Origin: an uncultured Alphaproteobacteria bacterium
GTDB taxonomy: Bacteria; Pseudomonadota; Alphaproteobacteria; Caulobacterales; Hyphomonadaceae
Reading direction: 5' to 3'
DNA length: 64,000 bases
Assembly (NCBI GenBank): GCA_963718145.1
Contig: CAVQYJ010000008.1
Coordinates: forward strand, 87,066-151,065
The notes beneath the pieces are model-generated. The model was not told the origin of the DNA. It saw only the letters and a list, made by a program, of their open reading frames with translations, and made no database searches. Both the position numbers and the translations under genes were made by a program. Position 1 is the stretch's first letter. The number at the start of each line of letters is the position of its first letter. Below are positions 1 to 64,000 of the stretch, one piece after another.

Positions 1-1033
1 CTCCGACATGGTCGGCGAGTTCGCCGAACTCGAAGGCGTGATGGGGCGGTATTACGCGACGCTGCAGAAAGAGCCGCAGGCCATCGCGGATGCGGTGCGC
101 GATCACTACAAGCCGAAGGGGCCGAGCGATCAAGTTCCGAGCGATCCAGTGGCCGTCGCCGTGGCGCTGGCCGACAAGCTCGACACGCTCGTTGGCTTCT
201 GGGCGATCGATGAGAAGCCGACGGGATCGAAGGATCCCTACGCGCTTCGCCGCGCGGCACTGGGCTTGATTTCGCTTGATTTTGAAGAACTCGGTCCGCC
301 TGAAGCTGTATCCGGCAGGAGTGTTTGCGCTCTTCATCCGTGCCTAAGTCAGAAGCCGAATCAAAAGGCCTTTGCTGCTCTGATTGAGAGTGAAGGCGGA
401 GTTGCAATGGTGAGAGATCGCCTTGCTGAATCGCGCGCCAATGCGCAGGACCATGATGAGGTGCCAATCGAGTTTATCGCCGATGGTGGGCAGACGGAGG
501 AACTGGTCCTTGAGCCTCCTCGCCTTCTTCGTCGACCGCCTGAAGGTGCACCTGCGGGAGCAGGGTGCCCGCCATGACCTGATCGAACGCTGTTTGCGTA
601 TGGTCGAGGATCGACCTCGTGCCTCATCGTAAAGCGCGTGGAAGCCCTCGGCGCGTTCCTCGATACCGAGGACGGGAAGAACCTGCTGGCCGGCTACAAG
701 CGCGCGGCGAACATTCTCGCGATTGAGGAAAAGAAGGACGGCAAGGTCCTATTCCGGCGAGGGCAGGGCCATGGCGGGCGATCCGCCGGAAGTGGACGCT
801 CTGCTCGCAGCGCTCAAACAGGCGACGCCCGCTGCCTCCTCCGCGCTCGACAAGGAGGATTTTGCGGGGGCGATGAAGGCGCTGTCGAAACTGCGTGGCC
901 CGGTCGATGCTTTCTTCGACAAGGTTACCGTGAATGCCGACAAGGCCGATGTGCGCGAAACAGGCTGATGCTGCTCTCGCAGATCCGCGATGCGCTCGGG
1001 CGCGTGGCGGATTTCTCGAAGATTGAAGGCTAA
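1..1033 (+). pseudogene. glyS: glycine--tRNA ligase beta subunit (GlyS), 3' portion entering from the left edge; reading frame broken at least 5 times
   Basis: GlyS-typical peptides are spread over three frames: '[16 protein letters not shown]...[13 protein letters not shown]' (8..), '[12 protein letters not shown]' (from ~273), '[23 protein letters not shown]' (423..632 ORF), '[38 protein letters not shown]' (638..), '[37 protein letters not shown]' (723..968 ORF), and '[23 protein letters not shown]' (ending at 1033). Two switches sit on homopolymers (T-run 270-272, A-run 958-960). Confidence 0.8.
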
Positions 1034-1072
1034 GGGAGGTGGTCTCCCGGTCGACGCACGAACCCCAACACC

Positions 1073-1201
1073 GCTCATCCCGACGAAAGTCGGGATCCAG
1101 GGACGGCTCGTTCGGACAGCGCGTACGGAATTGGAGCTGCAGCCCAAAATCGGAACAAGGCTCGCTGCCTGCCCTGGATCCCGACTTTCGTCGGGACGAG
1201 C
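1073..1201. repeat. REP/MITE-like intergenic element with 25-nt perfect inverted arms (TCCCGACGAAAGTCGGGATCCAGGG at 1078..1102, reverse complement at 1172..1196) and a 69-nt spacer; each arm is itself a CCCGAC-GAAA-GTCGGG hairpin
   Basis: Read directly in the glyS-ppdK spacer. A diverged element with the same architecture is at 45784..45897. Confidence 0.75.
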
Positions 1202-1235
1202 GGGGATGAAGCAGAGCGAAGTAGGAAGTCTGACG

Positions 1236-3914
1236 ATGTCCCAACTTGCAACCAAGTGGGTTTACGATTTCGGCGGCGGCGCCTCGGATGGCGACGCCTC
1301 GATGAAGAACCTTTTGGGCGGCAAGGGGGCGAACCTGGCGGAGATGTCCAAGCTCGGCCTGCCGGTGCCGCCGGGATTCACCATCACGACGGAAGTCTGC
1401 ACCGTCTTCTACCAGCTGCGGAAACAATACCCGGCCGAGCTTGAGGCGCAGGTCGCCGATGCGTTGCGGGCGCTGGAAGGGCGGACGCAGAAGAAGTTCG
1501 GCGATCCCGGAAATCCGTTGCTGGTGTCGGTCCGCTCGGGCAGCCGCGCCTCGATGCCAGGCATGATGGATACGGTCCTGAACCTCGGCCTCAACGACCA
1601 GACGGCGGAGGGGCTGGCCAAGCTTTCGGGCGACCGGCGCTTTGCGTTCGATTCGTATCGCCGCTTCATCCAGATGTATTCCAACGTCGTGCTCAACATT
1701 CCACACGACGAGTTCGAGCATATCCTCGACGACTATAAAGAGAGCCACGATCTCAACCTCGACACGGAACTCGGCGCCGAGAGCTGGATGGAGGTCATCA
1801 ACCACTACAAGAAGGCGATCGTTAAGCGGCTCGGCCGCGACTTCCCGCAGGATCCGAAGGACCAGCTCTGGGGCGCGATCGGGGCGGTGTTCTCCTCGTG
1901 GATGAACGATCGCGCGGTGACCTATCGCAGGCTCAACGACATTCCGGAATCGTGGGGCACGGCGGTCAACGTGCAGTCCATGGTGTTCGGCAATATGGGC
2001 GAGAATTCCGCGACGGGCGTGGCGTTCACGCGCGATCCCTCGACCGGCGAGAAGCATTTCTATGGCGAGTACCTCGTCAATGCGCAGGGCGAGGACGTGG
2101 TGGCAGGCATCCGCACGCCGGCGCCGATCTCGAATGCGCGCAAGGCGGCGCTGAAGTCGGAGGACAGGTCGCTCGAAGAGGCGATGCCGAAAGTCTACAA
2201 GCAGCTCACCGAAGTCGCGCACCGGCTGGAGACGCACTATCGCGACATGCAGGACATCGAGTTCACGGTGGAGCAGGGCACGCTCTACATGCTGCAGACC
2301 CGCAACGGCAAACGCACGGCGCAGGCGGCGCTGAAGCTTGCCGTGGACATGTGCCGCGAGGGGCTGATCGGCAAGAACGAGGCGGTGCTGCGGCTCGAGC
2401 CCTCGCAGCTCGACCAGCTGCTGCATCCGGCAATCGCCGACGACGCCGTGCGGGACGTGTTCGTGAAGGGGCTCCCGGCGAGCCCGGGCGCGGCGGTCGG
2501 GCAGATCGTGTTCGAGCCGGCGGACGCAGTGGCGCTGGCGGCGAAGAGCATTGCTGTCATTCTCGTAAGGATCGAGACCAGCCCGGAAGACATCCAGGGC
2601 ATGCATGCCGCCAAGGCGATCGTCACGGCGCGTGGCGGAATGACGTCTCATGCGGCGGTTGTGGCGCGCGGCATGGGGCGGCCTTGTGTGTGCGGCGCGG
2701 GGGCGATGCAGGTGGATGCAGCGCGTGGTGTGGTGCGGGTGGGCGGGCGGACGCTGAAGAAGGGCGACGTGATCACCGTGGATGGCGCGAAGGGGCAGGT
2801 GCTGGTGGGCGCGGTGAAGATGGTGGAGCCGCAGCTGGGCGGCGACTTCGCGGAGCTGATGGGTTGGGCGGATGGCGTGCGGCGGATGAGGGTGCGCGCG
2901 AATGCCGAGACGCCGCTGGATGCGGAGACGGCGCGGAAGTTCGGTGCAGAGGGCGTGGGGCTGTGCAGGACGGAGCACATGTTCTTCGACGCAGCGCGGA
3001 TCCCCGTGGTGCGCGAGATGATCCTGGCGCACGACGAGAAGGGTCGGCGGCGCGCGCTGGAGAAGCTGCTGCCGATGCAGCGCGGCGATTTCGCGGAGAT
3101 CTTCCGCATCATGGCGGGGCTGCCGGTGACGATCCGGTTGCTGGACCCGCCGCTGCACGAATTCCTGCCGCACACGGCCGAGGACATGGCTGAGGTGTCG
3201 AAACAATCCGGCGTGTCGGTAGAGCTGCTGAAGGCGCGCGCGTCCGAATTGCATGAGAGCAATCCGATGCTGGGGCATCGCGGGTGCAGGCTCGGCGTCA
3301 CGTATCCTGAGATATACGAGATGCAGGCGCGGGCGATCTTCGAGGCGGCGCTGGATGTCGCGAAGGAAGCGGGCAAGGCGCCGGTGCCGGAGATCATGAT
3401 ACCTCTGGTCGCCACAAAGAAGGAGCTGGAGCTGATGCGGGCGCTGGTTGTGGCGACGGCGGAGAAAGTGTTCCAGGAGCGGGCGGCGCAGGTCGACTAT
3501 CTCGTCGGCACGATGATCGAATTGCCGCGGGCCGCCTTGAGGGCTGGAGAGATCGCGGAGGAGGCGGAGTTCTTCTCGTTCGGCACCAACGACCTGACGC
3601 AGACGGCGCTCGGCATTTCGCGGGACGACGCGGCGCGGTTCCTGAAAGTCTATGAGGAGCGCGGCATCTACGAGAAGGACCCGTTCGTTTCCATCGACCG
3701 CGACGGCGTGGGCGAGCTGGTGAAGATCGGCTGCGCCCGGGGCCGGTCGACGCGGCCGCGACTGAAGCTGGGCGTGTGCGGGGAGCATGGCGGCGATCCG
3801 GCGTCGATCTTCTTTTTCGAGGAGGCGGGACTGGACTATGTCTCGGCCTCTCCCTTCCGCGTCCCCGTCGCCCGGCTGGCGGCAGCCCATGCCGTGCTGA
3901 AGAAGCCCCGTTAG
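1236..3914 (+). CDS. ppdK: pyruvate, phosphate dikinase
   Basis: 892 aa. N-terminus 'MSQLATKWVYDFGGGASDGDASMKNLLGGKGANLAEMSKLGLPVPPGFTITTEVC', phospho-His region 'GGMTSHAAVVARGMG', and C-terminal PEP-utilising 'GLDYVSASPFRVPVARLAAA'. The ATG at 1236 was chosen within ORF 990..3914. Confidence 0.95.
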   Translation: MSQLATKWVYDFGGGASDGDASMKNLLGGKGANLAEMSKLGLPVPPGFTITTEVCTVFYQLRKQYPAELEAQVADALRALEGRTQKKFGDPGNPLLVSVRSGSRASMPGMMDTVLNLGLNDQTAEGLAKLSGDRRFAFDSYRRFIQMYSNVVLNIPHDEFEHILDDYKESHDLNLDTELGAESWMEVINHYKKAIVKRLGRDFPQDPKDQLWGAIGAVFSSWMNDRAVTYRRLNDIPESWGTAVNVQSMVFGNMGENSATGVAFTRDPSTGEKHFYGEYLVNAQGEDVVAGIRTPAPISNARKAALKSEDRSLEEAMPKVYKQLTEVAHRLETHYRDMQDIEFTVEQGTLYMLQTRNGKRTAQAALKLAVDMCREGLIGKNEAVLRLEPSQLDQLLHPAIADDAVRDVFVKGLPASPGAAVGQIVFEPADAVALAAKSIAVILVRIETSPEDIQGMHAAKAIVTARGGMTSHAAVVARGMGRPCVCGAGAMQVDAARGVVRVGGRTLKKGDVITVDGAKGQVLVGAVKMVEPQLGGDFAELMGWADGVRRMRVRANAETPLDAETARKFGAEGVGLCRTEHMFFDAARIPVVREMILAHDEKGRRRALEKLLPMQRGDFAEIFRIMAGLPVTIRLLDPPLHEFLPHTAEDMAEVSKQSGVSVELLKARASELHESNPMLGHRGCRLGVTYPEIYEMQARAIFEAALDVAKEAGKAPVPEIMIPLVATKKELELMRALVVATAEKVFQERAAQVDYLVGTMIELPRAALRAGEIAEEAEFFSFGTNDLTQTALGISRDDAARFLKVYEERGIYEKDPFVSIDRDGVGELVKIGCARGRSTRPRLKLGVCGEHGGDPASIFFFEEAGLDYVSASPFRVPVARLAAAHAVLKKPR

Positions 3915-3989
3915 AGGATAGACGGCAGGCGCAGGTTCGCGTTTCCGCGCGAGGCCGCGCGGATCGGGATGGGCTGATTGCGGGCTACC

Positions 3990-4844
3990 TCATCCCGAGG
4001 ACCAGTAGGCCGGGAGGATCTCGGATAATCGCGTTCGGGCGGCTTCGTTGGCGTCGCGGGCCAAAGGGGGCTTGTTCGGACCCCGTCGCGGCATGGCAAG
4101 GAGCCAGAGATTGGGGGCGGCCTCCCGGCCGCGGCGCAACCGGAAGGCGAGGCGGCGGACATACGGCGCCGGATCGTTGATCACCCGGATCACGGCTTCC
4201 AGCCGCCGGGCGAGCGGCATCGACTGGTGCTGGACCCTGCGGAAGCGCATGGGCGTGCGCGGATCGCCGCGGAAATGGTCGCGGTCGATCGGCGGCAGCT
4301 TCTTGCGGGGCAGGCGCCAGTGTCTTTCCGCGAGCTTGGCCGGCATGATGCGGAAGGAGACGCGCCAGGTTTCAGGCTGGGTGGGGTCGCAGGCGGGCTT
4401 TTCCTGCGGCGCCCGTGAGGTGCGGATGACGCCGCCCGGGCGCGAGGGCGGCAGGGATTGCGAGCCGGCGAGAGCGAAGGCTTCGATCACCAGCATGCGG
4501 CGCAGCAGCAGCTCGATGGGGCGGAGATAGTCGAGGATCTCGAACTTGCGGAACTGCCAGACGAAATGGTGGAGGGCGAGCGTGGCCGGGCCCCAATAAT
4601 CGCCGACCAGCCAGACCAGCAAGTCGCGTGCGGTGGCGAGGAAGGATGTCGATTGCGGGTCGGCGAGGCAGGGCGGGATCGCTTCATCGCCCTGCGGCAC
4701 GCGCGTTTCGTAGCGGAAGAAGGGGTCGTCGTCGCCGCAATCGCGATGATCCTCGAAGGCGGACGCGACAGATATGCCCGCGCGCAGGTTGTCCGCATGC
4801 GGAGGATCGGCAGTGGGGTTCGTGGTGTTCGGCTCGTTGTTCAT
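3990..4844 (-). CDS. hypothetical protein
   Basis: ORF 3990..4883. The internal ATG at 4844 ('MNNEPNTT') is the likelier start. No family was recognised; the ORF is convergent with ppdK. Confidence 0.45.
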   Translation of the reverse strand: MNNEPNTTNPTADPPHADNLRAGISVASAFEDHRDCGDDDPFFRYETRVPQGDEAIPPCLADPQSTSFLATARDLLVWLVGDYWGPATLALHHFVWQFRKFEILDYLRPIELLLRRMLVIEAFALAGSQSLPPSRPGGVIRTSRAPQEKPACDPTQPETWRVSFRIMPAKLAERHWRLPRKKLPPIDRDHFRGDPRTPMRFRRVQHQSMPLARRLEAVIRVINDPAPYVRRLAFRLRRGREAAPNLWLLAMPRRGPNKPPLARDANEAARTRLSEILPAYWSSG

Positions 4845-5547
4845 GGGCGCAGTATCGCCCCGGCCCGCGCGGTGTAGGGTCAAATGTCCTGCATATTTTT
4901 TCCCATCGTTGATGTTGCGAGAGTTTTTGCGCGCGGGACGCCGACAGGTGTTGGATAAGTCGGGGTGAGGGTCGCGCCGGCCGACCCATCATGGTCCGCC
5001 TGCGTCGCTTTGCGATGACCAGCGGAAAGTCGCCAGCTGTCCCGGCCGGGGATGCCACTGGCTTATCCACAACAGCCTGTTTCCCCAGCGTTCTGCGGTA
5101 ATTGAATTCAATTCGGCGTCAGGACGAATTCCGGCGGGTGTGTTGCCGGAATGCCTGCGCGGCCTATCTGAAGTCCCTGGCGTTGGGCCATCCCGTTGAA
5201 AAAAGGAGCTATTGGTAAACGCAGATCGTTAACGGCTCGCCTGGCACGGGAATTGATGTCCCCCCCAGGTCCGATGGCGCGGGATTTGCGACTTCCAGGG
5301 CAATCAGCCGCAAGGCTTGCCCCGTATCAAAGGCCCAGATAGGGCGGCTGACGTCGCACAGCTCAGAACAGAACACGGCGACGGGTGAAGTGGAGTGTCT
5401 ATCCGAACGCGCGCGGGCGTTCACACGCAATTTGCGTTTACGATGATTAAGGGGAAGCCTGGGGTGTTAGCCCTCGAGAAACCACTGAACCTTATTATCG
5501 CCCATCTCAAGGCGGCGTTCACAGCCGTCGTCAGGTGGTGGTTCACT

Positions 5548-6561
5548 ATGTCTGATGCTGAAAAGCGTCTGACCCAGAAACGCGCGGTCTCGGTGGTTGC
5601 CTGTGTGGCGGTCTTCGCCATGGCTGGCCCGTTCATCGCCCAGCGTTTCGACGTCCAGAAGACCGAAGAAGCCTATCGCGCCGACGCCTATCAGCTTGCC
5701 CAGTCGCTGGGTGCGGGCGGGGCCGAGACTGTGCAGCACGTCTCCTTCACCAACAAGGCGAGTCCCACCGCGCTGTTCCAGTCGGTGTCGTTCGCCCTCA
5801 GCCAGACCTCCGACGTCGGCCTGAAGGCTGTGCCGCTGCGTGAGCGGGACACGATGGTGCTAGCGAGCCTGACCGGCTTTACCGCCCAGAACCTCGGCGC
5901 GGCGTCGCACGAGCAGAGCGAGGCGGACTGCCTCGCCGAAGCCATCTATTACGAAGCGCGTTCGGAGAACGTCAAAGGCCAGATGGCCGTGGCGGAAGTG
6001 GTGATGAACCGCGTCAAGGATCCGCGCTTCCCGAAGACGGTGTGCGCCGTGGTCTACCAGGGCCGCTATCGCGATACCGGATGCCAGTTCACCTTCACCT
6101 GCGACGGCTCGCTGAACAACCCGCCGCAGGGGGAGTCGTGGGATCGTGCCCGGGCGATCGCACTGCACGTGGTCATGGGGCTGAACACGCCCATCACCAA
6201 CAAGGCGACGCACTATCACACCGACTATGTGAACCCGTACTGGAAGGCCGGCCTCGTCGAGACCGCCGAGATCGGCACGCACATCTTCTACCGCTTCCCG
6301 AAGACCGGGCAGGAATGGTCGGATGCGCGCATCGCCCTTGCGGCCCAGAACGGCGAATCGAGCGATGACCAGCCGATCGTTGTCCCGGTCGACCTGCCGG
6401 CCGATGCGGGCATCGCGATCAGCCCGCCGGTCAACGACGCCGACAAGCTGGCGGCGGCGCAGCTCCTGAAGATTTCGGTCACGCAGAAGCCGCAGCCAGT
6501 GGTTGAGCCGATCGCCGCCGCTGCGCCTGCAGGCGCAGCGCCGGATGCGCGAGCGCTTTAG
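5548..6561 (+). CDS. cell wall hydrolase, SleB/Hydrolase_2 family, with N-terminal membrane anchor and Pro/Ala-rich tail
   Basis: 'CLAEAIYYEARSENVKGQMAVAEVVMNRVKDPRFPKTVCAVVYQ...QFTFTCDG...ATHYHTDYVNPYW' is the SleB-type pattern. The start is taken at 'MSDAEKRL' (5548); the ORF is open from 5395. Confidence 0.8.
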   Translation: MSDAEKRLTQKRAVSVVACVAVFAMAGPFIAQRFDVQKTEEAYRADAYQLAQSLGAGGAETVQHVSFTNKASPTALFQSVSFALSQTSDVGLKAVPLRERDTMVLASLTGFTAQNLGAASHEQSEADCLAEAIYYEARSENVKGQMAVAEVVMNRVKDPRFPKTVCAVVYQGRYRDTGCQFTFTCDGSLNNPPQGESWDRARAIALHVVMGLNTPITNKATHYHTDYVNPYWKAGLVETAEIGTHIFYRFPKTGQEWSDARIALAAQNGESSDDQPIVVPVDLPADAGIAISPPVNDADKLAAAQLLKISVTQKPQPVVEPIAAAAPAGAAPDARAL

Positions 6562-7448
6562 GCCTCGAAGTCCAGTCCTACATCCAGGTTGACAGCGCTA
6601 TGCGTCAGCGCGCCGGCAGAAATGTAGTCGACGCCCGTTTCGGCGATGGCTTTCACCGTCTCAAGGCGGACGCCGCCGGAGGCTTCGGTCTTCGACTTGC
6701 CGGCGACGATGGCGACGGCTTGCCTCAGCATGTCCGGCTTCATGTTGTCGAGCAGGATGGCGTCGGGGCTGTGTTTCAGCGCTTCGCGGAGCTGGTCGAG
6801 GCTGTCGACCTCGATCTCGATCATGCGCAGGTGGCCGACGGCGGCCTTGGCGCGCCTCATCGCTTGCGCGACGCCCCCGGCGGCGGCGATGTGGTTGTCC
6901 TTGATGAGGATCGCGTCGTCGAGCCCGAGGCGGTGGTTGACGCCGCCGCCGATGCGCACGGCGCGCTTCTCCAGCGCGCGGAAGCCAGGCGTGGTCTTGC
7001 GCGTGCAGGTGATCTTGGCGTGCGTGCCTTTCACTTCCGCCACGAATTTCGCCGTGAGGGTGGCGACGCCTGACAGCGGGCCGATGAAGTTGAGCAGGGT
7101 GCGTTCGGCGGTCAGCACGGAGCGCGCGCTGCCTTCGATGCGGATGAGCTGGGCGCCTTTGGCGAAGGGGACGCCTTCGCTGATCAGCGTGGTCCATGTC
7201 GCGTCGGGATCGACCAGCTTGAGCGCAAGCCGCGCGGCATCGTAGCCAGCGGCGAGGCCGGGCTCGCGGGCGCTGACGACGGCGGTCATGCGCGTCGTGG
7301 CGGGGATGACCGCGTCGGTCGTGATGTCGCCGCCTCGGCCGAGATCTTCCTGGAGGGCGAGACGCACCAGCGGCTCGATGATGATGTCCGGCAGGGGGGC
7401 GTTCGGCAACATGTCGCCGGACGTGATGGTCTGGATCAGGTCGGTCAT
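6558..7448 (-). CDS. nadC: nicotinate-nucleotide diphosphorylase (quinolinate phosphoribosyltransferase)
   Basis: 296 aa with 'EDLGRGGDITT', 'AERTLLNFIGPLSGVATLT' and 'TRKTTPGFRALEKRAVRIGGGVNHRLGLDDAILIKDNH'. The ATG at 7448 overlaps the nadB stop (ATGA). Confidence 0.93.
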   Translation of the reverse strand: MTDLIQTITSGDMLPNAPLPDIIIEPLVRLALQEDLGRGGDITTDAVIPATTRMTAVVSAREPGLAAGYDAARLALKLVDPDATWTTLISEGVPFAKGAQLIRIEGSARSVLTAERTLLNFIGPLSGVATLTAKFVAEVKGTHAKITCTRKTTPGFRALEKRAVRIGGGVNHRLGLDDAILIKDNHIAAAGGVAQAMRRAKAAVGHLRMIEIEVDSLDQLREALKHSPDAILLDNMKPDMLRQAVAIVAGKSKTEASGGVRLETVKAIAETGVDYISAGALTHSAVNLDVGLDFEA

Positions 7449-8980
7449 TGCGGTCCTTCCGCGATGGCGGCGTGGTGGATCAGCGGTTGCCCATCCAGGC
7501 CCCGCCGGATGAAGGTGCGATGCGGCGGGGCGAAGGCGTCCGGGAAGTCGGAGCGGTAATGTCCGCCGCGGCTTTCCCGCCGGGCCAGTGCAGCCGAGAC
7601 GATCAGCCTGGAGGCGACAAGCGCGCGGGCTGGGCCGACATTGTCCATCGCGGCGTTCAGCCAGTCGAGCGTGGCGGCGAGGCCCGCGGCGGTGCGGATG
7701 ACGCCGCACTGGCCATGCATGCGCTTGCGCAGTTCGGTGAGGGAGAGTTCGCCGACATCGGGCGGGGCTTCGGCTTGCGCCGGGCCAGGCGTGGCGAGGT
7801 CGGACTCCTTGAGCCGGCGCGCGGCGCGTTCGGCGAACACGACGGCTTCAAGGAGAGAGTTCGAGGCGAGGCGATTGGCGCCGTGCGCTCCGGTGGAGGC
7901 GCTCTCGCCGCAGGCCGACAGGCCTTCCAGCGAGGTGCGGGCCCAGAGGTCGGTGACGACGCCGCCCATGTGGTAGTGCATGGCGGGCGCGACGGGGATC
8001 GTATCGACGCGCGGATCGATCTTCGCGCTCATGCAGGCGTCGAAGACTGTGGGGAAATGATGCGGGAATTCGGCGCCGACGGCCTTGCGGCAATCGAGGA
8101 AGGCGCCGCGGCCGGCATCGCGCTCGGCATGGATGGCGCGGGCGACTTCGTCGCGCGGCGCAAGGTCGCCGAGCGTGTGGTAGTCGGCCATGAAGGCGCG
8201 GCCAGTTCTGTCGACGAGGTGGGCGCCTTCGCCCCTTAGAGCCTCCGTAGCAAGAGGCGCAGGGTCGCGGCCGATGTCGATGGCGGTGGGGTGGAACTGC
8301 ACGAATTCCGGATCGCCGATCAGGGCGCCTGCGGCGTAGGCCATGGCCACAGCGTCGCCCTGCGACGAGCGCGGATTGGTGGTGATGGCGAAGAGGCCGC
8401 CGGAGCCGCCGGCGCACAGGATGGTCTCGCGCGCTGCGAGCTGGGCATGATCGCCGCCACGGTCTTCGGCAAGGACGCCGGCGATGCGGCCATTGGAATC
8501 CTGCAGCAGCGCGATGGCCTTGATGCCGTCGATCACCTCGATGTGGGAGGAGGCGGCGACCGCGTAGCTGAGCGCCTCCATGATCGCCTTGCCGGCGAGG
8601 TCGCCTGAGACGCGGGCGACACGCGCGCGCGAGTGCGCGGCTTCCATGGAGAGGGCGAGTTCTCCGTCGGCGGTGCGGTCGAACGGCACGCCCAGGTCGA
8701 GGAGGTCGCGAACGCGATGCGGGCCGTCCTCGGCGATGAGCCGCGCCACCACCGGATCGACGATGCCGGCGCCGGCGGCGATGGTGTCGGCGGCGTGGAG
8801 GCCGGGATTGTCTTCCGGAGACAGCGCCGCGGCGAGGCCGCCCTGCGCCCAGGCGGAGGCCGCGGCCTGGCCGATGGGAGCAAGCGCAATGACAGTGCAC
8901 TTCCGCGGCGAAAGCTTCAGCGCGAGGAACAGGCCAGCGAGGCCGCCGCCGACGATGAGGATGTCGCGTGGCTGGGTCAC
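7445..8980 (-). CDS. nadB: L-aspartate oxidase
   Basis: 511 aa with FAD fold 'ILIVGGGLAGLFLALKL', 'AQGGLAAAL' and 'HYHMGGVVTD'. The GTG start at 8980 overlaps the stop of the upstream paralog gene (GTGA). Confidence 0.93.
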   Translation of the reverse strand: MTQPRDILIVGGGLAGLFLALKLSPRKCTVIALAPIGQAAASAWAQGGLAAALSPEDNPGLHAADTIAAGAGIVDPVVARLIAEDGPHRVRDLLDLGVPFDRTADGELALSMEAAHSRARVARVSGDLAGKAIMEALSYAVAASSHIEVIDGIKAIALLQDSNGRIAGVLAEDRGGDHAQLAARETILCAGGSGGLFAITTNPRSSQGDAVAMAYAAGALIGDPEFVQFHPTAIDIGRDPAPLATEALRGEGAHLVDRTGRAFMADYHTLGDLAPRDEVARAIHAERDAGRGAFLDCRKAVGAEFPHHFPTVFDACMSAKIDPRVDTIPVAPAMHYHMGGVVTDLWARTSLEGLSACGESASTGAHGANRLASNSLLEAVVFAERAARRLKESDLATPGPAQAEAPPDVGELSLTELRKRMHGQCGVIRTAAGLAATLDWLNAAMDNVGPARALVASRLIVSAALARRESRGGHYRSDFPDAFAPPHRTFIRRGLDGQPLIHHAAIAEGPQ

Positions 8981-9447
8981 GACAGCAGGTCCAGCTTGCG
9001 GCGGAATTTTACCGGGGCCTGGCTGTAGGATTTGAACAGGCCGGTCATTTCATCGCCGGTGCGGCTGATGGTGACGGCGAAGCTGTCGGCGGCGTAGCGC
9101 TGCTGCATCTGCTTCAGCATGTCGGGAGGATCGACGGAGACGATCGACTTGATCGCGCTGGTCATGACGAGGTCGGCGCCGGCCTGGGTCGCGATGCAGC
9201 TTTGCTCGGTTTTCACCGAATGCGGCAGGCGGGTCTCGCAGGTCCAGATCGCCGTGAAGTTGCAGGAGAAGGCGTCAGCGGCGGTCTCCTTGACGCGCAT
9301 GTCGCCGTGCAGAGCGCAGCCATAGGCGATCTTGTCGGTCTCGAATGTCCATGCGCCTTCAGGCGAGGGGGCTTTCTTCAGCTGCGCATGGGCGGCGCTG
9401 CAGGCGAGGACGAGGGCGAGCGGCAGGACGGCGCGCAGGATGATCAC
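8977..9447 (-). CDS. secreted 4-Cys protein, paralog 1 of 4 (unknown family)
   Basis: GTG start at 9447. Signal peptide 'VIILRAVLPLALVLACSAAHAQ', then 'LKKAPSPEGAWTFETD..C..C......C....QSC' and C-terminal '...VKFRRKLDLLS'. The sequence is alignable by eye to the three genes upstream. Confidence 0.75.
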   Translation of the reverse strand: MIILRAVLPLALVLACSAAHAQLKKAPSPEGAWTFETDKIAYGCALHGDMRVKETAADAFSCNFTAIWTCETRLPHSVKTEQSCIATQAGADLVMTSAIKSIVSVDPPDMLKQMQQRYAADSFAVTISRTGDEMTGLFKSYSQAPVKFRRKLDLLS

Positions 9448-9921
9448 GAGACGAGATCCTGCTTGCGGCGAAATTTCACTGGCGCCTCGCCCATCGAATC
9501 GAACAGGCCGTCCATTTCGTCGCCGCGGTTGTTGATGGTGACGTGGAAATTGTCGGGGGCGTAGCGGCGGTCCATGCCCTGCATCAGTTCCTTGGGCTCG
9601 ACGCTGACGATGCGGTCGACCTTGCTGATGATGTCGAGCTTCGCGCCGACCTGTTTGGCGCTGCAGGACTGGTCGGTGTTGATGGTGCGGATGACGCCGC
9701 CGGTGCAGGCCTGCACGGCGCGGAAGGTGCACGCGAACTGGTCCTTGCGGTCGGTCTCGCGGATTTTCATTTCGCCGGAGATGGTGCACGAGTCGTTGAG
9801 CACGTCGGTCTTGAAATTCCACACGCCTTCAGGCGAGGGCGGCTTCTTGAGTTGCGCGAATCGCCGCGGGCGCCGCGATAGCGGAGGCGGCGAGCGCGGC
9901 AAGGAGTACGGCGCGCCTCAC
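9444..9921 (-). pseudogene. secreted 4-Cys protein, paralog 2 of 4; 1-nt frame break between signal peptide and mature part
   Basis: The GTG at 9921 overlaps the paralog 3 stop (GTGA) and encodes 'VRRAVLLAALAASAIAAPAA'. The mature part 'FAQLKKPPSPEGVWNFKTD...VKFRRKQDLVS' is in another frame (ORF 9444..9902). The span is 478 nt = 3n+1, with the break near 9855-9865. Confidence 0.7.
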
Positions 9922-10445
9922 GACACGAGGTCCTTGTCGCGCCAGAAGCGGACATCGGCCTGGTTGATCGACTTGAACGAGCCGACGAGATCGCCATTCC
10001 TGGCCGCGCGCACGCGGAAATTGTCGGGACGGTAGCTGTCATTGGCGATGATCGCGGCTTTGTACTCAGCGGGGAAGGTGGCGACGATCTGTTCAACCTT
10101 GCTGACGATCGCGAATTCGCCGGCGGTCTCGCTGACACTGCAGGACTGCTTCACCTCGCTCCAGGTGCGGCTCGCGCCTTCGCCGCATTCCTCGCGCGAG
10201 ACGAAGGTGCAGGCATAGCCGGCGGATTTCGGCACGGGGATGAAGCTGATCTCGCCCGAGATCGTGCAGCCCTTGTTGCGCAGTTCGGTCTTGAACTGCC
10301 AGCGGCCGGAGATGTCGATGGGTTTGTCCGGCTTGCCCGCCTGCGCCAGCGCGCCGCCGGTGGCGAGGACAGGGACAAGAACCAGGGCGAGCGATACGAC
10401 AAGAGACCCGAGCGCATTGGGGCGCGGAAGAGACAGATGCTTCAT
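9918..10445 (-). CDS. secreted 4-Cys protein, paralog 3 of 4
   Basis: 175 aa with signal peptide 'SLVVSLALVLVPVLATGGALAQA', then 'GRWQFKTELRNKGCTISGE...YACTF...C....KQSC...RPDNFRV...VRFWRDKDLVS'. Confidence 0.75.
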   Translation of the reverse strand: MKHLSLPRPNALGSLVVSLALVLVPVLATGGALAQAGKPDKPIDISGRWQFKTELRNKGCTISGEISFIPVPKSAGYACTFVSREECGEGASRTWSEVKQSCSVSETAGEFAIVSKVEQIVATFPAEYKAAIIANDSYRPDNFRVRAARNGDLVGSFKSINQADVRFWRDKDLVS

Positions 10446-10465
10446 GCCGCCCCCATGCTCGCGCC

Positions 10466-10948
10466 CTATGAGATCAGTTCGATGTCGCGCCAGAACCGCG
10501 CTTTCAGCTGGCGTTGCGCGTCATAGTGCTGGCCGATCATCTCGCTGAGGTTCTTCTGCATCTGCACGATGAAGTTGTCGGCGAGATAGCTTTCGAAGGC
10601 GATCAGCGGATCGAGCTTCGGCTTGCGGTCGAGGATCTTGTCGACCTGGGTCTTGATCGCGATCTGCTTGCCGACCTTCTGCGCCGTGCAGGACTGCTGC
10701 ACCTTGATGTAGAGGTTGTTCGACAGGGGGCCGCAGATCTGCTCGCTCTCGAACTTGCAGGAATAGGTGTTCTTGACCGATGTCTCCGTGAAGCGGATGC
10801 GGCCGGAAATCTGGCAGTCGCCGGCGAACTTGGACGTGTCGAACAGCCAGTCTCCGGTCAGTTCATCGGCCGCGAAAGCGGGCATGGCCGCCGAGAGGGC
10901 GACCACGCTTCCGAACACCGCGGCAAGACGTTTCAGGCCGCGGGTCAT
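10466..10948 (-). CDS. secreted 4-Cys protein, paralog 4 of 4
   Basis: 160 aa with signal peptide 'LAAVFGSVVALSAAMPAFA', then 'GDWLFDTSKFAGDCQISGR...YSCKF...C....QQSC...LADNFIV...ARFWRDIELIS'. The ATG at 10948 overlaps the nadA stop (ATGA). Confidence 0.75.
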   Translation of the reverse strand: MTRGLKRLAAVFGSVVALSAAMPAFAADELTGDWLFDTSKFAGDCQISGRIRFTETSVKNTYSCKFESEQICGPLSNNLYIKVQQSCTAQKVGKQIAIKTQVDKILDRKPKLDPLIAFESYLADNFIVQMQKNLSEMIGQHYDAQRQLKARFWRDIELIS

Positions 10949-12099
10949 ATGAGTTCCAGCGGGCGCCTTGGCGCGGTCTCCGCGGCGCTGCCGATCGCGA
11001 ACTTCGGGAAGTCCTTCGGCTTGGGAAGCGCGAGCATCGCGTCGATCGCCGCTTTCGCGCGCAGGCGCACGTCCTCCGGCACCGTCACCTCGTGCTTCAT
11101 CTCGACGAGAGCATCGTAGATGTTCTCCAGCGAGATCCGCTTCATGTGAGGGCAGAGATTGCATGGTTTCACAAACTCCACGCCGGGGTTTTCCGCGGCT
11201 ACGTTGTCGCTCATCGAGCACTCGGTGAGCAGGACGACCTTTTTGAGGCCGGACTGCCTAACGTAATGCGCGAGCGCTGAAGTGGAGCCTGCAAAGTCGG
11301 CTTCTTCAAGGACATCCGGGGGACATTCCGGGTGGGCGAGCACAATTACGCCCGGATGCGCCTCGCGAATCTGCCTTACATCTTCGCCAGAAAACTTCTC
11401 GTGGACCTCGCAACGGCCCTTCCAGGCGATGATCTGGATATCGGTGTTGGCGGCAACATTCTTCGCCAGGAATTCGTCGGGGATGAGGATCACCTTGTCC
11501 GTGCCCCACTTGGCCGCGACGTGCTCGACGACCTGGACCGCGTTGGACGAGGTGCAGGTGATGTCGCATTCGGCTTTCACGTCGGCCGTGGTGTTGACGT
11601 AGGTGACGATCGGCAGGCCTGGATAGCGGGCGCGGATCAGGCGGACGTCGGCCCCCGTCACCGAAGCCGCCAGCGAACAGCCGGCGCGCAGATCGGGGAT
11701 CAGCACCGTCTTGTCGGGACTGAGGATTTTGCTCGTTTCGGCCATGAAATGGACGCCGGCCTGGACGATGATTTTCGCGTCCGTCCGGGCGGCTTCGCGG
11801 GCGAGTTGCAGGGAATCCCCCCGGAAATCGCCAACAAGGGCGAAGACGTCAGGCGTCATGTAGTTGTGGGCGAGGATGACCGCGCCGCGCTGTTTCTTCA
11901 GCTTGTTGATATGGAAGACGAAGGGGGCCACCGCGGGCCACTCCATGGGCGTCACGAAGTCCTTCACCTGCTCGTACAGGTGGTCGGTCGCGGCTTTCAC
12001 TTCGTCATTGTAGGCCAGCCCGCGCTTCTCGGCGGCGGTGGGGCGGCGGCGGGCGGCGGGGATATCGCAACCTTGGCCGAATTCGATGATGCGGGCCAT
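10945..12099 (-). CDS. nadA: quinolinate synthase
   Basis: 384 aa with 'AVILAHNYMTPDVF', 'VHFMAETSKILSP', 'PDLRAGCSLA' and 'TYVNTTADVKAECDITCTSSNAV'. The start is taken at 'MARIIEF' (12099) within ORF 10945..12147. Confidence 0.93.
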   Translation of the reverse strand: MARIIEFGQGCDIPAARRRPTAAEKRGLAYNDEVKAATDHLYEQVKDFVTPMEWPAVAPFVFHINKLKKQRGAVILAHNYMTPDVFALVGDFRGDSLQLAREAARTDAKIIVQAGVHFMAETSKILSPDKTVLIPDLRAGCSLAASVTGADVRLIRARYPGLPIVTYVNTTADVKAECDITCTSSNAVQVVEHVAAKWGTDKVILIPDEFLAKNVAANTDIQIIAWKGRCEVHEKFSGEDVRQIREAHPGVIVLAHPECPPDVLEEADFAGSTSALAHYVRQSGLKKVVLLTECSMSDNVAAENPGVEFVKPCNLCPHMKRISLENIYDALVEMKHEVTVPEDVRLRAKAAIDAMLALPKPKDFPKFAIGSAAETAPRRPLELI

Positions 12100-12137
12100 G
12101 ATCAGCCTCCAGGCGAGCCAGGAGCGGGAGTTCGCTC

Positions 12138-12158
12138 TTGTGCTCAAACTGAGTATAA
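12138..12158. promoter_or_regulatory. 21-nt imperfect palindrome TTGTGCTCA-AAC-TGAGTATAA, candidate NadQ operator 39 nt upstream of nadA
   Basis: The palindrome was read directly. It matches my recollection of the NadQ motif (TTAT.CTCA-N3-TGAG.ATAA) from comparative-genomics reconstructions. A NadQ-like gene is at 14379..15329. Confidence 0.5.
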
Positions 12159-12216
12159 GATGGGCCCGAAAAAATGGCCTTCAAGGGAAAGGCCGTCACC
12201 GGTTTGTAAGCCCTAC

Positions 12217-12237
12217 TTAAGCTCAACTTGAGCAAAA
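12217..12237. promoter_or_regulatory. second palindrome TTAAGCTCA-ACT-TGAGCAAAA (perfect GCTCA-N3-TGAGC core), candidate NadQ operator
   Basis: Read directly. It lies 79 nt from the first site in the same nadA upstream spacer. Confidence 0.45.
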
Positions 12238-12307
12238 GGATAATGTCACAAAAGGCAAGTGCGGTCGAGAGGCATAATTTGCCCGGACCTCAATCGGTGA
12301 TCCTGTC

Positions 12308-12883
12308 TCAGCCGTTCGGCCGACAGGACGAGAAGGCCACGCCCTGCGCCTTGAAGACATTGGCGAGAAAGGCCGCGCGGCGGCCCGTGGTGCGCTTGTA
12401 GATCACGACCACGTAGGGATACGCGCCGGGGGTGCAGTACGTGGTGCGTTCGGCGTCGCCCTTGGCGGACGTATCGACCTGGCCCCGAGTGAAGGCGGCG
12501 CGCGCCTGCATCAGCGCGAGGGCGGCGTCGGAGAGCTGCTGCGGATTGCCCATCTCGATCGACATCGAGCAGGCGCCGCCGGGCAACAGCATCACATAGG
12601 CGATGTTCTGCGTGCTGATCCGCCAGGCGTCGGTGGCGGTAGGGGAGCCCGTCTTGCTTGCCGGGACGATGGGCTTTGCATCCGGCATGGCGGCCATGAG
12701 ATCGCGCAGCGGCTTGCCCTCCATGATGCTGGTGAGACAGCCGCCGTCGAGCGCCTGCTTCTGCAGGGCGAGGGCTGGGCGCATGATGGTCCCGGAGCTT
12801 TCGAGGTCGAGGCGCGCGCTGTCCACCATGCCGGTGCAGGCAGATGCCGCCAGGACGGCGAGGCATGCGACGGCGTGGCGCAT
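12308..12883 (-). CDS. hypothetical lipoprotein
   Basis: Start at 'MRHAVACLAVLAASAC' (lipobox LAASAC) within ORF 12308..13033. No family was recognised. Confidence 0.55.
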   Translation of the reverse strand: MRHAVACLAVLAASACTGMVDSARLDLESSGTIMRPALALQKQALDGGCLTSIMEGKPLRDLMAAMPDAKPIVPASKTGSPTATDAWRISTQNIAYVMLLPGGACSMSIEMGNPQQLSDAALALMQARAAFTRGQVDTSAKGDAERTTYCTPGAYPYVVVIYKRTTGRRAAFLANVFKAQGVAFSSCRPNG

Positions 12884-13200
12884 GAGATCCTGCCAACAAC
12901 GCGGAACGCTGGTCGCTGCTTCGAATGGTGTCAATCGACGACGAGCGACATGAACGGATGTCCTCTTCCCACGAGCGGGAGTATAGTGATCTCCGGAAAT
13001 AATTCGCAGACTTTTGGCCCGGCTCCGGTGCACAAGTTAGAGCGGCAGGGAAGCGGACGCTTCGTGCCGTTTGTCATCTTTCCTGGCTAAGACGCTGATT
13101 GGCCCAATCCTGACATTTGAAAGAGCCGCTTCGGATCGCGTTGCAAGATGGTGCTTTGGGAATATTCTTCAGAACGCGTTTGTTGGGTTGGGGTGATTCA

Positions 13201-14222
13201 ATGCGCTTTGCAGCTGTGACGGCCTTCGCGCTTTTGATTGCGACGCTCTCGTCGTGCACGCTCCTGATTCCCGCGCGCAGCTTTGACCTCTACACGACGC
13301 CACAGCAGCGCGTTGCGATCGGGGCTGACCGTCACATCCACATGGTGTGCATGGGAGATGGAAGCCCGACGGTAATCTCAGTGCGGGCGCCAGCGGATGG
13401 TCAGCCGATTGGCGCCTGGTTCAACCCAAGATCGCCTGGACCACGAAGGTGTGCGCCTGGGATCGCGCCGGCCACGGCTTCAGCAGTGGCAGCCCTGACC
13501 CGCAGGACATCCTCCATACTGAAGACGATCTTGAGCGGGCGCTTGCCGCCGTGAGACTGGATGGCCCTCTGGTGATGGTCGCTCACTCGCTGGGCGCCTT
13601 CGAGACACTCCTCTTCGCCGACCGCCACCCAGATCGCGTAGCGGCCATGGTGCTGGTCGATCCATCGACGCCGGATCAGGTCGAAGAGTATGCACGTGCC
13701 GCGCCGGCGCTCATGGCTTGGTCCGCGAAATCGGACGAGCAGTCTTTCGACCGGGTCCGCTCGTGCATCAGGGCACAGAGACGCGCCGGCGAAGGTCCGC
13801 CGCCTGACTGCGCCAGCCTCCATTCCTACTACCCGGAACCGCTGCGCACAAATCTCCTCATGGCCGCGAATGAGCCCGTGTACTGGGAGGCGTACCTGTC
13901 GCTCTTCGGCCTGCGCGAGCGCAATTCGAAATTGGTGATCAATGAAAAGCGGAACTATGGGGCGATGCCGCTGATCGTGCTGAACGCTGGTCTCTACAGC
14001 TTTCCAGCGGCGCCGGCGGAGGCGCAAAGAGAGGCCCCGGCTTTAAGGACCGTGATCACGGCCGGGCACGAAGCGATAGCGCGCCTGTCCAGCCGCGGCG
14101 TCATGGAGACGGTCCCGGACTCTGCTCACGGGATCGCCGTCCAGAAGCCGCAGGTTGTTATCGAAGCAATCGAAAGGGCTATCGACGCAGCTCGAGCGAA
14201 CGCCACAGCGCTTCATCCCTGA
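13201..14222 (+). pseudogene. alpha/beta hydrolase with lipoprotein-type signal peptide; 1-nt frame break near 13375-13380
   Basis: 'MRFAAVTAFALLIATLSSC...RHIHMVCMGDGSPTVI' (frame of 13117..13554) continues as 'SAGASGWSADWRLVQPKIAWTTKVCAWDRAGHGFSS...VAHSLGAF' (frame of 13347..14222). The span is 1022 nt = 3n+2. Confidence 0.75.
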
Positions 14223-14378
14223 ACGAACTCGCGAGCGGGACGAGATTTGGAGGGGTGCGAACGGCAGCTGAGAGGCGATTTCCTGCCGCTTCGCAGTAGT
14301 CGGAATCTGGGCTGCTGCCGGGTTCAAGGACACAGAGTTAGGGTTTTGTGGCGGGACAGGCAGCAGCACAGAGAGACG

Positions 14379-15329
14379 CTATCCTCTCGGCGTCTGGACG
14401 CCCGAAACGTGGCCTTCGCGGAGGGCTTCGCTGCGGAAGCGGAAGAGTTCGGCAGGGCGGCCGCCGGTGGCCTGCGTGAAGCTGCCGAGGCCTTCGACGA
14501 GGCCTGAATGGTTCAGGGACCTCCTGAAGTTCTGCTTGTGCAGCGGCAGGCCGAGCAGCGACTCCACAACGCGCTGCAGGTCCGACAGTGTGAACCGGTC
14601 GGGCATCAGTTCGAACACGACCGGGCGGTATTTGATCTTGCCACGCAGGCGGCCGATGGCGGTGGCTAGGATGCGGCGGTGGTCGGAGATCATCGGCTCG
14701 CCGAGCGCCGCGGCAGGGATTTTGGGAGGCTTCTGCTTGCGGTCGCGGGCGGCTTCCGGGGCGAGGCCGGCTTCGTACAGGAGTTCGTAACGCTCGAGCG
14801 TGCGCTCCTCGATCCATGGGCGGCCGTCGAGACCGAAGGCGAGCTGGGCGCGGGTGAGGCGTTCGGCGGCGCCCTTGCTGGCCTCCGACCACGAGGCGAG
14901 GGCGGGGCCGATGGCATGATCGATGATTCCGGGTCGGCCCTTGCGGTGGTCTTCCCAGGGAAAGTGCCGGTACCAGTCGCGCCACACGGCGTCGAATGCG
15001 GATATGTCGGTTCGTTCAGGGGTAAGGCCGAGATAGCCCACGGAGATGAGGCGCGCGCCGGTGGGCGCATCGCCGAGTTCGGCCTGCGGGAGTTCGCGCC
15101 CACGATCGCCGAATGTGTAGAGCTGTTCGACATAGCCGGGTTCGAAGCCGGTCTGGGCGCGGACCCAGTCGCGCAGGCCGAGTTCGAAGGTGCGGTGGCC
15201 CTGCGGGTCGAACACGCCGTGAGGCAGGCCCGTGCCGCCGTCGGGAATCCGGGTTTCGAGGGCGTAGGGGCCTTCGGCGTCAGCGGCGACGATCACGGCG
15301 GACAGGCCCACGGCGATTGGGGTCGTCAT
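14379..15329 (-). CDS. nadQ: NadQ/NrtR-type regulator: degenerate Nudix-like domain plus C-terminal winged helix
   Basis: The C-terminus 'FELMPDRFTLSDLQRVVESLLGLPLHKQNFRRSLNHSGLVEGLGSFTQATGGRPAELFRFR' has the NrtR/NadQ wHTH pattern. The N-terminal 'RTFELGLRDWVRAQTG' is a Nudix box lacking the catalytic EE. The gene lies 2.2 kb from nadABC. Confidence 0.65.
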   Translation of the reverse strand: MTTPIAVGLSAVIVAADAEGPYALETRIPDGGTGLPHGVFDPQGHRTFELGLRDWVRAQTGFEPGYVEQLYTFGDRGRELPQAELGDAPTGARLISVGYLGLTPERTDISAFDAVWRDWYRHFPWEDHRKGRPGIIDHAIGPALASWSEASKGAAERLTRAQLAFGLDGRPWIEERTLERYELLYEAGLAPEAARDRKQKPPKIPAAALGEPMISDHRRILATAIGRLRGKIKYRPVVFELMPDRFTLSDLQRVVESLLGLPLHKQNFRRSLNHSGLVEGLGSFTQATGGRPAELFRFRSEALREGHVSGVQTPRG

Positions 15330-15850
15330 TTTTTCTCGCCGTAAGACGACGGGATCGAGAAAGGCTGGGCTTGCTCCGCCGCATAGCCGCGTCCCATGGC
15401 TTCGATGGCGGCTGTCATGCGGCCGCCGCGGCCGAGGATGTCGTCGGCGTGGGCCACGAGGCGGCGGTTGGGAGAGGCGGTCCTGGAGGCGGCGCGGATG
15501 GCGCCGGCGATCTCCGCCTCATCCGTTGACGGATTGTGAACGCAGGCGGTGATGAAGGCGCTGGCGGTCGAGCGCGAGATGCCGGCCCAGCAATGGATCA
15601 GCATCGGCGCCTTGCGGTCCCAGGTCTCGACAAAGCCGATCAGGCGTTCGGCATCGCCGATGTCGGGCGCGCGCCAGTCGAGCGTGTCTTCCGTGATGTC
15701 GTGGATCGCGACCTGGAGGTGGCTGTCGGCCGCCAGCGCGGCAAAGCTGGGGAAGGTGTCGTAGGGCGACAGCAGGCTGACCACCCGCGATGGCCGGTGC
15801 CTGTCCACGAGCGAGGGCGCGAGGGCGAGGGAGGAAATCCAGATCGACAC
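15326..15850 (-). CDS. Cys-based phosphatase (tyrosine-phosphatase-family protein)
   Basis: CX5R(S/T) P-loop 'HCWAGISRST'. 174 aa. The stop overlaps the nadQ start (ATGA). Confidence 0.65.
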   Translation of the reverse strand: MSIWISSLALAPSLVDRHRPSRVVSLLSPYDTFPSFAALAADSHLQVAIHDITEDTLDWRAPDIGDAERLIGFVETWDRKAPMLIHCWAGISRSTASAFITACVHNPSTDEAEIAGAIRAASRTASPNRRLVAHADDILGRGGRMTAAIEAMGRGYAAEQAQPFSIPSSYGEKK

Positions 15851-15853
15851 GGC

Positions 15854-16510
15854 CTAGCCTCCCTTTCCCATGTCCAGTTCCGCCATCAGGGCCTCGAACC
15901 GGGCCAGAAACAAGGCCTGCGCCTCCGTTGGCGACAGCGGCGTCATGTCCGGCGCAGGCCCCGGCGGAGGGGCGCCGAAAAAGGTGAGCGCTTCGTCAAT
16001 ATTGAAGCCGGCGAGACGCGTGGCCTCGTAGAAGGCGGCGGCCTGGTCGCACTGCTTGATGCGGGACTTTACCTCGTCCGGCATGCGCGGGCTGAGGCCG
16101 AAGCGCAGGCGGATGGCCGCATCCAGCCGGGCCTCGAACTGGCGGTAGTCGACGCCCAGCGCCGTCTTGAACGGCGAGATCATGTCTCCGATCACATATT
16201 CCGGAGCATCGTGCAGCAGCGCGCCGAGCTGGTCGGCGGCGGACGTCGCGGGCCACAGCTCGCCGATGAAATATTCCACGAGGACAGAATGCTGGGCCAC
16301 GGAAAACGCATGCTCGCCCTTGGTCTGGCCGTTCCAGCGGGCGACGCGGGCGAGGCCGTGGGCGATATCCTCGATCTCGATGTCGAGCGGGGAGGGGTCC
16401 AGCAGGTCGAGCCGGCGGCCCGACAGCATGCGCTGCCACGCCCGCGGACTGCCCGGGACTTGCGATTTCCGGCCATTTGAACCGCTCTTGCTGGAAGGGT
16501 TTTGGGCCAT
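15854..16510 (-). CDS. HD-domain phosphohydrolase (YfbR-like nucleotidase fold)
   Basis: 'FSVAQHSVLV' and 'GALLHDAPEYVIGDMISPFK' form an H...HD...D pattern. An alternative GTG start is at 16519. The gene ends 3 nt from the phosphatase gene. Confidence 0.65.
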   Translation of the reverse strand: MAQNPSSKSGSNGRKSQVPGSPRAWQRMLSGRRLDLLDPSPLDIEIEDIAHGLARVARWNGQTKGEHAFSVAQHSVLVEYFIGELWPATSAADQLGALLHDAPEYVIGDMISPFKTALGVDYRQFEARLDAAIRLRFGLSPRMPDEVKSRIKQCDQAAAFYEATRLAGFNIDEALTFFGAPPPGPAPDMTPLSPTEAQALFLARFEALMAELDMGKGG

Positions 16511-16748
16511 GCTCCGCACCTGCCATCGAAATTATTTCGCACGCAAGCGGAACTGGCGATTCAGGGGCCTGTTGAATTCGCGCAGAACGCAACCGCGCAT
16601 GGCCGCGGGCCGCTCGATCCGAGCACCGATGCCGGCAAGAACCCTTTCCACAGAAATTGCGAAGAGTTACTCGCGAGCAAGCTTTGCGTCAGGGTTTCTT
16701 AAAGCCGCTCGCGTAGGTTGACCTCAATTCGCGGGAGAACAGCGGAAC

Positions 16749-16898
16749 ATGTGGGAATGGGTGGTTGATGTGGCGCAGTCCCCCGCGCTGCACTGGTCAG
16801 TGGTCGCTGCTGCGGTGCTGGCCCTTGTCTACAAGGTGCTCACGGAAGGTGACGGCCTCCTGATGGGCGACATGTACGGAGACGATCTCGACATCTGA
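16749..16898 (+). CDS. possible 49-aa small membrane protein (below the ORF-track cutoff)
   Basis: 'MWEWVVDVAQSPALHWSVVAAAVLALVYKVLTEGDGLLMGDMYGDDLDI*' has one hydrophobic helix and an acidic tail. About 78% G/C at third codon positions. GGGAGA lies about 11 nt upstream. The ORF sits in an otherwise empty 600-nt spacer. Confidence 0.3.
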   Translation: MWEWVVDVAQSPALHWSVVAAAVLALVYKVLTEGDGLLMGDMYGDDLDI

Positions 16899-16987
16899 CC
16901 GGTTGACCGGGCGATGCATTTGCACCGCCTGCTCCGGCCTGTTGTCGTTCACAAGACGCCGGCAAAGGCGCGGGTGATTGGGAGGAA

Positions 16988-17017
16988 GGGCGGCTTTGAG
17001 GAGCCGCCCTTTCGATT
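16988..17017 (+). terminator. hairpin GGGCGGCT-ttgagg-AGCCGCCC followed by TTTCGATT
   Basis: A perfect 8-bp GC-rich stem was read directly. The T-tract is short. Confidence 0.35.
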
Positions 17018-17118
17018 CAGGGCAAACCGGCCGGCGCTTGGCGTTTTTCGGCCGCGGGTCCATAGAGGCGCCAGAATTCCTGGCCGGATATTCTGGCCCG
17101 TTCTTCCGGGACGCCAAC

Positions 17119-18459
17119 ATGCCTCCGACGTTCGATCTGATCATCAAGGGCGGGACGGTCGCGACACCGGGCGGGCTTGGGCTGGCCGATGTCGCGGTGA
17201 GCGGCGGCAGGATCGTCGAGATCGGCGCGTTCGCCGAGACGCAGGCGCGCGACGTGGTGCATGCCGAGGGGCTGCATGTCCTGCCCGGCGTGATCGACAG
17301 CCAGGTGCATTTCCGCGAGCCGGGGCTGGAGTGGAAGGAGGATCTCGAGACCGGGTCGCGCTGCGCGGCGCTGGGCGGGGTTACCGCCGTGTTCGAGATG
17401 CCGAACACCGATCCCTCGACGACAAGCCCCGAGATGATGACCGACAAGCTGGCGCGCGCCAAAGGCCGGATGCACACCGACCACGCCTTCTATGCCGGGG
17501 CGACCCACGACAACACCGACCTCTTGCCCATCATGGAGAAGATGGCCGGGTGCTGTGGCGTCAAGGTGTTCATGGGCGCCTCCACCGGCCAGTTGCTGGT
17601 CGAGGATGATGAGGGCGTCGAGCGGGTGCTCAACGCCATTTCGCGGCGGGCGGCGTTCCATTCCGAAGACGAATACCGGCTGGCCGAGCGCCGCAAGCTG
17701 GCCGTGCAGGGCGACTGGACATCGCACCCGGTGGTGCGCGACGCCGAGGCGGCGATCTCCTCGACCCGGCGCCTGCTGCGCCTCGCACGCAAGACAGGCA
17801 AGCGCATCCATGTGCTGCATGTCACGACGGGCGAGGAAATGGCGATGCTCGCCGAGGCGAAGGATCTCGCCACCTGCGAGGTGACGCCGCAGCACCTGAC
17901 GCTGGCGGGGCCAGAGGATTATGTCCGCCTCAAGGGGTATGCGCAGATGAACCCGCCAATCCGCGATGCGCACCATCGCGCGGCCCTGTGGGCGGCGGTG
18001 AACCAGGGCATTCCGGACGTGCTGGGCTCCGATCACGCGCCGCATACGATTGAAGAGAAGTCGCGGCCTTACCCGGCCTCGCCCTCGGGCATGCCCGGCG
18101 TGCAGACGCTCGTGCCGGTGATGCTGACGCATGTGGTCGATGGCAAGATGAGCCTGGAGCGCTTCATCGAACTCACCAGCGCTGGACCGCAGCGGGTGTT
18201 CGGCATCGCGGGCAAGGGGCGGATTGCGAAGGGCTATGACGCAGACTTCACGCTGGTCGACATGAAGGCGCAGCGCACGATCACGCACGGCTGGTCGGCC
18301 TCGCGGTGTGGCTGGACGCCGTTCGACGGGATGGAAGCCAAGGCGTGGCCGATGGCGACCATCGTGCGCGGTGTGACCGTGATGATCGAGGGCCAGCTGG
18401 TCGCGCCTGGGCTGGGCGAGCCGGTGCGGTTCACCGAGACGCTTCCCCACGTGGCATGA
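17119..18459 (+). CDS. pyrC: dihydroorotase (cyclic amidohydrolase superfamily)
   Basis: 446 aa with 'FDLIIKGGTVATP', 'VLPGVIDSQVHFREPG', 'GGVTAVFEMPNT' and 'GSDHAPH'. Start at 'MPPTFDL'. Confidence 0.8.
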   Translation: MPPTFDLIIKGGTVATPGGLGLADVAVSGGRIVEIGAFAETQARDVVHAEGLHVLPGVIDSQVHFREPGLEWKEDLETGSRCAALGGVTAVFEMPNTDPSTTSPEMMTDKLARAKGRMHTDHAFYAGATHDNTDLLPIMEKMAGCCGVKVFMGASTGQLLVEDDEGVERVLNAISRRAAFHSEDEYRLAERRKLAVQGDWTSHPVVRDAEAAISSTRRLLRLARKTGKRIHVLHVTTGEEMAMLAEAKDLATCEVTPQHLTLAGPEDYVRLKGYAQMNPPIRDAHHRAALWAAVNQGIPDVLGSDHAPHTIEEKSRPYPASPSGMPGVQTLVPVMLTHVVDGKMSLERFIELTSAGPQRVFGIAGKGRIAKGYDADFTLVDMKAQRTITHGWSASRCGWTPFDGMEAKAWPMATIVRGVTVMIEGQLVAPGLGEPVRFTETLPHVA

Positions 18460-18469
18460 CCGGGCGCTG

Positions 18470-19270
18470 ATGGTCGAGCATCGCAAGGGTCTCAACCGCA
18501 CGCTGTTCTGGCTCTATTCGGGCCATGGCAAATGGCCATCGGTCTTCCGCTGGTCGATGCTGGCGTTCGACCTCGCCACCATCGCCCTGTTCCTCGTCCA
18601 CCCGCTGCTGAGCTGGCATGACGGCGTGCCGGAATCGATCGGCGTGTGGCTCTACATCGACATTCTCGTAGCGGCCATCATCACATTCGATTTCCTCGCA
18701 CGGCTCTATATCGAGCGCGACAAGGTCCGGTTCTTTCTCAATGTGATCAACCTCGCCGACCTTGCCGTGGTCGCGACGCTGGTCGTGCCGCTGTTCGCTC
18801 AGAACCTGGTGTTCCTGCGCGTGCTGCGCGTCATCCGGCTGGTGCATGCGTATGATTATCTCGACAGCCAGCACGGCCTGTCGAAATGGCTGAAGATCAA
18901 CTCGTTCGTGCTGTCGAAGATCGTCAACCTGATCGTGTTCGTCTTCATGCTGACGGCGCTGGTCTACGTCAACCAGGTGAACGAGAACGACAAGATCGAG
19001 AGCTATCTCGATGCGCTCTACTTCACCATCGGCACGCTGACGACGGTGGGCCTGGGCGACATCACGCTGGAGGGAACGTATGGGCGCTGGATCACCATTG
19101 CGATGATGGTGCTGGGCGTGACGCTGTTCCTGCAGCTCATCCGCGCCGTGGCGATCGGCAACAAGTCGCACCGGGCCTGCCCGGCCTGCGAGCTGGCGAC
19201 ACACGATGAGGACGCGGCGCACTGCAAGCGATGCGGGGCGAACCTGTTCGCGGAGCGAGATGCAGCCTAG
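18470..19270 (+). CDS. ion-transport/K+-channel family protein with C-terminal CxxC...CxxC zinc-ribbon
   Basis: S4-like 'LRVLRVIRLVHAY', pore 'YFTIGTLTTVGLGDITL', and tail 'CPACELATHDEDAAHCKRCGANLF'. Confidence 0.75.
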   Translation: MVEHRKGLNRTLFWLYSGHGKWPSVFRWSMLAFDLATIALFLVHPLLSWHDGVPESIGVWLYIDILVAAIITFDFLARLYIERDKVRFFLNVINLADLAVVATLVVPLFAQNLVFLRVLRVIRLVHAYDYLDSQHGLSKWLKINSFVLSKIVNLIVFVFMLTALVYVNQVNENDKIESYLDALYFTIGTLTTVGLGDITLEGTYGRWITIAMMVLGVTLFLQLIRAVAIGNKSHRACPACELATHDEDAAHCKRCGANLFAERDAA

Positions 19271-20265
19271 AGCCGCGACTTGAGCCATTCCGCCGTGAGC
19301 TTCGCAGCCTCGCTCCTTTGCGCGGCGTTCAGCGTGTGGCCGGCCCTGGCGATGACTTTCGTGTCCGTCGGGCCTTTCAGCTCTTTCGCGGCGGGGCGGG
19401 CGTTGGTGTTGTTGTCGAGGAACTCGTCGGCCTCGGCGATGATGAAGCGCACTGCGGTGGTCTGCGGGATGGCGTCGAGGCGCCAGTAGGGTTTGTACTC
19501 GTTCGCCATCAGGCGGTTTTCCTGCTCGTTGCGGGCCTTCGCCGCTGCGGCCGTTTTCGGCGGCGCGCCTTCACGGGCGAGCTTGATCATGTCGGCCTGC
19601 GTGGCTGCATCTGGCGCGAAGGAGAGTTCCTTCTCGCCCTGTCCGGGAATGTCCGGCGTGATGGCGACGCCGGCCTTGGCGCGCGTGTCCATCGCAAGGA
19701 CCGATATCACATGCCCGCCGCCCAGGCCGATGCCGGCGACGCCGATCCTCGCGCGGTCGACGCCGGGCAGCGATTGCAGATAGGTGATGGCGTTGCGCAG
19801 GTCCTGTACCTGGTGGTCGGGATCGATACGGCCGCGCCGGAAGACGATCTCCGGCGTCTGGTCGCTGAAGCGCATCTTGTCATAGGTGTCGACGCGCTCA
19901 CCGAGATAGAGTTGCGCGCCGGACCGGCCCCAGCCGCGATAGTCGACGCTCAGGGCGATGACGCCCTGGCTTGCGAGTTCGGCCGCGTAAGCGTCGAGCG
20001 ATTGCGCGGTCTCACCATAGCCTGGAGCCAGCACGACAGCCGGCGCTCGTGCGGCGTTGGCAGGCATGAACAGGCGGCCGGAGAGTTTCACCTGTTCCGA
20101 ATACCAGTTGGCTTCCGACAGGGTGACGCCGGCAGGCAAGGCTGCGGCAGGTGCGATGGGGCCGGCAGGAGCTGCGGTCGGCGCGTTGGGCGACGGCGCC
20201 GACGAGCACGCGGCGAGCGCGAGCCCGGCGAGGGCAAGGGCGACGGGACGTTTCATGCGCATCAC
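19267..20265 (-). CDS. secreted alpha/beta-hydrolase-fold lipoprotein; nucleophile position appears to be Gly
   Basis: Lipobox 'LALAGLALAAC'. Paralogous to the next gene. The nucleophile elbow reads 'RIGVAGIGLGGG' rather than G-x-S-x-G. Confidence 0.65.
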   Translation of the reverse strand: MMRMKRPVALALAGLALAACSSAPSPNAPTAAPAGPIAPAAALPAGVTLSEANWYSEQVKLSGRLFMPANAARAPAVVLAPGYGETAQSLDAYAAELASQGVIALSVDYRGWGRSGAQLYLGERVDTYDKMRFSDQTPEIVFRRGRIDPDHQVQDLRNAITYLQSLPGVDRARIGVAGIGLGGGHVISVLAMDTRAKAGVAITPDIPGQGEKELSFAPDAATQADMIKLAREGAPPKTAAAAKARNEQENRLMANEYKPYWRLDAIPQTTAVRFIIAEADEFLDNNTNARPAAKELKGPTDTKVIARAGHTLNAAQRSEAAKLTAEWLKSRL

Positions 20266-20266
20266 T

Positions 20267-21511
20267 CTACGTCTTGCCGCCGAGGAATTTCGTGAACCAG
20301 TCGGCGGCGAGGGTCGAGCCGACTTCGAAGCCTGTGCCTGAATAGGGCTGGAAATGGGTAAGACCCGGGAAGGTGATGACCTGGGATGTCACGCCGTGCT
20401 CGGTGAGGAAGGCCGAGCCGGAAAGCGCCGACCGGTTGCCGCCGATGAGTTCGTCTTTTTCGGCCGGCAGGAACAACACATGCTCGGTCGGGCGCGTGCG
20501 CTCCAGCATGGCGGCCGACTGGATGTCGCGGCTGCGCGAGCGGTACCACGTATCGACATTGGTCTGGAAGGAGAAGCCGGCTTCGGTTTCAGAGCCTTGG
20601 CCCGTTTTCACGCGGACAATCGCGTCTTCGAGGGCGGGTCCTGAAAGATCGTAGGCGCGCAGCGGTCCGGGTTGCTGGCCCATCACATGGATGACGGTCG
20701 CCTTGAGCCGTCCGTCGACGCCGATCAGGGCGGATGAGACCGTGCCGCCATTGGAGGACGACCACGAGCCGATGCGCTCCGGATCGACGCCGGGCTCGCC
20801 CTGCATGTAGGAGATCGCAGCGCGGAAGGCTTTCAGCTCTTCGACATTGTTGAGGTTGGTGCGCTTGATGCGCACCGGCGCCTTCTTCACGGAGACAGGG
20901 CTGGCGTCTGTGGTCGTGTCGGGCGCTAGCAGCAGGAGTTCGTCGGCGCCGGAATCGGAGAAGCCATAGCTCTGGTAGTCGAACGCCATGGCGACCATGC
21001 CGCGCGCGGCGAAGCTGGCGGCGTATTTCTCGATGCCGATGGCCAGCGCGTTGATGCCGTGGGCGACGACGATGCCCGGATAGCTCGCCCTGGGGTCGAA
21101 ATTGGCAGGGTAGAATATCTTGCCCTGCAGCCGCGTGCCGCCGTCGACATAGAAGCTGGCCTGTCGTGTGGTGACGCCAGGGGCGAGCACATAGGTCCAG
21201 TCCTCGGGCACGGTGGCGGAGCGTTTCCACTTCGGATCCGTCGCCTGCGCCTGCAGGGCCGCGGCCTTCTCGGCGAGGATGGCGTCGGAGATGTGCCGGG
21301 GTCCGGTGTACTCTCCGGAGGTGACCGCGCGTGGCGCTGTGGGGGCGGTGGTGGTGGGTGGCGTGGTGGGGGTTGTGGGCGCGGTTGCGGCGGGGCGCGT
21401 GTCAGGCGCCTGCGCTGCGGGTGTCTGTGCGGTGGCGGGCGCGCATGCGATCGCGCAGATGGCGCCGAGCGCGGCGAGTGTGGCGCGCGTGCGCGCGCAG
21501 AACGGTGTCAT
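20267..21511 (-). CDS. secreted alpha/beta hydrolase with Thr/Pro-rich linker
   Basis: Start at 'MTPFCARTRATLAALGAICAIACAPATA' within ORF 20267..21775. Linker 'ATAPTTPTTPPTTTAPTAP'. Nucleophile elbow 'RIGSWSSSNGG'. Confidence 0.7.
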   Translation of the reverse strand: MTPFCARTRATLAALGAICAIACAPATAQTPAAQAPDTRPAATAPTTPTTPPTTTAPTAPRAVTSGEYTGPRHISDAILAEKAAALQAQATDPKWKRSATVPEDWTYVLAPGVTTRQASFYVDGGTRLQGKIFYPANFDPRASYPGIVVAHGINALAIGIEKYAASFAARGMVAMAFDYQSYGFSDSGADELLLLAPDTTTDASPVSVKKAPVRIKRTNLNNVEELKAFRAAISYMQGEPGVDPERIGSWSSSNGGTVSSALIGVDGRLKATVIHVMGQQPGPLRAYDLSGPALEDAIVRVKTGQGSETEAGFSFQTNVDTWYRSRSRDIQSAAMLERTRPTEHVLFLPAEKDELIGGNRSALSGSAFLTEHGVTSQVITFPGLTHFQPYSGTGFEVGSTLAADWFTKFLGGKT

Positions 21512-21986
21512 CTCTCTCTCCCTCGCGCGCCTGGACCTGCCGCCGTCAGGCGGGGCCGGGACTGCATTTCGCGAGGTCACCCTAGGCGGCGGCGTGATCG
21601 TCCTCAAGCCGCGCCGGACGGTTTTGCGCGGGGCGGGAGCGCTGCGCCTGCGATCATCGATTCGTGATCGATGGTTCGGACGGATGGCGGGTCGGCGCTC
21701 CGTTGAAGGTTGGTCAGGGAAAGCGGGCAGGGCTGACCGCACTGCCGCTTCGACGGGAACCGGCCGCCTCCCCAAGGGCCCGGAACCCTACCTTACGCGC
21801 GCGGAGAGAAATGACATCTCCAGTCCCCCGACGCGCGCCGAACAGCCGGCTCCCGCATGTCGGGGCCGGCTTTTTCTTTTCCCGAACAGCGGAATGACGC
21901 CTCGGTATCGCATTTGATTGTCGGGCGTTCGTGGCCCGGCTAGGAGTCCTCGGCTTCCTTCCGATCCTGCACCTGAGACCCACGCG

Positions 21987-23114
21987 ATGCTGGCGACATT
22001 CGAGGATTATCGCCAGGCGGCGAGACGGAAACTGCCGCGCCTGATGTTCGACTATGTCGATGGCGGCTCCTACGCCGAGCGGACGCTGGCGGCGAATGTC
22101 GAGGATCTTGCGCGTATCGCGTTGCGCCAGCGCGTGCTGCGGGATGTGTCCACGCTGAAGACCGAGGTCGATGTCTTCGGGCAGAGACTCGCCATGCCAG
22201 TCGTCCTGGCGCCTGTGGGCATGGCGGGGATGCTGGCGCGGCGGGGAGAAGTGCAGGCGGCGCGCGCGGCAAAGGCAGCGGGGCTGCCGTTCTGCCTGTC
22301 GACGCTGTCGATCTGCGGACTGGACGAAGTGGCGAGGGTCGCGCCGCCCTGGTTCCAGCTCTACGTGCTGAAGGATCGCGGCTACATGGGCGAGCTGCTG
22401 GCGCAGGCGAAGCGACTGGGCTCGCCGGTGCTGGTGTTCACCGTAGACCTGCCCGTTCCCGGAGCGCGCTATCGCGATGTGCGGTCGGGCCTCTTTGGCG
22501 GTTCGAGCGGCCTGAAGCGGATGATGGACGGGGCGACACATCCGGGATGGCTGTGGGATGTGTGGCTGGGCGGGCGCCCGCACAGCTTTGCCAATGCGGC
22601 GCCGGCGGTGGGCAAGGGCGCGGGGTTCGCGGACTTCTGGGTCTGGGTGCGGAAGAATTTCGATCCCACACTGACCTGGGACGATCTCGCATGGATTCGC
22701 GAAGCCTGGAGCGGGCCAATCGTCATCAAGGGCGTGCTCGACGCGGAAGATGCGCGGCAGGCGGCGCAACTCGGCGTTGACGGGATCATCGTCTCGAACC
22801 ATGGCGGGCGACAGCTCGACGGCGCGCCGTCCAGCATCCGGGCGCTGCCCGCCGTGGTAGAGGCGGTGGATGGGCGCGCAACGGTTCTCATGGATGGCGG
22901 CATCCGGTCCGGGCTGGACGTCCTGAAGGCGGTTTCGCTGGGCGCCAAGGCGTGCCTCATCGGCCGGCCTTGGGCTTTTGCGCTAGCGGCGCAAGGCGAG
23001 GCCGGCGTGGCCGCGATGCTGGCGACGATGCGCGACGAACTGCGCACGGCGATGGCCCTGACCGGCTGCACAGACATTGCGGAGGCGGGGCGCGGGTTGC
23101 TGTTCACGGGCTAG
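21987..23114 (+). CDS. lldD: FMN-dependent alpha-hydroxy-acid dehydrogenase (L-lactate dehydrogenase-like)
   Basis: 'FEDYRQAARRKLPRLMFDYVDGGSYAERTLAANVEDL', 'IVIKGVLDAEDA', 'GVDGIIVSNHGGRQLDG' and 'DGGIRSGLDVLKAVSLGA'. Confidence 0.85.
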   Translation: MLATFEDYRQAARRKLPRLMFDYVDGGSYAERTLAANVEDLARIALRQRVLRDVSTLKTEVDVFGQRLAMPVVLAPVGMAGMLARRGEVQAARAAKAAGLPFCLSTLSICGLDEVARVAPPWFQLYVLKDRGYMGELLAQAKRLGSPVLVFTVDLPVPGARYRDVRSGLFGGSSGLKRMMDGATHPGWLWDVWLGGRPHSFANAAPAVGKGAGFADFWVWVRKNFDPTLTWDDLAWIREAWSGPIVIKGVLDAEDARQAAQLGVDGIIVSNHGGRQLDGAPSSIRALPAVVEAVDGRATVLMDGGIRSGLDVLKAVSLGAKACLIGRPWAFALAAQGEAGVAAMLATMRDELRTAMALTGCTDIAEAGRGLLFTG

Positions 23115-23163
23115 CAGTGCCAGTGTCGGCGGACAGGGTCTGACCCGAATGCGGAGGACGGCC

Positions 23164-24729
23164 ATGGCGGTCCCAACAGAGATGACCGGCGCCGAGGCGA
23201 TCATCGGATCGCTGGCGGACAGCGGCGTGACAGCGTGCTTCGCCAATCCCGGCACCAGCGAGATGCATCTGGTGACGGCGCTGGATCGCGAGCCGCGGAT
23301 CCGGTCGGTGCTGTGCCTCTTTGAAGGCGTCGCGACCGGGGCGGCGGACGGGTTCGCCCGGATGGCGGGAGTTCCGGCGCTGACGTTGCTGCACCTCGGG
23401 CCTGGCTATCTCAATGGCGGCGCCAACATCCACAATGCGCGGCGGGCCTATTCGCCTGTCGTCAACCTCATTGGTGATCACGCCGTGACGCACCGCGCAC
23501 TGGATGCGCCGCTGGCGTCGGACATCGCCGGGATGGCGAGGCCGAACTCCCGCTGGCTGAAATCGGTTGACCATGTGGAGGATGCCGGCGCCCTGGCGGC
23601 CGAGGCGTTCGCGGCGAGCTATGGCCCGCCGCCAGGACCGGTTTCGCTGATCATGCCGGCGGACACCGCATGGACCAGGGGCGCGACACTGGCGCCGACG
23701 GCCGCGCGCGCCGGCTTGAAGGCGCCGGACGCGGCTGTGGTCGATGCGGCAGCGAAGGCAATCCGGACAGCAAAGCATCCGACGCTGCTGGTCAATGGCA
23801 CGGCGCTGCATCCAGGCGGCGTCGCCATTCTTGCGCGATTGCAGGCGGCAGGGGTCAACGTGCTGACCGACACGTTCATGGCGCGGCATGTGCGCGGCGG
23901 CGGGAGCTTTGCCGCGGCGCGATTGCCCTACTTCGCGGAAATGGCGGTCGACACGCTGGCCGGAACCGACCTGCTGCTGCTGGCGGGCGCGAAGCCGCCG
24001 GTGGCGTTCTTCGCTTATCCCGACACGCCGGGCGTGTTCACGCCGGCGGGCGCGACAACCATCAATCTCGGCGGCCCGGAGACCGACAGTCAGGCGGCAC
24101 TGGCGATGCTGGCGGACGCGATGGGCGCAAGGGCGGTGACAGATGCGCCGTGGATGCGGGCGGAGGCGCCGACGGACGGCGCGTTCAATCCGCACACGAT
24201 CGGTCTCGCGCTGGCGGCGCACCTCCCGGAGGGCGCGCTGATCTCGGATGATGGCGTGACGGCGGGGCTGCCGATCTACCAGGCGCTGGCGAGCGCGGCG
24301 CGCCACGAATGGCTGGGGCATACGGGAGGCGCGATTGGGCAGGGCATGCCGGTGGCGGTGGGCGCAGCGGTGGCGCGGCCAGACGTCAAGACGCTGTGTC
24401 TCTCGGGCGACGGCGCGGGCATGTACACGGTGCAGTCGCTGTGGACGATGGCGCGCGAGAGGCTGGATATCCTCACCATCGTGTTCGTGAACAATGCCTA
24501 TCGCATCCTCAGGATCGAGCTGGCGCGCACAGGTGCGGGCAATCCCGGCCCGGCCGCGAACGGCATGCTGAGCCTGGGCGATCCCGAGATCGACTGGGTC
24601 AAGCTGGCCGAAGGCATGGGCGTAGGCGCAGAGGCGTGCTCGACCCTGCCGCAATTCAATGATGCGCTGGCGCGAGCCATGGCGATGCGCGGGCCGCGGC
24701 TGATCGCGTGCCTCATTCCCGCGAGCTGA
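23164..24729 (+). CDS. thiamine-diphosphate-binding enzyme (acetolactate synthase large-subunit-like)
   Basis: 'GAEAIIGSLADSGVTACFANPGTSEMHLVTAL', 'GVATGAADGFARMAG', and the TPP motif 'LSGDGAGMYTVQSLWTMARERLDILTIVFVNNAY'. An alternative ATG is at 23149. Confidence 0.8.
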   Translation: MAVPTEMTGAEAIIGSLADSGVTACFANPGTSEMHLVTALDREPRIRSVLCLFEGVATGAADGFARMAGVPALTLLHLGPGYLNGGANIHNARRAYSPVVNLIGDHAVTHRALDAPLASDIAGMARPNSRWLKSVDHVEDAGALAAEAFAASYGPPPGPVSLIMPADTAWTRGATLAPTAARAGLKAPDAAVVDAAAKAIRTAKHPTLLVNGTALHPGGVAILARLQAAGVNVLTDTFMARHVRGGGSFAAARLPYFAEMAVDTLAGTDLLLLAGAKPPVAFFAYPDTPGVFTPAGATTINLGGPETDSQAALAMLADAMGARAVTDAPWMRAEAPTDGAFNPHTIGLALAAHLPEGALISDDGVTAGLPIYQALASAARHEWLGHTGGAIGQGMPVAVGAAVARPDVKTLCLSGDGAGMYTVQSLWTMARERLDILTIVFVNNAYRILRIELARTGAGNPGPAANGMLSLGDPEIDWVKLAEGMGVGAEACSTLPQFNDALARAMAMRGPRLIACLIPAS

Positions 24730-26793
24730 TCAGTCGTCGTTCGCGACCTGCCGGCGCTCGATCATGAAGGGTGCGATGGCCTGCGCCAGTTCGCGCACAT
24801 TTATGGGCTTGCCGGCGATGCCGTCGAAGCCGGCGGCGGCATAGTCGGCGATGTCTTCCGCCGCGAGCTTGGCAGTGAGCGCGATGGCGGGCGTCGCCTG
24901 GTTCGGGCATTCCGCATCTCCGCGGATCCGGCGCAGCGTTTCAAGGCCGTCCATGTCGGGCATCACGATGTCCATCAGGATGACATCGAAGGTCCGGACA
25001 TGGCACAGGTCGATCGCCTCGGGCCCCGAGGCGCAGTCCGTGACCTCGACGCCGAATTTCGCCAGCAGCAGATTGGCGATGCGGCGGTTGTTGTCGTTGT
25101 CGTCGACGCACAGCACGCGCTTGCTGGCCCAGATGGGGTCCGCGCCCGGGATGGCGCCGGAATCGACGTCGGTTGACCGATCGGCGGCAAGCGAAAGGTG
25201 GAAATGCGAGCCGTCGCGCCGCGCAGGTTCGAGCGTGAGGTCGCCGCCCATCAGCCGCGCAAGGCGACGGGAGATGAACAGGCCGAGCCCAGTGCCGCCG
25301 CGGCCGGCATTGGTGGGCGCCTGCTCGAATGGCGCAAAGATCGTCTCGGCGACGGCGTCGGGGATGCCGGGGCCAGTGTCGGCCACGCTGATCAGCACCG
25401 CGACGCGGCCGTCCCTGCCTTGGCGCGTGGAGAGCGTGGCGGTGACGCCGCCCGTGTCGGTGAACTTGATGGCGTTGGACAGGAGGTTGCCGATGATCTG
25501 CCGCAAGCGGCCGGCGTCGACCATGATCTGGCCGGCCTGCGCGTGGCTGCAATCGACCTTGAGGGACAGGCCCTTCGATGTGGCCTGCGGACGCCAGAAG
25601 TCGATCGTGCGCGTCAGCAACGAGGTGAGGTCGGTCGGGGAAAGGGAGATTTCGAGCTTGCCTGCCTCGATCTTGGAGACGTCGAGCAAGTCGTTGACGA
25701 TCGTGAGCAGACCGCGCCCAGCGTCGTCGATCAGCGAGACGAGTTCGGCCGTGTCCTTGTCATGGCCGCCGCGCTTCAGCACTTCTACGGAGCCGAGGAT
25801 GGCGTTGAGGGGCGTGCGCACCTCATGGCTCATCACGGCGATGAAGTCGGACTTCGCCTTGTTGGCCTCGCGGGCCTTGTCGCGGCCGGCGCGCAGGGCG
25901 TCCTCTGCCGCCTTGATGAAGTTGATGTCCTGCAGCGAGCCCGAGATCCGGGTCGTGCCGTCGTCATTGCTCGAATAGCGCGCGCGCGCCGAGAACCAGC
26001 GATAGCCGCGCGTCTTGGTCTTGAGACGGAAATCCACCCGCAGACGGGAAAGGCGCTTCCGGCCAAGCGCGAAGGCGTCGCGCAACTGGGCGACATCTTC
26101 CGGGTGCACGAAGTCATCGACACGGCTGAAGATGTCGTTGAACTCGTCGGCGGTGTAGCCGGTGATGCTGTTGAAGCTGTCGGAGAGGTGAAACCGGCGC
26201 AGGTCGGCGTCGGGCACGTCCCACAGTCCAACCCTGGCGGCTTCGAGGGCGCCCCGGCTGCGCTCCGTGTTCTCCACGACAATCGCGTTGGCTTCCTTCA
26301 GCTTGCCGAGGGCGTAGTCGCGCGCGAGGTTGGATATCCACGCGATGCCGCCGAGGGCTATGGCCGACAGCAGCGTCGCAAGCATCGTCATCATGGAGCG
26401 GTTCTGCGGCGTATAGGTCGTCGGAATGCCGATGGCGCCCGAGGCGGTCAGGAAGCCGAACGCGACAACGGCGATGCCAAGCGCCAGCGCCATGCGGCGC
26501 ATATTGCCTTCGAGATAGAGCGCCGAGACGCCCGCGATCGCCGGCAGGGACGCCATGATCGGCGCAAGGATGCCAGAGTGGCGGAACGAGAGGATGGCAG
26601 TCGCGGCGAGGAAGGCGAGCACCATCCACGTCATCACGGCGCGCGGGTCGCGGCGACGGCGGATCTGCACGAAGCCGTAGAAGCACCCCGCAGCGCTCGC
26701 CGCGGCGATGACGTGCGCTTCGATGTGTTGTGGGTTCAGCGCGAGGACGCCAAAGAAGCTGGCCGTCCAGCCAATCGCCCCGGCGAGGCACAT
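24730..26793 (-). CDS. hybrid sensor histidine kinase/response regulator (membrane domain, PAS, HisKA, HATPase, REC)
   Basis: H-box 'SDFIAVMSHEVRTPLNAILG', 'NLLSNAIKFT', 'DTGPGI', 'GGTGLGLFISRRLARLMGG', and REC 'VLCVDDNDNNRRI...DVILMDIVMPDMDG...ALTA'. Confidence 0.88.
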   Translation of the reverse strand: MCLAGAIGWTASFFGVLALNPQHIEAHVIAAASAAGCFYGFVQIRRRRDPRAVMTWMVLAFLAATAILSFRHSGILAPIMASLPAIAGVSALYLEGNMRRMALALGIAVVAFGFLTASGAIGIPTTYTPQNRSMMTMLATLLSAIALGGIAWISNLARDYALGKLKEANAIVVENTERSRGALEAARVGLWDVPDADLRRFHLSDSFNSITGYTADEFNDIFSRVDDFVHPEDVAQLRDAFALGRKRLSRLRVDFRLKTKTRGYRWFSARARYSSNDDGTTRISGSLQDINFIKAAEDALRAGRDKAREANKAKSDFIAVMSHEVRTPLNAILGSVEVLKRGGHDKDTAELVSLIDDAGRGLLTIVNDLLDVSKIEAGKLEISLSPTDLTSLLTRTIDFWRPQATSKGLSLKVDCSHAQAGQIMVDAGRLRQIIGNLLSNAIKFTDTGGVTATLSTRQGRDGRVAVLISVADTGPGIPDAVAETIFAPFEQAPTNAGRGGTGLGLFISRRLARLMGGDLTLEPARRDGSHFHLSLAADRSTDVDSGAIPGADPIWASKRVLCVDDNDNNRRIANLLLAKFGVEVTDCASGPEAIDLCHVRTFDVILMDIVMPDMDGLETLRRIRGDAECPNQATPAIALTAKLAAEDIADYAAAGFDGIAGKPINVRELAQAIAPFMIERRQVANDD

Positions 26794-27091
26794 ATAGCCG
26801 GCGGCGACCTGCGTGGTAGCGTCGGCCGCGTCGCCGAATTCATCGACGTCGGAGAAATACTGCCGGCGCAGCCGGCCCGAGAAGAATGCGGCAACGACTG
26901 CCCAGGCGCTGCCGAATGACCTTGCCGGAGGGCGAGGGGGCGGAGCGGCATTGGGCTGCGTTATGGCAGGCTGGAGCGAGATAGCCGGGTATCTCCAGGG
27001 CGAAGGTGGCCAATGTCGGGAAATGTCCTAGCGATTTCCTCGTGGCGCGTCGCACGATCTTGGCGGCAAATCACGGATCCCGGACGCGTTT

Positions 27092-27472
27092 TCAGTGGAG
27101 ATAGCTGGCGGCGACGGCTTCGGCGACCGCCTTGCCGCGTGCGGCGATCTCCGCCTCGGTGCGGGCCATGTCGGGGGAGCATTTTGAGGCGCGCGCCTGT
27201 TGGTTGCGGAAGCCGCGGTTGAAGGCGCTGGTGAGCGCATTCTTGCGCGGGCTGCCGGTAGGGGCCTCGATCGCGAGCATGTTGAACATGTAGTTGCGCC
27301 AGGTCTGGTCCGAATCGCCATTGCACACGGACCGGATGGCGTGCGCCTGGCCCAGCAGGTCGGCGAGTTCGGCCAGCGTCTCCACGGGCGGCCCGGCCCC
27401 TTCCTGCGCGCGCGCGGGCAGGGATGCGGTGAGAACCAGCAGCAGGGCGCAGGCGGAGGCTCGGAGACTCAT
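27092..27472 (-). CDS. TIGR02301-family conserved alphaproteobacterial secreted protein
   Basis: 'LAELADLLGQAHAIRSVCNGDSDQTWRNYMFNMLAIE...LTSAFNRGFRN...KCSP' matches the remembered family pattern. Start at 'MSLRASACALLL'. Confidence 0.6.
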   Translation of the reverse strand: MSLRASACALLLVLTASLPARAQEGAGPPVETLAELADLLGQAHAIRSVCNGDSDQTWRNYMFNMLAIEAPTGSPRKNALTSAFNRGFRNQQARASKCSPDMARTEAEIAARGKAVAEAVAASYLH

Positions 27473-27546
27473 GAGGGGATATGTAGCGCCCCGGCATCCC
27501 CGTGGCAAAGCGTGCACGGCAGCGCCTGTGCCGGGGACCGGCTGCC

Positions 27547-27633
27547 TGGTACGGGCGGCCGGGGTCGAACCGGCACTTCCTTACGGAAAACGGATTTTAA
27601 GTCCGTTGCGTCTACCAGTTCCGCCACGCCCGC
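27547..27633 (-). tRNA. tRNA-Leu (anticodon UAA), type II with long variable arm and encoded CCA
   Basis: The reverse complement is GCGGGCG-TG-GCGGAACTGGTAGACGC-A-ACGGA-CTTAAAA-TCCGT-TTTCCGTAAGGAAGT-GCCGG-TTCGACC-CCGGC-CGCCCGT-A-CCA. All four stems pair; 1:72 is a G-U pair. Confidence 0.93.
27595..27633. repeat. 39-nt direct repeat, copy 1 (tRNA-Leu nucleotides 1-39, inside the intact gene)
   Basis: TTTTAAGTCCGTTGCGTCTACCAGTTCCGCCACGCCCGC is identical to 30174..30212. Confidence 0.95.
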
Positions 27634-27859
27634 ACACCAAACAGATCAAGGAGTTCTGGCCTACTCCTTGGTAAAGATCGACAGCTCAAACCGCGAACTG
27701 GACCACGAATTGGACCAATTTGCGGGAGGATGCGGCCGGCGATGTTCCGTCAGCGTTCCTGTCAATGTCCAACCTGTGCTGCGACGCGCCTAGATGGATC
27801 AATGGCCTGGGTTCGTCTACCGCCCGGGGTGACAATCAACGCGCTTGCAACATGACGCG

Positions 27860-29134
27860 TCACCTCAAGAGAATAGACGCTCTGCTGAACACATTTGACG
27901 ACGCACAAGCATTCCCGTCGCCCGATGCACTTAGACCCGGAGCACTTTCCAGGTCACTTGCGGTCAAGCGCGACAGTGCCCCCGACAACGTTGTGGCGCA
28001 AATCCGGGAAACCAACTCCGCCGACGTTTCGAGAAGGGTCGAGTCAATGGCCCAAATGCGTGCCGTATCGCCCTCCGACCCGGCGATTATTCGGGAGCCG
28101 TCGCTGCTGAATGCGATGCTGCTGACTCCGCCACGGAGTCCCTGGTAACTCGCTACCTCGCGAACGCTGACGCTGTCCCACAGGCGCACGCTTCCGTCTC
28201 GCAAACCAACGGCGATGTACTTTCCATCGGCGCTAAAGGCTGCGGCGGTTACGTCACCCCCGAACCCAGTCATCGTAGCGAGGCGGTCGCCATTGTTGGC
28301 GTTGGCAATAACTGCACGACGCGCATCTTCCCAGGTCAGGACACGACTGCCATCTGGGCTGACAGCAGCAGAACCCTTCCAGGTTGTGATTTGAACGCCA
28401 CCTACACTCCACATGACGTTTGTTTCTGCTCGTTTCCCCGGCTGTTCTGTGCAGCAGGTTACGACGTGCATACCGTCAGGCGTGAAGCCCGTGCCCTCGC
28501 GGTAAGTCTGGCCCGCTGCACCTGCCACTTTCGCGACTTCGCGGCCATTGCTCGCGTCGAAGATGTGAGTCGCATCGCCCGCAGACTCCGTCACCATGCC
28601 CACGAAAGAAACGAGGACATGCGTGCCGTCCGGACTGAAAGCAGCGTAGCTCGCTCGGCTTTCTGGTATAGGCAACGTCAACAGATGTTGCCCACTCTTG
28701 GCGTCCCATATGGAAGCGTCTTTCGACGCTGTTAGAACTTTCGCCCCATCAGGACTAAACATTGCTGACGCAACGCCGCCCGAATGTGTGAGAGTGGCGA
28801 TCAAATGACCATCTGACACATTCCAAACTCGCGCTGTGTTGTCGCCCTCAGAGTCATTTATGGGCGCTGATCTCGTCACTACCCTGGTGCCATCGGCGCT
28901 GAACGCACCGCCTGCGACCACTCCTTTGTGACCAGCGAGAGTCACAATTCGTGCGCCTGTGCCCGCGTCATAAACCCACGCACTGCTCGAAAAGGGCTCG
29001 TTGGCCCAGACGAGCAACCGCGTTCCGTCGCCACTTAGGACCGAGTTGTCGAGCCCGTATTTCAGAAGGGCTATCTGTCGGCCCTTACTCACATCAGTTA
29101 TTCGGCTGTTAAGCTCGACCCACACGCTGACCAA
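27860..29134 (-). CDS. WD40-repeat protein (beta-propeller only)
   Basis: Repeated units such as 'GHKGVVAGGAFSADGTRVVT...ARVWNV', 'HSGGVASAMFSPDGAKVLTAS...IWDA', 'VTAAAFSADGKYIAVGLRDGSVRLWD' and 'GGVSSIAFSSDGSRIIAGSEGDTARIWA'. The only start is a TTG at 29134, and the frame is open upstream to about 29164 without an ATG. Confidence 0.8.
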   Translation of the reverse strand: MVSVWVELNSRITDVSKGRQIALLKYGLDNSVLSGDGTRLLVWANEPFSSSAWVYDAGTGARIVTLAGHKGVVAGGAFSADGTRVVTRSAPINDSEGDNTARVWNVSDGHLIATLTHSGGVASAMFSPDGAKVLTASKDASIWDAKSGQHLLTLPIPESRASYAAFSPDGTHVLVSFVGMVTESAGDATHIFDASNGREVAKVAGAAGQTYREGTGFTPDGMHVVTCCTEQPGKRAETNVMWSVGGVQITTWKGSAAVSPDGSRVLTWEDARRAVIANANNGDRLATMTGFGGDVTAAAFSADGKYIAVGLRDGSVRLWDSVSVREVASYQGLRGGVSSIAFSSDGSRIIAGSEGDTARIWAIDSTLLETSAELVSRICATTLSGALSRLTASDLESAPGLSASGDGNACASSNVFSRASILLR

Positions 29135-29161
29135 GCTGATCTGCTGGATCGGATTGACGAG

Positions 29162-30022
29162 TTGCTAGACGACGTCCGAGCGGAGGATCGTCAAGCAGAG
29201 AGCGAATTTCAGATGCTGGCTTGGTCCCCAGATACTCGTGGGTTCCTAAAGTCGGCGCGACGCAATCTCAACTGGCGGCAAAGTCGCCTTGATCGCACTC
29301 TGATGGGTGCAGTGTTGGTGCATCTCCACGGCAAGGCCGGCGAAGGCCTCTCCAACCAGCTTCGCCAATCGAAAGCTATGGCACCAGACTATTCGGTGCG
29401 CTGGTGGCGGAAGCGTGATCTTCACCCGCCTGAGTTCAGCGTCAGAAAGTTTTTCAAGGCGAGGCTCGCCTGGCGGTACAAGAAAGGGATTCCGCTAAAG
29501 CGGGGGACGGCGCGGGTCCGTCTTGGAGATTCGCGAAAAGCATTCTCGAAGATAGACGACTTCGCCGCCGACCTGATCTTGACCTCCCCGCCCTATTGCG
29601 GAGTCACGAACTACGAATACGACAATTGGATGCGTCACTGGATGCTAGGGGGGCCACACCTTCCAAGCTTCAAATTGGCGTCGCGCTTCGTTGATCGGGA
29701 GCGGTATCGCCAGCTCATTACCGGCGTTCTCACAGAATCGTCGCGCTTGTCCGCCGAGACGGTCCGGGTCTATTTGAGAACGAGCGCCCAACGCTTTTCG
29801 ACGCAAGTGGCTATCGATGCAATTCGCGAAGTTTGGCCGGATCACCGTTTGTTGTGTCGCTTCGACAAAGCCAAAGGGCCGACCCAAACCGCCCTATTCG
29901 GGAATGATTGGAAGAAAGTCGGCGAGGTAGACCTGTTGGCGTTGCCCAAGGGCAAGCACGCTCCTGAAGGATTTGAGCTGATCAATCGGTCATCGCGGTT
30001 GGCATGGCTCGACGGTGGCTAG
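29162..30022 (+). CDS. N4/N6 DNA-methyltransferase-like protein; motif IV present, no recognisable AdoMet-binding motif I
   Basis: 'FAADLILTSPPYCGVTNYEYDNW' is the (D/S)PPY catalytic motif. No FxGxG/'DPFxGSGTT' was found anywhere in the 286 aa. TTG start at 29162, with the first ATG at 29213. Confidence 0.5.
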   Translation: MLDDVRAEDRQAESEFQMLAWSPDTRGFLKSARRNLNWRQSRLDRTLMGAVLVHLHGKAGEGLSNQLRQSKAMAPDYSVRWWRKRDLHPPEFSVRKFFKARLAWRYKKGIPLKRGTARVRLGDSRKAFSKIDDFAADLILTSPPYCGVTNYEYDNWMRHWMLGGPHLPSFKLASRFVDRERYRQLITGVLTESSRLSAETVRVYLRTSAQRFSTQVAIDAIREVWPDHRLLCRFDKAKGPTQTALFGNDWKKVGEVDLLALPKGKHAPEGFELINRSSRLAWLDGG

Positions 30023-30173
30023 CGTCCGTTCGAGCTGGACCAATTTCTGGACCAAACATCGATACGACCAGGCGGAAACAGATGTCTTGAGCGTTTTCCG
30101 CGCGAGGCCAAAAGCCCTGTAAAGTCGAGCGTCTTCCCATTCGTTGAGATCAGGCAGAAGCACTCGGTTAGAG

Positions 30174-30212
30174 TTTTAAGTCCGTTGCGTCTACCAGTTC
30201 CGCCACGCCCGC
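30174..30212. repeat. 39-nt direct repeat, copy 2 (orphan 5' half of tRNA-Leu)
   Basis: Identical to 27595..27633; the flanks diverge immediately on both sides. Confidence 0.95.
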
Positions 30213-30263
30213 GCGGGGGTTCCCTATCATGTCGCCCCGGCGCGCCCAACCCGTGCATTGGCG

Positions 30264-31467
30264 TCACGACAGCATCAGCACCTCGACGAGGTCGTCCCGG
30301 GGCGCGGCGGCGCTGTTGGCGGGGCGGCGGATGAGGGCGTTGGCGGTGAGGAAGGGGGACAACAGGGACGAGTCCTGATTTTCAGCGGCCTGAACCCTGG
30401 CGCGGCCATCAGCGCCGAGGGTGAGGACGGCGCGGAGGTATTCCTCGCGGGGGCCAGTGGCGGGAAGGGCGCTGGCGGTGTGGGCGCGCTGCGTCGGCCT
30501 GGCCGAAGCGGGCGCGGACATCAGCGCGTCGATCAGCGGCTTGAGGAAAAGCTGCGCGGTGACCATGGCGGCGGCGGGGTTGCCGGGGAGGCCAAGGGCG
30601 AGGCGATCGGCCTGCTTCGAAAACCAGGTGGGCTTGCCGGGCTTGACGGCGATCTTCTCGAACACGGGCTCGAAGCCTTCGGCGGCGAAGGCGGTGCGCA
30701 CGACATCGTAGTCGCCGACCGAGGCGCCGCCGATCGACACGATGACATCGGCCGGGGTCGAAAGCTGCCTGCGCACGTCCGCCTCGTCGTCGCGCGAGAG
30801 GCCGAGATCGACGGCGTCGGCGCCCCAGCGGCGGATTAGCGCCAGCAGTGCAGGTTGGATCGAGTTGACGATTTCGCCAGGGCGAAGTGCAGAGCCGGGG
30901 GGGACAAGTTCATCGCCATTGGCCAGCACGCCGATGCGCGGGAGCTTGCGGACCGACACGGTGGCGGCGTTGCCGGCGGCGGCAAGCGAGACGGCGCCTT
31001 CCGTCATCACATGGCCTGCGGGCACGAGCGTCTGGCCCCTGGAGAAATCGAGGCCGGCGCGGCGGATGTTTTCCGGCTTCTTCTGCTCGAAAGTGACGGT
31101 GACCGTGTCGCCCTCGCGCTTCGCGTCTTCCTGGATAAGGATGTGGTCGGCGCCGGGAGGCGCGTGGGCGCCGGTGAAGATGCGGACAGTCTCGCCACGC
31201 CGGATCGATCCGCCGAAAGGGACGCCGGCGCGGGATTCGCCGATGACAGTCAAAGCGGCCCCCAGCTTCATGTCGGCGAAGGCGACGGCGTAGCCGTCCA
31301 TGGCGGAGACATCGGCCGGGGGCTGGGACAGCTGCGCGATCGACGGGGGCGGCGAGGCGGCGGCCATGGGCCTGTGCGAGCGGCGCGGTTTCGGCGGGCA
31401 TGGCGAGGGCGCGGGCATGGCTCCGGATCAGGTCGAGCGCCTGGTCGACGGAAGCCATGCGGATCAT
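30264..31467 (-). pseudogene. moeA: molybdopterin molybdenumtransferase MoeA; 1-nt frame break at G5 run 31345-31349
   Basis: 'MIRMASVDQALDLIRSHARALAMPAETAPLAQAHGRRLAAP' (ORF 30910..31467) continues as 'SIAQLSQPPADVSAMDGYAV...IFTGAHAPPGADHILIQED...GGASVGDYD...VKPGKPTWF' (ORF 30264..31418). The span is 1204 nt = 3n+1. Confidence 0.85.
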
Positions 31468-31555
31468 GTGCGGTCCTCTTTTTCAGGCGGAGTCAGGTCG
31501 GGGATATTCAGGTCGCTGTAGCTGGGGCAGGATAGCGGGCGAAGCGAGGTAAGTC

Positions 31556-32032
31556 ATGGCGGACAAGCTCACCCATATCGACGCGGACGGCCGGGCCCGC
31601 ATGGTCGATGTGTCGGACAAGGCGGCGACGAAACGCGTGGCCGTGGCCGAGGGGCGGGTGGTGATGAGCGCCGAGGCGCTGGAGCTGGCGCGGTCGAAGG
31701 GCGGCAAGGGCGATGTGCGGGCGACGGCCGAAATCGCGGGGGTGATGGCGGCCAAGCGCACCTCTGACCTCATTCCGATGTGCCATCCGCTGGCGCTTTC
31801 GAATGCGAAGGTGCGGGTGGATGAGAGCGAGGATGGGTCGGGGCTGACGGCGGTGGCGGAGGTGGCGACCACCGGGCCGACAGGCGTGGAGATGGAGGCG
31901 TTGACGGCGGCCAGTGTCGCGTGCCTGACGATCTACGACATGCTGAAGGCGGTGGACCGCAGCATGCGGATCGAGGGGGTGCGGCTGCTCGCGAAGTCAG
32001 GCGGAGCGAGCGGCGCGTTCAAGGCGGAGTAG
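31556..32032 (+). CDS. moaC: cyclic pyranopterin monophosphate synthase
   Basis: 158 aa with '[25 protein letters not shown]', '[22 protein letters not shown]' and '[20 protein letters not shown]'. Confidence 0.93.
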
Positions 32033-32070
32033 ACGGGCCTGGGCGTCGGCGCGCCCGCCGTGGGGCCTGA

Positions 32071-32100
32071 AACGAAAAAGACGCGCATCGGTGATGCGCG
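32071..32100 (-). terminator. intrinsic terminator (minus-strand reading: CGCGCATC-acc-GATGCGCG then TCTTTTTCGTTT)
   Basis: An 8-bp stem plus a T-tract was read directly. It lies 50 nt after the moaC stop on the plus strand (where the tail CCTTTCCCTC is weak) and 320 nt downstream of the phasin stop on the minus strand. Confidence 0.6.
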
Positions 32101-32419
32101 CCTTTCCCTCACTCTACACTACTCTACAGGACTCTACGGAGACCCCGGTTCGACCCGATCGGCAAGGCCCAGATGCAGGTGTTGCTGCAATTGGCTGTGC
32201 GGCGAATAACATACGACAGGAAGAGCGACGCGCGCACAGGAACGTACGGGGAAATTCGTTGGGCCAGGATACTGTGGTCAGGACTCTGGTGGTCAGGACA
32301 CTGGCCCGGAGATCGCGGGGGAAGGGTGCGGCCCCCGGGCCTTGTGTTCAAGTCGCCGGACCAGCGACTCCCTCGGGGGAGAGGAGGTCCCGGAACCGGC
32401 GATCACGCGAGGAAAGCGC

Positions 32420-32851
32420 CTAGGCGGCTTTCTTGGCGGCGGCCTTGGTGGCCGATTTGGTGCGCTCAGCAGCTTCTTCGACGGCTTTCGGCGTCAGGGC
32501 GACGACGGTGTCGAACAGCTCGGTCTGGGCTTTCTTGGCGACTTCGGCGTAGGCGAAGAGGCGCGCCGGAATGTCCTGCATCGCGGCCTGGGCGACTTCG
32601 CCGGCTTTCTTGGCGTACGCGGTCGGCTGGGTTTCGGCCGTCAGAAGGGTCGTCGCGTCTTTCGCGGCGTCCTGCATCCAGGCGGTCGTCAGCTCGACGT
32701 TCTTGTTGAGCGCTTCGACGGTGACGGCGCGGTATTTCGCGGCCATGTCGTTGAAGGCCTTGAGAGGGCCGGCGTTGGCGAAATCGGGGGTGAACTTCGA
32801 GAATTGCTCGAAGGTCTTGTTGAGGTCGAACATGTCGGTCATCGGGTTCAT
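32420..32851 (-). CDS. phaP: phasin family protein (PHA granule-associated)
   Basis: 143 aa, Ala/Lys-rich helical ('MNPMTDMFDLNKTFEQFSKF...AKKAGEVAQAAM...KSATKAAAKKAA'). AAGGAG lies upstream of the ATG at 32851. PHA gene neighbourhood. Confidence 0.75.
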   Translation of the reverse strand: MNPMTDMFDLNKTFEQFSKFTPDFANAGPLKAFNDMAAKYRAVTVEALNKNVELTTAWMQDAAKDATTLLTAETQPTAYAKKAGEVAQAAMQDIPARLFAYAEVAKKAQTELFDTVVALTPKAVEEAAERTKSATKAAAKKAA

Positions 32852-33024
32852 TTGAGGTCTCCTTGCATCGTTGAAAACCATCTAATGCCGCGCCGCGGCA
32901 AAGGCAAGGTCAAAAATGCCGCAGGCGCGAAAAAGATACTGCACCTGCGAAGGCAATCTTAGGCAGGCGTTAGGAATTAACCGAATTTGCTGAGCAAACA
33001 GGCGTGTTCCAGACACCGCAGCTG

Positions 33025-33909
33025 CTAACTCTGGTCTGGTTTCGGCCGCGACCTCGCGCGCGGGACCGCCAGCGCGGCGAGGCCCAGCCACCAGCCAAGC
33101 ACGAAGCTCACACCATAGCCGGCGAGCGGGACGGGGTAGGCGCCGAACAGGGGTGCGAGCGAGGTGGTGGCGAAATACGCGCTCAATGCGACGCCGGTCC
33201 ACCTCAGCTCACGGACCGGCCAGAGCAGAAGCGGGCTCAACATCGTTACCGCAAGACTTGCAGCCATCGCGATGGCGTAAGCGGGAGACTGAGCCCAGGC
33301 CATCGCGACGATGCCTTCGACGTGAGGCACGGCTTCGAGGGGATCGGGCCGGAACAGGCAAAGGGTGATGGCCGCAGCAGCAACGGCCAAAGCCAGGATC
33401 GCTCCGCGCCAGCCGAACCGGTCCATGCCCAGAATCACGGCCGCGATGGCCAAACCGGCAAGCTGCGAGATGTCGGGTTGCCATGCCAGCAGGGCGGCGA
33501 TCAGTGCAAAGCAGAGCACAGAAAGCCAAGGGCGCTCGCTGCTGAAGCCGGCGATCGCGAGGGGCAGCACGAGGGCGGCCGCGTTGAACTGGACCGGGCC
33601 GACCCCAAGCCAGCGATGCACGCCGTCCTGTCCGGGGCCGGCCAGGCTCAAGGCGATCACCGCCAACGCGATTGGCGCCATCCACTTCGACAGCCATCCG
33701 CGCCGGGCGAGGACCAGGCCAAGAACTCCGGCAACGACCCATGCTCCCGGATTGCGCATCCAGAGGCTCGGCGAAAGGCCGCCCATCTGCATGACGGCGG
33801 CGCCGAGGCCGACGGCTAGCAGCGACGCGACGCTGAAGATCCAGACGGTGCGCCAGCGGCTGGCGGCGCTGTGATCCGAAAGGGGGTTCCCAGCCGCGGT
33901 GCTATTCAA
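33025..33909 (-). CDS. polytopic membrane protein of unknown function
   Basis: 294 aa with about 8-9 hydrophobic helices. It lies between phaC and the phasin gene. No family was recognised. Confidence 0.55.
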   Translation of the reverse strand: MNSTAAGNPLSDHSAASRWRTVWIFSVASLLAVGLGAAVMQMGGLSPSLWMRNPGAWVVAGVLGLVLARRGWLSKWMAPIALAVIALSLAGPGQDGVHRWLGVGPVQFNAAALVLPLAIAGFSSERPWLSVLCFALIAALLAWQPDISQLAGLAIAAVILGMDRFGWRGAILALAVAAAAITLCLFRPDPLEAVPHVEGIVAMAWAQSPAYAIAMAASLAVTMLSPLLLWPVRELRWTGVALSAYFATTSLAPLFGAYPVPLAGYGVSFVLGWWLGLAALAVPRARSRPKPDQS

Positions 33910-34002
33910 CGAATGTTTCCATAGATGAGGGATGGAGACCGTTCCGGAACTTGACGGGCTGGACGCACATCGGAGGGAGCTCAGCCGCGGGTGGCGGCGC
34001 CG

Positions 34003-35790
34003 CTACTCCCTCACATATCGGCCCGGCGCCGGCTCAAGCCGTGGCGTCGATTGTGGGAAGCTCTCCGCCGCGTCGATCTTCTTACCGGACCTGCGGCCCA
34101 GCCACTGCACCCAGTCGGGCCACCAGGAGCCGTCATGGGCCTGCGTGCCCTGGCGCCACTGGTCGAGGTCGGTGGGAGCTTCGTCGCTGACCCAGTAGCC
34201 GTACTTGTTCTTGTCCGGATGGTTGACGATGCCGGCGATATGGCCCGACTGCGCCAGCACGAAACGACCGTCGCCCTTCAGCCGCGAGAGGCCCTTGAAC
34301 GAGGCGCGCCACGGCGCGATGTGGTCCTTCTCGCAGGCGACCGCGTAGTGCGGGATCTTGATGTCGTCGAGGTTGACCCTGACGCCGTCGATCTCGAACG
34401 CGCCCGTCGCGAACTGGTTGTCGCGATAGAGGAGGGTGAGGTATTCGCGCGCCATGCGCTCGGGCAGGCGGGTGGAATCCTCGTTCCAGAACAAGAGGTC
34501 GAATTTTGGCCGCGGTTCGCCGAGGAGATAGGCCTTCACGGCGGGGCCGTACACAAGGTCGTTGGGGCGCAGATAGCTGAAGGTGCGCGCCATGATGCGC
34601 TGGTCGAGATAGCCCTTGCGCTGGGCCTCGATCACGATGCCGGCGATGAATCCCTCGTCGATGAAGGACTTCAGCGGGCCGGGGTCCTCGAAGTCGGTGA
34701 GGGCCGTGAAGAAGGTCGCCGACTTTGCAGGATTGTCCTGCTTGGTCTTGCCGAGCCAGGCGAGGGCGAGCGACAGGGTCGTGCCGCCGATACAGTAGCC
34801 GACGACGTTGACGCCATCATCCCCGTGCAGCTGGTTCACATGGTTCATCGCGGGCAAGACGCCCTGCTGGACATAGCTGTCCATGCCGTAGTCGCGCAGC
34901 TCTTCGCCGGGGTTTTTCCACGAGACGATGTAGACGGCGACGCCCTGTTCCACGAGCCATTTCACGAGGGAAGATTTCGGCTGCAGGTCGAGGATGTAGA
35001 ACTTGTTGATCCAGGGAGGGATCAGCAGAAGCGGCCTCGCATAGACCTTTTCCGTCACCGGCTCGTAGCGGATGAGCTGGAACAGCGGCGTCTCGTGGAC
35101 GACATGGCCCTTGGCGGTTGCCAGCGTCTCGCCGACCTTGAAGGCGTCGGGATCGGAAAGGGTGACCAGCAGGTCGCCGGAATTGCGCTCGAGATCCTTG
35201 ACCAGGTTCTCGAGGCCCTCGACCAGCGAGCGGCCATTGGTCTCGACCGCCTTCTTGATCGCTACGGGATTGGAGGCGAGGAAGTTCGATGGCGAAAACA
35301 GGTCCACGAGCTGGTGGGTGAAGAAGTGGATCTGCTCGGTGTGCTTCTCGTCTTCGCCAGTGGAGGCGCTGTCGGCCAGGCTTTCCATGTAGGCGGCCAT
35401 GATCTGATATTGCCGCCGCAGATAGTAGAAGAATGGGTGCTTGCTCCATTCCTCGTCGGAGAAACGCACGTCATCGGGCGCGTCGTCGCTGGCGGCCTTG
35501 GGCATGCGCGCGGCGCCCGACAGCATCGCCTGCGTGAGTTCGGCGTAGAGCGCGGTGGTGTTCTGCCAGAACTGGATGTGCGTGTTGAACGCCTTCATCG
35601 GGTTCGTCATCCAGCTCTGCGCCTGGCCCATCATCGCGCGCATGAAGAAAGGCTGGCCCGGACCCTCGACGCCGGGGTTGCGGATCTCGCGTTTCGACAA
35701 TGCAAGGAACAGGCGCTGCAGCAGGAAGTTGATGCGCTGGAAGTTCTGGCTGAGCTCGAACGCTCCTGCGGAGCTGAGACCCTCGGTCAT
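34003..35790 (-). CDS. phaC: class I poly(R)-hydroxyalkanoate synthase
   Basis: 595 aa with 'PLLLIPPWINKFYILDL' and lipase box 'VNVVGYCIGGTTL'; typical length. Confidence 0.92.
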   Translation of the reverse strand: MTEGLSSAGAFELSQNFQRINFLLQRLFLALSKREIRNPGVEGPGQPFFMRAMMGQAQSWMTNPMKAFNTHIQFWQNTTALYAELTQAMLSGAARMPKAASDDAPDDVRFSDEEWSKHPFFYYLRRQYQIMAAYMESLADSASTGEDEKHTEQIHFFTHQLVDLFSPSNFLASNPVAIKKAVETNGRSLVEGLENLVKDLERNSGDLLVTLSDPDAFKVGETLATAKGHVVHETPLFQLIRYEPVTEKVYARPLLLIPPWINKFYILDLQPKSSLVKWLVEQGVAVYIVSWKNPGEELRDYGMDSYVQQGVLPAMNHVNQLHGDDGVNVVGYCIGGTTLSLALAWLGKTKQDNPAKSATFFTALTDFEDPGPLKSFIDEGFIAGIVIEAQRKGYLDQRIMARTFSYLRPNDLVYGPAVKAYLLGEPRPKFDLLFWNEDSTRLPERMAREYLTLLYRDNQFATGAFEIDGVRVNLDDIKIPHYAVACEKDHIAPWRASFKGLSRLKGDGRFVLAQSGHIAGIVNHPDKNKYGYWVSDEAPTDLDQWRQGTQAHDGSWWPDWVQWLGRRSGKKIDAAESFPQSTPRLEPAPGRYVRE

Positions 35791-36058
35791 AGATGCGCCC
35801 GGAAATCCTGTCTAAGTCAAAGCGTAACACCCAAAGTTGTCGGGTCAAACCGATAGAGCGAACCGCGCGAGCCGAAGTTTGGGCGGCGCGCGAGGAGGCG
35901 GGTTGACCATGCCTTGGAGAAAGGCGCCGGAACCCCTTTCGCCGTGGTGCGGCAAAAGCGGGCTTCTGGAATCGCCGGGAAGAGGCTACAGGGGGCATGC
36001 CGGGCTTTGCTGCGGCTGCTCACTGATCCTATATCCTAGGTCTTCGGAGACGCCCCCC

Positions 36059-36919
36059 ATGCAGCTTGGCTCACTTGCACGCTGGATCAAGCGCGATTCC
36101 CCCTTATGGGAGGGCGAGCTGTTCACAGTTTCCGTCGAAGGGCCGAAGGACGGCCGCGACGTGATCTTCGTCCACGGCCTCGCGGCGTCGCCCGAATGCT
36201 GGGAGGGCGTGGTCGACCACCTGTCCGGGGCGCGGTCTCACCTGCTTCACATGAGGGGGTTCGCCGGTCTGCCGGCGAGCGGCTTTCGCGAGCCGATGAA
36301 CTTCCTCAAGCCCATGGCCGATGCCGTGGCCGGCTACATCCGAACGCTGAAGGCCGGCCCCGTGGCAGTCGTCGGCCATTCGATGGGCGGGATCGTCTGC
36401 CTGATCCTGGCGCGGGATCATCCCGACGTGGTCGGCCGGCTGATGGTGGTCGATGTGCCGGCCTTCTTCTCCGTGCTGATCAATCCCTTCGCCACCGCCG
36501 GTAATGTGGCGCACCTCGCCGAGCATTCTCGCCGCAGCTATTTCGAGAAGTCGGGCAAGGCGGCGGAGGAAGACCTGCGCCGCTCGGCCGACAAGCTGGT
36601 CGGCGATCCGGAGACAGTGCAGCGCATCGTCTCCTGGGGCCTGGCCTCCGACCGGGGCGTCACGGCCGACGTGATGGCAGAGGTGATGGTGACCGACCTG
36701 CGCGGCGACGTGGCCCGCATCGAGGCGCCCGTCGACGTGATCTATGCATGGGACCAGTCGGGCCACGCCACGCGCATGGGGCTCGACCAGGCCTATGGAT
36801 CTTCCTATTCGAAGCTGAAGGGCGCGCGGCTGCAGCGCATCGACCAGGCGCGGCATTACGTCATGTTCGACCAGCCAGACATCTTCTACAATGCCGTGCG
36901 CGACTGGCTGGCCCGCTAG
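36059..36919 (+). CDS. alpha/beta hydrolase
   Basis: 'VIFVHGLAASPECW' and nucleophile elbow 'VVGHSMGG'. It lies directly upstream of phaR. Confidence 0.75.
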   Translation: MQLGSLARWIKRDSPLWEGELFTVSVEGPKDGRDVIFVHGLAASPECWEGVVDHLSGARSHLLHMRGFAGLPASGFREPMNFLKPMADAVAGYIRTLKAGPVAVVGHSMGGIVCLILARDHPDVVGRLMVVDVPAFFSVLINPFATAGNVAHLAEHSRRSYFEKSGKAAEEDLRRSADKLVGDPETVQRIVSWGLASDRGVTADVMAEVMVTDLRGDVARIEAPVDVIYAWDQSGHATRMGLDQAYGSSYSKLKGARLQRIDQARHYVMFDQPDIFYNAVRDWLAR

Positions 36920-36925
36920 AGACGA

Positions 36926-37531
36926 ATGAGCATGAGCGAACCTGAAACCATCGAGCTGCGCCGCTATCCGAGCCGGAAGCTCTACAACAAGAATTCATCG
37001 AGCTATGTGCGCCTGCCCGAGGTCGCCGAAATGGTGCGGCGCGGGGCGAACATCCGCGTGGAAGACACCGAGACCGGCGAGGACGTGACCCGCGCCGTTC
37101 TGCTGCAGATCATCCTTGAACAGGAAAACCAGACGGCGGGCACGATGCTGTCGGCCGACCTGATGATGGACATGATCCGCCTGCACCAGTCCAAGGCGTC
37201 GGAGATGATGACCGGCCTGTTCGAACAGTCGGTGGCGTTCATCCGCTCGCAGCAGGAACAGCTCGCGACCTCGATGTCGACGACAATGGTCCAGCCCTGG
37301 AACGTGTTCGATCCCAACGCGATGCAGGAGATGCAGCGAGAATACCAGAAACGACTCGCCAGCTTCTGGAGCGGGGGCATGCAGATGCCCGGTATGGGCG
37401 CCGCCATGCCCGGCATGTCCAGCGCACCCAAGAAGGCCGAGGCGGCAGGCGTCACGACTGCCGAAGCCGCCGAGCTGCAAGCCCTCCGCTCGCGGCTGGA
37501 AGAGCTGGAAAAGAAGGTGGCGAAGAAGTAG
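36926..37531 (+). CDS. phaR: polyhydroxyalkanoate synthesis repressor PhaR
   Basis: 'ELRRYPSRKLYNKNSSSYVRLPEVAEMVRRGANIRVEDTETGEDVTRAVLLQIILEQE' is the PhaR N-terminal pattern. Confidence 0.9.
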   Translation: MSMSEPETIELRRYPSRKLYNKNSSSYVRLPEVAEMVRRGANIRVEDTETGEDVTRAVLLQIILEQENQTAGTMLSADLMMDMIRLHQSKASEMMTGLFEQSVAFIRSQQEQLATSMSTTMVQPWNVFDPNAMQEMQREYQKRLASFWSGGMQMPGMGAAMPGMSSAPKKAEAAGVTTAEAAELQALRSRLEELEKKVAKK

Positions 37532-37564
37532 GGCGTGCCGCCCCGCGATCCCGCTTGACCTGCC

Positions 37565-39718
37565 CTATTTCCTCCCCACCCGGTAATCGCGCGTCGCTTC
37601 CTTCAACAGGGCGTCGAGCGCCATGGGCGGGCGTTTGAACTGCTCGTTGGCGAACAGCGGCGCCTGGTCGGCAAAGTGCGGCGAGGATGCGTCCCTCGTC
37701 GCCGAGCCGTACTGGTGGATGGTGTCCAGCGTGTAGGCGCCATCCGGCGCCCAGTCCGCGATCAGGACATAGGTGTCGCCCGCCGTGCCGTGTCGGAACT
37801 TGTCCCTCGCGAGATCACCCGTGGTGTAGACGGCGCGCAGCGTGTCCGGGCCGCCATTGGTCGGCCAGGAGTTCGCTCCGCGCTGGATGCGGCTGACCTC
37901 GCCCCATGTGGGATCGGTTCGGCCGGTTGCGGATCTGAGCAGGGCGGCAGTCTCCACGAGGGCGGCCTGGGCCCGCGTCTGGTCATACTCGCCATTGATC
38001 TGGCCGCCCATCGCCCTCTGCGCTGTGAAGATGGCGAGCGCCGCGTGACGATTGTCCTTGTCAGCCGAGCCGTCCCAGCCCGAGAGCTGGTCGATCAGCG
38101 TCTGCACGCTGGCGTCGTTCGAGCCCTCCGCAACGAGGGCCTCGATCATGCCGTGGATGTTCGAGTCGATCGAATAGATATGGTCCATCTTGTAATCGAT
38201 GAACTCCTCGCGGGTGATGGACGTGTCCTTGCCGTACAGCTCCTGGGCGCGCAGGCCGCGATTGGTGAGATTGGTGTCGATGCCGAAGCTGGCGGGATAG
38301 TTTTCGGGCTTCGGATTGTCTTCCTCCGACGAAGCGAGGAAGGGCGTGTGGTTGGAATTCTCGACCCAGCCCGATTTGGGGTTGATCACCGAGGGCAGCG
38401 CCTCGACCGGCGCCCAGCCCTTCCACAGCGTTTCAGAAATATCGCCAGGGAGGATTTTCTTGCGGTCCCAGCCCTCGACGCGCTTCGGCATGTGGGCGTT
38501 CCAGAAATAGGCGATGTGGCCGCCCGAGTCGGCGACAACATAGTTCACGCTCGGGATCGCATTGTATCTGACCTGCGCCGCGCGCCACTCATCGACCGTC
38601 TTCGCGGTGTTCATGGCGAGATACTGGTCGAGATACTCAAATTCCCCGGCGCCGGAGAACGAGACGGCGAAGACGCCTCTTGGCGTCACGAACACCGGTC
38701 CATGCTCGGACCAGTAGCCCATGTGCTCAACAGGAAAGAGCGCGCCGTCCCTGAGCACGTTGTACCGGATGGGGTGGCGGGTCAGGTCCTTCCACGCACC
38801 GTCCATGCGGTATTTCGTGGGCGTCTTCTCGTTGTCGACCACGAGCAGATAAGTGTCGAAGAGATCCGGCCTGTTGACCGTTGCGGCCCAGCCGAGCTTT
38901 GGCCCGGCGCCGTGCAGGATCAGCGGCGTTCCGGGGAAGACGCCGCCGATGATGTCGATCCCTTCCTCCGACTTGAGTCGCGCCTCGTACCAGGCGACAC
39001 GGCCTTCATAGGGCTGGTGCGAGTTGACCGCGAGGCGCGTGTGGCCGTCTGCGGCGCGCGAGGGCGCAACCGCAATGGCGTTGGACCCGAGTTCGATGTC
39101 GTCGGGCGTTCCGAGATAGGCCTCGCGGACCGACTTGGTCGACATCTCCAGGGAGGCGCGGCCGGAAGTCAGCGCGTCGATCTCGCCATCGAGGCCGTAG
39201 AAGGTCGGCGGCCGGTTAGCGTAGCCGGCGATGATATCGCGGCCATGGACCGGCGCAGTGCGGGCGCAGGCAGTTTCCGGGTGGTCTGCACACCAGAGGT
39301 TGAGGCCTGCTGCGTAACCTTCCGCGATGGCCTTCGCCTTTGCCGAAGTCCTGGTCTCGTAGTCGCGGTTGATGATCTGGGTGTTGCCGAGGGCGAGGAT
39401 GAACTCGTCGGACTTCGCGCCGTCCGGCCCGGTGATCTCGGCCAGCGTGCCGCGGTTGGAACGGACGACTTCCTCGATGGTCTTCCAGTCATCCTCGGAG
39501 TGCGCATAGGCGAGGCCGAAGGCGACATCGGCGTTGCGCTTGCCGTAAATGTGCGGGACGCCGAACCGGTCGCGGAAGATGCGAGCGTCGTACGTCGCGG
39601 CGGCGGCGCGGGCTGCGGCGGGAGAGAAGTTGGCGCTTGCTTGCGGAGCTGACGCGCCGGTTGCGCAGCCGCCAACTACGACAAGCGCTGCGGCGAGCGC
39701 CGGTTTCAGGATGGCCAT
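37565..39718 (-). CDS. penicillin/acyl-homoserine-lactone acylase family (Ntn hydrolase), secreted
   Basis: Signal 'MAILKPALAAALVVVGGCATG', 'FRDRFGVPHIYG', and the autoprocessing site 'LGSNAIAVAPSRAADGHTRLAVNSHQP'. Confidence 0.85.
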   Translation of the reverse strand: MAILKPALAAALVVVGGCATGASAPQASANFSPAAARAAAATYDARIFRDRFGVPHIYGKRNADVAFGLAYAHSEDDWKTIEEVVRSNRGTLAEITGPDGAKSDEFILALGNTQIINRDYETRTSAKAKAIAEGYAAGLNLWCADHPETACARTAPVHGRDIIAGYANRPPTFYGLDGEIDALTSGRASLEMSTKSVREAYLGTPDDIELGSNAIAVAPSRAADGHTRLAVNSHQPYEGRVAWYEARLKSEEGIDIIGGVFPGTPLILHGAGPKLGWAATVNRPDLFDTYLLVVDNEKTPTKYRMDGAWKDLTRHPIRYNVLRDGALFPVEHMGYWSEHGPVFVTPRGVFAVSFSGAGEFEYLDQYLAMNTAKTVDEWRAAQVRYNAIPSVNYVVADSGGHIAYFWNAHMPKRVEGWDRKKILPGDISETLWKGWAPVEALPSVINPKSGWVENSNHTPFLASSEEDNPKPENYPASFGIDTNLTNRGLRAQELYGKDTSITREEFIDYKMDHIYSIDSNIHGMIEALVAEGSNDASVQTLIDQLSGWDGSADKDNRHAALAIFTAQRAMGGQINGEYDQTRAQAALVETAALLRSATGRTDPTWGEVSRIQRGANSWPTNGGPDTLRAVYTTGDLARDKFRHGTAGDTYVLIADWAPDGAYTLDTIHQYGSATRDASSPHFADQAPLFANEQFKRPPMALDALLKEATRDYRVGRK

Positions 39719-39789
39719 GGCGTCTTCCCCTTTTTCGGAAGGGTAACGCCGTGGCGAGTGCAGCGCCAGCACGCCAGGACGGCCAGGCG

Positions 39790-41226
39790 CTAGAAGGCCT
39801 TTTCGCCCACGCGCTTCAGCACGTCGGCGGCGAACTCGGAGAGCGTGTCGTCGCGGGCCCCCATGATGATAATGATATCGCCGGGCTGGGACATTTCGAC
39901 GAGCCTGTCGCCGCAGGCGGTGCGGTCGGGAAGCGCAATCGCAGTCTTGCCCTTGGCGGTGACGCCTTCGACGATGACGCCTGAGCCCATCGAGCGATCC
40001 ACCGTTCCGCCGAAATAGGCAGGCTCGGGCATCACGAGGATGTCCTTCGCAGCGAGGTCGCGCGCGAACATGTCGATCAGCTCAGTCTTCATCTGGCGGA
40101 TCGGGCCATAGCCATGTGGCTGCCACATCACCAGCAGCCGACCGGGGAATTGGTGCAGCGTGGCAAGAGTCGCCGCGATCTTGTCGGGGTTGTGCCCGAA
40201 GTCGTCGATGACGGTGATGTCCTTCCTTGTGCCGACCACTTCGAGGCGGCGGCGGATACCGACGAAGTTCATCAGGGCGAGGGTCGCCTCGCGCAGAGAC
40301 ACCCCGCAGGCGCGGGCGGCGGCGATGGCGGCGAGGCCGTTGGAGAGGTTGTGGCGGCCCGGTGTCTGCAGGCAGATGCGCTGCTTCTCGCCGGAGGTCC
40401 TCTCCGTGACAATGCACGACATGCCGTCGGGCTGCGTGATCAGGTCGGAGATGCAGAAGTCCGCGCTGGTATCCGTCAGCGAATAGGTGAGAGCGTTGGG
40501 GTGGTTGACCTGCCCGGCCAGGCGCTTCGCCTCGTCATTGTCGAGATTGAGGATGGCGACCTGCGCCTTCGAAACGAAGTCTGTGAAGAGGCGGCGCAGC
40601 TCGTCCATCGATTTGTGGTCGAGTGCGATATTGTTGAGTACGGCGATGGTGGGAGTGTAGAGCGCGATGGAGCCGTCGCTCTCGTCGACCTCCGACACGA
40701 ACACGTCGCCCTCGCCGACGATGGCGGAGGCGAATGGCGCATCGCCCGCGACGAAGTTCTTCATCACCGCGCCGTTCATCACGGTGGGATCGCGGCGGGT
40801 GGCGTAGAGGATCCAGCCGATCATGCCGGTGGTGGTCGACTTGCCCGACGTGCCGCCGACAGCGATCGAGACTTTCGCGGAATTGACCAGTTCGGCCAGA
40901 AGCTGCGGGCGGGTGACCCGCGCTGCGCCGACCCGTTTCGCGGCGACAATATCGGGCACCGTCTCCTCGATGGCGGCGGAGACGACAAGCAACTGCTCCT
41001 TGCGCGTGACGCCGGATCCGTCCTGCGGGTGGAGGCCAATGCCGCGCGCCTTGAGGAAGTCGAATTTCGAGGCGGTGCGGCCGGCGTCGAGCGACCGGTC
41101 CGAGCCCTCGACATCGTAGCCGCGCGCCTTGACGATGAGGGCCAGGGGCAGCATGCCGCTGCCGCCAATGCCGCAGAAGAAGTAGGGTCCGGAATGGGCG
41201 AGGCGAGTGGAAGGTGAGTCGGACAT
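39790..41226 (-). CDS. Mur ligase family protein (Mpl/MurC-like; murein-peptide ligase context)
   Basis: 'FFCGIGGSGMLPLALIVKARGYDVEGSD', P-loop 'VGGTSGKSTTTGMI', and 'DFGHNPDKI'. It is divergent from an LD-carboxypeptidase gene. Confidence 0.75.
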   Translation of the reverse strand: MSDSPSTRLAHSGPYFFCGIGGSGMLPLALIVKARGYDVEGSDRSLDAGRTASKFDFLKARGIGLHPQDGSGVTRKEQLLVVSAAIEETVPDIVAAKRVGAARVTRPQLLAELVNSAKVSIAVGGTSGKSTTTGMIGWILYATRRDPTVMNGAVMKNFVAGDAPFASAIVGEGDVFVSEVDESDGSIALYTPTIAVLNNIALDHKSMDELRRLFTDFVSKAQVAILNLDNDEAKRLAGQVNHPNALTYSLTDTSADFCISDLITQPDGMSCIVTERTSGEKQRICLQTPGRHNLSNGLAAIAAARACGVSLREATLALMNFVGIRRRLEVVGTRKDITVIDDFGHNPDKIAATLATLHQFPGRLLVMWQPHGYGPIRQMKTELIDMFARDLAAKDILVMPEPAYFGGTVDRSMGSGVIVEGVTAKGKTAIALPDRTACGDRLVEMSQPGDIIIIMGARDDTLSEFAADVLKRVGEKAF

Positions 41227-41282
41227 GATCGGGGTGTCTCAGTGACGGCTTGTGGGGTCAAGTGACCCGGGAGACAGGTGCA

Positions 41283-42122
41283 ATGCCTTCCGTTGAAAAG
41301 CCGTTCCGCATCGCCTGCGTTTCGCCGGGAAACCGCATGGCGAAGAGTCTGGCGGATGAGGTGGTGAAATTGGCCGCGGCCGTTTACGGGGGCCGCGTGG
41401 AGCTGCTGTTCCATCCGCAGTGCTTCCGCTCGGCGGGACATTTTGCCGGGTCGGACGAGGAGCGGATCGCGGCGGTGGTCGAGGTGGGGAATGACCCAGG
41501 GGTGGATGCGGTGTGGTTTGCGCGCGGCGGCTATGGCTCGTGCCGGGTGGCGGAGCATGCGATCCCGAAGCTGGGGGCCGAGGCGCGGCGGAAGAAATGG
41601 CTGGGCTATTCGGATATCGGCTTCGTGCTGGCGGGGCTCTATCGCGAAGGCTTCCGGCATGTGGCGCACGGGCCGATGCCGGTCGACCTGATCCGGGGCG
41701 AGGAGGGCGTGGCTGCGGTCAAGCGGTCGCTGGCCTGGCTGGTCGACGAGGCGGCCGGGTCCCTGGAGCGAGGCGTCACGCCGGGCCATCCCAACATGGC
41801 GTTCAACCTCACCATCCTCAGCCAGTTGCTGGGTACAAGCCTGGAGCCGGATTTCACGGGCCATGTGCTGATGCTCGAGGATGTGGGCGAATACATGTAC
41901 CGGATCGACCGGTATTTCTTCCATGTCACGTCCAACCCGGCGATCCGCCGGTGTGCAGGGATAAGACTGGGGCGGTGTTCCGCTGTGCCGAAGAACGACC
42001 CGGATTTCGAGCTCGGCGAGGAGGAGGTGGCGCGGTTCTGGTGCGAGCGCTCAGGCATTCCCTATCTGGGCCGCGCCGACATCGGCCATGACAGCGACAA
42101 CAAGGTGGTTCCCTTTGGATGA
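41283..42122 (+). CDS. ldcA: LD-carboxypeptidase (peptidase S66)
   Basis: 'HFAGSDEERIAAVVEVGNDPGVDAVWFARGGYGSCRV', 'LGYSDIGFV' and 'ADIGHD'. Confidence 0.8.
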   Translation: MPSVEKPFRIACVSPGNRMAKSLADEVVKLAAAVYGGRVELLFHPQCFRSAGHFAGSDEERIAAVVEVGNDPGVDAVWFARGGYGSCRVAEHAIPKLGAEARRKKWLGYSDIGFVLAGLYREGFRHVAHGPMPVDLIRGEEGVAAVKRSLAWLVDEAAGSLERGVTPGHPNMAFNLTILSQLLGTSLEPDFTGHVLMLEDVGEYMYRIDRYFFHVTSNPAIRRCAGIRLGRCSAVPKNDPDFELGEEEVARFWCERSGIPYLGRADIGHDSDNKVVPFG

Positions 42123-42282
42123 GGCCCGGTCCGCGAAGTTCGCGAATTGATCCTGGGCTTCGCGAAGGACGCGGTCGCTCCCAAGTCTCGCCCAAAAAGC
42201 GAACCGGTTCCAGGACTCTGCCAGTGGCATCGCCGTTGCACCTATTTTCGCCGGATACTGTTGCCCGGATTGGAGCGCGTTA

Positions 42283-43401
42283 ATGAAGGCCGGAGCGCAC
42301 GAGACGCCGCTCTTCCTCACGCTCGACGGCATGCGCGGCATCGGCGCCGTGCTGGTCGTGTGGGGCCACACCGTCATCTTCTGGGGCGGGCCGGTCACGA
42401 CCTCGCCGCCCATCCCGTTCTGCGTCGACCTGTTCTTCATTCTCAGCGGCTATGTGATCGCCTTCGCCTATGAACCGCGCCTCGCCAACGGCATGACGCC
42501 TGCGACCTTCCTGCGCCAGCGTCTGATCCGGCTCTATCCGCTCTATTTCCTTGGCCTGATGATGGGCGCCGGGGCGTACGCCCTGGCGACCGCCGGAGAT
42601 GCCGATGGCGGGCTCGGCGAGGTCGGCCTGTCGCTGGTCCCGCAGCTCTTCATGCTGCCGTCTCCGGACCTCAACGGGTCGGGCGACCTCTATCCGCTCA
42701 ACATGCCGGGCTGGACGCTGCTGTTCGAGCTGTCGGCCAATATCGTCTATGTCTTCGCCTGGCGCTGGCTGTCGACGCGCGTGCTGATCGTGGTCGTGGC
42801 GCTGAGCGCCGCTGTGCTGGCGGCGTGCGCGATCTCCTATGGCACGCTCGACCAGGGGCCGAGCTGGTGGAATTTCTGGGGCGGCTTTGCCCGCGCGATG
42901 TTCGGTTTCTTCTGCGGCGTCCTGGCGTTCCGTATGGCTGGCCGTCCCGCGAAGCCGGTGCAGAAGCGCTCGCTCTGGGCGATTCCGGCGACCCTCGTGG
43001 TGATCGCGCTTTGCCTCATCCCGCAGACGCCCGCAACGCGACCCTTCGTCGAGCTGTTCATCGTGGTCGGCATTGGCTTCCCGCTGGTGCTGTGGGGGCA
43101 GAGCATGCAGCCGCCGGCGTGGGCGGCGGGCGTGTTCGCGAAGCTGGGCGCGATCTCCTACGCCGTCTACATGATCCACTATCCGCTGTTCGAGCTGATG
43201 AAGCGCGCCAACTGGAAATTCCCGCAGCTCTCGCACGAGCTTGCGCCGTGGACGGGCCTTGCGCTCATGGCCGTTACGCTGGCGCTGGGCTGGATCGCGG
43301 AACGCTACTACGACCGCCCCGTGCGCCGGATGCTCGCCGGCTGGACGAGGCGGCTCGACAAGCCCAGGGCGCCCGCGCCGGCGATGGTCCACGCCGAATA
43401 G
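42283..43401 (+). CDS. acyltransferase family 3 membrane protein
   Basis: 'LTLDGMRGIGAVLVVWGH', 'VDLFFILSGYVI', 'WTLLFELSANIVY' and 'ISYAVYMIHYPL'. Confidence 0.85.
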   Translation: MKAGAHETPLFLTLDGMRGIGAVLVVWGHTVIFWGGPVTTSPPIPFCVDLFFILSGYVIAFAYEPRLANGMTPATFLRQRLIRLYPLYFLGLMMGAGAYALATAGDADGGLGEVGLSLVPQLFMLPSPDLNGSGDLYPLNMPGWTLLFELSANIVYVFAWRWLSTRVLIVVVALSAAVLAACAISYGTLDQGPSWWNFWGGFARAMFGFFCGVLAFRMAGRPAKPVQKRSLWAIPATLVVIALCLIPQTPATRPFVELFIVVGIGFPLVLWGQSMQPPAWAAGVFAKLGAISYAVYMIHYPLFELMKRANWKFPQLSHELAPWTGLALMAVTLALGWIAERYYDRPVRRMLAGWTRRLDKPRAPAPAMVHAE

Positions 43402-43404
43402 GCG

Positions 43405-44181
43405 CTACTGCGCCACCCACCCGCCGTCGATCGACAGCGCCGTTCCGTTGATCTGGCTGGCGGCATCGGTCGTCAGGAACACGGCGAGCTGGGCGATGTC
43501 CTCGACCCTGACGAACTCCTTGGTCGGTTGCGCCGCCAGGATCACGTCGCGGATCACCGCCTCCGGCGTGATGCCCCGGGCCTTCGCCTGGTCGGCGATC
43601 TGCCCTTCCACCAGCGGCGTCTTCACATAGCCCGGGCAGATCGCATTGACGCGGATGCCGAAGGTCGCCCCCTCCAGCGCCGTCGTCTTGGTGAAGCCGA
43701 GCAGGCCGTGCTTGGCCGCCACGTATGCCGACTTGAAGGGGGAGGCCACCAGCGCGTGCGCCGAGGCGATGTTGATGATGCGACCCCATTTCTGCGCCTT
43801 CATGCCGGGGAAGGCGAGGCGCGTGGTGTGGAAAGACGAGGTCAGGTTGAGGTTGATGATCAAATTCCACTTGTCGACCGGGAAGTCCTCCACCGGCGAG
43901 ACGTGCTGCACGCCGGCATTGTTGACCACGATGTCGACCGCGCCGAATTTTTCCTTCGCCATGGCGAACAGCGCCTCGATCTGCTCCGGCTTCGTCATGT
44001 CGGCGCCAGAGTAGACGCAGCTCACCTTGCTGTCCTTTTCGATGCCGGAGCGGATCTTCTCGATCGCTCCCGCATCGCCAAACCCGTTGAGAACGATGTT
44101 GCAGCCCGAAGCCGCCAGCGCCCGCGCAATCCCCTCGCCGATGCCGCTGGTGGAGCCGGTGACAAGGGCGGTGCGGGGCAT
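43405..44181 (-). CDS. bdhA: 3-hydroxybutyrate dehydrogenase (SDR)
   Basis: 258 aa with 'ALVTGSTSGIGEGIARAL', 'NNAGVQHVSPVEDFP', 'SAHALVASPFKSAYVAAKHG' and 'NAICPGYVKTPLV'. Confidence 0.88.
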   Translation of the reverse strand: MPRTALVTGSTSGIGEGIARALAASGCNIVLNGFGDAGAIEKIRSGIEKDSKVSCVYSGADMTKPEQIEALFAMAKEKFGAVDIVVNNAGVQHVSPVEDFPVDKWNLIINLNLTSSFHTTRLAFPGMKAQKWGRIINIASAHALVASPFKSAYVAAKHGLLGFTKTTALEGATFGIRVNAICPGYVKTPLVEGQIADQAKARGITPEAVIRDVILAAQPTKEFVRVEDIAQLAVFLTTDAASQINGTALSIDGGWVAQ

Positions 44182-44487
44182 CCGGCGTTTCCTCTGCCGC
44201 GCCTTCCGGCGCTGTGGATCTGCGCGTGTTTCGTTCAGAGCCGCAGCGCGGGCCGCCAGCTCTTCCGGACTTAGCGTCATCGCGCTTCTTGACACCCGCC
44301 TTCTCGCTCCCGGCTTCCGCGAGCGCAAGCCGCGTTATCGATTATCGAAAAAAATCTTCAGCCAATCCCTTGTCGGCGAGGCGAGAGTGGTCACGTATTG
44401 ACGAGACGCGGGCATCGGCTCAATCCGGCGAGCGTCGCGCGCGGCGTTCGCCTGCGCGCCAGGGGTCTTTCACGAGGAGTTGCGACA

Positions 44488-45672
44488 ATGGCCGGCAGCC
44501 CGACTGCGCTTCAGTATCTCGACAAGGCGATGGGATCGTTGAGGCAGCTCGGCCTCCTGCCCGAGAAAAAGGGCGATCCTGCGCCGGTGGTGGCGCTGCT
44601 CAACCAGATCACGGACTTGCAGCCCGACAAGGTCACGGCCATCGCGCGGACGCTCGACCAGGCCTCGCACTTCAACGATGTCGTCCGCGAGCACGTCTCT
44701 GCGATCACGGTGGGCGAGCGCTACGAGGCGATCAACACCGCCTTCAACTCGATCCGCGACGACGCCAAGTCGCTCGTCGACCAGTATGCCGACGGCAAGG
44801 TCTCGACGATGGAGCGCGTCTCCAACATGTGGATGAAGTTCTCGCGCGGCGACATCGCGGCGCGGTTCGGCAAGATCAAGACGCTCTATCTCGACGTGCA
44901 GAAGGAAACCAAGCTGCAGATCGAGAAGGAACACCTGATCCTCGAAGCCTACATGGATTTCCGCGGCGCGATGAAGCAGTCGGAAGTCATGGCGCTCGAC
45001 GTGCTGAAGACGGCCGAAGGCAAGCTCGAAGCGGCCAAAGCCGTGATGACGGCGGCGTCGGATAAGGTCGCGGGCTATGTCGGCGCCGACCCGGCCGAGC
45101 GCGCCCAGCTCGAACTGGCGCGCGACGAGGAACTGCGCCGCCTGCAGGCGGAAGAGAAACGCTACCAGGTCGCCAAGGATCTCTCGGACAATCTCACGGT
45201 CGGCTACAACACGTCGGAAGTGATCATGGCGCGGCTGGTGCAGACCACCAACGCCAAGGAGCGCATCTACTCGCAGTCCGTGTCGTTCTTCGGCACCAAC
45301 GAGGTTGTGCTCACGGCGCTGACGGCGACGTTCACCGGCATGCACGGCCTGCATGAATCCACGCAGACGCTCGAAGCCATGAAGAAGGGCGTCGACCAGT
45401 CCCTCGAAGTGCTCGCCGAAATCGGCGGCAAGGTGCAGGAAGCCGCCCTCAAGGCCGGCTATGGCCCGACGATTTCCGCGGCGGCGGTCAAGAAGCTGGT
45501 CGACAGCGTCGTCAACTACCAGGAGCGCTCGATCGGCATCATCGCCGAGATGCGCAAGCTCGCGACGGCCAACTCCGCCGAAATCCGCGACGCGGTGGAA
45601 GACGGCAAGAAGCGCATGGCTCACCTCATCGAACAGGGCGCAGCCGCGGCGCTGACCATCAAGACGTCGTAG
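44488..45672 (+). CDS. coiled-coil protein, TelA/YaaN (toxic-anion-resistance)-like
   Basis: 394 aa, all-helical. Its architecture and segments resemble my memory of TelA ('FGKIKTLYLDVQKETKLQIEKEHLILEAYMDF...', 'ARLVQTTNAKERIYSQS...', 'VVNYQERSIGIIAEMRKLATANSAEIRDAVEDGKKRM'). GAGGAG lies upstream of the ATG. Confidence 0.45.
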   Translation: MAGSPTALQYLDKAMGSLRQLGLLPEKKGDPAPVVALLNQITDLQPDKVTAIARTLDQASHFNDVVREHVSAITVGERYEAINTAFNSIRDDAKSLVDQYADGKVSTMERVSNMWMKFSRGDIAARFGKIKTLYLDVQKETKLQIEKEHLILEAYMDFRGAMKQSEVMALDVLKTAEGKLEAAKAVMTAASDKVAGYVGADPAERAQLELARDEELRRLQAEEKRYQVAKDLSDNLTVGYNTSEVIMARLVQTTNAKERIYSQSVSFFGTNEVVLTALTATFTGMHGLHESTQTLEAMKKGVDQSLEVLAEIGGKVQEAALKAGYGPTISAAAVKKLVDSVVNYQERSIGIIAEMRKLATANSAEIRDAVEDGKKRMAHLIEQGAAAALTIKTS

Positions 45673-45783
45673 AATGCATGCTCGCCTACACTCCGGGACC
45701 GCCGGGCGCCTGCCCGGCAGATCGCGCGGTCGCGCGATGCCGCAGCAATGCAGCGTAGTTTCTGGAAGCGGCCTTTTGGCCGC

Positions 45784-45897
45784 GTCCCCCGCGAAGGTGG
45801 GAGTCCAGGGGCTCCAGGCGAAGTCTGTGCAACAGGCGATATGCGCCCCAGGCGAGATTGTTGACGCGGCCCCTGGGTCCCTGCCTTCGCGGAGAAC
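45784..45897. repeat. second REP/MITE-like element with 28-nt imperfect inverted arms (21/28) related to the 1073..1201 element
   Basis: The left arm GTCCCCCGCGAAGGTGGGAGTCCAGGGG (45784..45811) pairs with the reverse complement of 45870..45897 (GTTCTCCGCGAAGGCAGGGACCCAGGGG). It shares the ...CGAA.G..GGGA.(T/C)CCAGGG core with 1078..1102. Confidence 0.55.
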
Positions 45898-45942
45898 GCG
45901 GAGACCGACGTCTCCGCTTCCAGTCGGAGGCGCTGTCTTGCC

Positions 45943-46887
45943 ATGACCGACACCCTTGTCCCCGCCAAGGCCGCCTCAACGGAAGTCGCCGCCCCCGAAC
46001 CCCGCAAGCTTGATGACGTGCTGCTCGCGATGGATGTCGTCGACACGCTGCGCCACCGCACGCGCGTCGTCGATATGGAGCTGAATGCGGAGGCGCGGGA
46101 GGAACAGCTCATCGCGCGGCTGAAGGAAATCTACGGCGCCCAGGGCATCGAAGTGCCCGAGAAGATCCTGAAGGACGGCGTCAAGGCGCTGGAGGAACAG
46201 CGATTCACCTACAAGCCGCCCGAGAACACGCTTTCGGTGAAGCTGGCCAAGCTCTACATCACCCGCGGCAAATGGGCGCCGGTTGCGGGCCTGCTGGCGA
46301 TCATCCTCATCGTCGGCTCCAGCGTGGGCTGGTTCGCCCAGCGAGCCGGCGCCGCCGAGCTGCGCGGCCTGCCGGCGCAGATAACTCGGCTCTCCACCGA
46401 GGGGCAGGCGCTGGCGGTCGATCCTGCGGTTGACGCCCGGATCGCGGCGATGGAGCGGACCGGACTGCGCGCGGTTGAGCAGAAGGACACGGGCGAGGCC
46501 AAGGATCAGGTCGCGTCCCTCCGGGATATCAACGACCAGCTGGCTTCGGAATACGATGTGCGCATCCGCTCGGGGGCCAACGAGGACACCGGCTTCTACC
46601 GCACGCCGTCGTCGAATCCGGCCGGCAGGAACTACTATCTGGTCGTCGAGGCGGTGGCGCCCGGCGGCGGGACGGTCAACGTGCCCGTGAAGGACGAGGA
46701 GACGCAGAAAGTCGAGCGCGTTTCCCGATGGGCCCAGCGCGTCAGCGTCGAGACGTTCGACAAGGCGAAGAACGAAAAGCTGGGCACGGGCATCATCTCC
46801 AACGACATTCTCGGCCACAAGTCGCGCGGCGACCTCGATCCGAAATACGACGTGCCGACGCCGGGCGGGGCGATCACCAAATGGTAG
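45943..46887 (+). CDS. single-pass membrane protein of unknown function
   Basis: 314 aa: a cytoplasmic helical N-domain, TM 'WAPVAGLLAIILIVGSSVGWFA', and a C-terminal extracytoplasmic domain. Its stop overlaps the next start by 7 nt. Confidence 0.65.
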   Translation: MTDTLVPAKAASTEVAAPEPRKLDDVLLAMDVVDTLRHRTRVVDMELNAEAREEQLIARLKEIYGAQGIEVPEKILKDGVKALEEQRFTYKPPENTLSVKLAKLYITRGKWAPVAGLLAIILIVGSSVGWFAQRAGAAELRGLPAQITRLSTEGQALAVDPAVDARIAAMERTGLRAVEQKDTGEAKDQVASLRDINDQLASEYDVRIRSGANEDTGFYRTPSSNPAGRNYYLVVEAVAPGGGTVNVPVKDEETQKVERVSRWAQRVSVETFDKAKNEKLGTGIISNDILGHKSRGDLDPKYDVPTPGGAITKW

Positions 46888-48449
46888 ATGACGTCATCAC
46901 CGGGCGCGATGCGCTGCACAGGCTGGACTCGCTGACGGCCGGCGCGCGCGAGGAGTTCGATTTGGCCGCCCGCGGCGCCGAAGGCCATTCGCGCCGGCGC
47001 GCCGATCTCGCGCGGTTGAAATCGGAAGGCTATCGCGAACTCGCCCACATGCGGCTCGATGTCATCAAGGCCGGCGCCCAGGACAGGCTCAGCGAAGCGG
47101 AGCAGAAAGCGAAGCGTCTTCTGGCCGACCACGAGGTCTTTGTTTCGACCATCGGCGGCAAGGTCGAGAAGGCCGCCGCAGTGCTTGCCGAGGTCGAGGC
47201 GCGCCGCCGTGCGGCCGAAGGCGAGGCGGATGTCGCGCTGGCCGCCTATGAGAAGCTGACCGCCGAAACCGAAAGGGAAGTCGAGAGCGATCCGGCTTAT
47301 GTCGCACTGCGCCAGGGGCTCGAGAGCGCCAATGCCGTGGTCGGACGCGCAACCCAGAAGCTGGAACTGGCGAAGACGGATCGCCAGGCCAAGAGCCAGC
47401 CCTACGAGACCGATCCGCTGTTCTCCTATCTGTGGAAGCGCAAATTCCGCACGACGGAATATCGCGGCGGCGGGCTGACGCGCGCGCTCGACAACTGGGT
47501 AGCCAAGCTCTGCCGCTATGACGAGGCGTATCTCAACTATGCGCGGCTGACCGAACTGCCGGACCGCATCGGCGAGCATCTCGCAAGCATGAAGCTGGAA
47601 GCCGCCGAATCCGAAGCTGCGATCGAGCGGTTCGAGGCGGCGAAACTTGAAGAAAAAGGCGCCGGCAAGCTTTCGGCGGCAGTGGCTGCGGCGAAAGCGA
47701 AGCTGAAGGCGCTGGACGATGAACTTGCGGCGGCGGAAGCGACGCATTCCGGACTGCGCGTACAGCAGGAAAAGGCCGCCAGCGGCGATGCCGGCCCGCA
47801 GGAGCAGGCGCGGCTCGTGCTCGAGGAAGGGCTGGCGAAGGCGAGCTTCCCCGACCTGAAGGTTCTGGCGGCGGAGACGACGACATCGGACGACGACCGG
47901 TTGGTCGATGCGCTGATCAAGCTGCGCACCGAGGAACTGCAGATGGAAGTGAACTGGCGCAATGTCGAGGCGCTGCCGGCGCGGCGCCGGGCAGGCGCGG
48001 ACACGCTGGAGCAGGTTCGTCGGCGGTTCAAGCAGGCAGGCCTGGACGGTCCCTATGTGACCGTGCTGCGCGGGGCGTTCGAGGCGGCGCTGCAGGCCTA
48101 TGGCTCGGGCCACTCGCCGGATGGCGAAAAGCTGTGGCGGGCGATCCTCGCCACCATCCGCCAGGCTCCGCGCGACGACGACGACTATTTCGGAGGCCGC
48201 CGGCGCGGGCGGAATGTGGGCATGGGTGGAGTTATTGCCGGCGTCATCCTCGACGAAGTGGTGCGCGAGCTGGGGCGCGGCGGGCGCGGCCGCTGGCGCG
48301 GTGGCGGCGGTGGTGGCTGGGGCGGCGGCTTCGGTGGCGGTTTCGGCGGTGGCGGCGGCGGCGGGAGCAGTGGCGGCTTCGGCGGGGGAGGTTTCAAGAC
48401 CGGCGGCGGCTTCGGCGGCGGCGGCTTCAAGACCGGCGGAAAGTTCTAG
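46881..48449 (+). CDS. long coiled-coil protein with hydrophobic segment and poly-Gly/Phe C-terminal tail
   Basis: 522 aa from 'MVDDVITGRD'; the ORF is open from 46728. The tail is 'GMGGVIAGVILDEV...GGGGGGWGGGFGGGFGGGGGGGSSGGFGGGGFKTGGGFGGGGFKTGGKF'. Confidence 0.65.
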   Translation: MVDDVITGRDALHRLDSLTAGAREEFDLAARGAEGHSRRRADLARLKSEGYRELAHMRLDVIKAGAQDRLSEAEQKAKRLLADHEVFVSTIGGKVEKAAAVLAEVEARRRAAEGEADVALAAYEKLTAETEREVESDPAYVALRQGLESANAVVGRATQKLELAKTDRQAKSQPYETDPLFSYLWKRKFRTTEYRGGGLTRALDNWVAKLCRYDEAYLNYARLTELPDRIGEHLASMKLEAAESEAAIERFEAAKLEEKGAGKLSAAVAAAKAKLKALDDELAAAEATHSGLRVQQEKAASGDAGPQEQARLVLEEGLAKASFPDLKVLAAETTTSDDDRLVDALIKLRTEELQMEVNWRNVEALPARRRAGADTLEQVRRRFKQAGLDGPYVTVLRGAFEAALQAYGSGHSPDGEKLWRAILATIRQAPRDDDDYFGGRRRGRNVGMGGVIAGVILDEVVRELGRGGRGRWRGGGGGGWGGGFGGGFGGGGGGGSSGGFGGGGFKTGGGFGGGGFKTGGKF

Positions 48450-48458
48450 CGCCAAGTG

Positions 48459-48968
48459 TCAGGCGAGCCCCTTGGCTTTAAGTTGTTCCAGCAGCTTACC
48501 TTTCCATTCGTGGTCCTCACCGTAGGCGTCGAACATCACTCCGCCTAGGTCGGATGGCATGTCGAATTTCGGCCACGGCGCCTCTGCAGGCTTTTGCAGT
48601 ATGAAGACACTGTCCCATCCGAGCCGCCCGGAGAAGAAGCCGAGCTCTAGAATGACATTTTGCCGCGCGCGATACTGAAGGGCCTTTTCGCCACCCTTCG
48701 GATGTTCGAATTCCCTTCGGCTGGCGGCAACGTCGTCCGAAGTCATCAGGACGATAGCAAATTTGGCCTGGCCACCGATTGCTTCAAACTTCTCGAAAAG
48801 TGTGCGCTCCTTCGTGTTGGTCTTCTTTAGGATGACGGGCTCGACCTTGTTGCTGCGCAGGAATCCCGCGACGTCGGCCATCATCTCTTCGTCGTGGCCA
48901 TGTACGAGGAAGACGGAATGGGCAGAGTTGGCGCTTAGTTCCGGATTGTCCTTGGCTTGCCTGATCAA
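48459..48968 (-). CDS. TIR-like nucleotide-binding domain protein (COG4271 / CAP12-PycTIR effector-type)
   Basis: 'SVFLVHGHDEEM...FAIVLMTSDDV...RARQNVILELGFFSGRLGWDSVFIL...MPSDLGGVMF' matches the family pattern as I remember it. The only start is a TTG (48968), and the frame is open upstream to 49073. It may be the C-terminal domain of a frameshifted fusion with the next ORF. Confidence 0.7.
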   Translation of the reverse strand: MIRQAKDNPELSANSAHSVFLVHGHDEEMMADVAGFLRSNKVEPVILKKTNTKERTLFEKFEAIGGQAKFAIVLMTSDDVAASRREFEHPKGGEKALQYRARQNVILELGFFSGRLGWDSVFILQKPAEAPWPKFDMPSDLGGVMFDAYGEDHEWKGKLLEQLKAKGLA

Positions 48969-49404
48969 CTCTGCAATCGACTGGACCGACTGCGAGTTCG
49001 ATCGAAACCTCGCGTGCGTGTGGCAGCGGGGAAACCTGATCCGTGATCCGGCGCGCGATCTCCGCGGGCTCGCTTAGGTCCGAAACGTCGAGCCACTGGA
49101 GATCGGCGGCAAATGGAATCTCGCGCGGGTCGACATCGTCCAGGCCGACGGGAATTACTCGCTTGCCCGCCGCTCTAGCAATCTCAATTTCCTGACGCTG
49201 CTGCTGGGCCGTTGTTGAGTTGCGTGACAGGAAGGCGATGATGACGTTGGCTTCCGACATCTTGTGGGAGAGCTGCCGCTCATATGCGTCGCCCGCACGG
49301 ACCATCTGGTCCCACCAGACCTTGTGTCCGTTTGCAACAAGCGACTCGGCAATTCCGGCAACGCGATCACGGTCCGTCCGCCGATATGAAAGGTACAGTA
49401 GCAT
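48784..49404 (-). CDS. TIR domain protein (TIR_2-type); the tail after ~49000 is probably out-of-frame read-through
   Basis: 'MLLYLSYRRTDRDRVAGIAESLVANGHKVWWDQMVRAGDAYERQL...ANVIIAFLSRNS...QQRQEIEIARAAGKRVIPVGLDD'. The last ~70 aa are Arg/Pro/Gln-rich and overlap the TIR-like ORF by 185 nt. Confidence 0.7.
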   Translation of the reverse strand: MLLYLSYRRTDRDRVAGIAESLVANGHKVWWDQMVRAGDAYERQLSHKMSEANVIIAFLSRNSTTAQQQRQEIEIARAAGKRVIPVGLDDVDPREIPFAADLQWLDVSDLSEPAEIARRITDQVSPLPHAREVSIELAVGPVDCRVDQASQGQSGTKRQLCPFRLPRTWPRRRDDGRRRGIPAQQQGRARHPKEDQHEGAHTFREV

Positions 49405-49450
49405 ACCGCTTAGGCTATACTACTCGTCATTGCCGGGACAGGTGGAACCC

Positions 49451-50557
49451 ATGGGCGCGCGCGTAATCGTGGAGCGGCTGGACTGGACGGACATCAGGCT
49501 CGATGCGATCGACCTGCCCAAGGCGAAGCTGCAGCTGACGCTGGGGCTGGGGTCGGGGCTGTCGGCGCGCGGAGGCCGGGTGTTCGCGGTGACGGACCGG
49601 GGACCGAACCTGTTCGTGTCGCAGGCGGTGGACGATTACGGCCTCGTAAGCCTTGAGCGGCTGCGCGGCGGCGATGCGAAGGTGATGCCTGCTCCGCAGA
49701 TGGGTGCGGAGATCGTCGAGGTGGCGGTGGTGGGGGGCGTGGTGCGCGTGGTGCAGCGGATGGTGCTGCGGACGGTGTCGGGCGCGCGGCTGAAGGGCGT
49801 GGCGCTGCCGGGCGGCGAGATGGAGGCCGTGTACGACCTGCATGGCGCGCCGCTGGCGGGGGATGTGTTGGGTGCGGATACGGAGGCGATCGCCGTGATG
49901 CCCGACGGTGGGTTCATGGTGGCGGAGGAGTATGGGCCGTCGGTGCTGAAGGTGGATGCGAACGGCGTGGTGACCGAGCGCTGGGTGGTCGAGGGGCAGG
50001 AGCAGGCGATGGCGCACCCCGATCTGCAAGTGAGCGGCGTGCTCCCAAACCGCGCCGGCAAGCGGCGGCGCAATCGCGGGTTCGAAGGGCTGTGCGCGTC
50101 GGAGGATGGCCGCCACCTCTATGTGGGGTTCCAGAGCGCGCTGAGGGGTGAGGATGAGCGCTCGGCTCCGATCTGGAAGCTGGACGCGCGAAGCGGCGAG
50201 TTCGAAGGCGAATACCTCTACCCGTTCGATGCGCCATCGAGCTTCCTTCGTGACGCCAGGCGCCGGAAGGTCAACGAAGGCGATCTCAAGATCTGCGAAC
50301 TGGCATGGGCGGGCAAGGACCGGCTGGTCGTCCTCGAGCGCATCTCGCACTCGGCAAAAATCTACCTGGCGCCGCTGAAAGACCTTCCGGCCAAGCGCCT
50401 GCTGTTCTCAAGCGACGACCATCCGCAGATCGGCCCGGACATCGAGGGAATGGCGCTGATCTCGCCCGGAGAACTCCTGATCTGCTCCGATAACGATTTT
50501 GGCGTCGAGGGCGCGAAGACGGAATTCTGGCGGATCACGCTTGGGGAAACCCTCTAG
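49451..50557 (+). CDS. esterase-like-activity-of-phytase family protein
   Basis: 'NRGFEGLCASEDGRHLYVGFQSAL' and 'DIEGMALISPGELLICSDNDFG' are typical of the family. Start at 'MGARVIVERL' within ORF 49220..50557. Confidence 0.65.
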   Translation: MGARVIVERLDWTDIRLDAIDLPKAKLQLTLGLGSGLSARGGRVFAVTDRGPNLFVSQAVDDYGLVSLERLRGGDAKVMPAPQMGAEIVEVAVVGGVVRVVQRMVLRTVSGARLKGVALPGGEMEAVYDLHGAPLAGDVLGADTEAIAVMPDGGFMVAEEYGPSVLKVDANGVVTERWVVEGQEQAMAHPDLQVSGVLPNRAGKRRRNRGFEGLCASEDGRHLYVGFQSALRGEDERSAPIWKLDARSGEFEGEYLYPFDAPSSFLRDARRRKVNEGDLKICELAWAGKDRLVVLERISHSAKIYLAPLKDLPAKRLLFSSDDHPQIGPDIEGMALISPGELLICSDNDFGVEGAKTEFWRITLGETL

Positions 50558-52176
50558 ACGGTAAGCCGCCGCGCGCCGTGTTCGACGGCAAGGACCTTGC
50601 GGCCGGTCGCTGTCGAGGTGCGGGCACCGGCGGCGGGCACGAAGACATACTCCGTCTCGATGCGGTTGCGCGTGATGTCGAGCGTGAAATAGCCGCGCTG
50701 GCTCGCATCCATCCATTTGAGGTCGGGATTGGTCGCAGCGAAGTCTGCGGCGATGCGCGCGGCGTCGCCGTTGAAGCGGCGTTCGTAGCCGAAGGAAGAG
50801 ACGCTCTGGCCAGCGAATTCGACGCCGATCCGGTCGCGGCCGTTGGTGAGATCGAAGGCCCAGGCGTTGTGGCTGTCGCCGGTCAGCGTCACGAGATCGG
50901 CGCCGGCCGCACGTGCGCTGTCGTAGAGGCGCTGGCGCGCTGCGGGATAGCCGTCCCACTTGTCGAGCGAGTAGGGCACGCCCGCTGCGGTGGCCGCGGT
51001 GCGCTTGACGATGTCGGCCTGCAGCTCCGGCGTGATCGCGCCGTTGACCCATTGCGGGCTGGGCGTGGGCGAGAGCGCATGCCCCATGATGACCTGCTGG
51101 GCGAGAATCTGCCAGCGCGCGCCCGAGGCGACCGAGGATTTCAGGCCGGCCGCGAGCCAGCGCTCCTGGTCTGGCCCCATCATGGAGCGCGCGGTGCTGC
51201 CGAGAGGTCCGGCGCTGAACTGGGACAGTTTCGCCGGCAAGTCGCCACCGGAGGCGAGAAGCGCGGAGAGGTCGTCGTCGAGCTGCTTGCTGCGGCCGAG
51301 CAGACGCGTCTCCAGCCGGAAGAGGGTTGCAAGCTCGCCGATCTGGTAGCTGGCATACCAGTCCGGCCGCATCGGCAGCCATTCGCTCCAGGCGCGCAGG
51401 CCGGCGCTCTTGCGCGCGGTCCACTCGCCTTCCGTGGCGGGGTCGTGCGCATCGGCGCCGTCGCGCCAGGAATTGTTGGCGGTTTCGTGATCGTCCCATA
51501 TTGCGATCATCGGCAGACGGAGATGAAGCGCCGCAAGATCCGGGTCGTTGCGATAGCTGGCGTAGCGGGCGCGGTAGTCGTCGAGCGCGCGGAGTTCGCC
51601 AGGCGGCAGGATGCCGCGTTGCTGCGCCATGCCTGGGACTGCGTCGGAGCGGGTGACGGGGGATTCGTAGATGTAGTCGCCTAGATGCAGGGCGAGATCG
51701 AGGTCGTCGCGCGCCGCGGCATGCGCGTAGGCGTTGAACCAGCCCGACGTGCCGTTGGCGCAGGAAAAGACGGCGATGCGAAAGCGTTCCACGCCCTTTG
51801 AAGGCAGCGTGCGGGTACGGCCGGTGGGCGAGGGTGCGCCATTCGCATCGACAAAGCGGTAGTGATACCAGCGTCCGGATGTGAGGCCATCGACGCGCGC
51901 ATGGGCGGTGAAGTCCGTAGCCGGTGAAGTTTCGGCGCTGCCGGTGCGGACGATACGCTGGAATGACGGATCGTCGGCGATCTGGACGCGAAGCCGGGCG
52001 GGTCCTGCGGAGACATAGCGCGTCCACAGCGTAACGCCTGTCTGGCTGGGATCGCCCGAGGCGACGCCGTGCGTGAAGTTTCCGCCGCCCTGCGCTGTGG
52101 TTGTCGCGCATCCCGGCATGGCCAGCGCGGCGACACCAGCGGCAAGAAGACCGCGACGATCGAGGATCAGGGTCAT
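50554..52176 (-). CDS. phoD: alkaline phosphatase D with Tat-type signal
   Basis: 'MTLILDRRGLLAAGVAALAMPGC', 'FTHGVASGDPSQTGVTLWTR', 'LHLGDYIYE', 'WDDHE' and 'LTGDSHNAWAFDL'. Confidence 0.88.
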   Translation of the reverse strand: MTLILDRRGLLAAGVAALAMPGCATTTAQGGGNFTHGVASGDPSQTGVTLWTRYVSAGPARLRVQIADDPSFQRIVRTGSAETSPATDFTAHARVDGLTSGRWYHYRFVDANGAPSPTGRTRTLPSKGVERFRIAVFSCANGTSGWFNAYAHAAARDDLDLALHLGDYIYESPVTRSDAVPGMAQQRGILPPGELRALDDYRARYASYRNDPDLAALHLRLPMIAIWDDHETANNSWRDGADAHDPATEGEWTARKSAGLRAWSEWLPMRPDWYASYQIGELATLFRLETRLLGRSKQLDDDLSALLASGGDLPAKLSQFSAGPLGSTARSMMGPDQERWLAAGLKSSVASGARWQILAQQVIMGHALSPTPSPQWVNGAITPELQADIVKRTAATAAGVPYSLDKWDGYPAARQRLYDSARAAGADLVTLTGDSHNAWAFDLTNGRDRIGVEFAGQSVSSFGYERRFNGDAARIAADFAATNPDLKWMDASQRGYFTLDITRNRIETEYVFVPAAGARTSTATGRKVLAVEHGARRLTV

Positions 52177-52309
52177 GGGCAGCCTCCGCAAGCACCAGCG
52201 GATCCCAGGATGCATGGAGGACGCCCGGGAGTCACCTGTCGTGACGCGGCCGGACAAAGGTATCCTTGGTCCAAGGCAGGATTCACGTTCGCCGTGCCGC
52301 TCGCGACCT

Positions 52310-52822
52310 TCAGGCCGGCGGGCGCAGGAAGTCGCCCTTGCCGAGCGTGACGCCGTTGTGGCGGAGAATGTCGTAGGCCGTCGCCGCGTGGAAATAGAAG
52401 TTCGGCAGGACGAAGGAGAGCAGGTACTGTGAACACGTCATTGGCATTTCCTTGCCGCCGCCGATCGGGATGTTGACGACCGTGTCGGTGCGCGCGTCCA
52501 TCGCCGCGGCGTTGGCGGCCTGGACATAGGCGTTGGCCTTCTGCGTGCGTTCGATCAACTGTGCGAAGGTGGTCTCGACATCAGCGAAGGCGGGCAGGTC
52601 GACGCCAGAGAGGCGGGCGGCGCCGCGCGCGAGGTTGTCGCACGTGATCTGCACCTGGCGGGTGAGCGGGAACATGTCGGGGTAAAGCCGGAATGTGAGG
52701 AAGACTTCTTCCGGAAGCTTGGCGGCGGCGGCATGGTCCGCGCCCTTCCTGAGAACGCCGGCGAGGGCGCCCAGTGTCTGCGCGCCGGCGCCTTTGATGA
52801 TCTGGGACATCGGAATGGTCAT
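52310..52822 (-). CDS. DUF1993-family protein
   Basis: 170 aa; '...LYPDMFPLTRQVQITCD...' and 'LPNFYFHAATAYDILRHNGVTLGKGDFL' match the remembered pattern. Confidence 0.6.
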   Translation of the reverse strand: MTIPMSQIIKGAGAQTLGALAGVLRKGADHAAAAKLPEEVFLTFRLYPDMFPLTRQVQITCDNLARGAARLSGVDLPAFADVETTFAQLIERTQKANAYVQAANAAAMDARTDTVVNIPIGGGKEMPMTCSQYLLSFVLPNFYFHAATAYDILRHNGVTLGKGDFLRPPA

Positions 52823-53048
52823 GGGCGGTTCCTTTTGCATGCGTTGCAGGCGCAAGATGCTGGCGGGGTCATAGCGCGAGGCGAGCAAGGCCCACAAAGG
52901 GAATCTTTCCGGGCGGCCCGTCTTGCGCGTCGCAATCGTCGGATCAGGCGGCTGGACGGCGGCGAGAACGACGGCTGACACGCCAGCTTCCCCCGCTGGC
53001 GTTGACTTGCCCGGTCCTGGGCGCTGCGGCCCGGCATGTCGGACGCGC

Positions 53049-53997
53049 CTATGTCTTCGGGCGAGATGGCACGTTGATGTTGCAGAGGCCGATGCGGCCT
53101 GCGGGCACGTGGTAGAAATCGTCCTTCCGCCAGCGCCGTGAGTTCACCAGCGTGGCGAAGCTTGCGCTGTCGGTGCGCAGGACTTCTAGTTCGGTGCGCT
53201 TGTCCGCGGGCACATCGGCGGCAAGCTTGATGTCGGCGAAGCGGTGGTATTCCGCCGGGGTCTTGTAGAAGCCCAGCGCTTCCGTGCCGCGCGGCAGGGC
53301 GGAGAGCAGCTCCATCCCCTGGATCACGCGGCCTACGACGGTGAGGTTGCGGTCGAGCCCGCGGGGAGGCACGCCATTGATGGCGTAGAGTTCCGTGCCG
53401 CCCCCAGTATCGTCGCCATTTTCGCGCCCGGCGCCGACCATGCCGTAGCAGTGGACGAGCCACATCGAGGCATTGTCGCGGGCGGCGGGGAAGCCGTTGG
53501 AGAAGCCGACCTCGGGCGCGTAGGTGTCCGGGTCCGGCAGGACATCGAAGGCGACCGTGGTATCACGCGCCCGGGTGAATTCCGCTTTCAGCGTTTTCTG
53601 GCCGGTCCTGGGCGCACGTTCGGGATCGGCGGCCTGGGCCCATTGCGTGACGTAGTTGTCCTGGACGCGCGTGATGGCGCCGTCGGCGAAATAGCCCTCG
53701 CGGGCGAGGGCCTTCACGTTGGCGACATGGTTGGGCGCGAAATCGGGCGCAAGTTCGATGATCACGCGCTGGGGTTTTCCGTCCCTCTCGGGGAAATCCA
53801 TGTAGAGCGTGTTCTCGGGATCAAGCAGCGCGCCACTCTTCCGGCTTCGAGGCGGCGAGGATATCCGGGATGGCGGCAGACTTGCCCTCGGGCTCTGCAG
53901 GGATGCTTGAGGCCGGCATTGCGGGTGCTTGCGCAGGCGCCGGCGCCGGTTGGCATGCGGCGGCAAGAAGGAGAGCGGCGAAGCAGGCCTTACGCAT
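53049..53997 (-). pseudogene. cyclophilin-type peptidyl-prolyl isomerase, lipoprotein; 1-nt frame break near 53824-53835
   Basis: 'MRKACFAALLLAAACQ...ASKPEEWRA' (ORF 53821..54030) continues as 'LLDPENTLYMDFPERDGKPQRVIIELAPDFAPNHVANVKALAREGYF...GGGTELYAING...VVGRVIQGMELL' (ORF 53049..54071). The span is 949 nt = 3n+1. Confidence 0.75.
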
Positions 53998-54283
53998 GGA
54001 ATGTCCCGAATGAAATCTGTCTGGAGGCAATTATTCCGGCGTGACTGCGGCCTAAATGCCCGGGCCGGCACGCAGGAAGCGCCGCCAACCCTCTCCGCAT
54101 CGATCCCTCCGTCCGCCGAACGCTATCACACTGCGCGTATTTCAAGCTTTGCTCAATCGCCTCGGAGGGAAGAGTTTTGTGTCAGCCATTCTGAGGAGAC
54201 GTCGCGGCTGAAACAGAAACGCCGCCCGGTTAGGGACGGCGTCTTGCCGACGGGCGCGTAACGTGGACCGGGGAGGACTTCGG

Positions 54284-54673
54284 TCACGGACCGCATCGAA
54301 AGGTGATGATTTCGCCTAGCCGCGGAAGTCGCCGTTTTCCCAGTAGGTGCGGCCGCTGGACGCGGTCGACGTAAAAATAGCGGCGGTCATTGCGGTCGTA
54401 CTGGAGGTCCGAGCGCGATGCGACCTGCTTGCCGCCAACGAAGCAGCCGCCCTGTTCGCGGCAACCGGTGTAGTAGCCCACGGCCGCGCCAAGAGCGCCG
54501 CCGATGAGCGCGCCTTCGAGATCGTTGTCGGCGATTGCGGCGCCTGCCGCAGCGCCAAGCGCCCCGCCGATCGCGGCGTTGCGCTGCGAGGGGTCCCAGT
54601 TGTCGGTGGTCGCGCACGCGGCCAGCGAGAGGGACGAAACGGCGGCGCAGAAGAGTGTCTTGAGCGTGGTCAT
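54284..54673 (-). CDS. glycine-zipper lipoprotein (17-kDa surface-antigen-like)
   Basis: 'MTTLKTLFCAAVSSLSLAAC' is a lipobox, and 'AAIGGALGAAAGAAIADNDLEGALIGGALGAAVGYY' is a glycine zipper. The alternative frame after A-run 54373-54377 gives '...SSGRTYWENGDFRG*' ending at 54316, so the C-terminus is uncertain. Confidence 0.7.
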   Translation of the reverse strand: MTTLKTLFCAAVSSLSLAACATTDNWDPSQRNAAIGGALGAAAGAAIADNDLEGALIGGALGAAVGYYTGCREQGGCFVGGKQVASRSDLQYDRNDRRYFYVDRVQRPHLLGKRRLPRLGEIITFRCGP

Positions 54674-54910
54674 GGGAGCCCTCGGTCGTGAATGTGTGCG
54701 GAGGTTAAACGAGGCGAGGGGGGAGGGGTTCCGCCCAACAAAAGCTGGAGCGCAGGGAACAAAAGTTCCGCGGCGAAATGGGGGAGTTTGCCCGCGAAAG
54801 GTCACCGCCCGATTTGGGCGGCATTTGCCGAATGTTGCATCGATCGTTGCTTCCGGACAATCTAGGAAAGGGGGCCGTAGTCGGCCGTTGCTCCAATTGG
54901 GGGCTGCCGC

Positions 54911-56845
54911 ATGGCGGTTATGATTCCCGACCGCATTCCGGCCAGCGCCAGCCAGGGCGAGAAGGACACTTTCGCGCTTCTGCAGAAACTTCCTGACGAT
55001 TGCATCTGCTATTACGAGCCCGTTGTCGGTGAGCGGTATCCCGATTTTGTCGTGATCATCCCTGACCTCGGCGCCCTGATCATCGAGGTGAAGGGGTGGT
55101 TCCGCTCGAACATTCTCAAGGCGGACACGAACGACGTCACGGTCAACCGCCAAGGCAGGACGGAGACCCACAAGCATCCTGTCCGGCAGGCACGGGAGTA
55201 CAAGTTCGAGCTGATGAACGCCTGCAAGGCGAGTAGGTATGCTGGCCACCTCCTGAACCAAGGCGGCAAACATTCGGGCGGATTCACATTTCCGTTCGGC
55301 CACATGGCCTTCATGTCCAACATCACACGAGACCAGCTCGATCTGATCAGTCAGGACATTGCGCGAGACGTGTTCGGCGAAAGCAAAGTCGTGATGCGTG
55401 ATGAGATGGAGGGTCTTCTGGACCTCTCGCCGAGCGCGCTGATCGATGCGATGCGCGAATGGTTCAAGCCAAGATGGTCCTTTCCTCGCCTTACACAGTC
55501 GCAAGTGGATTCGATCCGCTTGATCATCCATCCGGAGATCGTGATCGAGGGGACATCGCTTGCCGTGCTGGACCACAAGCAGGAGGCGCGGGCGCGCTCG
55601 ATCGGGGAGGGGCATCGTCTGATCTACGGCGTCGCCGGTTCAGGCAAGACGGTGATCCTGCTGGCGCGCGCCCGCATGCTGGCGAAGGACCCGAGCAAGC
55701 AAGTCCTGATGCTTTGCTACAACAAAGAGCTCGCTCGGCGATTTCGCGATGATCTTGCTGGCATTGCCAATATCCACGCGATGAGTTTTCACGGCTGGAC
55801 CGCCCGCAACGGCGTGAGGGTCAGGCATGACGATTTCTCACCCGAAGCGGAGGAGCTGCGCGTGAAGCTGCTGCTTGGCCGGTTGCAGGCAGGTCGAGGC
55901 GATGCCAAGCGTTATGACGCGGTTCTGATCGACGAGGCACAGGACTTCGATCCGAGGTGGTTCACCTGCGCCAAGCTTGCGTTGAAGGAGCCCGATAGTG
56001 GTGACTTGCTTATCGCCCTGGATGGCGGCCAGAATCTTTATGGGCGCAAGACATTCACCTGGAAGTCAGTAGGTGTGAATGCTGTTGGGCGCGTCGTCTC
56101 TCGATCCGCCTACGACTTCGATTGCAACTACAGGAATACGCGGCAGATCCTGACGGTGGCGGCGCCGTTTGCCGCCGTGAATGTGACGAACGATGACGAC
56201 GACGCTCTGCAATCCTATCAGGTTGATCCGCGTATCGCGGTACGTGAAGGCCCCTTACCCAAATCGTTCGCCGCCGCCAGCCGGGAGGCGGAGATTGACG
56301 CGATCGCAAGGCGCGTCGAAGACTGGCTAAGCAGAGGGTTTCTGACCGAAAGCGGTGAGTATGAACGGCTGTCGCCCGGCGATATAGCCGTGCTGTATCC
56401 GCGTCGGCCCGTGGCGTTCAAACCCCACCTTGATGCGCTGCTCCAGAAACTGTCTGGACTGACTGCGGTCCGGCTTATCGCGTCTGATGCTTCTCCCGAA
56501 GCCAGGCAGGGGACAGATTCATCGGGGCCTGCGCTAACGGTCGCGACGATTTATTCAGCTAAGGGGCTGCAATTCCGTGCAGTGATCCTGATTTGGGCGG
56601 ACCTGCTTTATGGCCCGGACAATCCCGAGCGGCACAGGAATGACCGCGCTCTGCTCTACGTTGGCCTTACCCGCGCCCAGACGTTCCTGCGCATTTGCTG
56701 GGCGCGGAGCACCCCGATGACAGCAGAGATCGGGGCCGCAATCGCATCGATCGATGACGATGATTCGCCGCTGGACGATCCGAGCGGCGGAGGAGGGCCG
56801 CAGCTCGGAGAGCCTCCGGCGAAACCCTTCCGCTGGTGGCGGTAG
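54911..56845 (+). CDS. NERD-domain nuclease-like / UvrD-type SF1 helicase fusion protein
   Basis: N-terminal NERD 'GEKDTFALLQKLPDDCICYYEPVVGERYPDFVVIIPDLGALIIEVKGW', Walker A 'YGVAGSGKTV', 'AVLIDEAQDF', and C-terminal 'TIYSAKGLQFRAVILIW...LLYVGLTRAQTFL'. Confidence 0.82.
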   Translation: MAVMIPDRIPASASQGEKDTFALLQKLPDDCICYYEPVVGERYPDFVVIIPDLGALIIEVKGWFRSNILKADTNDVTVNRQGRTETHKHPVRQAREYKFELMNACKASRYAGHLLNQGGKHSGGFTFPFGHMAFMSNITRDQLDLISQDIARDVFGESKVVMRDEMEGLLDLSPSALIDAMREWFKPRWSFPRLTQSQVDSIRLIIHPEIVIEGTSLAVLDHKQEARARSIGEGHRLIYGVAGSGKTVILLARARMLAKDPSKQVLMLCYNKELARRFRDDLAGIANIHAMSFHGWTARNGVRVRHDDFSPEAEELRVKLLLGRLQAGRGDAKRYDAVLIDEAQDFDPRWFTCAKLALKEPDSGDLLIALDGGQNLYGRKTFTWKSVGVNAVGRVVSRSAYDFDCNYRNTRQILTVAAPFAAVNVTNDDDDALQSYQVDPRIAVREGPLPKSFAAASREAEIDAIARRVEDWLSRGFLTESGEYERLSPGDIAVLYPRRPVAFKPHLDALLQKLSGLTAVRLIASDASPEARQGTDSSGPALTVATIYSAKGLQFRAVILIWADLLYGPDNPERHRNDRALLYVGLTRAQTFLRICWARSTPMTAEIGAAIASIDDDDSPLDDPSGGGGPQLGEPPAKPFRWWR

Positions 56846-56870
56846 GGCCTAGCCTGAGGGCGCAATCCGA

Positions 56871-57710
56871 TTAGAGCACGTCCAGCATCTTCGCCACGAG
56901 GGGGTGGCGGACGACGTCGCCTTGTTTGAGGCGGACGACGCCGATGTCGCCTTCGATCTGCTCGAGCCTTTCGGCGATGCGGTCGAGGCCGGAGAGTTCG
57001 GGCAGCAGGTCGGACTGCTGGGGGTCGCCGGTCACCACCATCTTGGAGTTCCAGCCGAGGCGCGTCAGCAGCATCTTGAGCTGGACGTAGGTGCAGTTCT
57101 GGGCCTCGTCGATGACCACGAAAGCGTTGTTGAGCGTGCGGCCGCGCATGAAGCCGACCGAGGCGATCTCGATCTGGCCCTCGGCGATCATCGCCTTGAC
57201 CTGCTTGGCCGACATGCGGTCCTGCAGCGCGTCGTAGAGCGGCCGGAGATAGGGCGCGAGCTTCTCTTCCATGTCGCCGGGCAGGAAGCCGATATTCTCG
57301 CCCGCATCAACCGCCGGGCGGCAGAGCACAATGCGGCCGATCTTGCCGGCGCGCAGGTATTCGACGGCCTTGGCGATGGCGAGGTAGGTTTTGCCGGTGC
57401 CGGCGGGGCCAAGCGCGAGCGTGCAGTGCGAGCGGTCGATCGCCTCGATCATCCGGGCTTGGCCTTCGGATTTCGGCTGCACATTCTTGACATAGGCCTG
57501 TTCGCGCGGCGCCTCGCGGGGTTCGCGCTGCTCACGGGTCTGCAGGTGATGGTCGTTGGCGACGTGCTGTCGTTTCTTGCGGCGCGTATAGCGCTGGTCG
57601 TCCTGTATGGGATCCCAGCCGCCCTCTATGACATTGAACGGAACGCCATCGCGGCCATCACGCGCGTCGTATTCTGCGCGGATGCGGCGGACAGCAGAAC
57701 GTTTAGCCAT
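56871..57710 (-). CDS. phoH: PhoH-family ATPase
   Basis: 'LALGPAGTGKTYLAIAKAVEYL', 'RIVLCRPAVDAGENIGFLPGDMEEKLAPYLRPLYDAL', 'FVVIDEAQN' and 'VVTGDPQQSDL'. Confidence 0.9.
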   Translation of the reverse strand: MAKRSAVRRIRAEYDARDGRDGVPFNVIEGGWDPIQDDQRYTRRKKRQHVANDHHLQTREQREPREAPREQAYVKNVQPKSEGQARMIEAIDRSHCTLALGPAGTGKTYLAIAKAVEYLRAGKIGRIVLCRPAVDAGENIGFLPGDMEEKLAPYLRPLYDALQDRMSAKQVKAMIAEGQIEIASVGFMRGRTLNNAFVVIDEAQNCTYVQLKMLLTRLGWNSKMVVTGDPQQSDLLPELSGLDRIAERLEQIEGDIGVVRLKQGDVVRHPLVAKMLDVL

Positions 57711-57750
57711 GGAGGTACTCCTTGTTTGGAGGCAAAAACGCAGTCGGTAG

Positions 57751-57789
57751 AAACAAAAACGCCGCAGACCGGGTGAGGGGCTGCGGCGT
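57751..57789 (-). terminator. intrinsic-terminator-like hairpin (minus-strand reading: ACGCCGCAG-13 nt-CTGCGGCGT then TTTTTGTTT), 40 nt upstream of the phoH start
   Basis: A 9-bp GC-rich stem plus a T-tract was read directly. No annotated minus-strand gene lies upstream of it. Confidence 0.5.
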
Positions 57790-58137
57790 CGGATATGCCG
57801 AATTCAGAGTGAGTTGCCGGGGGCGGCGGCGGTCGCCTGTTCAGGCGTCCTGCGGCTTCGTCTACGGATGGTCCAACCGATAACGGTCGTCTCAATCCCG
57901 ATCCCCGTTCTTCGAGGCGGCAAAGTCGCAAGAAGCGCGCCACCTAGAATCAAGCTTCCCTAGCAGTAGACTAGTTTGGCTTTAACGGAACTATAATGGC
58001 CCAGTTCCTCGCAGCCAGCCAAAAAAGGCAGGTTGCCGGGGTTTGTTGCAGTGGTGTGACGCCGGCGCCCATTCGTGAGTCGCCTGGCCAATCCAAGGAC
58101 AGGCGCGGCGGGAGTCGTGCAGGCGAGGGACAACCGG

Positions 58138-58662
58138 ATGGCGATTTATGAACTCGACGGCGTGCGGCCTGAAACCGAGGGCGAGCACTGGATCGCCGAC
58201 AGCGCCACGGTGCTCGGACGGGTGATCCTCAAGCGGAACGCCAGCGTCTGGTTCAACGCCACGCTGCGCGGCGACAACGACCCGATCACAATCGGCGAGA
58301 ACACCAACGTCCAGGACGGATCGGTCATCCACACCGATGTCGGCCAGCCGACCACGATCGGGCGTGACGTTACCATCGGCCACATGGTGATGCTGCACGG
58401 CTGCACAGTTGGCGACAACTCGCTGATCGGCATCGGCTCGATCATCCTCAACGGAGCCAGGATCGGGAAGAACTGCCTCATCGGCGCGAACTCGCTGATC
58501 ACCGAAGGGAAGGAGATTCCCGACGGATCGATGGTGATGGGCGCGCCGGGCAAGGTGGTGCGGGAACTCACCAACCAGCAGGTCCAGATGATCACCGCCT
58601 CGGCGCACCATTATGTCGAGAACTGGAAGCGCTATGCGAAGGGCCTGAAGCGGATCGTGTGA
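58138..58662 (+). CDS. gamma-class carbonic anhydrase-like hexapeptide-repeat protein (YrdA/PaaY family)
   Basis: '[31 protein letters not shown]...[38 protein letters not shown]'. Confidence 0.88.
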
Positions 58663-59129
58663 TGACCAGGAAGACGTTCAAGGCGGTCATCGTCGAAGGC
58701 GTGAAGGGCGCCGCGATCATTCCGTTGCCGTTCGATCCGGATGCTGCATGGGGGAAGAAGCCGCGGCATCGCGTATCGGGCACGGTCGATGGCCAGAAGA
58801 TCCGCGCGATCATCGAGATGGATGGCGAGCCCGTCCTGCGCTTTACTCCCATGTGGCGGCGAGATGCGGGAATTCAGACCGGCGTGACGGTGAGCATCGG
58901 GTTGTGGCCCGAGGGTCCGCAGCAGACGGACCTGGCAGAGGATCTTGCGGCGGCGCTGAAGGCCGAGCCGAAAGCGGCGGCCTTCTTCGACGACCTCGCT
59001 CAGTTCTATCGCAAGGCCTATCTCGCCTGGATCGACGCGACAAAGAAGAAACCCGAAGAGCGCGCGCGGCGAATCCGCGAGACCGTCAAGCTGCTCAAGG
59101 CTGGCCAGAAGGCGCGCCCGAAATTCTAG
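58659..59129 (+). CDS. DUF1905 plus YdeI/OmpD-associated domain protein
   Basis: 'FKAVIVEG...[15 protein letters not shown]' and the C-terminal '[42 protein letters not shown]'. The start overlaps the preceding stop. Confidence 0.6.
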
Positions 59130-59884
59130 ACGCCATATTCGCGCCTGAACGTTTTCAGCGCCGCCGTGGTCATCAGAACGGGCAGGGGAAAGAGCAGCCA
59201 GGGCCGTTGCGGATCAAGGAGGGCAAGTCGCGCAAGGAAGTCATCACGCAGGTTCGGCTTCACGCGGCCGCGAAAGTCGAGGAACTGGCCCCAGCTTGAC
59301 GACCCATGGATCGATCGCGGGCCTTCTAGCGGCGTTCGCGATGCCGCGAACTCGTGCGGGAACAGGCGGCGATAGGCTTCGGTGTTGTAGAGCCATGATC
59401 CGCCGTCGATGGCCTTCGCCGCGGGATAGGTTGTGGCGAGGAAGCCCGTCATTCGGGCAAGTTCGTCGCGGCGGCGGGCCGTCTTCGACCTGTCGAGCGG
59501 GCCTGCGCCATCAGCGCTGTCGCGGTTGCCGAAATGGATGCGGACATGTCCGCGCTCATCCGGCGCCTCGCAGCGGAAGCAGCCAAAGTCGAACAGGTGC
59601 GGCGGCAGGCCTTCATCGTCGCGTGACGCAAAGGCCGCGACCATCAGGTCGAGCCTCGCCTGGTGGTCGGGGAGCGCTGCAGCCTGGCCGGCAAGGGACG
59701 TGAATTCCGGCGCGGGCGACTGTTTCGAGAGATTCCCGTAGGCGAAGCGGCGATGCAGGTTGGTGTGGAAAGTGATTGCTTCGGCCAGCGGCATTGGCGC
59801 GCGGGCCGCCAGCACTTCCGCAAAGCGAAGCTGCAGGTCGAAATGACCGCGCGCAATCTCCGCTGCGTCAACGCCCTTCGCCAC
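59126..59884 (-). CDS. hypothetical protein
   Basis: A 252-aa ORF with genome-typical composition. No family was recognised with confidence. Confidence 0.45.
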   Translation of the reverse strand: MAKGVDAAEIARGHFDLQLRFAEVLAARAPMPLAEAITFHTNLHRRFAYGNLSKQSPAPEFTSLAGQAAALPDHQARLDLMVAAFASRDDEGLPPHLFDFGCFRCEAPDERGHVRIHFGNRDSADGAGPLDRSKTARRRDELARMTGFLATTYPAAKAIDGGSWLYNTEAYRRLFPHEFAASRTPLEGPRSIHGSSSWGQFLDFRGRVKPNLRDDFLARLALLDPQRPWLLFPLPVLMTTAALKTFRREYGV

Positions 59885-59917
59885 GCCTGTCTCCTTCGGG
59901 CCTGCGCCCGAACAGGA

Positions 59918-61681
59918 TCAGAAGCGTATGCGGAAGCTCGCCGCAAGGCTGGTGGCGTCGAAGAAATCGTCGGCCACAAGGCGGCTGACTTCGAGGCGCG
60001 CCATCGCTTTCTCCCCCAGCATGGCCGCCACACCCGCCGAAATCGTCGCGCTGTCGCTGGAGAGAGGGTCGTAGGCGAAGTCGAAGAAGAAGGCGTTTGC
60101 GCCGCGCGTATCTTCCGCCATGCGGGCGGTCGCAGTCTGGAAGTCGTCCTGGAATTCATGCCGCCAGTAGGCAGAGCCGAACGGCACAAGCGCCCAGCCG
60201 CCAAAGTCGAAGGCGTAGGAGATCTCAGCGCCCGCCTCGATCTGCAAGGAATCGTACGAGCGGTCGGAATAGGACATTTCCAGTCCCGTCGGCGCGCCCG
60301 GGCGCAGCAGGTAGCCGCACGTCGGATCGGGAGTGGCGGCCGTGTCGGCGGCCCAGAGCGCCAGGCAAGTGGTGCGGTCTTCGATCGTCGATGATCCCGG
60401 AATGACGACGGTCGGCGCGGTCAGGGAGTTGACGCCAGTCTCGGTGTATCCGTCGATTTCGGTGCGGGAGAAGGATAGCGAGGCGCGTGGCCCGATCACA
60501 AGGCCGCCAAACTCCATGTCGAAGCCGCTGCGAACGGACGCGGAATACTGGGCCGAGCTGGTCGCCCCACTGATCCGGCCGGCAAAGATGTCGTCTGTGA
60601 TGGCCTCCGCGCCCGTGTTGGCGATGGGATCAAAGGCGCGGTCGAGCCTTCCGTCACGATCGCTGTCGATGAACAGGAAGCCGCCGTCGAACGCAACCGG
60701 ATCGATGGTGGTCGAGGGAATCTCGATGGCGCACGCATCACGCGCATAGGTCATGTCGCGGTTTGCGTACGAGATCGACACGTCGGCGAACGCCGAACCG
60801 CCGAAGCGCATTCCGAAGAAGCCGCCGCCGCCGAATTCCTCGAAACCGATTTCTCCACCGCCTGTCGCTCCGCCGCAAAGCGAGTCGAGCACCGACGGAT
60901 TGCTCAGCACGGCGGCTGCACCCGGGGCGACCGTGGATGCGCCGTTCGCAATGAGGGGTGCGCCGCCGAGATAGTCGCCGTCTTCGTCCGTGTAGCGGAC
61001 CCATACGCCCGCCGCCGTGGACTCGCCCGCCCAGTCGAAGCCGAACGTGCCGCCCGCGCCGTCAACGTCATAGCCGGTTTCGCGCAAGGTTGACTCACGC
61101 TCGCGCTGCTCGAATTCGAACTCGCCGAAAACGCCGAGGCCCGTGCCGGTGTCTTCTCGCGAGCCGGAATAGCCCAGAGGAGCGTCGGACATTGTTTGAG
61201 CCTGGATCGCGGCGAACTGGACCCAGTCGTTGTCGCTTCGCCGCTGGCCGCCGCTCCCGCTGCCGGAAGAGGGACGCGGACGCAGGCGCTGGTCGAGGCG
61301 TCTGCGAGCGATCTTGAACTGCGACACAGTCTTCGTTGCTTGCGAGGAGTTGATGGCGCCGCCGAGCGAGGACGCCGAGCCAACCGCGCTGGGTCCGCAA
61401 ATCGCCTTGAGCTCGTTGCCGACGGAGGCCTCGAATGCCGTTAGTGACTGTCCATTGCGCAAGGTCGTGCAGCCGGCGCCGTCGCCCAGGGATAGAAAGC
61501 GCCGCAGCTGATCGTCCAGCGTCGGAGGGTTCTGCGTCTGCAGCTGCGCAGCTGCAGATGGCGCCCAGATACCGGCGGCCAGCAGACCCAACAGGCTTAC
61601 CTTGGTCCAGTGGCGCCTCTTGATTTCACGAACGTTCGCCTCGCGCACGAGCGCGTCAGGCTGGCAGCGTTGCCGAACCAT
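59918..61681 (-). CDS. autotransporter-type outer-membrane beta-barrel protein
   Basis: Signal '[19 protein letters not shown]', a Gly/Ser-rich passenger, alternating beta-strand pattern, and a terminal '...LAASFRIRF*' with aromatic C-terminal residue. Confidence 0.7.
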
Positions 61682-61787
61682 CGTGTCCCCTCCTGCAATG
61701 TACCGCTTCCAGAGTCAGATTAGCTCGGGGTTGTGCACAGGAGCAACAAGCCATCGCAAAAAAGCGCAGCTCCCCTATATGTGCGCG

Positions 61788-62762
61788 ATGACGAAACTCT
61801 CCGTGCTCGATCTTGCTCCGGTCGTCGAAGGCTCGACCATCCGAGAGGCGCTGGCGAACAGCGTTGATCTGGCGCGCCATGCCGAAGCGCTCGGGTATCA
61901 TCGCTTCTGGCTGGCTGAGCATCACAACATGCCGGGCATCGCATCTGCCGCCACCGCGGTCGTGATCGCCCATGTTGCTGGCGGCACCAGGACAATCCGG
62001 GTCGGCTCCGGCGGGATCATGCTGCCCAACCACGCGCCGCTGATGGTGGCCGAGGCGTTTGGCACGCTGGCCGAACTGCATCCGGGCCGGATAGACTTGG
62101 GGCTCGGCCGCGCGCCAGGAACCGATATGGCGACGGCGCGGGCGCTGCGCCGGATGATGCAGGGCTCGGCCGACACCTTTCCGCAGGATGTGGTCGAGCT
62201 GATGGGCTGGTTCGACGAAGTCCAGCCCGGCCAGACCGTGCGCGCTGTTCCAGGCGCAGGAGCCGATGTCGAAGTCTGGATCCTCGGCTCCAGCCTGTTC
62301 GGCGCGCAGCTCGCGGCGCATCTGGGGTTGCCGTACGCCTTCGCCTCTCACTTCGCGCCAGGCGACCTGGAAGGGGCCGTCCAGATCTATCGCGAGCGCT
62401 TCCGCCCCTCGAAGCGCCTGGCCAAACCCCACATCATGCTTGGCCTCAACGTGATCGGCGCCGAAAGCGACGAGGAAGCGAAGTTCCTCTTCACGTCGAT
62501 CCAGCAGGCCTTCGCCAACTTGCGCCTTGGCCGCCCCGGCAAGATGCCGCCGCCGGTGGAGAACCTGCAGCTCGATCCGATGGTCGAAGCCGGCATTGCG
62601 CAAGCGCTGTCATGCGCCGTTGTCGGCGGGCCGGGAAAGGCGAAGGCAGGGATCAGGGCGTTCGCCCAACGCTGGGGCGCGGACGAGCTGATGGTCACGA
62701 GTTCGGTGTGGGATCACGCCAGGCGCAAGCGCAGCTTCGAGATTGCCGCGAGCGCTATGTAG
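61788..62762 (+). CDS. LLM-class flavin-dependent oxidoreductase (luciferase-like)
   Basis: '[62 protein letters not shown]...[13 protein letters not shown]'. Confidence 0.88.
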
Positions 62763-62794
62763 CGCTCCAGTCGCGCCTGGGCTTGCCGTCCGGC

Positions 62795-64000
62795 TTACTG
62801 ATGCGGCTTGCCGCGGAAGGGTTTGCCGCCGCCTGGCTTGGCGCCGCCGGGCTTGAAACTGCGCGGCTTGAAGTTGCCTGGCTTGCTGGCGTGGGCGGGA
62901 CGCTCGCGGCGTTTGCTGCCGCCTTCGGTCTTGGCGCGCGGAGTAGCGGCGATTTCTGCGGGTGCAGGCTCGGGCTTGTCGGGATGCCAGGCGCGCTTGA
63001 CTGGTTCTTCGCCGGGCGCGGCGAGGGCGGGGAGGGCGCCGGCACGGCGGGCGGCGTCGCGGCGCTCGCGCCGGTTCATCTTGGCTGACGGCCCACTGTC
63101 CGAAGCAGGAACGTTGGCGGGTTGAGGCGCCGGGCGTTGGCGCTCATGCCGGCCGTTTGCGGCAAGCGCCGCCATCACCGGATCCTCTTCGAACATTCTC
63201 GCAGGCGGACGCCGGGAGCGCGTTTCGGGTCGTGCATCTCCGGCCGACTGCTCGGGGCGCGGACGATGCTGGCGCGGACGCTCTTCGCGCGGGCGGTCTT
63301 CTCTTGTCCGTTCTGCACGGGGAGAGCGCGAGGCGCGGGCAGGCCGGTCCTCGTCGCGGCGTGGATCGCCGCGCTGGGGCGCGGTCGTGGGCGTGATCTG
63401 GATATTATCCTCCAGCGTCGCCTGAACGGCCGCCGCGAAGTCTTCCGCCGCATGAGCGATGATCTCGAATCTGGTCTCGTCGTCGAAGATGCGGATTGGT
63501 CCGATCTCGGCCTTGGTGATGTGGCCCAGGCGGCAGATCAGCGGCACCAGCCACTTCGGATCGGCGTTGCGGCGGCGGCCGACATTCAGCCGGAACCACG
63601 CGCCATCGCCCTCGGATTGGGCAAAGCCGCGTTCGGCGCGGGAGCGAGGCGGCGAACGGTCGGCCGGTTCGCGGGCCTGCGTATCGCGCATCCGCGCGTC
63701 GTCGCTGACATCTTCCGGATCCGGCAGTTCGGCGCGCAGGAGGCCGATTAGCGCGGCGGCGATCTGTTCGGCTGGCAGGCGTTCGACAATCTGTTTCGCA
63801 AGCGCTTGGTCATCTTCGGATGCGGCGACGCCCAGGGCCGGATGATCCAGCAGCCGCTGGCGGTCCTGCGCGCGGATCTCGGCGGCAGTCGGCGGCCCGC
63901 TCCAGGTCGCATCGATATTGGCGGACTGCAGCACCTGCTCGGTGCGGCGGCGCTTGGTGTGGGTCACGAGCAGGACCGAGGTCCCCTTGCGCCCGGCGCG
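62795..64000 (-). CDS. DEAD-box RNA helicase, C-terminal part (continues past the right edge) with DbpA-like RNA-binding domain and basic Gly/Lys/Pro tail
   Basis: The edge reads '...RAGRKGTSVLLVTHTKRRR'. 'WFRLNVGRRRNADPKWLVPLICRLGHITKAEIGPIRIFDDETRFEI' is DbpA-like. The tail is 'KPGNFKPRSFKPGGAKPGGGKPFRGKPHQ'. Confidence 0.85.
   Translation of the reverse strand, partial: RAGRKGTSVLLVTHTKRRRTEQVLQSANIDATWSGPPTAAEIRAQDRQRLLDHPALGVAASEDDQALAKQIVERLPAEQIAAALIGLLRAELPDPEDVSDDARMRDTQAREPADRSPPRSRAERGFAQSEGDGAWFRLNVGRRRNADPKWLVPLICRLGHITKAEIGPIRIFDDETRFEIIAHAAEDFAAAVQATLEDNIQITPTTAPQRGDPRRDEDRPARASRSPRAERTREDRPREERPRQHRPRPEQSAGDARPETRSRRPPARMFEEDPVMAALAANGRHERQRPAPQPANVPASDSGPSAKMNRRERRDAARRAGALPALAAPGEEPVKRAWHPDKPEPAPAEIAATPRAKTEGGSKRRERPAHASKPGNFKPRSFKPGGAKPGGGKPFRGKPHQ

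Follow-up and report, generated by a model that had tools for sequence, protein, structure and literature searches.

Why should genes for small exported proteins stand in the middle of an operon for NAD synthesis? De novo NAD synthesis (NadB, NadA, and NadC) is regarded as a wholly cytoplasmic, three-enzyme pathway. In the window (the whole 64,000-nucleotide stretch of DNA that was analyzed), nadA, P4, P3, P2, P1, nadB, and nadC form one tightly packed unit on the minus strand. The enzyme identities given in an earlier note on this DNA are borne out by profile matches: quinolinate synthase (nadA, 10945..12099) matches Pfam NadA at 6e-109 and the NCBIfam equivalog, L-aspartate oxidase (nadB, 7445..8980) matches NCBIfam NF005701 at 1.2e-204, and quinolinate phosphoribosyltransferase (nadC, 6558..7448) matches TIGR00078 at 7e-94. 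For nadA, ATG 12099 was adopted as the start (GGAGG lies 6 nt before it), and this start, ATGGCCCGC, is kept in six loci; the alternative TTG 12147 in the ORF finder list falls within the proximal operator (see below). Four minus-strand ORFs are present between nadA and nadB, as had been claimed, and direct sequence reading agrees with the claimed junctions throughout, i.e., five 4-nt overlaps and one gap. The overlaps are ATGA at nadA/P4 (10945-10948) and nadB/nadC (7445-7448), each with the upstream gene's stop, and GTGA at P3/P2 (9918-9921), P2/P1 (9444-9447), and P1/nadB (8977-8980). The sole non-overlapping junction is the 20-nt gap between P4 and P3, and P3 is preceded by a GGGGG ribosome-binding site of its own. 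The coding strand inside the gene cluster carries neither terminator-like nor promoter-like sites, and the tight gene packing is also kept at other loci. An Rfam scan gave nothing near nadA, and no NAD riboswitch; it gave one tRNA only in the whole window.

The proteins encoded between nadA and nadB are similar to one another, as previously suggested (BLASTP 29-49% identity, E 2e-11 to 2e-48), and the motifs said to be shared are found among 24 invariant columns, including G-x-W-x-F-x-T, the four Cys, QSC, D-x-F-x-V, and the F-x-R...L..S C-terminus. Of the four genes described, P4 (160 aa, 10466..10948, minus strand), the first gene after nadA, P3 (175 aa, 9918..10445, minus strand), and P1 (156 aa, 8977..9447, minus strand) stand, but P2 (9444..9921, minus strand) is not an intact ORF. 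Its 478 nt are divided over two reading frames by a 1-nt insertion (A at 9861). The frame starting at GTG 9921 encodes the signal peptide VRRAVLLAALAASAIAAPAA and then meets a stop at 9829, and the mature part is in a different frame, where the earliest start is TTG 9902; the extra A splits the one from the other. P2 is intact in a near-identical, independently assembled contig (L064) that lacks this A, and its orthologs are intact in L001, L003, and L005. A programmed frameshift was rejected, since there is no slippery site and the near-identical contig is simply without the base.

The canonical alphaproteobacterial nadA-nadB-nadC operon is regulated by NadQ, with the palindrome ttATRCTCannntGAGYATaa upstream of nadA (Leyn et al. 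2016, PMC5343134). The present operon shares its enzymes, gene order, and palindromic operator upstream of nadA; it differs in the exported-protein genes, one to six in number, interposed between nadA and nadB. Scanning the 64 kb with the consensus ATRCTCANNNTGAGYAT, taken from PMC5343134, recovered the candidate NadQ operators that had been claimed ahead of the operon as two palindromes upstream of nadA. The proximal one, ATACTCAGTTTGAGCAC on the coding strand (12140..12156), has one mismatch to the consensus, and the distal one, TTGCTCAAGTTGAGCTT on the coding strand (12219..12235), has two. Only two other matches occur in the 64 kb, each with three mismatches. Wherever a locus includes the region upstream of nadA, NadQ operators are present there: the distal one is conserved in L001-L005, the spacing between the two is 78-79 bp in the window and L001-L005 and 62-72 bp in L009 and L014, and L013 has a single site. 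Between the two operators there is a hairpin followed by a T-run (12166..12194, minus strand), a terminator-like match. Six loci conserve it, and L003 differs from L002 by a compensatory T:A to G:C change. The NadQ-like regulator gene itself (14379..15329, minus strand) encodes 316 aa with a C-terminal NrtR winged-helix domain (1e-20). Its product is 80-84% identical to the L001-L005 regulators and 55.7% identical to the regulator adjoining nadA in L013. With regard to NadQ regulon membership, the upstream palindrome and the NadQ-like gene are both present here, and we infer from the sequence that the seven genes are probably co-transcribed under NadQ control.

What family do the interposed genes belong to? 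Scans of the four proteins against Pfam, NCBIfam, PADLOC, and PHROG gave no family match, and a profile search against PDB sequences gave nothing at E up to 10. This outcome agrees with the earlier note, which recognized no family. Matches to GGDEF_2, IL3Ra_N, and the MATalpha HMG-box (E about 0.01) were rejected as sub-threshold noise. An exhaustive profile search yielded 333 cluster representatives only, all of about 150 aa, vs only 8 and 29 relatives by word-indexed homology search; no P4 relatives were found among 72,556 plasmids. Typical of the family are a Sec-type signal peptide, exactly four Cys, the motifs G-x-W-x-F-x-T, Y-x-P-D-N-F, and F-x-R, and a fixed tail with Ser as its last residue; about 17 residues are nearly invariant in the alignment. 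A family without a Pfam, NCBIfam, or structural entry represents a new domain of unknown function, and this one comes with an unusually sharp genomic-context clue.

The earlier note had allowed that relatives might never link the family to nad genes. The link is nearly universal among the loci examined, and no finding that the note had named as contrary and that could be tested here came up. The family lies between or beside nadA and nadB in 53 of 57 loci, and the nad link is present in 14 of 14 loci from a genome scan and ten divergent family clusters. Among 42 further metagenomic loci, 32 of the 36 that are informative for the upstream side have nadA there, and 28 of 29 have nadB on the downstream side. 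The position is kept even where NadB identity has fallen to 51%, and it recurs in ten family sequence clusters; none of the divergent-cluster members sampled is located elsewhere. Where the source is named, it belongs to the Hyphomonadaceae (including Ponticaulis) or the Maricaulaceae, not to the Hyphomicrobiales, which had been put forward for comparison. The family is almost confined to the nadA-nadB position in a single group of aquatic bacteria. The loci all belong to one clade (NadA 69-90% identity) and share flanking synteny (yfbR-like, nadQ, and a cell-wall hydrolase after nadC). Three stand-alone P4-type copies lie outside nad operons (L046, L051, and L061); stand-alone copies have altered C-termini or frameshifts.

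A local four-fold amplification had been proposed for the window. Instead, the genes fall into three orthologous groups (the P4, P3, and P1/P2 types) that form an ancient, conserved set. The duplicate copy of the P1/P2 type is older than the split between the window and L003 and was lost differentially, and other lineages carry one to six family copies, the six in L013 clustering together. P4 is the most conserved paralog (64-77% identity to orthologs, dN/dS about 0.3), while dN/dS for the family is 0.29-0.56 vs 0.07-0.15 in the nad genes.

Where would these proteins act, and with what structure? A signal peptide (K/R N-terminus, hydrophobic core, and small-x-small) is present in 141 of 154 members by heuristic, and the A-x-A cleavage site is conserved (A32 in 126/158, A34 in 139/158). 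The Tat motif is absent from all 154 members checked, and lipoproteins were rejected on a lipobox-like sequence in only 8 of 158. The mature part is about 125-140 aa long and holds exactly four Cys in 150 of 154 members. AlphaFold modeling of mature P3 with a 146-sequence alignment gave an eight-stranded antiparallel up-and-down β-barrel in meander order, of calycin (lipocalin-like) type (pLDDT 94.5, pTM 0.85). It superseded a first model (11 sequences, signal peptide included, pLDDT 81) that had poor Foldseek matches. A short helix is placed between strands 5 and 6, and only six residues come after strand 8. The C-terminal tail is conserved and of fixed length, with a V/I-Ser end and low model confidence. 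In the predicted β2/β3 and β3/β4 hairpins, C60 is opposite C87 and C79 is opposite C102 (P3 numbering); given the strand register in the two structure models, two cross-strand disulfides, C60-C87 and C79-C102, are predicted. Conservation concentrates on inward-facing strand residues and not on a variable surface, as judged from the alignment and predicted strand pattern. The conserved polar residues (T53, Q100, S115, D141, and R169) may serve only to close the barrel, as happens in lipocalins. The 333 cluster representatives, the dN/dS values, and this model provide a rationale for regarding the family genes as real; on the same grounds, the possibility that they are spurious high-GC ORFs was rejected.

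The best PDB fold matches are eight-stranded small-molecule-binding barrels with weak Foldseek E-values (1.6e-3 or higher). The designed fluorogen binders 6d0t/6czh reach TM 0.52-0.59 (query-normalised) and 0.65-0.73 (target-normalised); further matches are the bile-salt binder VtrC (5kev_B) and its relative ToxS (8alo_B), both among the best natural matches (E 4e-3, TM 0.42-0.46), lipocalins, and nitrophorins. Lipocalins (e.g., bacterial Blc and the nitrophorins) typically bind small ligands. The family shares with them the eight-stranded up-and-down barrel, export, predicted disulfide stabilization, G-x-W at the start of strand 1 (G47 in 156/158, W49 in 158/158), and R169 (154/158) at the end of strand 8. 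It differs in that the model is without a C-terminal α-helix and has a helix between strands 5 and 6, the Foldseek TM is only 0.38-0.48, and there is no Pfam or NCBIfam match at E up to 1 besides noise. Both the four-Cys pattern and the V/I-Ser tail are unique to the nad-operon family.

We tentatively propose, as a reading that falls somewhat short of an even chance, that P1-P4 represent an undescribed family that is integral to the nadA-nadB-nadC operon in Hyphomonadaceae/Maricaulaceae-type Alphaproteobacteria, and that they are NadQ-controlled periplasmic small-molecule binders for pyridine/NAD homeostasis. In this scenario, P1-P4 would be made along with the de novo NAD enzymes once NadQ repression is lifted and would act in the periplasm, where the soluble binders might capture, buffer, or sense quinolinate, nicotinate, or another such precursor; the paralogs could have diversified in specificity or assemble as heteromers. 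A precedent is known from Bordetella and Achromobacter, where the genes for the periplasmic binders Bug69/Bug27 accompany nadQ-nadC and the proteins bind quinolinate in vitro (PMC11452294). Like the present family, they are exported, genomically tied to NAD genes and NadQ, and without an adjacent membrane transporter, and they are proposed to handle a pyridine precursor. The Bugs differ in having a Venus-flytrap two-lobe fold (about 300 aa, TctC) vs a 125-140-aa barrel with no Pfam TctC match here, and in being single-copy vs tandem arrays. Moreover, their hosts have neither nadA nor nadB and depend on quinolinate salvage; here, the genes lie within a complete de novo operon. The binder reading draws on the export signals, the predicted disulfides, the barrel matches and lipocalin-like signature, the nad context in 53/57 loci, the NadQ sites, the Bug precedent, and the HNE_0691 record (see below). 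Against it, ligand, cavity, and binding residues are all hypothetical, no consistently adjacent transporter gene was found, and the hosts make their own quinolinate, so that a need to scavenge precursors is not obvious. The Foldseek E-values are weak, co-transcription and NadQ control are sequence-based, three stand-alone P4-type copies exist, and, since only one clade is represented (NadA at least 69% identical), a single insertion in an ancestor could account for the linkage.

The last point leads to the main rival, in which the family began as an envelope-protein gene with no connection to NAD. A single insertion in the clade ancestor would have brought it between nadA and nadB, where it would be locked in as a passenger. 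It would persist and duplicate through steady expression, its removal would disturb the translational coupling of nadB, and its position would be uninformative on function. We consider this unlikely, though by no means negligible. The single clade with common flanking synteny, a copy number varying freely from one to six, evolution 3-5 times faster vs the nad enzymes, the existence of stand-alone copies, and the P2 frameshift in the present genome are all consistent with it. Retention of the position at NadB identities as low as 51% and across ten family clusters, with no sampled divergent member elsewhere, argues otherwise, as do the damaged or altered stand-alone copies and the roughly 17 nearly invariant residues. 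If the genes are mere hitch-hikers, the locus would be a clean example of passenger genes locked in an essential operon by translational coupling. A separate, improbable rival has periplasmic inhibitor or immunity-type proteins, directed against a lytic enzyme or exported toxin, diversifying through conflict and merely parked in the nad operon. Small exported barrels with predicted disulfides, repeated lineage-specific tandem expansions (the six L013 copies cluster together), and a dN/dS raised relative to neighboring genes would fit. However, the family has no match to MliC/PliC lysozyme inhibitors, other inhibitor families, or known defence proteins (Pfam MliC, PADLOC, PHROG), no effector gene is nearby, dN/dS stays below 0.6, and conservation is on inward-facing strand residues, not a variable surface.

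Also improbable is a role as co-sensors. Here the barrels would bind to one another, or to the periplasmic portion of some membrane protein, so as to detect a ligand and transmit the signal through the membrane. The Vibrio proteins ToxS and VtrC are likewise small periplasmic eight-stranded barrels, and bind bile salts; the tail resembles a docking motif, and several distinct paralogs are retained side by side. Yet ToxS and VtrC are anchored in the membrane, and each forms an obligate heterodimer with a transmembrane transcription factor whose gene is adjacent, while here the signal peptides are predicted to be cleavable and no transcription-factor or other membrane-bound partner gene was found in the operon or conserved flanks. 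There is no sequence similarity, and the structural similarity is generic. Finally, the [4Fe-4S] cluster of NadA is oxygen-sensitive, and four invariant Cys encoded directly after nadA might suggest cytoplasmic metal or Fe-S accessory proteins for NadA. This idea is very improbable: the A-x-A signal peptides are conserved without the Tat motif needed to export a folded cofactor protein, and the Cys are cross-strand neighbors in the predicted barrel, a disulfide geometry rather than a cluster-binding loop.

Returning to the periplasmic binder, an exported family nearly confined to nadA-nadB and translationally coupled there points to an unrecognized link of the pathway with the envelope or environment. 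It is possible, if doubtful, that the family is a dedicated extracytoplasmic NAD-homeostasis component, i.e., a new periplasmic pyridine-precursor binder or sensor built as a disulfide-locked calycin-like barrel without an ABC, TRAP, or TTT partner and produced in stoichiometric amounts with quinolinate synthase and aspartate oxidase. If so, Hyphomonadaceae and Maricaulaceae would possess an undescribed periplasmic arm of de novo NAD synthesis, obligatory or conditionally important. Literature searches on the family, on HNE_0691, and on nad genes in Hyphomonas or Hyphomonadaceae yielded nothing. The NadQ regulon table of Leyn et al. (PMC5343134) does hold, for a single genome, an unexplained hypothetical protein, HNE_0691, the only entry in that study that hints at interposed genes; its HNE_ locus-tag prefix suggests Hyphomonas neptunium. 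A tractable test case is offered by Maricaulaceae, with one gene, and possibly by HNE_0691 in cultured Hyphomonas.

According to the ORF table and the sequence itself, the gene order in the window is nadA, P4, P3, P2, P1, nadB and nadC, all on the minus strand. The identity of the three nad genes is unambiguous from their family matches: nadA (ORF 10945-12147; Pfam NadA, 6e-109), nadB (7445-8980; NCBIfam L-aspartate oxidase, 1.2e-204) and nadC (6558-7448; NCBIfam, 7e-94). The conserved start of nadA is the ATG at 12099, which is preceded by GGAGG; the longest nadA ORF would start at TTG 12147, within the proximal NadQ operator, and relatives conserve ATG 12099 together with the upstream GGAGG. 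P4 (10466-10948), P3 (9918-10445), P2 (9444-9921) and P1 (8977-9447) are located between nadA and nadB. The earlier note described these genes as paralogs joined by short overlaps, and the sequence agrees with each listed junction: ATGA at 10945-10948 and 7445-7448, GTGA at 9918-9921, 9444-9447 and 8977-8980, and a 20-nt gap between P4 and P3, with a GGGGG ribosome-binding site ahead of P3. Moreover, P1-P4 are mutually paralogous, with 24 invariant columns in a full-length alignment, and this relationship is far beyond chance because all pairwise BLASTP E-values among them fall between 2e-11 and 2e-48.

The same note took P2 to be an intact gene, which did not hold: the interval 9444-9921 is 478 nt long. 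The frame starting with GTG at 9921 encodes the signal peptide (VRRAVLLAALAASAIAAPAA) and then reaches a stop at 9829, and another frame encodes the mature domain. One A, at position 9861 of the window, is missing from L064, a near-identical contig from an independent assembly of a public run, in which P2 is uninterrupted (VRRAVLLAALAASAIAAPAAFAQLKKSPSPEG...). Intact P2 orthologs are also present in the related loci L001, L003 and L005. The dN/dS of the P2 mature part is the same as that of its paralogs, suggesting either a very recent lesion (a fresh pseudogene) or a mistake in the assembly. In the sequence as given, the predicted translational coupling from P3 through P2 to P1 is broken at P2. 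A rough NJ tree divides the proteins of the window's clade into three orthologous groups, the P4, P3 and P1/P2 types. In this tree the P1/P2 duplication is older than the split between the window and L003 and was followed by differential loss, and other lineages, e.g., L013, show independent expansion.

P1-P4 have no match in Pfam, NCBIfam, PADLOC, PHROGs or PDB sequences. Family-library and sequence searches gave no characterised relative, in keeping with the initial impression of an unrecognised family. When 1.84 billion cluster representatives were searched exhaustively with a profile, 333 proteins were retrieved at E <=1e-3 (219 at E <=1e-10), and every source name among the matches is 'hypothetical protein'. 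Among the best 150 of the 333 matches, nearly all are 140-180 aa long, the remainder being shorter fragments and one 384-aa outlier. The named carriers are Hyphomonadaceae MAGs, Ponticaulis sp., a Maricaulaceae MAG and unclassified Alphaproteobacteria. Conservation scored on 158 aligned members (P3 numbering) identifies G47, W49, F51, T53, C60, G64, C79, C87, Q100, C102, Y138, D141, F143, G155, F167 and R169 as nearly invariant, and A-x-A is conserved ahead of the mature part. A simple heuristic classes the N-terminus as signal-peptide-like in 141 of 154 members; none of the 154 has a Tat motif, and the mature part carries exactly four Cys in 150 of them. We regard it as firm that the family is real and exported. 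With dS near saturation, rough dN/dS estimates are 0.29-0.56 for the family vs 0.07-0.15 for the nad genes.

The C-terminus is also conserved. The tail extends exactly six residues past the invariant Arg in 133/156 members, and the final residue is Ser in 144/156, preceded by V or I. The pattern is (D/E)-(L/P/A)-(V/I)-Ser, and its copies in the window are encoded at 8980-8997, 9447-9464, 9921-9938 and 10469-10486. P4 retains the motif without overlapping the next gene, which argues for a protein-level feature. The tail, modelled with low confidence, resembles a motif for docking or recognition.

The AlphaFold2 model of mature P3, based on a 146-sequence alignment (pLDDT 94.5, pTM 0.85), is an eight-stranded meander with a single short helix, located between strands 5 and 6. 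The strand pairing in the predicted hairpins puts C60 opposite C87 and C79 opposite C102, and we infer two cross-strand disulfides, C60-C87 and C79-C102. On every strand conserved residues occupy alternate positions and the intervening ones are charged and variable, suggesting that the conserved face forms the barrel interior. Foldseek searches against the PDB gave weak matches (best E 1.6e-3), and the sensible ones are all eight-stranded ligand-binding barrels: designed fluorogen binders (TM 0.59 query-normalised and 0.73 target-normalised), ToxS, VtrC, lipocalins and nitrophorins. The prediction that the family folds as a barrel is firm, and the modeled fold looks calycin-like. As in lipocalins, there is a G-x-W in strand 1 and an Arg in the last strand; however, the C-terminal helix and any sequence match are both missing, and for this reason the family is not assigned as lipocalin.

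An important question is whether the linkage to nad genes recurs in relatives. The synteny check on the scanned loci shows that it does, the clade being Hyphomonadaceae/Maricaulaceae. A genome scan returned five loci (four labelled Hyphomonadaceae MAGs and one uncultured alphaproteobacterium), all arranged as nadQ-nadA-[3 or 4 copies]-nadB-nadC. Members of ten divergent sequence clusters, which share about 25-35% identity with P1-P4, were also sampled; each lies directly after nadA and/or before nadB, and most junctions are 4-nt overlaps. Copy number varies among these sampled loci: one in L020 (a Maricaulaceae MAG), two in L012, L014 and L016, at least two in L006, L009 and L017, at least three in L018, four in L019 and six in L013. 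A metagenome scan with P4-type patterns added 42 further loci, with nadA upstream in 32 of 36 informative cases and nadB downstream in 28 of 29; bounded arrays there hold 1-5 copies, most commonly 2. The exceptions are stand-alone P4-type genes outside nad operons in L046 (629-1141), L051 (320-838) and L061 (2365-2869). The L046 and L051 copies are intact with changed C-termini, the L061 copy is frameshifted and near an SNase-like nuclease gene, and L046 and L061 have the same small upstream ORF. In L054 a gene truncated in the signal peptide (1869-2324) abuts a folD-like gene, an arrangement due either to chimerism of the assembly or to a rearrangement. We consider it firm that, within one clade of Alphaproteobacteria, the family is a conserved, tightly packed part of nadABC operons of the NadQ type.

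The candidate NadQ operators proposed upstream of nadA match the published consensus ttATRCTCannntGAGYATaa (PMC5343134) with one mismatch at 12140-12156 and two at 12219-12235; elsewhere in the 64 kb there are just two further matches, with three mismatches each. The two-site arrangement, with 78-79 bp spacing, is present upstream of nadA in L001-L005, and similar NadQ-type sites are found in L009, L013 and L014. A gene at 14379-15329 encodes a NadQ-like protein with a winged helix of the NrtR type (1e-20). No promoter-like site was detected on either strand of 6300-12500, nor a terminator-like site on the coding strand from nadA to nadC. The conserved NadQ sites and the lack of such internal signals make co-transcription of the operon and its control by NadQ well supported at the sequence level.

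Fold class, strict context and co-regulation, together with the precedent of Bug69/Bug27, periplasmic quinolinate binders encoded with nadQ-nadC (PMC11452294), lead us to favour the suggestion that P1-P4 and their relatives are periplasmic small-molecule binders serving pyridine/NAD homeostasis. A serious rival is that the genes are passengers, derived from a single ancestral insertion and retained by coupling; this model keeps its weight because no transporter gene is found consistently next to the family, the hosts are prototrophs and every locus comes from the same clade. Less likely are inhibitor or immunity-type proteins, as are co-sensors resembling ToxS, one of the structural matches. 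Given the signal peptides, a role as cytoplasmic Fe-S accessory proteins can essentially be dismissed.

The searchable literature yielded no description of this family. The sole trace is a putative member, an uncommented 'HNE_0691 hypothetical protein' listed for one genome in a NadQ regulon table (Leyn et al. 2016, PMC5343134), the locus-tag prefix of which suggests Hyphomonas neptunium. The idea of a periplasmic protein linked to NAD genes is already known; the novel elements are the barrel fold, the tandem arrays and the location within a complete de novo operon.

The surroundings of the operon show further features. A hairpin with a T-run (12166-12194, minus strand) lies between the two NadQ operators. 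L001-L005 all share it, and a T:A pair in L002 is G:C in L003, a compensatory change. This element could terminate transcription of the upstream gene or act as an attenuator within the leader of nadA. It has no Rfam match; the sole Rfam gathering-threshold match in the window is one tRNA (27550-27633, minus strand). The nadQ-nadA interval of the window holds a lipoprotein-like ORF (12308-13033, minus strand) and an alpha/beta hydrolase gene (13347-14222, plus strand), unlike L001-L005, where nadQ immediately precedes nadA. Just upstream of nadQ is a gene for a YfbR-like HD-domain phosphohydrolase (window 15854-16531, minus strand; L013 1756-2379; L020 6482-7069), a position conserved even in distant loci, with a tyrosine-phosphatase-like gene between it and nadQ in L020. 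The phosphohydrolase may be a nucleotidase with a link to NAD metabolism. In L014, an MFS-type transporter gene (1346-2542) is divergent from nadA and the common intergenic region carries two NadQ sites; it may encode a NiaP-like precursor transporter under NadQ control. At the other end, a cell-wall hydrolase-like gene (5395-6561, plus strand) is convergent with nadC, their ends overlapping by 4 nt. Its counterpart in L020 matches Pfam Hydrolase_2, and conservation of this neighbour extends from the window as far as the Maricaulaceae MAG.

Follow-up and report, generated by a model that had tools for sequence, protein, structure and literature searches.

Results

A 1,001-nt segment with two overlapping reading frames separates two operon genes

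The window (the whole stretch of DNA analysed, 64 kb in length) comes from a Hyphomonadaceae-like genome, and a 1,001-nt segment is inserted in it where one operon gene stops and the next one starts. The features of the locus are listed below.

46881–48449, plus strand: P522, 522 aa, coiled-coil, with a Gly-rich tail and no Pfam family
48450–49450: inserted segment, 1,001 nt, splitting the junction of P522 and the phytase-like gene
48459–49404, minus strand: two-TIR gene, 946 nt as sequenced, or 945 nt (314 aa plus stop) with one base removed
48784–49404, minus strand: ORF1, 206 aa, ATG start
48459–48968, minus strand: ORF2, 169 aa, TTG start
49451–50557, plus strand: phytase-like gene (PF13449)

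The up424-DUF6384-P522 unit ends with P522, which converges on the two-TIR gene; this gene lies 9 nt from the P522 stop (48449) and 46 nt from the divergent ATG at 49451. The two reading frames overlap by 185 nt, and the ORF2 frame remains open upstream as far as a stop at 49074–49076. A first-pass annotation of the sequence had already given both gaps, the overlap, the TTG start and the 946-nt span, all of which were reproduced, and had described the patch as lower in GC, which was borne out by several measures. GC in 300-nt windows was 0.55–0.61 within the patch versus 0.63–0.73 outside it; the patch as a whole has a GC of 0.580 compared with a mean of 0.652 (SD 0.029) for the 64 kb, which makes it the 25th lowest among 1262 windows of 946 nt. 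GC3 of the two-TIR gene is 0.69, compared with 0.80–0.89 in six neighbouring genes.

Related genomes were located by alignment of P522, which is better conserved than DUF6384; a contig search with the DUF6384 protein alone gave no matches, and neither did contig look-ups of the exact ORF1, ORF2, DUF6384 and phytase-like sequences. In the relatives, the start of the phytase-like gene is coupled to the P522 stop, the two lying −8 to +1 nt apart in 18 related Hyphomonadaceae loci, and the insert separates the pair here. An AGGTGG motif 5 nt upstream of the phytase-like ATG falls inside the insert. A two-TIR gene was present at this junction in none of 27 related genomes, which confirms the earlier reading of the patch as an insertion; the two-TIR gene was probably acquired horizontally. 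It is not a one-off insertion: divergent subclade alleles recur at the P522 3′ end in other lineages. Close relatives of the two-TIR gene all lie at that end, in three different junction structures, and the three diverged subclade alleles are all convergent to it; at the other end of the up424-DUF6384-P522 operon, another TIR gene is found in three relatives. With a 1-kb cassette sitting exactly on an operon junction, the locus is a clean example of acquisition. A repeat search at 48450/49450 detected neither terminal repeats (inverted or direct) nor a duplicated target site. Neither PADLOC nor NCBIfam gave a match for the operon or the phytase-like gene, and Pfam identified only DUF6384 and Phytase-like.

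A single extra base splits one gene as sequenced

48997–48998, minus strand: extra base, TT on the plus strand; minus-strand ‘GAAC’ versus ‘GAC’ in an intact copy

The intact copy (P0258) is on a metagenome contig, L127, which is 94% identical and has the same junctions. A DNA alignment with L127 (A4) places the sole indel within the gene at 48997–48998; deleting one base restores AREVSIDSQSVQSIAEL, the same as in P0258, and produces a 314-aa protein that shares 95% identity with the corresponding stretch of P0258. The frame-specific GC3 signal switches within the interdomain linker. One extra base and a single 314-aa tandem protein had been suggested from the sequence, and the existence of this near-identical orthologue and of hundreds of one-ORF homologues upholds that suggestion. 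The base had, however, been placed in the A-run at 49005–49007, and the L127 alignment rules out this site, as it does the G/A runs near 49030–49036. On these comparisons, the locus is one gene rather than two.

Relative to L127, dN/dS is 0.07 for the whole gene, with 0.10 in its N-terminal and 0.05 in its C-terminal part; the two-TIR gene is under purifying selection in both halves. Because the overall value is only 0.07, the break in the gene as sequenced is either a very recent inactivation or a one-base assembly error. We judge a real, recent inactivating mutation, which would make the locus a dead (pseudogenised) defence gene, to be about as probable as a sequencing or assembly error. The extra base belongs to a run of just 2 nt rather than to a long homopolymer, and approximately 20 kb of syntenic genes compared with the 27 relatives show no consistent frameshift, so the assembly looks clean; elsewhere in the syntenic region, a check for frameshifts turned up only single-locus, antisense-ORF artefacts. 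Costly NADase genes are often lost, and this one is missing from 27/27 related species representatives. Against a real mutation, the low dN/dS and a reading frame without other defects mean that any inactivation must be very recent, and a single-base consensus error is a possible alternative. The frameshifted copy may do nothing in this genome.

Both TIR domains carry a candidate catalytic glutamate

49030–49404, minus strand: N-terminal TIR_2 domain, aa 1–125 (Pfam PF13676)
49189–49191, minus strand: codon for Glu72, candidate catalytic Glu of the N-terminal TIR, in ‘QQRQEIEIA’
48927–49029, minus strand: interdomain linker, aa 126–159, ~35 aa, containing the frameshift
48462–48926, minus strand: C-terminal CAP12/PycTIR-type TIR, aa about 160–314 (Pfam PF10137)
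48645–48647, minus strand: codon for Glu253, candidate catalytic Glu of the C-terminal TIR, in ‘RQNVILELGFF’

Both domain assignments made from the sequence alone for the two ORFs were matched by Pfam above the gathering threshold. For the upstream ORF, read as TIR_2, PF13676 covers aa 4–116 of ORF1 (6.6e-21, 75.5 bits; cut-off 28), and for the downstream ORF, read as CAP12/PycTIR-type, CAP12-PCTIR_TIR (PF10137) matches ORF2 (1.4e-28, 99.7 bits; cut-off 24.7). The N-terminal TIR is modelled by AF2 with pLDDT mostly at 76–98, and its Foldseek matches include BtpA/TcpB, PdTIR and AbTir. A profile of the family matches the Cat1, AbTIR, TIR-STING and SARM1 TIR chains in the PDB at 1e-13 to 1e-7. 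In these profile–PDB alignments, Glu72 aligns with the W..E(L)-motif Glu of Cat1, AbTIR and TIR-STING, consistent with the Glu that had been picked out in an NADase-type segment of the upstream ORF; it is conserved in at least 90% of a 107-sequence alignment (A3) and is invariant in a second alignment (A1).

The linker is modelled at pLDDT 56–61 with a conserved helix at aa 137–151, and a conserved ‘SV..IA...R’ motif in the linker region lies in the frame of ORF2. The C-terminal part alone is matched by the PADLOC PDC-S35 models (1e-43), and in the PDB it matches the Cap12 structure 9lmq by sequence and both 9lmq and 7un8 by fold. Glu253 is invariant across the 107 sequences, and in a residue-by-residue alignment with the Cap12 chain 9lmq, which we take to be ElSTING, its counterpart is E86 (counted from chain residue 53). 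E86 is the catalytic residue of ElSTING (PMC12421889). A conserved Glu in the predicted alpha-C region is found in both domains. No SLOG, Macro, STING or SAVED-type sensor was found in the protein by Pfam or in the AF2 model.

The two-domain architecture recurs without a conserved partner gene

The family combines a TIR_2 domain and a CAP12-type TIR in one chain and carries the JGI name ‘predicted nucleotide-binding protein’. All of the top 120 homologues are 265–484 aa long with PF13676 and PF10137, and the family profile is matched end to end by ~70 of the 150 best cluster representatives. With the extra base removed, the protein encoded here falls within this two-domain family (collinear, one polypeptide, about 315–350 aa) and aligns end to end with P0001–P0006 (44–53% identity) and about 100 others. 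The architecture is widespread and conserved. Literature searches on tandem or two TIRs, stand-alone TIRs and PycTIR/Cap12 returned no paper on it and no measured activity of any family member, and full-text searches for PDC-S35 or COG4271 returned nothing.

No conserved partner gene was detected across about 85 family loci. Where at least 2 kb of flank is available (56 loci), the largest neighbour cluster comprises 5 loci; seven gene-annotated family contexts have no neighbour in common, and distant family members are never beside the up424-DUF6384-P522 operon. Of the Pfam families found in 148 neighbouring ORFs, the most frequent are TIR_2 (7), TPR-S (4), patatin (3) and NUDIX (3), and SLATT is present. 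PADLOC matches near family members include AriA, PtuA, LmuB, mad3, HEC-01A, AbiLi and a type IV restriction enzyme, and one family locus carries an integrase and a STAND-like gene. Such defence-type neighbourhoods are a minority of loci, many members lying amid ordinary metabolic genes, and the association of the family with defence genes can be stated only qualitatively.

The protein falls outside known TIR defence systems

The first-pass annotation had reported no cyclase, ThsA or STAND partner and a misfit with the Thoeris, CBASS and Pycsar layouts. None of these partners is found in the insert or its flanks, none recurs across the family, and the protein does not belong to any of the three systems.

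CBASS Cap12 (ElSTING/SfSTING, TIR-SAVED) has the same Pfam family (PF10137) and the same fold as the C-terminal domain, and the two share an ‘R.NV..E.G.F.G.LG’ motif, the aligned Glu (E253 to E86 of ElSTING) and ‘PSDL’. Activation by TIR stacking would also be alike. However, Cap12 is fused to a STING or SAVED sensor, whereas the protein described here comprises only TIR_2 and PF10137, with the CAP12-type TIR in a C-terminal position after another TIR. CBASS operons also include a CD-NTase gene; the insert is a single gene, and its flanks are genes conserved in the 27 genomes that have no two-TIR gene and include no CD-NTase. The NCBIfam Cap12 equivalogs NF050172 and NF050171 reached 29 and 25 bits, where the cut-off is 450, and CBASS membership was rejected.

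PycTIR has an effector of the same Pfam family in the same C-terminal position, but Pycsar loci have an adjacent PycC cyclase and PycTIR has its own N-terminal region, whereas here there is no cyclase and the N terminus is a TIR_2 domain. The PADLOC PycTIR model matched at 5e-12 over profile positions 131–261 of 288, that is, the TIR part only, and Pycsar membership was also rejected. PDC-S35, a PADLOC candidate system, is likewise a single gene of about 260–320 aa, and the linker helix and CAP12-type TIR match all five of its models (up to 3e-43). The match covers positions ~100–255 of 264 (146 bits), whereas true PDC-S35 proteins (ORFs in L124 and L126) match at positions 9–262 with 239–287 bits. 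The ~110 N-terminal amino acids of PDC-S35 have no TIR_2-type match and look helical, in contrast to the TIR_2 domain found here; with no end-to-end profile match, PDC-S35 membership was likewise rejected.

The Thoeris protein ThsB is a Glu-bearing bacterial TIR that is weakly similar to the N-terminal domain, which scores 21.2 bits with PF08937 (exactly at the cut-off), 1e-4 with the PADLOC ThsB model and 28.5 bits with NCBIfam ThcB4 (cut-off 220). With no adjacent ThsA or other Ths effector gene, and ThcB4 far below its cut-off, this is not a Thoeris system. SpbK of Bacillus subtilis ICEBs1, a stand-alone TIR protein of abortive infection, is also a single partnerless protein with an N-terminal domain and a TIR NADase, although SpbK has a small non-TIR N-terminal sensor and one TIR. 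Clustering by a phage protein activates SpbK, as its TIRs then form a composite site (PMC12847820); we propose this model for the two-TIR protein as well.

Discussion

We infer NADase and anti-phage activity of the two-TIR protein from its sequence; on balance, the horizontally acquired locus probably encodes an NADase of 314 aa that brings about abortive infection as a stand-alone, single-gene system. Of its two domains, the C-terminal one would be the NAD+-depleting effector, activated through oligomerisation in which TIRs stack head-to-tail to form a composite active site. The TIRs of Cap12, PycTIR, Cat1 and SpbK are active only when stacked in this way. A second TIR would stand in for the usual ligand sensor (STING, SAVED, cNMP-binding, CARF): the N-terminal TIR may sense the trigger and/or nucleate assembly, and could possibly cleave NAD+ itself. 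In TIR-STING, a filament is needed to form the composite active site (PMC12421889), and a TIR-SAVED effector is functional without its cyclase (10.1101/2025.06.19.660554). Any division of labour between the two Glu-bearing TIRs is a guess on our part.

Self-contained signalling, in which the N-terminal TIR would, as ThsB does, produce an ADPR-derived signal that activates the C-terminal domain in its own or an adjacent molecule, is in our view unlikely. The catalytic Glu and the core motifs of TIR_2 are indeed retained in the N-terminal domain, its weak scores with the ThsB models point the same way and both domains are under purifying selection; CAP12-type TIR domains, however, are known as catalytic effectors rather than ligand receptors, and the SLOG, Macro, STING and SAVED-type sensors are all absent. 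Slightly more doubtful still is a role outside defence, either as an NAD/nucleotide-metabolising or regulatory protein or as a partner of the up424-DUF6384-P522 operon. The convergence of three diverged alleles on the P522 3′ end, the TIR gene at the other end of the operon in three relatives and the metabolic neighbours of many family members are consistent with such a role. Yet the operon is conserved in 27 genomes without the two-TIR gene, its proteins have no match in any named family, whether of defence or otherwise, and distant family members never adjoin it. The two-TIR gene is patchily distributed, low in GC and accessory, as is typical of defence cargo at a hot spot.

That the locus encodes two separate proteins, a TIR_2 domain with an out-of-frame tail and a 169-aa CAP12-type TIR from the TTG at 48968, is very improbable and was dropped: a public gene call for the 169-aa ORF2 (P0193) and stand-alone, C-domain-sized entries among the cluster representatives would fit it, but the gene is one ORF in the 94%-identical sister copy, its homologues, whether close or distant, are all fused (top 120), both products would lose the conserved linker helix, ORF1 would end in a 70-aa nonsense tail, a scan of 48300–49700 found no promoter-like site (and a single terminator-like match, at chance level) and no convincing ribosome-binding site was seen ahead of the TTG. 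The public 169-aa call is an artefact of the one extra base, which serves as a lesson for annotation.

The preferred reading, a single-gene NADase, describes an architecture that differs from Cap12 and PycTIR in that their ligand sensor is replaced by a second Glu-bearing TIR. A more speculative extension, which we regard as improbable, is a ‘one-protein TIR pathway’: two catalytically competent TIRs of different clades would cooperate in one chain, through an ADPR-derived signal from the N- to the C-terminal domain or through heterotypic head-to-tail composite sites, and the Hyphomonadaceae subclade might in addition be functionally tied to the up424-DUF6384-P522 operon, to which it is always adjacent. 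The latest systematic survey of bacterial TIR immunity, a 2025 study of Thoeris, explicitly set stand-alone TIR proteins aside (10.64898/2025.12.03.692087); the two-TIR family is large, conserved and under purifying selection. If active, it would constitute a single-gene defence of a new kind that depletes NAD, and a case in which to test how two unlike TIRs cooperate.

Two overlapping frames form one gene split by an extra base

Two reading frames, previously read as a TIR domain upstream and a CAP12/PycTIR-type domain downstream, overlap by 185 nt and jointly span 946 nt on the minus strand of the window:

48784..49404, minus strand, ORF1, 206 aa, ATG start
48459..48968, minus strand, ORF2, 169 aa, TTG start, open frame bounded upstream by the stop at 49074-49076

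They lie 9 nt from the stop (48449) of the convergent gene encoding a 522-aa protein, P522, and 46 nt from the ATG (49451) of a divergent phytase-like gene; recomputation returned the values of the first-pass annotation throughout. Its domain calls were borne out in Pfam, where ORF1 matched TIR_2 (PF13676; 75.5 bits, cut-off 28, aa 4-116) and ORF2 matched CAP12-PCTIR_TIR (PF10137; 99.7 bits, cut-off 24.7).

The fused reconstruction, used as a query, retrieved 2868 homologues, and the best 120 were all single proteins of 265-484 aa (mostly 316-350) carrying PF13676 and PF10137. When 1.84 billion cluster representatives were searched with a profile, 2845 matched at E <= 1e-30, and roughly 70 of the best 150 did so end to end at 300-350 aa. 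One representative, P0193, is exactly ORF2. It shares its 90% cluster with P0258, a JGI metagenome protein that is the one-ORF form of the gene, encoded on the 1,071-bp contig L127. The window minus strand is 94% identical to L127 in an alignment that covers both junctions: the 9-nt gap with the P522 stop on one side, and the 46-nt spacer with the start of the phytase-like gene on the other. The sole indel within the gene is GAAC in the window versus GAC in L127, corresponding to TT at 48997-48998 on the plus strand. With one base removed, the frame runs uninterrupted for 314 aa ('...AREVSIDSQSVQSIAEL...'), and its product is 95% identical to the L127 protein. The one-ORF homologues and intact P0258 uphold the proposal of a single 314-aa tandem protein split by one extra base, and only the proposed site of that base, 49005-49007, was 8 nt off. 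The public protein collection (NCBI/ENA) holds the TTG-started 169-aa ORF2 (48459-48968) as P0193, with ORF1 unrecorded; this artefactual call results from the one extra base.

The window and L127 copies differ by 52.5 synonymous and 14.5 non-synonymous changes (dS 0.29), with dN/dS of 0.07 overall, 0.10 in the N-terminal part and 0.05 in the C-terminal part. Purifying selection has thus acted on both halves, and the frame break is therefore either very recent or a consensus error. Comparison of the other ~20 kb of syntenic genes with 27 relatives showed no consistent frameshift, so the assembly is not indel-ridden in general.

The gene is inserted at an operon junction

P522 is the last gene of an up424 - DUF6384 - P522 unit. 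Alignment of P522 retrieved 27 related loci, nearly all from Hyphomonadaceae MAGs (67-77% identity), with the usual order up424 - DUF6384 - P522 - phytase-like, then convergent PhoD. A phytase-like match follows P522 in 19 of the 27, and PhoD follows it directly in five. A two-TIR gene was found at the P522/phytase-like position in none of the 27 loci. The distance from P522 stop to phytase-like start is -8 to +1 nt in 18 of them, which suggests that these genes are translationally coupled in the relatives. Because they abut there, the 1,001 nt at 48450-49450, exactly on this junction in the window, are an insert, as first proposed. The AGGTGG motif before the phytase-like gene now comes from the insert. 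Neither terminal repeats nor a target duplication were detected at the insert.

Composition agrees with the earlier description of a low-GC patch. GC is 0.55-0.61 inside and 0.63-0.73 around; the whole patch (0.580, window mean 0.652) ranks 25th lowest among 1262 equal-size windows, and GC3 of the two-TIR gene is 0.69 compared with 0.80-0.89 in six neighbour genes. It is near certain that the locus is one gene with two TIR domains and one extra base, inserted at an operon junction; the first-pass reading is supported overall, with the extra-base site corrected.

A second low-GC patch (27547-30200; GC 0.567-0.573 in 946-nt windows) directly adjoins a tRNA gene and probably represents a small genomic islet linked to it:

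27547-27633, minus strand, tRNA-Leu(taa)
27860..29134, minus strand, 424-aa ORF, WD40/beta-propeller-like by appearance
29162..30022, plus strand, 286-aa ORF with an 'SPPY' DNA-methyltransferase-like motif

The closest relatives of the two-TIR gene with retrievable context are also convergent with P522 at its 3' end, with differing junctions. For homologue P0005 (46% identity; locus L128) the two-TIR gene abuts P522 (0 nt) and is followed by PhoD, and the phytase-like gene is absent; for P0003 (50% identity; L001-L006) the order is P522, a phytase-like C-terminal remnant, two-TIR gene, then DUF1993. The remnant (aa 312-364 only; L001 4303-4460, also L002-L004 and L006) is called as a 33-aa ORF and shows that a deletion or rearrangement has affected the P522 3' locus in the L001 lineage. 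The window, P0005 and P0003 copies each fall below their flanks in GC. None of the more distant family members (at most 39% identity, ~85 loci) adjoins the operon. The recurrent position may reflect cassette exchange at a hot spot, a long-resident gene that is often lost, or a functional link to the up424-DUF6384-P522 operon, and the reason for this subclade's invariable placement at the P522 3' end is worth following.

The operon itself (window 44488-48449; related loci L012-L038) is conserved across Hyphomonadaceae, with identities to the window of 81-91% for up424, 54-72% for DUF6384 and 67-77% for P522. Searches of Pfam, NCBIfam and PADLOC gave its proteins no functional annotation and matched no named or defence family. 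Both up424 and P522 look coiled-coil, and the latter has a Gly-rich tail of 'GGGFGGGGFKTGGKF' repeats. In three relatives, a gene inserted at the opposite end of the operon, between an SDR gene and up424, encodes a different 265-aa protein, in which TIR_2 (3.4e-22) is the N-terminal domain and the C-terminal ~140 aa have no Pfam match:

L012 5963-6766, 265-aa TIR_2 gene insertion
L033 about 5960-6760, 265-aa TIR_2 gene insertion
L037 6613-7410, 265-aa TIR_2 gene insertion

In the window, the SDR gene (43405..44328) and up424 (44488..) are adjacent, with no TIR_2 gene between them.

Both domains carry conserved TIR residues

In the AlphaFold2 model (107-sequence alignment; mean pLDDT 84, pTM 0.61), a low-confidence linker that includes a helix (aa 137-151) joins two alpha/beta domains (aa 1-125 and about 160-314). 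A Foldseek search of the PDB returned bacterial and eukaryotic TIR domains (BtpA/TcpB, PdTIR, AbTir, SARM1, SPARTA TIR-APAZ) and bacterial TIR-STING (9lmq, 7un8). Against PDB sequences, the N-terminal half of the family profile matched Cat1, metazoan TIR-STING, AbTIR and SARM1 TIR (1e-13 to 1e-7), and the C-terminal half matched Cap12 9lmq. N-domain residues S6, Y7, D11, D32, G38 and E72 are each at least 90% conserved; HGHD (168-171), DD (223-224), R245, R247, N249, E253 and PSD (283-285) of the C-domain are invariant or nearly so. E253 aligned residue-for-residue with E86 of Cap12 chain 9lmq, which we take to be ElSTING. In ElSTING, E86 is catalytic and its alanine mutant is a dead control (PMC12421889).

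The family differs from known TIR systems

The two-TIR gene is alone in the insert. Neighbours were surveyed in seven gene-annotated contexts and 80 metagenome loci, and all-against-all clustering of their ORFs revealed no recurrent neighbour (the biggest cluster covers five of 56 loci with usable flanks), matching the initial impression of a gene with no recognisable partner. The commonest Pfam families in 148 neighbour ORFs were TIR_2 (7), TPR-S (4), patatin (3) and NUDIX (3), with SLATT/DUF4231 also present. A SLATT/DUF4231-type ORF ~3 kb from the two-TIR gene (L052 5352-5933; matching ORFs in L055, L059, L118 and L119) occurs in five metagenome loci of two near-identical groups, non-adjacent and not family-wide. 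PADLOC matches in family neighbourhoods included AriA, PtuA, LmuB, mad3, HEC-01A, AbiLi and a type IV restriction enzyme, and some neighbourhoods look like conflict islands. Beside one distant member, L009 (3581-6757 and 12632-13768) carries a 1058-aa DUF4062-AAA_16-TPR (STAND-like) gene, a phage-type integrase and a TIR_2-FGE-sulfatase fusion, and looks like a small conflict island. One full-length member is on an IMG/VR viral contig. Support for a defence association of the family is qualitative only.

The absence of a canonical Thoeris, CBASS or Pycsar layout, noted at first pass, was confirmed. Thoeris is ruled out, as there is no effector gene, ThsB_TIR scored exactly at threshold and ThcB4 reached 28.5 versus 220. 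CBASS Cap12 and Pycsar PycTIR share the effector domain of the C-terminal module, but those systems have a CD-NTase or PycC cyclase gene and a STING, SAVED or cNMP-binding sensor domain, all lacking here, and NCBIfam Cap12 equivalog models gave 25-29 bits (cut-off 450); membership is therefore ruled out. The PADLOC candidate single-gene system PDC-S35 has the linker helix and TIR module in common with the family (E down to 3e-43), whereas true PDC-S35 proteins match their profile end to end and have, in place of TIR_2, a ~110-aa N-terminal domain that looks helical and gives no TIR_2-type match. PDC-S35 membership is ruled out because the two-TIR protein does not match this profile end to end and its N-terminal domain differs.

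Among known proteins, the closest precedents in function are SpbK, a single TIR protein in which clustering by a phage portal turns on the NADase (PMC12847820), filament-activated TIR-STING (PMC12421889) and a TIR-SAVED effector that functions without its cyclase (10.1101/2025.06.19.660554). Stand-alone TIR proteins were explicitly left out of a 2025 systematic Thoeris survey (10.64898/2025.12.03.692087), and our literature search for the TIR_2 plus CAP12-type TIR architecture found no paper.

The window copy is frameshifted as sequenced. Judging by homology, we lean towards an NAD-depleting, abortive-infection function for the two-TIR protein. The architecture is a variant of known TIR types and belongs to a sizeable, uncharacterised family, in which the cooperation of two Glu-bearing TIR domains is a point worth following.
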